From contig JBHLMP010000058.1 in assembly GCA_048938025.1 (NCBI GenBank), positions 1 to 21,692 on the forward strand: 21,692 nt of DNA, written 5' to 3'. A program made the position numbers and the translations under genes. Below are positions 1 to 21,692 of this stretch, one piece after another. The notes beneath the pieces were generated by a model. It had not been told where the DNA came from, made no database searches, and saw only the letters and a program-made list of their open reading frames with translations. The stretch is from Promethearchaeota archaeon (GTDB lineage Archaea; Asgardarchaeota; Lokiarchaeia; Sigyniarchaeales; SOKP01). Every line of letters starts with the position of its first letter. The stretch's first letter is position 1.

Positions 1-453
1 AAAGGAAATTTTTATTCTAATTGGTCTGAACGACATATTGCATTCGCAGCTGGGCTTGGAACTTTTAGTTTACATGACGGATTAATAACAGAAGTAGGGT
101 GCAATATTAGGTTAGCTTCTGTTATCACTGATGCTCCCCTTGAAGTAACTCGTAGAAAAAGTGATGATCCATATGCAAATTGCTTATATTATGTTGAGGG
201 TAATCGTAAAGAGTGTGTGGAAAAATGCCCCGCTAAAGCTATAACAGAAAATGGGCATGATAAGATAAAATGTTATAATTATTTGCAGAAAGTAGCTAGG
301 AAAATGATTTCCCGTACTGGGCAAATATTAAAACCCCATATTCGTCGCGTTAATGATAAACTAAGATCACCAGTCTTTCCTGTAGGTTGTGCTCTTTGTC
401 AGTTTGGAGTTCCTTGTATGGATAAAAATCCAATGGCCAGCGAAGAGAAGTAA
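1..453 (+). CDS. QueG/epoxyqueuosine-reductase-like Fe-S protein, 5'-truncated by window edge
   Basis: Frame 1 is open from base 1: KGNFYSNWSERHIAFAAGLGTFSLHDGLITEVGCNIRLASVITD...CLYYVEGNRKECVEKCPA...HDKIKC...GCALCQFGVPC. The SERH-x3-AAGLG motif and ferredoxin-type Cys clusters fit this family. The ORF-track start at 217 is internal. Confidence 0.75.
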   Translation, partial: KGNFYSNWSERHIAFAAGLGTFSLHDGLITEVGCNIRLASVITDAPLEVTRRKSDDPYANCLYYVEGNRKECVEKCPAKAITENGHDKIKCYNYLQKVARKMISRTGQILKPHIRRVNDKLRSPVFPVGCALCQFGVPCMDKNPMASEEK

Positions 454-506
454 TTCTCTAATTTTTAATTCAAAAAATTAAAATTTAAGAGTATTAATAA
501 TTAAAA

Positions 507-2174
507 ATGATATCAGAAAAAAAAAATTTAGATCCAAATAAGGCTTATGAACGGGCTTTATATCTTGCTTGTGGTTATTCTTATGAAGATTTAGCAAAAC
601 CTCGAATAGCTATAGTAAATTCATGGAATGAAATTAATCCCGGTCATATTCATTTAAGAAAACTAAGTCAATTTGTTAAAGAGGGTGTTAAGGAAGCGGG
701 TGGCACTCCAATGGAATTTAATACAATCGCTTCTTGTGATGGAATTGCTAATTCTGGTAATTTTTCAAAATATATTTTACCCTCAAGAGAAGTAATTGCT
801 GCATCTATTGAATGTACAATAAAAGCGTATAACTTTGATGGTATGGTAATGCTATGTTCTTGCGATAAAATAATTCCAGGAATGCTATTAGCCACTGCTA
901 GATGTAATATCCCTACAATTTTCTTAACTGGAGGAATTATGAAAGCAAAAACATTTGAGAATGGTCCTCTTAAAGGAAAAACCTATGTAACATCGGATAT
1001 TAAGGAAGCGATTGGTGAATACAAAATAGGCAAATTAACTAAAGAAGAATTTTTTTTAATTGAATCACAAACATGCTTTTCACCTGGAGCTTGTAACATG
1101 TTGGGAACAGCAAATACAATGGCATGTATAGTGGAAGCTATGGGATTATCATTACCAGGTTGTGCTACAATGGAAGCTGTTAGTAAAGAAAAAGAAGATC
1201 TTAGTAAAGATACAGGAAAAAAAATAATGAGTTTAGTTGAAAATAACATAAAAGCTTTAGATGTTATTACTCACTCCTCCATTGAAAACGGAATTAAGGT
1301 CGCATTATCCTTTGGTGGTTCAACTAATATGATTCTCCATATGTGTGCCTTATCCCATGAACTTGGTGGAAATTTAGATCATTTTGATTTTGATAGATTG
1401 AGTAAATCGATACCGTTATTAGCAAAATTCAAACCTGCATCTGAATATAATCTTACTGAATTTCATGAAGCCGGTGGTGTTCAAGTATTAATGAAAAAAT
1501 TATCTAATCTTTTAGATATATCAACTAAAACTGTATTAAATTTACCCTTAAATGAAGCACTCGAAAATATTAAGATAAATGATTTTCAAATAATTCGAAA
1601 TTTAGATGATCCAATAGAAAAAGAAGGTGGTATTGCTGTATTAAAAGGAAATTTGGCCCCAGAAGGAGCAGTTGTGAAACAGAGTGCTATAAGCCCAAAA
1701 ATGAGATATCATAAAGGAGCAGCTAAAGTATTTGAATGTGAAGAAGATGTAAAAAATGCACTAATGTCAAATAAAGTACAAGAGGGGGATGTATTAGTTA
1801 TTAGATATGAAGGTCCTAAAGGATCTCCAGGAATGAGGGAATTATCTATATCTGCAGCAATCCTTATAGGTATGGGATTAGGTGATTCTGTAGCAATGAT
1901 AACAGATGGACGCTATTCGGGAGCAACAAGAGGACCTTGTATTGGTCATATTTGTCCTGAAGCAATTGATGGAGGTCCTATAGCAATTGTACAAGATGGA
2001 GATATTATCGAAATCGATATTAATGATCGAAAATTGAATTTATTAATTCCAGAGAAAGAAATAGAGCAGAGATTAAGAAATTGGATTAAACCAGAGCCAA
2101 GAATTACTACTGGTTATTTAAATGCATATAGAAAAAATGTAAGTTCTGCTAAAGTTGGAGCATATATAAAATAA
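507..2174 (+). CDS. ilvD: Dihydroxy-acid dehydratase (IlvD/Edd family)
   Basis: 555 aa with [65 protein letters not shown] and [11 protein letters not shown] motifs. Confidence 0.92.
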
Positions 2175-2180
2175 AAATAA

Positions 2181-3347
2181 ATGTGTTTTTTCAAAATGAT
2201 TGAAGAAAGGTGTATAAGAGAGAATTTATCAGCTTTTTCTTTTCCAAGATTATCTGGGACTGAATTCGAGAAAAAAAGTTTTAGTTTAGCTAAACAAAAG
2301 ATTGAAGATTTAAATCTTACACCTTCAGTTCAAAAATTTTCCTTCAGTACGTTTTACTCGAGAATTTATCCTAAATTTGGTTTAATTTTACTATTTTGGC
2401 TTCATTTTACTTTATTTTTCAATATCTATTGGGTTTTTAGATTGTTAAGTCTAATTTTAACCTTAATCATGCTTCTGGTATTGACTTTTATAACAAGAAA
2501 TCCAGAAAAAATACAATTTGGAAAGACACTTGATTCTCAAAATTTATATATAAAATTACCCTCGAAATCTATTAATTCTGATAAGAATATTCTACTTTTT
2601 TCTCACTTAGATTCAAAAGGACAAATATTATCTATAAAATTTAGAATACAATCATACTTTATTTGGATCTTTTCTTTTATTTTTGGGATTTTAATTATTA
2701 CAGTTAATTCTTTCCTCTTTGTGGGGTCATTCTTATGGCTTTTTATTATAGGAGCGATAATGTTAGGGATAAATTTTATCTCCACAATTATTATTACAAT
2801 TAACTCTACAAATAATAAATCTAAGGGAGCTATAGATAACGCATCAGGAGTTTCTTGTGTATTAGAATTGTTAAGATATTATTCAAGTCCAGAATTCAGA
2901 TTAGATAATCTTAACTTATGGTTTGTCTTTACAGGAGCAGAAGAATCTGGGACTATGGGTGTAAGAAATTTTTATAATAATATTAAATATTTTGATAGAG
3001 ATAAGACTTTCACAATCAACTTTGATTCTATCGCTAAAAAAGTAAATCTATGGGATCATGGTCTCCTTAATAATAAAAATTATAAATCTTTTAATTATAT
3101 TTTAGAAAATAAAGGTATAATGAGTTTAGAGAAGAAAACACATAGATTTTACATTGGAACATATAGTGATGGATTATTTCTATTAAATAAGAGATTTAAA
3201 GGACTTGGTAATGGAGATAAAAGTACTTATAATTATATTCATTCTGAAAAGGATGATCTCGATAAAATTGATATAACAGTTTTAAAGAAACTCTGTCAAT
3301 TTTATACAATCCTATTAAATGAAATTGATATTAATTTAAATAAATAA
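2181..3347 (+). CDS. M28-family zinc peptidase with internal transmembrane segments (paralog 1); start may be ATG 2196
   Basis: SFPRLSGT N-terminus, SHLDSK, GAIDNASG, GAEESG, NFDS and C-terminal IHSEKDD metal motifs. Two hydrophobic double-helix stretches are inserted in the domain. Confidence 0.8.
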   Translation: MCFFKMIEERCIRENLSAFSFPRLSGTEFEKKSFSLAKQKIEDLNLTPSVQKFSFSTFYSRIYPKFGLILLFWLHFTLFFNIYWVFRLLSLILTLIMLLVLTFITRNPEKIQFGKTLDSQNLYIKLPSKSINSDKNILLFSHLDSKGQILSIKFRIQSYFIWIFSFIFGILIITVNSFLFVGSFLWLFIIGAIMLGINFISTIIITINSTNNKSKGAIDNASGVSCVLELLRYYSSPEFRLDNLNLWFVFTGAEESGTMGVRNFYNNIKYFDRDKTFTINFDSIAKKVNLWDHGLLNNKNYKSFNYILENKGIMSLEKKTHRFYIGTYSDGLFLLNKRFKGLGNGDKSTYNYIHSEKDDLDKIDITVLKKLCQFYTILLNEIDINLNK

Positions 3348-3360
3348 AATTGAGTGCTGA

Positions 3361-4908
3361 TTAGTAATCAAGTTTAATAATAAGGATTTAGGAATAGTTG
3401 TTACTCCCCCTCAAACAGTAGAATATATTATATCAAGATTAGGAAAAATTCAAGAAGAAGACAAAATTCTAGACCCTTGCGTAGGACCTGGCATTTTTAT
3501 AAAGAAATTATTAGAATCTGGAATTACTAAAAATCAAATATTTGCTTATGATATAAATTCGAGTTTTAAAGGTGAATTAAAAGAATTAGGCGTTTCCTTC
3601 AAGGAACAAGATACACTTCTAGCACTATATCCTGAGTCTTATAATGAATTTGATTTTATTGTGGGAAATCCACCATATCTAAACAAGGCAAGTACCTATG
3701 TTCGTACAAATAAAGTAAAACTGAGAAAAATTTATGGAAAAATAAACGCTCATGAAACATATGCTATGTTTATTGTTAATAGTATTTGGCGTTTAAAAGA
3801 AGGAGGAAAATTAGGCTTTATCACTAGTGATTCATTTCTAACTTTAAGTACTCATAGAAAGTTAAGAAAGTTCATACTTGATAATTGTATCATAAATGAA
3901 ATCCTACTAGCCCCAAAATATTTATTTTCTAATCAAAAAGTGAGTATAAATCCAGCAATACTAATTCTAACAAAATATCCAGGAAAAAAATTTAAAAAAA
4001 ATAGACAAGAAAATCTAATGAGAATTATACCAAGAGTAAATAATGAACAAGAATATTTAAAACCTAAAAATGCAAGAGAAATAAAGCAAGTAAATTATAA
4101 CTCATTGCCCTTTAACATATTTTTTATAGATGTTGATGATCAAATAATTGAGTTATTCGAAAAAGCACCAAGATTAAAGAATTTTGTTAAAGGTTATATT
4201 GGAATGCACACTCATGATAATAGAAAATACATTGCTGCTATTGAGAATACTGAATTAGCAAATATTTTTAGAAGACGGAATAAAAAAATTATAAATCAAG
4301 AAAATAAATATAAAGTTATTTCACAAGATTCTTTAAAATCTAAAGATTGGAAACCCTATCTGAAACGCGGTGGTTCAGATCAATATTTTAGAGCAATAAT
4401 GGAAGCTTTAGATTGGAATGCTGATTCGATTAGTCAGTACGATATTCCCATAAATGTTTCCTTTGAAAAAGAAGGAATAGTTATTAGCGGTATTAGTTCA
4501 AGATTAGCTGCTCGCTACATGCCCGAAGGATGCTATTGGGATTCTAATAAAGCTATAGGATTTTATATAATCGATAATTCCATCTCTATAGAATATATCT
4601 TAGGATTATTAAATAGCTCCCTTTATAATTATCTTATGAAAGGGGTTATTAATAACACAAATAGTATACAAATATCTGGAATACACGCATTACCTTTTAT
4701 TATTCCGGACAACGATGTTAGAGAAAAAGTAGAAAAATTAGTTAAAAAGATAATTAAAAATAAAAAACAAGACTTAAACTATGATTATATTATAGAACAA
4801 AAAGAAATAGATGAAATCATTTTTAATTTCTATAAAAATAAATTTAATTTATTGGATCAATTAAAAAATAAATTAGACAATGAATACTCAATTTATAAAA
4901 AAAATTGA
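3361..4908 (+). CDS. N6-adenine DNA methyltransferase (TaqI/Eco57I-like gamma class) with C-terminal target-recognition domain; start codon unresolved
   Basis: The frame is open from 3361, 100 codons upstream of the track's GTG. It encodes motif X GIVVTPP (from 3391), motif I LDPCVGPGIF (3469-3498), AYDIN, FDFIVGNPPY (motif IV), LKEGGKLGFIT and a TaqI-C-like YILGLLNSSL tail. Confidence 0.85.
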   Translation, partial: LVIKFNNKDLGIVVTPPQTVEYIISRLGKIQEEDKILDPCVGPGIFIKKLLESGITKNQIFAYDINSSFKGELKELGVSFKEQDTLLALYPESYNEFDFIVGNPPYLNKASTYVRTNKVKLRKIYGKINAHETYAMFIVNSIWRLKEGGKLGFITSDSFLTLSTHRKLRKFILDNCIINEILLAPKYLFSNQKVSINPAILILTKYPGKKFKKNRQENLMRIIPRVNNEQEYLKPKNAREIKQVNYNSLPFNIFFIDVDDQIIELFEKAPRLKNFVKGYIGMHTHDNRKYIAAIENTELANIFRRRNKKIINQENKYKVISQDSLKSKDWKPYLKRGGSDQYFRAIMEALDWNADSISQYDIPINVSFEKEGIVISGISSRLAARYMPEGCYWDSNKAIGFYIIDNSISIEYILGLLNSSLYNYLMKGVINNTNSIQISGIHALPFIIPDNDVREKVEKLVKKIIKNKKQDLNYDYIIEQKEIDEIIFNFYKNKFNLLDQLKNKLDNEYSIYKKN

Positions 4909-4921
4909 AAGAAATATAATT

Positions 4922-5134
4922 TTATCGATTTTTTACTTTTGAATTAGTATTAGCATATAATTTTTTGGTTTCTATGGCAAATTTTGCTTCTTTTCCTAGT
5001 ACAAATCCAAAAATAATACCTAAGCTTGAAGCAAGTATTAGTAAAAAATAACTACCGGTAGTAATAAACCAGTAAATCCCAAAAATTAAACCCAAACTAG
5101 ATAATAAAAATATTATTAAAGTCTTTATGATCAA
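4922..5134 (-). CDS. Small hypothetical membrane protein (two predicted TM helices)
   Basis: 70-aa ORF with two hydrophobic segments and a basic tail. The TTG start is preceded by a GGTGA ribosome-binding site on the minus strand. Confidence 0.55.
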   Translation of the reverse strand: MIIKTLIIFLLSSLGLIFGIYWFITTGSYFLLILASSLGIIFGFVLGKEAKFAIETKKLYANTNSKVKNR

Positions 5135-5313
5135 GATCTTTCACCGCAAATATATTTAAAAAGTATAAATAAATAGGATTTATCAAGGTTTTTCTAATAC
5201 AACATAGACTCTCGTAAATTTCACTTTTAAATTTAAAGAAAAAGGAATAATATAATTATTTAAAAAAATAAAGAATATTATTATAATAGAAATTATTGAA
5301 AGGAGGTTTAATC

Positions 5314-5526
5314 TTACTAATAGTACATATAAATGTTTGGAAAGGTTTTGGAGAAGAAAGAGTAAAGACTTTAATTGAAAAGATTACCCAATGTTTCGTA
5401 GATCTAGGTGTCCTTCAACATGCTGTAGAAGTAATTGTCTACAAGATTCCAAGAACACACTGGGATGTCGGCGGAGAGCGAGCTTCTGTAAAATTCAAGG
5501 ACCAATATTTAACAGAGGCTCAATAA
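5314..5526 (+). pseudogene. 4-oxalocrotonate tautomerase-family gene, probably decayed
   Basis: IVHINVWKG...LIEKITQCF...AVEVIVYKIPRTHWDVGG matches the 4-OT pattern. After the GGAGGT site (5302-5307) the expected start-Pro codons read TTA CTA (Leu-Leu). The track's TTG at 5296 lies upstream of the ribosome-binding site. Confidence 0.65.
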
Positions 5527-5547
5527 ATAAAAAAATAAGAGTGATTT

Positions 5548-7365
5548 TTAAAGCTTCTCGTCTTTAATCTCTTCCTCATACTTTTTTCTTCGCTCAGTTA
5601 AGTATTCTGGAATAGTCACATCCCAAAATCCAACTGTTGGACTCCCAGTATAAGGAAAAGTGCGATTTACCAAGATTTCTATTACTGCAGGTCTCTCTGA
5701 AGCAACAGCTCTTTCAAGTGCGGGAATTATCTCTTCTTTTCTAGAAATTCTTTCAGAATAACAACCAAACGCTTCACCGATTTTAGCAAAATGAGGTGAA
5801 TAGGGATTGCCTTCTTTATCATAAAAGGCTGTGCCATAACTTCGATCTTCTCCAAAAGCAGTTTGTTGCAAGTCCTTAATGGCAATCCAGCCATAATTAT
5901 TTAAGAGTATAAAGAATATATTATTTAATCCTAGTTGAACAGCCACAGATAATTCTGAAAGAGTCATCATAAAGTCTCCATCTCCAACAAGTGCTACAAC
6001 CTGGCGATTAGGCTTACCTATATCTATAGAACCTAATTTTGCTCCAATCGCTGCAGGGACGCTATATCCCATAGTTGAGAAACCACCAGCTGTTAGACAA
6101 GTTCTAGGCTCATAAAATTCAAGTTCTTGGAGCATTTGAGCTTGCACATTTCCCGAGCTAGTGACTATAACAGCATCTCTGTTAAAGAATTTTCTAATTT
6201 CTTTGAAAACTGTGGAAATCATTACAGGTACTTTAGTATCATCCCGATATTTATTAAGGAACTCAAACCATTTCTTCTTCTCTTCTTGAATCTCTTCAAA
6301 ATAGTCTGTATTCTCATAATCTTTTTTATAATCTTTTAATTCATCAATAATTTGCCTTAAACAAGCTTTTGCATCCCCAATTATTCCAACTTCAACAGGA
6401 TAATTTTTCCCTATTTCATGAGGATCAATATCAATCTGAATAAGTCTTGTAGGGGGAATAGAGAAACTCGCACCTTTCTTATAAGAACTTGCTGTTTGAT
6501 CTGCAAACCGACATCCAACAGCAACCAGAATATCAGCGGAAGAAGTCATCTTTAGTCCAACTGTAGTTCCTTTACTTCCAGTACTCCAAGCAAATAGTGG
6601 GTTGTCATTGGGAAATGCTGATTTTGCCATCATAGTGACGACCACAGCAGTACCAATTTTCTCTGCTAACTCTTTGACTTCTTGATATGCCTCAGATGTC
6701 ACAACTCCACCACCTAACATTAATACTGGTCTTTTTGCATTTTTAATTAGTTGTGCAGCTTTCTTTATTAACTCAGGATCGCCTTGTATGCGTCCAATGG
6801 ATCTTCTTTCCTGTGGGTCCGGAATTTCTACTTCGATGGAATTTGCCTGTACATCCATGGGAAGGTCTATCACCACAGGTCCTCTACGTCCTGACAACAT
6901 TTGATTAAATGCTCGTTGCATTATTGTTGGTAATTGTCCCACAGAACTGACTTGCCAGCTTCTTTTTACGATAGGTTCTAAAATTCTTGGCATATCTGAA
7001 TCTCTTTTGCGTTCAATTTCTTGTAAAACACCTTTTCCTCTCATATGAACGTGTGTATCCCCTGTGATGACTAAAACAGGCATACTATCAACAAATGCGT
7101 CAGCTAATCCTATTGCTGTATTTAGAGCTCCTGGACCGATTGAGGTAAATACACAAAGTGGTCTATTGGCGATTCTAAAATAACCTATTGATAAATGTAC
7201 AGCACTCATTTCCTGCTTGGGCTGAATTATTTGAATTTTATCCTTATCCTTGAAGAAAGCATCTACAAGGGGAAGATTTCCGTGACCAGGAATCCCAATC
7301 ACATATTTCACTCCTTCTTTTATTAAATATTTGGAGATTATTTCTCCACCAGTATATTTAGACAT
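5548..7365 (-). CDS. Thiamine-diphosphate-dependent enzyme (acetolactate synthase large subunit / IolD superfamily)
   Basis: 605 aa with GIPGHGN, TSIGPGALN, GRRGPVVIDLPMDVQ, QIDIDPHEIGKNY and the TPP motif GDGDF...LNNYGW. Confidence 0.85.
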   Translation of the reverse strand: MSKYTGGEIISKYLIKEGVKYVIGIPGHGNLPLVDAFFKDKDKIQIIQPKQEMSAVHLSIGYFRIANRPLCVFTSIGPGALNTAIGLADAFVDSMPVLVITGDTHVHMRGKGVLQEIERKRDSDMPRILEPIVKRSWQVSSVGQLPTIMQRAFNQMLSGRRGPVVIDLPMDVQANSIEVEIPDPQERRSIGRIQGDPELIKKAAQLIKNAKRPVLMLGGGVVTSEAYQEVKELAEKIGTAVVVTMMAKSAFPNDNPLFAWSTGSKGTTVGLKMTSSADILVAVGCRFADQTASSYKKGASFSIPPTRLIQIDIDPHEIGKNYPVEVGIIGDAKACLRQIIDELKDYKKDYENTDYFEEIQEEKKKWFEFLNKYRDDTKVPVMISTVFKEIRKFFNRDAVIVTSSGNVQAQMLQELEFYEPRTCLTAGGFSTMGYSVPAAIGAKLGSIDIGKPNRQVVALVGDGDFMMTLSELSVAVQLGLNNIFFILLNNYGWIAIKDLQQTAFGEDRSYGTAFYDKEGNPYSPHFAKIGEAFGCYSERISRKEEIIPALERAVASERPAVIEILVNRTFPYTGSPTVGFWDVTIPEYLTERRKKYEEEIKDEKL

Positions 7366-7530
7366 TTTAAATTCTAATTGATTAATAAGTCTTTATTAAA
7401 TATAATTTGATAAACTAAGAATTGATTTAAGTTTGTTTATCATTTAGACTGTTTATTTTTTTAATGATTAAAATTATTTTGAAAATTCAATAATCCCTCT
7501 CTTTTTATAAATTAAATATCAAGATTTTAA

Positions 7531-7552
7531 TTTATATACCATGTTTTGGTAT
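7531..7552 (+). promoter_or_regulatory. Putative TATA box with overlapping palindromic operator ATACCA-N5-TGGTAT
   Basis: TTTATATA at 7531-7538, 32-39 nt before the ATG at 7570. Perfect inverted repeat at 7536-7541 / 7547-7552. Confidence 0.45.
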
Positions 7553-7569
7553 GTTATTCAATATAGCTG

Positions 7570-8904
7570 ATGGATAAAGTGCCGTCTACTTTAGAAAAGA
7601 TTCGTATCTTAGGAGAAAATTCCAAATATGATATTTGTGCCAGTACTGCTTCCAGTCGTACCGATAAATATCCAAAACTTTTTGGAGATTCAAAAAAATG
7701 GATTGGAGCAACAGCTAGTGCCGGAATTTGCCATAGTTATACCCCTGATGGTCGATGCGCAAGTCTTTTCAAAACCCTGTACACTAACAAATGTATCTAC
7801 AATTGTAAGTACTGTTTTTCTCATAGTTGTAAGCAAAAGATGAGTTTTACACCCAAAGAATATGCTCGTACATTTATGAAACTATATTCGATGAATGTAG
7901 CAGAAGGTATATTTATTTCATCTGGGATATGTGGTAGTGCCGATGAAACAACTGAAGAAATGTTGGAAGCAGTTCGACTACTTCGATTCAAATATAACTT
8001 TCGTGGATATGTGCATTTTAAGTGTTTACCTGGTGTGAGTCAATATCTCCTCAAAGAGGCAATATGTTTATCTGATCGTATTTCAATCAATATGGAAGCT
8101 TCCACAAAAGATCATCTCGCAGAAATTGCGGAGCAGAAAGATTTTCACAATGATATTATAACCCGACAGCGCTGGTTAAAACAGATTCGCATCAAACACA
8201 ATGATGAGACTCTTAAATTAATGAGAGATTTGAAGCAAGACAATCAATTACAATACCAAGAAAGGATTATTAAGGATAGGCGAGAGGATGGGTACAAAAA
8301 ATTTCGATGGGATGGTGCTCCAATTCTCAATAGCGGACAAACGACTCAGTTTGTAGTAGGAGCAGCAGAAAATGAGAGTGATTATGATTTACTTAATAGA
8401 ATTGATTGGGGATATCGAGAGATTGATCTAAGGCGTGCTTATTTCTCTTCTTTCATTCCAATCGAAGGAACGCCCTTAGCAAATAAAAAAGCAGCTTCAT
8501 TAGCAAGAGAACATCGATTGTATCAAAGTGATTGGCTATTACGGATATATCATTATAAATTAAAGGATTTGAAAGAGATTCTGACCAAAGAAGGAAATTT
8601 ACCTGAAGGAGATCCAAAAGTTCACTTAGCAAGGCATTACTTTGAAGATCGGGGTCCTGTGGATCCAAATCACGCATCTTACCAAGAATTAATAAGAGTT
8701 CCTGGAATAGGACCTATTTCCGCTAAAAGGATTATAAACTTACGATCTCAAAAATTTGTATTTAAACGCCGACAAGATTTAAAATCTGTTGGTGTAGTAT
8801 TAAAACGGGCTGATCCTTATCTCTTAATAAAGGGACAAAATCAAACAATTCTTCATGATTTTGTTGATATTGATAAGAATAAATTATTACAGAATGAGAA
8901 CTAA
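7570..8904 (+). CDS. Putative DNA modification/repair radical SAM protein with C-terminal helix-hairpin-helix (TIGR03916-like)
   Basis: KYDICAS, GICHSYTPDGRC, CIYNCKYC (CxxxCxxC), GQTTQFVVGA, REHRLYQSDWLLRIY and HhH motif LIRVPGIGPISAKRI. Confidence 0.9.
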   Translation: MDKVPSTLEKIRILGENSKYDICASTASSRTDKYPKLFGDSKKWIGATASAGICHSYTPDGRCASLFKTLYTNKCIYNCKYCFSHSCKQKMSFTPKEYARTFMKLYSMNVAEGIFISSGICGSADETTEEMLEAVRLLRFKYNFRGYVHFKCLPGVSQYLLKEAICLSDRISINMEASTKDHLAEIAEQKDFHNDIITRQRWLKQIRIKHNDETLKLMRDLKQDNQLQYQERIIKDRREDGYKKFRWDGAPILNSGQTTQFVVGAAENESDYDLLNRIDWGYREIDLRRAYFSSFIPIEGTPLANKKAASLAREHRLYQSDWLLRIYHYKLKDLKEILTKEGNLPEGDPKVHLARHYFEDRGPVDPNHASYQELIRVPGIGPISAKRIINLRSQKFVFKRRQDLKSVGVVLKRADPYLLIKGQNQTILHDFVDIDKNKLLQNEN

Positions 8905-9566
8905 TGAGCAGTAGAAAAAAAGATGAGGATCCATTGCAAGTCATAGGGCGTGCTAAAGGGCATTCACGCGAAGAATTGATTTGCAATCTTCCCCGTCATT
9001 GTAAGTTTTCTCCTGTTCTAGTTCAACAGATTAGAAAAATCCCAGAAGTGGTTTTACGGAATTTAGGTACTCCATTCGCTAAGAAAGTAAATCATATGAT
9101 GCGAGAGATTTCTACTGAAGCATATCGTGCGAGACAATTTACAAGGACAGAAATAAATAATCGAGGTGTGATGTTTGGAGTAGTCTTACTTAAACATCGC
9201 GTGATAGATCTTGTTTTACAATATTTTTCTAAAAGATTTCCACAATGCATAATTTGTTTATACAATGAACACAATCATAAAACTACCGTGATCGATGAAA
9301 AAGGAAGAATTAAGGAGTTTGACTCTCCTCTAAAGAGCGTTGTAGAAAAAATTAGTGAAATTCGTCCCATTATTCCATACTTCGATGATATCCAATTTTC
9401 TGGTGAGGAAATCTTCGAAACCCTCTATAGTTCACAATTTATTTCTGAAAGAGAAAACAAAAGATACTTTAAAAGTATGATTCCTAATCAGTGTTTTAAA
9501 TTACCAGGGATGAGAAGTGGGGTAGAGAAACGTTTTCGAAATAGAAAGATTAATGATTATCTTTAA
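8904..9566 (+). CDS. DUF4130 / TIGR03915-like partner of the radical SAM protein
   Basis: Overlapping TAATG junction with the radical SAM gene. EAYRARQFTR, HRVIDLVLQYFSKRFP and FETLYSSQFISERENKRYFKSMIP resemble the DUF4130 pattern as I recall it, and the gene order matches the known pair. Confidence 0.7.
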   Translation: MSSRKKDEDPLQVIGRAKGHSREELICNLPRHCKFSPVLVQQIRKIPEVVLRNLGTPFAKKVNHMMREISTEAYRARQFTRTEINNRGVMFGVVLLKHRVIDLVLQYFSKRFPQCIICLYNEHNHKTTVIDEKGRIKEFDSPLKSVVEKISEIRPIIPYFDDIQFSGEEIFETLYSSQFISERENKRYFKSMIPNQCFKLPGMRSGVEKRFRNRKINDYL

Positions 9567-9568
9567 TT

Positions 9569-10345
9569 TCAAATTATTTTTGTGAAGATTTCTTTAGCTT
9601 CTTGATATGAAGAATTATCTTGCGGTAAATCTATTAAATTTCCTCCAGTTAAGTTAATTGAACTAATTTCTTCATCATTAGAAATGAATCCCAACAATTG
9701 AACATTTTTTTCTTTTAAATCTTCAACTTCTTTTTCTAGTATATTATTTAAATTTTTTGGGAAACGATTTCCTAATATCCAAATATTTTCAAATTTCAAA
9801 TCAACTTCTTTTGATACTTCTAAAATCCTTTTCATAGTATGGATTCCCATCTTACTTGGATCAGTTACAATTACTAAATCAGTAACATCTCTACCAGTTT
9901 TTCGAGCAAAATGTTCTAACCCAGCTGGGGAGTCTAATAATGTGATGTCATAATTTTTGGAAAGGGTATCAATTACGTTTTTAAGCACAGAATTTATATA
10001 ACAATAGCATCCTTCTCCCTCAGTTCGTCCCATTTCTAAAAGATCAAATTTATCCAATTCTATCAAAGATTTAAAAACATCACCTTCTATTATTTGGTTT
10101 TTTGGCATATCTAAAGGTAATTGCCTTTTTTGTATCTTATCCTTTAAGACTTTCATTTTTCCGCCAATTGTATCTCGAAATCTAACCTCTTCACCAATTA
10201 CATCTGCTATATTAGCGTCTGGATCAGAATCTATTACTAAAATATCAAGTTTATTTTTATTTTCTAGGAGATATTTTAATAAGAGTACTAACGCTGTTGT
10301 TTTGCCTACACCACCCTTACCGCTAAAAGCTATGATTTTTTTCAT
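9569..10345 (-). CDS. cooC: CooC/AcsF-type nickel-insertion ATPase (CO dehydrogenase/acetyl-CoA synthase maturation)
   Basis: Deviant Walker A GKGGVGKT, IDSDPDAN, metal-binding GEGCYC and DSPAGLEHFAR. Confidence 0.85.
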   Translation of the reverse strand: MKKIIAFSGKGGVGKTTALVLLLKYLLENKNKLDILVIDSDPDANIADVIGEEVRFRDTIGGKMKVLKDKIQKRQLPLDMPKNQIIEGDVFKSLIELDKFDLLEMGRTEGEGCYCYINSVLKNVIDTLSKNYDITLLDSPAGLEHFARKTGRDVTDLVIVTDPSKMGIHTMKRILEVSKEVDLKFENIWILGNRFPKNLNNILEKEVEDLKEKNVQLLGFISNDEEISSINLTGGNLIDLPQDNSSYQEAKEIFTKII

Positions 10346-10508
10346 GAATTATTCCCTTAAAATTAGTTTTTAATCTTATGTAGAGGAAATTCATTTAAGA
10401 TTAAAAATTTATTATATATAATTCAAAAGATCATGGAAATTTCTAATAAGAATATTAAATCTAATTTAAAGTAGAATTAATAATTAATAAGTTATTTAGA
10501 ATTCAACT

Positions 10509-11318
10509 TTATTGTTCTTGACGATATACTGGTACGATTTTTGAAGTAAATTCTTCCAATGTATACGGAAATTCATCTTCACTTGAGATTTTACCTAATT
10601 CTAGCATAATTTGTCTTGCTAATAGGTAAAATGCTAATCCTAAAGCCTTCTTTCCCCGATTATTTGCTGGAATCGCAAGATCTATGCCATCAAGAGTATC
10701 ATCAGTATCAAATAGAGACACCACAGGAATTCGAGCTAATTTAGCTTCGTGTAGAATTACTTTATCTGCATGGGGATCAACAATTACTACAACACTGGCA
10801 TCTTTGATATATGTATCAATAATTGGATTTGTAAGTGAACCTGGTATAAACCTCTCAGTTATAGCTCTACATCCTAAAACTTCACAGAACTTTTTCACAG
10901 GTTCTTTCCCATATCTCCTAATTGAAGTAACAATGACTCTATCACTTCCTTCTTCAACAAACTTACTTAGGAATTTTGCTGCAATCTTAAGACGTTCATC
11001 AGTTTGAGTTAAATCAATAACATATAATCCATAATTGGTTTGTCTATAAATAAATCTTCTAGCATCTCCAGTTAATAATTTTGTGCCAATATGAATACCA
11101 CAACTTAAGTAAAGTTGTTTTTTTTCCTCATCTTTATCAATTATTTCTTCTTTAACTTCAATTCCTGCTTTAATATCCTCAGTATCCAATAAATCAAGTT
11201 CTTCTTCCAAATCTAAATCTTCTTCGAAATCAATATCGAAATCTTCGTCAAAATCTTCTATTAGATCATCTGTTTTTTCTTTTCTTGGTTCTTCAGTTTT
11301 CTTTTTCTTTCTAGCCAA
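10509..11318 (-). CDS. rps2: 30S ribosomal protein S2 (archaeal uS2) with acidic N-terminal extension
   Basis: YLSCGIHIGTK, FIYR...GLYVIDL, RFIPGSLTNP, EAKLARIPVVSLFDTD and DLAIPANNRGKKAL are archaeal/eukaryotic-type uS2 motifs. TTG start. Confidence 0.95.
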   Translation of the reverse strand: MARKKKKTEEPRKEKTDDLIEDFDEDFDIDFEEDLDLEEELDLLDTEDIKAGIEVKEEIIDKDEEKKQLYLSCGIHIGTKLLTGDARRFIYRQTNYGLYVIDLTQTDERLKIAAKFLSKFVEEGSDRVIVTSIRRYGKEPVKKFCEVLGCRAITERFIPGSLTNPIIDTYIKDASVVVIVDPHADKVILHEAKLARIPVVSLFDTDDTLDGIDLAIPANNRGKKALGLAFYLLARQIMLELGKISSEDEFPYTLEEFTSKIVPVYRQEQ

Positions 11319-11548
11319 ATTCTCAGCCTTTTTTATAATTTTCTTAAGTGAGTTTAATTAGTATTTTTTTAAAATTAAGAATTTTAATGAATATTAAATT
11401 GAATACATAATAATTTTAATATTTTATTGAAAGATATTCTAAGCCATTAAGGACTAAAGTATTAATATAGTTTAAAATTTAAATTATTAATACTATCTAT
11501 TTATTTTATATTAAAGTATAAAATTAGAATTCTAATATGGTTTGAATA

Positions 11549-12037
11549 ATGGCTTCCTACCGGCTAGTTTTTGGAATCATTGTTGGTATCATCCTTAGTT
11601 TTTTTACCGTCTTTTTCTTTAATATGACGGATATTATAGATCAAATAAAACTATACGCTGAATCTAATACGATAAAAGCGGCTGCTTTATTAGTTGGTGC
11701 TAATTTTAATTTTGATATGATTTCATTTTTCACAGGTACACCTACAGTTCTAGGATTCTTTGCTCCGGAACTTTTAGCATGGATTTTTATAGGTTTTATA
11801 AGTGGAACTATATCCAAAGGTTTAAGGAGAGGTATTATCGCGAGTATATTAGTTGTTGTTATAGCCTTGTTAATCTGGATTTTATTAAGTATAATTTCTG
11901 GAGAAGATTTAATGGCTTTATTCCAAGGGAATCAATTAATAGAAACTTTAGGGGGAATTTTTAGCGCAATTTTAGGAGCACTTATAGGGGGTTTATTTGG
12001 GGGATTAGTAAGTGGTCCATATGAAGAATTTTATTAA
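11549..12037 (+). CDS. Hypothetical glycine-rich multi-pass membrane protein
   Basis: 162 aa with about four hydrophobic segments, repeated GxxxG spacing and an acidic C-terminus (GPYEEFY). Confidence 0.7.
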   Translation: MASYRLVFGIIVGIILSFFTVFFFNMTDIIDQIKLYAESNTIKAAALLVGANFNFDMISFFTGTPTVLGFFAPELLAWIFIGFISGTISKGLRRGIIASILVVVIALLIWILLSIISGEDLMALFQGNQLIETLGGIFSAILGALIGGLFGGLVSGPYEEFY

Positions 12038-12220
12038 TTCCCCTAAAAATTTCACTTTATCGATTTTTCTTAATTATTGAAGTTCTAACTTGCTTAAAAT
12101 TATAATTAAATTATTGGATTGAGTAGAATTAGTATTTTTTGATAACAGCGGATATATACTGATTTGTTCATATTTGTTAATAACTAAAACTTAAAGTTAA
12201 TTTTTAATTTATAATTAGTA

Positions 12221-12757
12221 ATGGGAAAGAAAGAAGAAATTATACCAGATCGAGAATTTGCTTCAGATTTACTTAGAAGGCTGAAAATTCCACTTTCAGT
12301 TAGACGTCATTCTGAAAAGGTTGCTGAAAAAGCTTTAGAAATTGCAGAAAAAATAACCAAAACCAATGTTGATAAAAATCTGATTGAAATTGGTGCGCTT
12401 TTACATGATATTGGAAGAACAAAAACGCATGGATTTAGACATGCATTAATAGGGGGTAAAATTTTAAGAGAAAGAGGTTTTTCAATTAAGCTCGCTAGGA
12501 TTTGTGAGACACACATTTTAGGAGGATTAGATAAAGAAGATGCTAAACGAGTTGGATTACCTGAAAAAGATTATTTACCAAAAACACTTGAAGAAAAAAT
12601 TATTTGTTTAGCAGATAAGCAAATGGCTGGAACTAGGGAGGTAACGATTAAAGAGAGATTTGATAGATGGTTCCAAAAATATGGAAGAAGTAGAATTTTA
12701 TTAAAATCAAAGAAAAGAATAGAACAGATTCAACAAGAGATTGAAAGTTTAATGTAG
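12221..12757 (+). CDS. HD-domain (HDIG) metal-dependent phosphohydrolase, TIGR00295-like
   Basis: RRHSEKVA, GALLHDIGR, HALIGGKIL, ICETH and PKTLEEKIICLADK. Confidence 0.88.
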   Translation: MGKKEEIIPDREFASDLLRRLKIPLSVRRHSEKVAEKALEIAEKITKTNVDKNLIEIGALLHDIGRTKTHGFRHALIGGKILRERGFSIKLARICETHILGGLDKEDAKRVGLPEKDYLPKTLEEKIICLADKQMAGTREVTIKERFDRWFQKYGRSRILLKSKKRIEQIQQEIESLM

Positions 12758-12811
12758 GGACTTTAAGGAGATTTCAATGATCTAATAATCTTTTTTCTAC
12801 AATTATATAAT

Positions 12812-14101
12812 TTATATCGTATCACAAATCAATTCTTGATTTTTGCATAACATTTGAAAATCCTTATCTAACATTAGAATTGCTTCTTTAATTATTACAC
12901 ATGTTTCTAATAATTTTTGAGGATCTACTTTATCAGGAGTATCCTCTTTATTATGAGCATATCTACTAGCTATTCTGGTAGTAATGTCTACAGAATCATA
13001 TCCTCTTAAATGAAAAGCGACTGAATCTGAATGAGCACCACTAGATAAGTGAAATCCGAAAATTTTTAAATTTTTTTTATTTGAAGCTTTATCTAAATAT
13101 TTACTTAATAATGGTGCAATTTTTTTACGAGGTAGAACCCCATAGGACTTCAGATACTGAATTTGATTTTTTTTATGATTAGCACAGGAAACCATATCAG
13201 AATTGAATTGAAAAATTCTTCCTTTTACAAATTGATTTTCATATTTATTTACGAAAACTCTTGAACCCATTGTCCCTAATTCTTCTGCTGAAAATTGACA
13301 AAACCATAAATTAAAATTTTCAAGAGGGTCGTTTTTAAAGTAAGTGCTTAGTTCAAATACGATGGACATTCCAGAAGCATTGTCAAGAGCACCTGGTGAT
13401 TTGTTATGGGTATTTAGGAACATTAAGAAGATATTTGAAATTGAAATTAAAGTAGTAAATGTCCAAATACCAATTATTATAATTAATAGATCAGGATTTA
13501 GAATGGTAAAAGTGCGAATGAATAAAGCAATTAAAAATCCTCCTAAGAAAATTCCACTATATAACCAAACTTTATATAAAAACACTCTCCAATACGTTCG
13601 AAAAGTTTGAGATTTAGAATCTAAATGAGCAGAAATTATAACATTTCCAGCGCTTTCACTTTGAAAGTTCTTAGCTGGAATTTTAACAAAAACATTAGTT
13701 GCATTATGGGTCTCTCCATAATATTCATCCCAGAATCCGGGATATTCAGGGTGTCTTAATCCTTTTATAATTAAGAAAACAAGTAGAGAAAAAGCACCTA
13801 CTACTAAAATTGTAATATAAATATTGATATAGATAAACATTAAAAGGAATAGTGAAAAAGTTAAGTTGATAACCATTATCAATTTAATGAGTGTTGTAGA
13901 GTAAAAGTCAGAAAAATCGAAATTTTGGGTTTGAATTTGAGAATCTTCAAAGCCAATATTTTTAAAGGTTTTAATTGCTAAATCAACAGCTTTTTTTTCT
14001 CCTTCAGTTCCAGCTAAACGAGGAAAACTAAATTTCTTTACATAATTAATAATTTTTTCTTTATCAAATGAATACATTTGAGTTGGTTTTCCCAGATTCA
14101 A
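12812..14101 (-). CDS. M28-family zinc peptidase with internal transmembrane segments (paralog 2); start may be ATG 14077
   Basis: SFPRLAGTEGEKK, SAHLDSK, GALDNASG, SAEELG, NSDMV, HSDS and AHNKEDT. Same layout as 2181-3347. Confidence 0.82.
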   Translation of the reverse strand: MNLGKPTQMYSFDKEKIINYVKKFSFPRLAGTEGEKKAVDLAIKTFKNIGFEDSQIQTQNFDFSDFYSTTLIKLIMVINLTFSLFLLMFIYINIYITILVVGAFSLLVFLIIKGLRHPEYPGFWDEYYGETHNATNVFVKIPAKNFQSESAGNVIISAHLDSKSQTFRTYWRVFLYKVWLYSGIFLGGFLIALFIRTFTILNPDLLIIIIGIWTFTTLISISNIFLMFLNTHNKSPGALDNASGMSIVFELSTYFKNDPLENFNLWFCQFSAEELGTMGSRVFVNKYENQFVKGRIFQFNSDMVSCANHKKNQIQYLKSYGVLPRKKIAPLLSKYLDKASNKKNLKIFGFHLSSGAHSDSVAFHLRGYDSVDITTRIASRYAHNKEDTPDKVDPQKLLETCVIIKEAILMLDKDFQMLCKNQELICDTI

Positions 14102-14204
14102 TTTTTTCTAAATATGTATTTTGTAATTTATGATTTTACAGTTCCATTCTTTGAAATAATTATATAAATTTATGTCTTATTATTTAAATTTATAATCATA
14201 TCCG

Positions 14205-14801
14205 CTAACCTAATTTAGCCATTACAATGTTCTGAATTTTTTCTTGAACAAGTTCTATGATATCATCAGTATTAACTATATAATAACCCTCTAGTTCAGC
14301 ACGAGTAAGATAGAGATGTCTAACTTTATTTAGAAATTCTACATCTTCAAATTTTTCTAAAGTCTTGTCAGATTTTCGTGCTAAGGCAATTTTAGGATCT
14401 ATATCTAAGATAATAGTTAAGTTAGGTTTACCAACAAATTTATTTATTTTTTTAATCCAGTCAACACTAATTTTTTCAGATTGAACTGATTGGTATATTA
14501 TAGATGATTCAATGTATCGATCAGATATTACAATATAACCTTCTTCTAGTTTATTTTTGATCTCACCATGATAATGAAGATCTCTATCAGCAGCAAATAA
14601 TAGCGCATCTGTTGTAGCCGGAATATCTTTATTTTTTAAATATTCTCTTAAAAGAATCCCAATTTTATTCCCTGAGGGTTCTTGAGTTAAATGGACTTTA
14701 AAACCTTTACTTTCAAGAAAACCTTTAAGGAGGTGACTATGGGTTGTAGTTCCAGCTCCATCTCCTCCATCTAGAACAATAAATAAGGAATTATATTTCA
14801 A
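14205..14801 (-). CDS. tmk: Thymidylate (dTMP) kinase
   Basis: FIVLDGGDGAGTTT P-loop, TQEP, ALLFAADR, VISDRYIESSIIYQ, PNLTIILDI and EKFE. Confidence 0.92.
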   Translation of the reverse strand: MKYNSLFIVLDGGDGAGTTTHSHLLKGFLESKGFKVHLTQEPSGNKIGILLREYLKNKDIPATTDALLFAADRDLHYHGEIKNKLEEGYIVISDRYIESSIIYQSVQSEKISVDWIKKINKFVGKPNLTIILDIDPKIALARKSDKTLEKFEDVEFLNKVRHLYLTRAELEGYYIVNTDDIIELVQEKIQNIVMAKLG

Positions 14802-15007
14802 TGTGATATAAAACGGTAGGTTAGTAGAAAAATATATATTATTAAAAATTATGTAGGTTATTAATCAATAAAAGCTTATTTGTTTCAAGTCGAATATATC
14901 ATTTTAATTATTTTCTTAATTGATATATCCTATATGTAGTTGGCACTTATTTACAAAATTTCCAAAAAAATTAAAAAGAGTAAATTTTCTTAATTAAGTT
15001 GAGAGAT

Positions 15008-15406
15008 ATGAATAAAAAAAAACCTTACGCATATTGTACTGGATGTGAAAAAGAAATTTCCAAGCCTAAAAGGAAATCCATGGATAGTATGTATTATACA
15101 GTTTGGATCCTTATAATTGTAGCTTCAATAGGTTTTGCAATAATCCCTCTGCTTATCTATCAATTTATTATAAAAAAGAAAATTTTTTGTCCTAATTGTA
15201 ATTCAAAGTTAGTATTTTATAGCACTCCTGAAGAATCTCCAGAACCAAAAACACAAATTGAGCGAATTCTCAAAGCAATTGAAACGGAAAAAAAAGAAAA
15301 AGAAGAAGTTGAAACAGATGAGGAATATATGTTTTGCCCATATTGCCAAAAAGAAATTGCAAAGCAAGCAGAATTTTGTCCAAATTGTGGAGTAACCCTG
15401 AAATGA
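15008..15406 (+). CDS. LITAF-like zinc/membrane protein with C-terminal zinc ribbon (array member 1)
   Basis: CTGC, hydrophobic stretch (VWILIIVASIGFAIIPLLIYQFII), CPNC, charged linker, then CPYC...CPNCG. ATG at 15008 preferred over TTG at 14999. Confidence 0.75.
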   Translation: MNKKKPYAYCTGCEKEISKPKRKSMDSMYYTVWILIIVASIGFAIIPLLIYQFIIKKKIFCPNCNSKLVFYSTPEESPEPKTQIERILKAIETEKKEKEEVETDEEYMFCPYCQKEIAKQAEFCPNCGVTLK

Positions 15407-15467
15407 ATATATTCATTAGTTTAGATTCATATATCTAATAAATAAGAAAATTTAAATGCATTAAGAT

Positions 15468-15881
15468 ATGACAACCACAAATCCAACAGGATATTGTCCT
15501 CATTGCCAGCAGAATGTATTATTAACTCGAGAAGATATTGATATTTGTTTAGCTATAATTTTACTAATCTTTACAGCTGGAATAGGTTTAATTATTTACC
15601 TTGCTATTTACTATAGTAGGAAAGAAGATAAATGTGTGCATTGTGGGACACGTATAAGTCCCATACAAACACAACCAGCTGGTCAAATTTCATATCAACA
15701 ACAAGCTCTAGAAAATCCATATACTTATCAAACTCAACCTACTCAAGAATATACAACTACTAGTGATGTTAAGGAATTTAAAGGAGAGAATCCATTTTTT
15801 TGTGTATATTGTGGAGAAAAATTAGAATTTGAAGGGATAAAATTCTGCCCTAATTGTGGAAATAAGGTAGAAGTGGATTAA
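15468..15881 (+). CDS. LITAF-like zinc/membrane protein with C-terminal zinc ribbon (array member 2)
   Basis: CPHC, LAIILLIFTAGIGLIIYLAIYY, CVHC, Q/P/Y/T-rich linker, then CVYCG...CPNCG. Confidence 0.8.
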   Translation: MTTTNPTGYCPHCQQNVLLTREDIDICLAIILLIFTAGIGLIIYLAIYYSRKEDKCVHCGTRISPIQTQPAGQISYQQQALENPYTYQTQPTQEYTTTSDVKEFKGENPFFCVYCGEKLEFEGIKFCPNCGNKVEVD

Positions 15882-15884
15882 GAT

Positions 15885-16259
15885 ATGACGAAAAAAAGCC
15901 CAGTTGGTTATTGTCCTTACTGTAAAATGACTGTAAATCTAAAAAGAGAGGGTATAAATATACCTTTGGCTATACTTTTAGGAATTTTTACTGGTGGAAT
16001 TGGTTTATTGATATATCTTGCCATATACTACAATCGAGATGAAGATAGATGTATAAATTGTCGAAACCGTATTTTCCCATTACAGACACAAGTGAATTCA
16101 TCTAATAATCAAGCTCAATCTAAATTAACAAAAACTCAGGAAAAGATTGAGGAAGTAAGAGGAGATAAATTATTTTACTGTCCTTTCTGCGGAGAGAAGT
16201 TAGATGAGAGAAATTTAGAGTTTTGTTCTAATTGTGGGGGCAGAGTTGAATTAAAATAA
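15885..16259 (+). CDS. LITAF-like zinc/membrane protein with C-terminal zinc ribbon (array member 3)
   Basis: CPYC, IPLAILLGIFTGGIGLLIYLAIYY, CINC, linker, then CPFCG...CSNCG. Confidence 0.8.
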   Translation: MTKKSPVGYCPYCKMTVNLKREGINIPLAILLGIFTGGIGLLIYLAIYYNRDEDRCINCRNRIFPLQTQVNSSNNQAQSKLTKTQEKIEEVRGDKLFYCPFCGEKLDERNLEFCSNCGGRVELK

Positions 16260-16477
16260 ATAATCTTTGACCTCATTGATAAAAAATGCAATATTCATTG
16301 TATAAATAAAGCCTTTAATTTATTGGAGAGCTTTTTATATTTCTATAGTCAAATCTAATTTCTCTCGTTTTATATATAAAAATTGGACTAAAGATCATTT
16401 TAGTATGGTTTTAACTAGTTTTTAATTAAACCCTAAAAAAATAGTTAATAAATTTTAAAATAAGTTGGAGAAAAAAA

Positions 16478-16849
16478 ATGTCGACAATGTATTGTCCTAA
16501 TTGTAATATGAACGTACTTACATCAAAAGATAAGCTTAATATACCTTTAGCAATACTTTTAGCTATATTTACTGGCGGTATTGGTTTATTAATTTACCTT
16601 GCGATTTGGTATTCTAAAGATAATAGATGTGTTCATTGTAAATCTGTTTGTCAACCATCATTAAGCAATAATCAATCAGGTTCCAATTATCAAGCACAAA
16701 ATCAAACTTATCAAGTCCAAGAATATACCCCATTGCAACAAAAACAATCTGTTGATGTTAAATCAAAATTCTGTTATAATTGTGGCAGTAAAATAGCAGA
16801 TCGAGAAAGTGCTAAGTATTGCCCTTATTGTGGGTCAAGTACTGATTAA
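16478..16849 (+). CDS. LITAF-like zinc/membrane protein with C-terminal zinc ribbon (array member 4)
   Basis: CPNC, IPLAILLAIFTGGIGLLIYLAIWY, CVHC, Q/N/S/Y-rich linker, then CYNCG...CPYCG. GGAG site before the ATG. Confidence 0.8.
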   Translation: MSTMYCPNCNMNVLTSKDKLNIPLAILLAIFTGGIGLLIYLAIWYSKDNRCVHCKSVCQPSLSNNQSGSNYQAQNQTYQVQEYTPLQQKQSVDVKSKFCYNCGSKIADRESAKYCPYCGSSTD

Positions 16850-16864
16850 GTTTTAAATATAAAT

Positions 16865-17779
16865 TTATTTTTCTATTTTATTTTTTTTTAGAATTTTCAT
16901 AAATTCGTAGAAATATTTATAGGCATCATTAAAGTGATAATCTTCTTTTGAATATTCTAACCCTTCACTGAAAATTTTATAAAACCCTTTTCTATCTTTA
17001 TTTTTTATAATATTCTTATATTCTTTTATTAGATTTTCAAACAAATCTAATACTTTATGAAACTCATTGTTTTCAATTTGAATATCACCAAACATTTCCA
17101 TTTCCCTTTGAATGATACTTTCAGCAAAAACTTTTTGTAAAAGAAAAGTTGTTCCTGTGTATTTTGTTAACTCTGATAATGTTTCATTTGTTCTTCTTAA
17201 TAGGTTTAAAAATAAGATATTAAACATATGTGGGACTCCTAAAGTTAAAGCAATCTTTAAATCATGAAGTTCATATGCAATCTCAGTAACGATTAACCCA
17301 GAAATTTCAAAAATTCTCAGAAATTCACTCAGAATTTCATTATATTGTTCTGTTCCTCCAACTTTTAGGGCTAATAAAACATAGTTTTTCATATTTTCAA
17401 TAGCAGGACCGAACATAGGATGAAGTGATAAACAGTTTATTGGATATTTTTCGTGAACCTCATAAAGAGCCCTATACGTCTCACTTTTTAAAGAACAAAT
17501 ATCAAAAATTAGTGAATTTTCCTTTAGAAATGGAGCAATATTTTTAATCATTTTTGGAGTAGATTGTATAGGAATTGAAACCATTACAATATCAGCATTA
17601 TCAACACTTTTTTTGAGGTCTAATTCGTAATTAACTTCTAATTCTTCAGCAGTTTGTTTTAATCGATGCTCATTTCGAGCAAATAGTGTAATTTCAAACC
17701 CATGGCTCTTAAAAAGTTTTCCAAAAATTTTACCCATACCACCAGAACCACCAATAATAGTAAGTTTTTTTCCTAACAT
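16865..17779 (-). CDS. tyrA: Prephenate/arogenate dehydrogenase
   Basis: Rossmann IIGGSGGMG, DICSLK, SLHPMFGP and HD...LGVPH. Overlaps the aroE stop codon. Confidence 0.88.
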   Translation of the reverse strand: MLGKKLTIIGGSGGMGKIFGKLFKSHGFEITLFARNEHRLKQTAEELEVNYELDLKKSVDNADIVMVSIPIQSTPKMIKNIAPFLKENSLIFDICSLKSETYRALYEVHEKYPINCLSLHPMFGPAIENMKNYVLLALKVGGTEQYNEILSEFLRIFEISGLIVTEIAYELHDLKIALTLGVPHMFNILFLNLLRRTNETLSELTKYTGTTFLLQKVFAESIIQREMEMFGDIQIENNEFHKVLDLFENLIKEYKNIIKNKDRKGFYKIFSEGLEYSKEDYHFNDAYKYFYEFMKILKKNKIEK

Positions 17780-18648
17780 TATTTTTTCCCCAAAAATTCT
17801 ATAATTTTATTTTTCATTAAGTTGATATTCGGTTTTTTATTTGTCCACCATTCAAAAGCTAATGCACCTTGATTTACAAGCATATCTAAACCTCCAAGAG
17901 TTCTACATCCTATTACTTTTGCATCCTTTATTAATTGAGTTTCTAGAGGATTATAAATTAAATCGAAAACAAATAATTGATTATGCAAAATTTCCTTTTC
18001 AATTGGAGATTTATTGATTAGTGGATACATACCTACTGGTGTTGCATTAATTAATATATCAGTTGTTTTGATCTCTCTCCTTAAAGTGATTTCACTATTG
18101 TTTGTTCCTTCTGCGTTAACTTTAATAATTTTCTTTAATTCCATTGCTAACTTTTTTGCTCGAACTTCTGTTCTATTCGTTATCACAATTTTATTAGCAT
18201 CTTTTGCTAAAGTATAGCAAATAGCTTTAGCTACCCCCCCTGCTCCTAGTATTAAGATATTTTTTCCCTTGATTTCACACCCAGCATCTAAAATTGCTTT
18301 TCTACTCCCTTCTGCATCAGTGTTTTTCCCTATTAAAACGCCATCTTCATTCTTTATAGTGTTTATTGCTCCAATTTTATTTGCAATGCCATCTATTTCA
18401 TCTAAAAATCTAATAATTATTTCCTTAAGTGGGATAGTAACACTTATTCCTTTTATGTTTAGTGCTTTAAATCCTTTTACTGCTTCTTTAAGTCTATTAG
18501 GGGGCACATCGAAAGCCATATATGCAAAATCTAATTCAAGATCTTGTAAAACCGCATTGTGCATAATAGGACTCATACTATGCTCAATCGGGTGTCCAAT
18601 AATACATAAAATTTTAGTTTGTGCTGTTATAGAATCTCTAATTGACAT
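17779..18648 (-). CDS. aroE: Shikimate dehydrogenase
   Basis: IGHPIEHSMSPIMHN, SVTIPLK, GAINT, NTD, LGAGGVA, INATPVGM, DLIYNP and GLDMLVNQGA. Confidence 0.95.
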   Translation of the reverse strand: MSIRDSITAQTKILCIIGHPIEHSMSPIMHNAVLQDLELDFAYMAFDVPPNRLKEAVKGFKALNIKGISVTIPLKEIIIRFLDEIDGIANKIGAINTIKNEDGVLIGKNTDAEGSRKAILDAGCEIKGKNILILGAGGVAKAICYTLAKDANKIVITNRTEVRAKKLAMELKKIIKVNAEGTNNSEITLRREIKTTDILINATPVGMYPLINKSPIEKEILHNQLFVFDLIYNPLETQLIKDAKVIGCRTLGGLDMLVNQGALAFEWWTNKKPNINLMKNKIIEFLGKK

Positions 18649-18754
18649 TTTTTAGATTAAATTGATAAATTTAAAACTAATAATATGTTTAAGAAGAAAA
18701 ATAATTTATTAATATTTAGCTAATAACAAGAAAAAGAAATAAGGAAATGAAAAG

Positions 18755-19309
18755 ATGAAAAAAGTAACTCTTAGTGAAAAACTTACTGTATTCCCTATGC
18801 CAGCAGCAGTAATATCTGTAGGGACAGGGGAAGAAGCAAATTTAATTACTCTAGCATATGTTGGGAAAGTTTGTCTCAAACCACCAATTGTTGTGATTTC
18901 AATACAACCTAAGCGACATTCTTATCATTTAATTGAAAAACATAGCGAATTTGTTATTAATTATCCTACCGTCGAACAGTTAAAAGAATTGGATTATTGT
19001 GGAACACGTTCAGGAAGAAATGTCAATAAATGGAAAGAATTAAATTTAACCAAAGAAAATGGATCGATAGTTCAAGTCCCATTGGTTAAAGAATTTCCTT
19101 GGAATATGGAATGTAAAGTAATAAATCGATTGGAATTGGGATCACATGTTTGTTATTTTGGTGAAGTAGTTGCTACTCATTCAGATCCTAAATATGTTAA
19201 AAATGATAATTTAGATCCTAATAAATTTAACTTCTTCGCCTATATTTCTGGTAATTATATTGGTTTAAAAAAGGGTGCAATAGAAAAGCATGGATTTACA
19301 GAGGAATAA
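18755..19309 (+). CDS. Flavin reductase-like protein (RutF/DIM6/NTAB, flavoredoxin family)
   Basis: PMPAAVISV, ANLITLAY, EFVINYP, CGTRSGRNVNK and MECKV...GSHVCYFGEVV. Confidence 0.88.
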   Translation: MKKVTLSEKLTVFPMPAAVISVGTGEEANLITLAYVGKVCLKPPIVVISIQPKRHSYHLIEKHSEFVINYPTVEQLKELDYCGTRSGRNVNKWKELNLTKENGSIVQVPLVKEFPWNMECKVINRLELGSHVCYFGEVVATHSDPKYVKNDNLDPNKFNFFAYISGNYIGLKKGAIEKHGFTEE

Positions 19310-19422
19310 TCTCTTAGATATTTTATTCTTTTCCTATAATCTAATATTTTATTTTTTTAAAAACAATATAATGTTAAATTTAAACTTATAATAAAAATTA
19401 AGATATAAAAACAAAATTTATT

Positions 19423-19950
19423 ATGACCAAAGATTCTATAGCGCTCATTGGATTTATGGCAACAGGTAAAAGTACAATTGGTAAAAAATTGGCAGATTAT
19501 CTAGGTGATGATTATAGATTTATTGAAACTGACCAATTAATTGTTGAAATTGCTGGTAAATCCATTCCAAGTATATTTGCGGAAGAAGGAGAAGAGAAAT
19601 TTCGAAAATATGAAATGATAGTTTGTGGAAAAGCTTCCAAATTGAAAAATGTAGTAATTTCATGTGGAGGTGGCGCTGTCTTAAATAGGGTAAATATAAA
19701 AAAATTAAAAAAAAATTGTCATATTGTTTTGCTTAAGACAACTGTAGAGGAAATTTGTAACAGAGTTTTGAAAAATGGGAAAAAAACTAGACCTCTAATA
19801 AATAATGAATATCCAAAAGAAGAAATTGAAAGAATTTTAAATTATAGAGAAGAATTTTACGAAACAGCAGCAGAAATTATTATTAATACAAAAGATAAAT
19901 CGATTGAAGAAATTGTAAATGAAATCATCGAAAAGACTAAAGTTGTTTAA
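19423..19950 (+). CDS. aroK: Shikimate kinase (bacterial-type AroK, NMP-kinase fold)
   Basis: LIGFMATGKSTIG, IFAEEGEEKFR, VISCGGGAV, RPLI and R-x3-Y motifs. Confidence 0.93.
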   Translation: MTKDSIALIGFMATGKSTIGKKLADYLGDDYRFIETDQLIVEIAGKSIPSIFAEEGEEKFRKYEMIVCGKASKLKNVVISCGGGAVLNRVNIKKLKKNCHIVLLKTTVEEICNRVLKNGKKTRPLINNEYPKEEIERILNYREEFYETAAEIIINTKDKSIEEIVNEIIEKTKVV

Positions 19951-20118
19951 ATAAACAGCATTATTCTCTTTCTTTCTTTATTATTTTATCTCTAACCATT
20001 ATAAAAATTAATTTATAGAATTTAGAAAGACACCATAACGTAATGTTATCGTAAAACCTAAATTTAAATTTATCAAACCTTACCTATAATTAAAAAATTA
20101 GGTATAAGAGTGTTAGAC

Positions 20119-20321
20119 ATGACAGAGTGGAAAAGAAATAAATGCCCTAAATGTGGAGAAGAAAATCCTAAAAAGCTTCATGAAGTGGCAGATAAAAGTC
20201 AAGTACTTTATTATTCAATGCAAGGAACACCCGTTTATAAAGCAGATGTATTTTAGAGACATTTGCATAAAAAACATTGTTGAAATGTGGGAATTGCGGA
20301 GAAATTTTCGGTAATGGCTAA
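20119..20321 (+). CDS. Split small zinc-ribbon protein, join(20119..20240,20273..20321), 56 aa after intron removal
   Basis: Spliced product: MTEWKRNKCPKCGEENPKKLHEVADKSQVLYYSMQGTPVYKTLLKCGNCGEIFGNG. The unspliced frame stops at TAG 20254-20256, and the second CxxC lies in another frame. Absent from the ORF track. Confidence 0.8.
20241..20272 (+). other. Candidate 32-nt bulge-helix-bulge (archaeal-type) mRNA intron
   Basis: Central helix TTAT 20235-20238 / ATAA 20267-20270. Bulges AAA 20239-20241 and AAA 20271-20273. Intron stem GCAGATGT 20242-20249 / ACATTTGC 20259-20266. Exon-exon pairs GT 20233-20234 / AC 20274-20275 and AACA 20226-20229 / TGTT 20278-20281. Confidence 0.75.
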
Positions 20322-20334
20322 ATCTAATTAGATA

Positions 20335-20362
20335 TTTCTCTTTTTTTTATTTTATATTTCTT
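20335..20362 (+). terminator. Archaeal-type oligo-T terminator candidate
   Basis: T-rich tract (tttctcttttttttattttatatttctt) shortly after the TAA at 20321. Confidence 0.4.
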
Positions 20363-20386
20363 ATGAAGATAGGATTATTTAGATTT

Positions 20387-21592
20387 CTACTCTAAGTATA
20401 AAATGATTTTATTTTGAGCTTTTAACATATCTAGCATGATAAGTTTCATAGCATCTTTAATATCTGGCACATTATTTGGTATACTGCGCTTTGCGTTCAC
20501 ACTTGCCATTAATACTTCATTTAGTCCACGCAGAATCATATCAGGACTGTAAAAGGGTCTATGTGAAGCCCACCAAGTCTGACAGCTGTGAATTCCTCTA
20601 TCAAGCAAATTCCGAGCGTTATCAAAAATTTTCTTTCTCTCATCATCCATACTTTCCCGATATTTAGCAGATAAATGAATCAAAGTGAGGGCATACATGA
20701 AAAATCGATGTTGTTCAATATGGATTTGATTATTTGGGTCGAACCAGAGAGGAAAGGGTACATCTGTGGCAATATCATAAGGCATTGTCGACCAGCTGGA
20801 ATCACGTGGGATTTGAGTAAATCCTTTAGGAAATCTATCAATAATTTCTGAGATAGTGCATATTTTCACGTCATCTCTATGAGGTAAAGCTTGAAAAAGA
20901 GGTATAAGGAAATCTTTTATAGCATGTTTTACGTGATGTCCAAATGTTTCACCATCCATAGCGAGGATAACATACATATCCTCTGAAGTATTCTTGTATT
21001 TTAACCTATTGATAAAAGTCTCAACATTATTAATTTTATCGAAAGCGCAATCGATTGAGATGTAATCATCTCTGAACAATAACTTTAAACCACTTGGATG
21101 TATAGATATATGATTTGTTGGAAATTCTGGTAAAGTATTGGCAATCCCGCTCATTATAATCCAATCAAACCCCGCTTTTTTAACAGTTTTTAAAACCTCT
21201 TCAGAAATTGCCATTTCTGGCGGAAAAAATCCACGAGGGTGATAAAGTTTTCCAAAGAAATGTTGATTGGTTTCATTATTAAGATTTATTTGACGTTTAA
21301 TTTCAGGTTCTGGAATTAAAGGAAGTAAAGGGTGAAATTTACCTGAACCTGTAAATTCGATTTGCCCTCGAGAAGCTATAGATGTAATTAATCCTAATAA
21401 ATCGTCATAGCCAAAATCATGCAATTGCTCAGTTAGAGTTCCATTAATATTTAAAGTAAGTTTAACCTCAGGATGATCCATCAGTGCCTCAATTATGGGC
21501 CTGTATGATTCATTTACAATTTGTTTTATTACTAGAGGGATTTGAACTGGTGGTTGATAAATATGAAATAAGAAAGCAAAATAAACAACCAT
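20387..21592 (-). CDS. Glycoside hydrolase family 57 (alpha-amylase/amylopullulanase-like)
   Basis: HIYQP, ESYRP, HPLLPLI, nucleophile region GFFPPEMA, acid/base region AMDGETFGHH and SSWS. Confidence 0.9.
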   Translation of the reverse strand: MVVYFAFLFHIYQPPVQIPLVIKQIVNESYRPIIEALMDHPEVKLTLNINGTLTEQLHDFGYDDLLGLITSIASRGQIEFTGSGKFHPLLPLIPEPEIKRQINLNNETNQHFFGKLYHPRGFFPPEMAISEEVLKTVKKAGFDWIIMSGIANTLPEFPTNHISIHPSGLKLLFRDDYISIDCAFDKINNVETFINRLKYKNTSEDMYVILAMDGETFGHHVKHAIKDFLIPLFQALPHRDDVKICTISEIIDRFPKGFTQIPRDSSWSTMPYDIATDVPFPLWFDPNNQIHIEQHRFFMYALTLIHLSAKYRESMDDERKKIFDNARNLLDRGIHSCQTWWASHRPFYSPDMILRGLNEVLMASVNAKRSIPNNVPDIKDAMKLIMLDMLKAQNKIILYLE

Positions 21593-21692
21593 ATTATTTA
21601 TAAGAAACCTAGATGTTTTATATTTTTCTTGTGTTGCAATAAGAAAAGAAATGAGTTAAGAAGATTTTTCGAATAATAAGTTATAATATTCT

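Follow-up and report, generated by a model that had tools for sequence, protein, structure and literature searches.

A candidate bulge-helix-bulge intron in the mRNA of a small zinc-ribbon gene of an Asgard archaeon

Introduction

The two cysteine knuckles of a putative zinc-ribbon gene lie in two different reading frames in the genome of a Promethearchaeota archaeon, with stop codons between them. How could one protein be made from such a gene? The locus is part of a 21,692-nucleotide stretch of DNA, hereafter the window (contig JBHLMP010000058.1, positions 1 to 21,692 of the forward strand). A sequence-only reading of the window had proposed that 32 nt between the two knuckles form a bulge-helix-bulge (BHB) intron, which the tRNA-splicing machinery would remove from the mRNA. 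The frames, the fold, the orthologues, the independent DNA records and the splicing genes of this organism are analysed here, together with other ways in which the interruption might be explained.

Results

A zinc-ribbon gene in two reading frames

The first frame opens at ATG 20119 on the plus strand, encodes the first CxxC knuckle (CPKC) and, if unspliced, closes at an in-frame TAG (20254–20256) as a 45-aa ORF. Its translation reads MTEWKRNKCPKCGEENP...YYSMQGTPVYK, followed by the intron-encoded residues ADVF and the TAG. The second knuckle, KCGNCGEIFGNG, is followed by TAA 20319–20321 and lies in a frame other than that of ATG 20119. This CGNC frame is closed on its upstream side by TAA 20268–20270 and opens only at 20271. 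Deletion of 20241–20272 (32 nt) yields one clean 56-aa ORF with two CxxC motifs. The sequence-only reading had described an ORF from ATG 20119 with CPKC that ends at TAG 20254, a CGNC and a TAA just downstream in another frame, and a 32-nt removal that deletes the stop, mends the frame and gives 56 residues with two CxxC motifs; the reading frames bear out all of this, and TAA 20268–20270 is the codon that shuts the CGNC frame upstream.

The gene as proposed is composed of three segments on the plus strand. Exon 1 (20119–20240) runs from the ATG through CPKC to the AA of the Lys codon after PVY. The BHB intron (20241–20272) holds both the in-frame TAG 20254–20256 and TAA 20268–20270. Exon 2 (20273–20321) supplies the last base of the Lys codon, followed by TLLK, CGNC, EIFGNG and the stop TAA 20319–20321. 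About 20 nt past this stop, a run of eight Ts (20341–20348, plus strand) was read from the sequence. The run looks like an archaeal oligo-T termination signal, which would put exon 2 inside the transcript. A scan for bacterial-type terminators detected nothing, and an Rfam search of 19900–20450 returned zero matches.

The location of the two halves in different frames could call to mind a programmed ribosomal frameshift that joins them. However, the CPKC frame ends at 20256 and the CGNC frame opens at 20271, so the two have zero bases in common and a single frameshift is unable to join them. The sequence excludes this explanation for the window, and its probability is vanishingly small.

In the public annotation (NCBI), the gene is present only as the 45-aa truncated ORF P0028. 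A second truncated NCBI ORF, P0030, differs from it at 2 residues and has the same ADVF end. In a public protein cluster (cluster 3, P0028–P0031), the 45-aa ORF stands beside two proteins of 374 and 456 aa that are unrelated to it, which is taken as a clustering oddity.

The encoded protein and neighbouring genes

The predicted spliced product is a 56-aa C4 zinc ribbon. Its AlphaFold model displays a three-stranded zinc ribbon with a pLDDT of 77.5. A Foldseek search of the PDB gave nothing at E <= 0.001; its best rows, at E 0.6 and above, are zinc ribbons such as RNase P Rpp21 and Rpb9/TFIIS. In Pfam and NCBIfam, no family scored above its cut-off. The label "ribosomal protein S27AE", which JGI gives to the uninterrupted homologues, is not supported: PF01599 reaches 15.9 and 13.3 bits, below its cut-off of 22.3, and NF001669 reaches 18.8 and 20.1 bits, below its cut-off of 54. 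The upstream neighbour of the gene is a shikimate kinase. The downstream neighbour, on the opposite strand, is a 401-aa protein with no family match, its matches to branching enzymes being far below the cut-off.

The BHB fold and predicted cut sites

A BHB of canonical geometry spans 20233–20275, as found both in the pair list and in an independent motif scan. The outer helix h is formed between the exons, with GU 20233–20234 on its 5′ strand and AC 20274–20275 on the other (G20233–C20275 and U20234–A20274). The central helix H pairs UUAU of exon 1 (20235–20238) with AUAA of the intron (20267–20270). It is flanked by a 5′ AAA bulge (20239–20241) and a 3′ AAA bulge (20271–20273). The intron stem-loop h′ (20242–20266) contains 8 bp between 20242–20249 and 20259–20266, one of them G-U, and a 9-nt loop (20250–20258). 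The 8-bp stem of h′ is also part of the minimum-free-energy (MFE) fold. The earlier description of a strict hBHBh′ motif thus holds for the 4-bp UUAU/AUAA helix, the AAA bulges and the 8-bp stem with its G-U pair, but the word strict is slightly generous for a helix h of only 2 bp.

For the cbf5 intron, cleavage is described as occurring between the second and third bulge residues (PMC2738675). This rule, as given there, would place the cuts in the window after 20240 and after 20272 and remove 20241–20272. As both cuts fall in A runs, the product is identical for 32-nt deletions starting at any position from 20239 to 20242. Frame repair therefore fails to fix the cut sites to one base.

The BHB conformer has a free energy of −6.0 kcal/mol, against −9.8 kcal/mol for the MFE structure of the same 57 nt. 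It is thus 3.8 kcal/mol less stable than the latter, and 2.4 kcal/mol less stable than the hairpin alone. For the 86-nt region, the fold is unremarkable (z −1.29). Helix H is built of four A-U pairs and both bulges are AAA, strings that arise easily in A+T-rich DNA.

The first full codon of exon 2 (20274–20276) is ACA in the window's genome (G000) and AAG or ATG in its three closest relatives. Its C20275 pairs with G20233, and one may speculate that the exon has adapted to the intron.

The sequence around the bulges bears on a second explanation, in which the mRNA stays intact and the ribosome hops over the insert, as in bypassing of the T4 gene 60 or mitochondrial byp type. Take-off at AAA 20239–20241 and landing at AAA 20271–20273 would give the same protein, and the 8-bp hairpin follows the take-off codon. 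In T4 gene 60, a stop codon stands directly after the take-off codon. In the window, by contrast, the take-off codon is followed by GCA, and the first in-frame stop, TAG 20254, comes four codons on. Bypassing is very unlikely, and comparison with related species, described below, weighs further against it.

Chance expectation and genome-wide scans

The whole genome was scanned on both strands for strict BHB motifs, with 4/4 pairs in H, at least 6 bp in h′, at least 2 bp in h and a length of 16–100. Among its 10,964 matches in 7,047,394 strand positions was the window's element, detected blind (H 4/4, h′ 8 bp, h 2 bp). Motifs of length 32 number 147 in the same 7,047,394 positions, or 2.1e-5 per position. 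By chance, about 8e-5 are expected at the four equivalent positions, and about 3e-4 if every 32-nt deletion that removes both stops is counted. Of 8 aragorn intron calls in this genome that were examined, the strict geometry and the cut rule recovered 1 exactly, the 19-nt intron of tRNA-Ser(UGA), and failed to reproduce the other 7.

A crude census of the genome counted, from a base of 160,240 BHB candidates, the removals that would fuse two open frames. Such ORF-fusing candidates show no excess, with 6594 against 6579, 6630, 6552 and 6511 in four frame-shifted controls. The strict set (U>=40, D>=15) contains 448, against 402–447 in the controls, and four other thresholds are equally flat. Hence mRNA introns are not common in this genome; the background of the census is high enough to hide a few dozen true cases. 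In addition, a blastn-short search of the whole genome with the 32-nt intron matched its own locus only, the next best match being 16 nt long.

Uninterrupted orthologues

The homologue search used the unspliced 45-aa ORF as its query, which makes the test of spacing independent of the proposed junction. It found 9 database homologues of 56–62 aa, all of them uninterrupted and with the second CxxC. All nine share the Y-x5-C spacing, from the Tyr of PVY to the first Cys, that the product has after removal of the 32 nt, and all nine have the C-terminal CGxCGEIFGNG of the predicted product. In the closest species (G012, G063 and G056), the gene is likewise uninterrupted, and the protein of exon 1 is 90–93% identical. 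These three genes read straight through the site, as PVYK-KLMK/MLMK-CGVCGEIFGNG. The gene is also uninterrupted in 13 of 13 orthologues that belong to the order's other three families, and these display the spacing seen after the 32-nt removal. The sequence-only reading had called for intronless orthologues with the Y-x5-CxxC spacing, and for an alignment that requires a deletion of exactly 32 nt. The former turned up in the 9 homologues, the 13 more distant orthologues and the three closest congeners, and the spacing agrees with the latter in every uninterrupted relative compared.

The 32-nt insert is absent from all other orthologues. As the uninterrupted relatives share the spacing after removal, the 32 nt are extra in this species only. 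In a gene tree of 168 columns, G000 groups with the three intronless relatives (SH-aLRT 99). The distribution is most simply read as a recent gain, with the candidate intron confined to its species lineage.

The insert in independent DNA

The window comes from a metagenome-assembled genome in 88 contigs, a kind of source in which assembly or sequencing could introduce 32 nt that the organism does not carry. The sequence-only reading had itself named such an artefact as fatal to its claim. However, contigs of four runs from four studies span 20084–20350 with 0–4 differences and no gaps (X1 record 5, X4 record 13, X5 record 16 and X6 record 25), and a JGI metagenome contig (L067) contains the intron letter for letter. 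These contigs and L067 bridge the insert without a gap. As far as contigs can show, this refutes an artefact, which is left with only a minute probability.

Scans with degenerate patterns found one metagenome contig (L067) and zero genome contigs besides the window's own. The window's intron is known only as identical copies, and its own pairs can therefore show no covariation. No variants are listed between 20212 and 20308 in the contigs of the four runs. Within the gene, the strains differ at three positions. Two of the changes are synonymous, 20205 A>G in a Val codon and 20309 C>T in a Phe codon. The third, 20319 T>A, is carried in three other studies and in L067; it changes the stop TAA to AAA (Lys) and adds KSN, so that the protein ends in GNGKSN instead of GNG (L067:2160-2170). 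The KSN extension resembles the longer C termini of the relatives. Contigs of relatives from the same samples diverge from the window at 20240/20241.

Selection on exon 2

If the 32 bp were a recent insertion that killed the gene, the 45-aa ORF or nothing would be made and the BHB-like fold would be a coincidence. Several of the findings above are of the kind expected in this case: the insert is missing from the three closest relatives and from all more distant orthologues, the motif consists of A/U-rich strings, the genome shows no enrichment of such introns, and the public annotation has P0028 only. However, the probability that a BHB of this exact geometry would fall by chance just where it is needed is about 1e-4 to 3e-4, and exon 2 is intact, with its frame, both cysteines and the EIFGNG tail retained.

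The changes in exon 2 also argue against a dead gene. Compared with the three closest relatives, exon 2 displays 8–9 synonymous and 4–5 non-synonymous differences in 15 codons (pN 0.11–0.14, pS 0.89–1.02). Where the three relatives agree and G000 differs from them, 6 of its changes are synonymous and 3 non-synonymous, small counts that may include changes older than the insertion. Roughly a fifth of changes would be synonymous if there were no selection, and the synonymous excess is therefore the pattern of a translated exon. The strains of the four studies likewise differ only by synonymous changes and by the stop-to-Lys change, which adds 3 codons. Gene death is an unlikely explanation, although it is the least improbable of the rivals to splicing.

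Inserts at further sites in the genus

An orthologue of the gene is present in 49 of 54 genomes of the genus. In 35 of these 49, the gene is interrupted by a 29-nt insert of invariant length. The site is the same in all, between the second and third bases of the Met codon in YYSMQG and 21 nt upstream of the window's site (L007, L008, L010-L022, L026 and L045-L063; for example L012:1475-1510, minus strand). Its architecture is the same as that of the window's element. CAGU of the exon pairs with GCUG of the intron to form a helix flanked by the bulges AUA and AAG; stacked on this helix is an 8-bp hairpin in which one base is bulged. The alignment of the 35 sequences (A1) has 93.4% of its cells paired, and 8 of 12 pairs have changed on both sides. 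None of 500 shuffles reaches any of the five measures, and controls with slid partners are 15–48% paired.

For the 29-nt insert, a single deletion restores AU|G and the YYS-M-QGTPVY frame, and it is the one that the BHB cut rule predicts. After removal of the insert, all orthologues become clean ORFs of 54–60 aa. A script flagged 48 of the 49 as clean; the 49th, the uninterrupted G043, was left unflagged only because its slice included a tandem second stop. In the 26 of 35 genes that have a gapless 171-nt CDS, exons 1 and 2 have dN/dS values of 0.077 and 0.058, and pS is 0.52 upstream and 0.68 downstream of the insert. The low dN/dS downstream indicates that the downstream exon is read in the frame that exists only after the 29 nt are removed.

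The earlier expectation that orthologues would turn up with an intron and covarying BHB pairs was borne out in these 35 congeners, though at a different site. The compensatory changes, in 8 of 12 pairs, belong to that other-site intron, whereas the window's intron is known in identical copies. On comparative evidence, the 29-nt insert is the stronger case for mRNA splicing.

The same comparison bears on the rival explanations. Ribosomal hopping was rejected for the 29-nt insert, as a Met codon split AU|G across the junction is impossible by hopping and 21 of the 35 inserts have no take-off codon that matches the landing codon. The other 14 are matched by wobble, including the 1 with an identical codon. 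The covarying bulges and the 4-bp helix, moreover, have no role in bypassing. Frameshifting has little room, as the frames of the congeners overlap by as little as 1–4 nt in G024, G061, G051 and G052. Finally, BHB inserts are demonstrably tolerated in this same gene in 35 other species, which further argues against gene death in the window.

Two carriers of the 29-nt insert contain a second one, and both second inserts fit the BHB cut rule. In G017 (L010, G017:C52), the additional insert is 30 nt long, in frame and with a TAA, and occupies gene positions 155–184, 3 nt downstream of the window's site. It has an AAA bulge, 3 of 4 pairs in H and an AU-rich h′ of 9 bp. In G016 (L022, G016:C20), the additional insert is 31 nt long and occupies gene positions 154–184, after a second CAGUAU. 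It lies 4 nt upstream of the window's site and 18 nt downstream of the 29-nt insert of the same gene. The G016 insert resembles the 29-nt family, with 30.6 bits in covariance model R1 (G016:C20:12485-12522), and looks like an intragenic duplication of the intron.

Over the 54 genomes of the genus, model R1 recovered its 35 training sites at 47–64 bits and the second site of G016. Otherwise it found nothing above 22.8 bits in these genomes, and no match in G000. A borderline full-length match (G063:C370:6128-6163, 21.8 bits, E 0.0098 for one genome) was observed in a close relative of the window's organism.

On the gene tree, two changes are needed for the 29-nt insert. Seven intronless orthologues (G019, G002, G058, G064, G049, G048 and G060) nest among the carriers with a support of 86–89. 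This position, as read from the 168-column gene tree only, suggests a precise loss of the 29-nt intron in the clade of seven.

The splicing machinery

The sequence-only reading had taken the organism for a probable Asgard archaeon. This agrees with near-identical proteins at NCBI, which are named Promethearchaeota or Hodarchaeota archaeon. G000 contains two genes with the EndA domain (PF01974; 105.1 and 70.3 bits), in open frames of 208 and 201 aa from stop to stop, and one RtcB (566.2 bits). The two EndA loci lie in the regions of C66:88427-88651 and C33:14707-14955. Two EndA paralogues are reported in 44 of 60 Asgard genomes in the text available for bioRxiv 10.64898/2026.10.13.758758. Asgard archaea are described as possessing a broad-specificity (alpha-beta)2 EndA (Kaneta et al. 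2018, PMC5829648, in the part cited). Together with that description, the two paralogues suggest that the EndA of G000 also assembles as (alpha-beta)2.

The tRNA genes of G000 appear to be rich in substrates for such an enzyme. Only 32 tRNA genes were detected by aragorn, 18 of them with intron calls of 12–67 nt at varied positions, and many others are probably too disrupted for detection. The calls agree with the intron-rich tRNA genes that bioRxiv 10.64898/2026.10.13.758758 describes for Asgard archaea. The cbf5 gene of this genome is uninterrupted.

Discussion

Taken together, the interval 20241–20272 is very probably a true mRNA intron of the EndA type. The proposal of mRNA splicing by the tRNA-splicing machinery finds support in the spacing of the orthologues, in the covarying BHB of the congeners and in the presence of EndA and RtcB. 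Transcription would proceed through both exons. In the pre-mRNA, UUAU of the exon would pair with AUAA of the intron, flanked by the AAA bulges and stacked on the 8-bp intron hairpin. A heteromeric EndA would cut after A20240 and after A20272, and RtcB would then join the exons and probably circularise the intron. In the mature mRNA, ...PVYK would be continued by TLLKCGNCGEIFGNG. We infer that cleavage and ligation take place, where in the A runs the cuts fall and what becomes of the intron.

The inserts at neighbouring sites point to a broader possibility. At least four insertion sites within about 55 nt, an intragenic copy at a second CAGUAU and a precise loss would mark this gene as a hot spot at which BHB introns come and go in an Asgard genus, a reading to which we give an even chance. 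If it is right, introns of the endonuclease type can both spread to protein-coding genes and disappear from them in the prokaryotes most closely related to eukaryotes, and the expression of a zinc-ribbon protein depends on the tRNA-splicing machinery. The 32-nt sequence is single-copy, the covariance model, at its sensitivity, places no further member of the 29-nt family in the 54 genomes, and cbf5 is uninterrupted; BHB introns in coding sequence may therefore be a phenomenon peculiar to this gene.

If a BHB intron does interrupt coding sequence here, splicing of protein-coding transcripts by the tRNA machinery would reach into the lineage closest to eukaryotes. The 35 plus 3 natural variants of this one small gene would provide a compact system for the gain, copying and loss of introns. 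The case also bears on annotation. Gene callers truncate genes that are split by introns, and the public record of the window's gene is the 45-aa stub only. In intron-rich archaea, the annotation of small proteins may therefore be wrong in a systematic way.

Comparison with known systems

The splicing of HAC1 and XBP1 mRNAs is independent of the spliceosome, uses sites defined by stem-loops and changes the downstream frame, and in animals the exons are ligated by RtcB. The proposed splicing in the window resembles it in these respects. However, the endonuclease of HAC1/XBP1 splicing is Ire1 instead of the tRNA endonuclease, the reaction is regulated by stress, and no homology is implied.

A literature search of the main text of articles found two mRNA substrates of the tRNA splicing endonuclease, cbf5 and the HVO_1309 leader. 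In the same main texts, the search found no BHB intron in protein-coding genes of Asgard archaea. The HVO_1309 mRNA of Haloferax volcanii is likewise an mRNA substrate of this endonuclease (Schwarz et al. 2020, PMC7714728). Its splicing was demonstrated by knock-down in vivo and cleavage in vitro, and cbf5 was the only other mRNA case reported before it, according to the portions cited of that study (PMC7714728). The HVO_1309 intron, as described there, differs from the window's in that it lies in the 5′ UTR and not in the CDS, and in that its host is a euryarchaeon with a homodimeric enzyme.

The non-canonical tRNA introns of Asgard archaea (bioRxiv 10.64898/2026.10.13.758758) share the lineage and the machinery with the window's element and, in the account available, show many repeated gains at varied positions. 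They sit in tRNA genes, whereas the window's element sits in a protein-coding gene, and in that account introns of protein-coding genes go unmentioned.

The closest counterpart is the cbf5 intron of Crenarchaeota (Watanabe 2002; Yoshinari 2006; Yokobori 2009, PMC2738675). On its sequence features, the window's element would work like that intron, and it displays the features of the family that sequence can test, covariation of its own pairs apart. Both are short introns in a CDS, with a BHB or, in the cited accounts of cbf5, a relaxed BHB at their borders. In both, cuts are predicted between the second and third bulge residues, and the host possesses a heteromeric EndA of broad specificity, as far as these accounts describe it. 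The cbf5 intron is also patchy among related species, a distribution that is read in the same sources as gain and loss. Splicing of cbf5 has cDNA evidence in that literature, whereas the window's intron is known here from DNA alone. Unlike cbf5, the window's gene encodes a 56-aa zinc ribbon in the Asgard phylum, with the intron in one species lineage. The same gene differs further from cbf5 in its insertion sites, of which there are at least four in some 55 nt across the genus, one of them an apparent intragenic copy.
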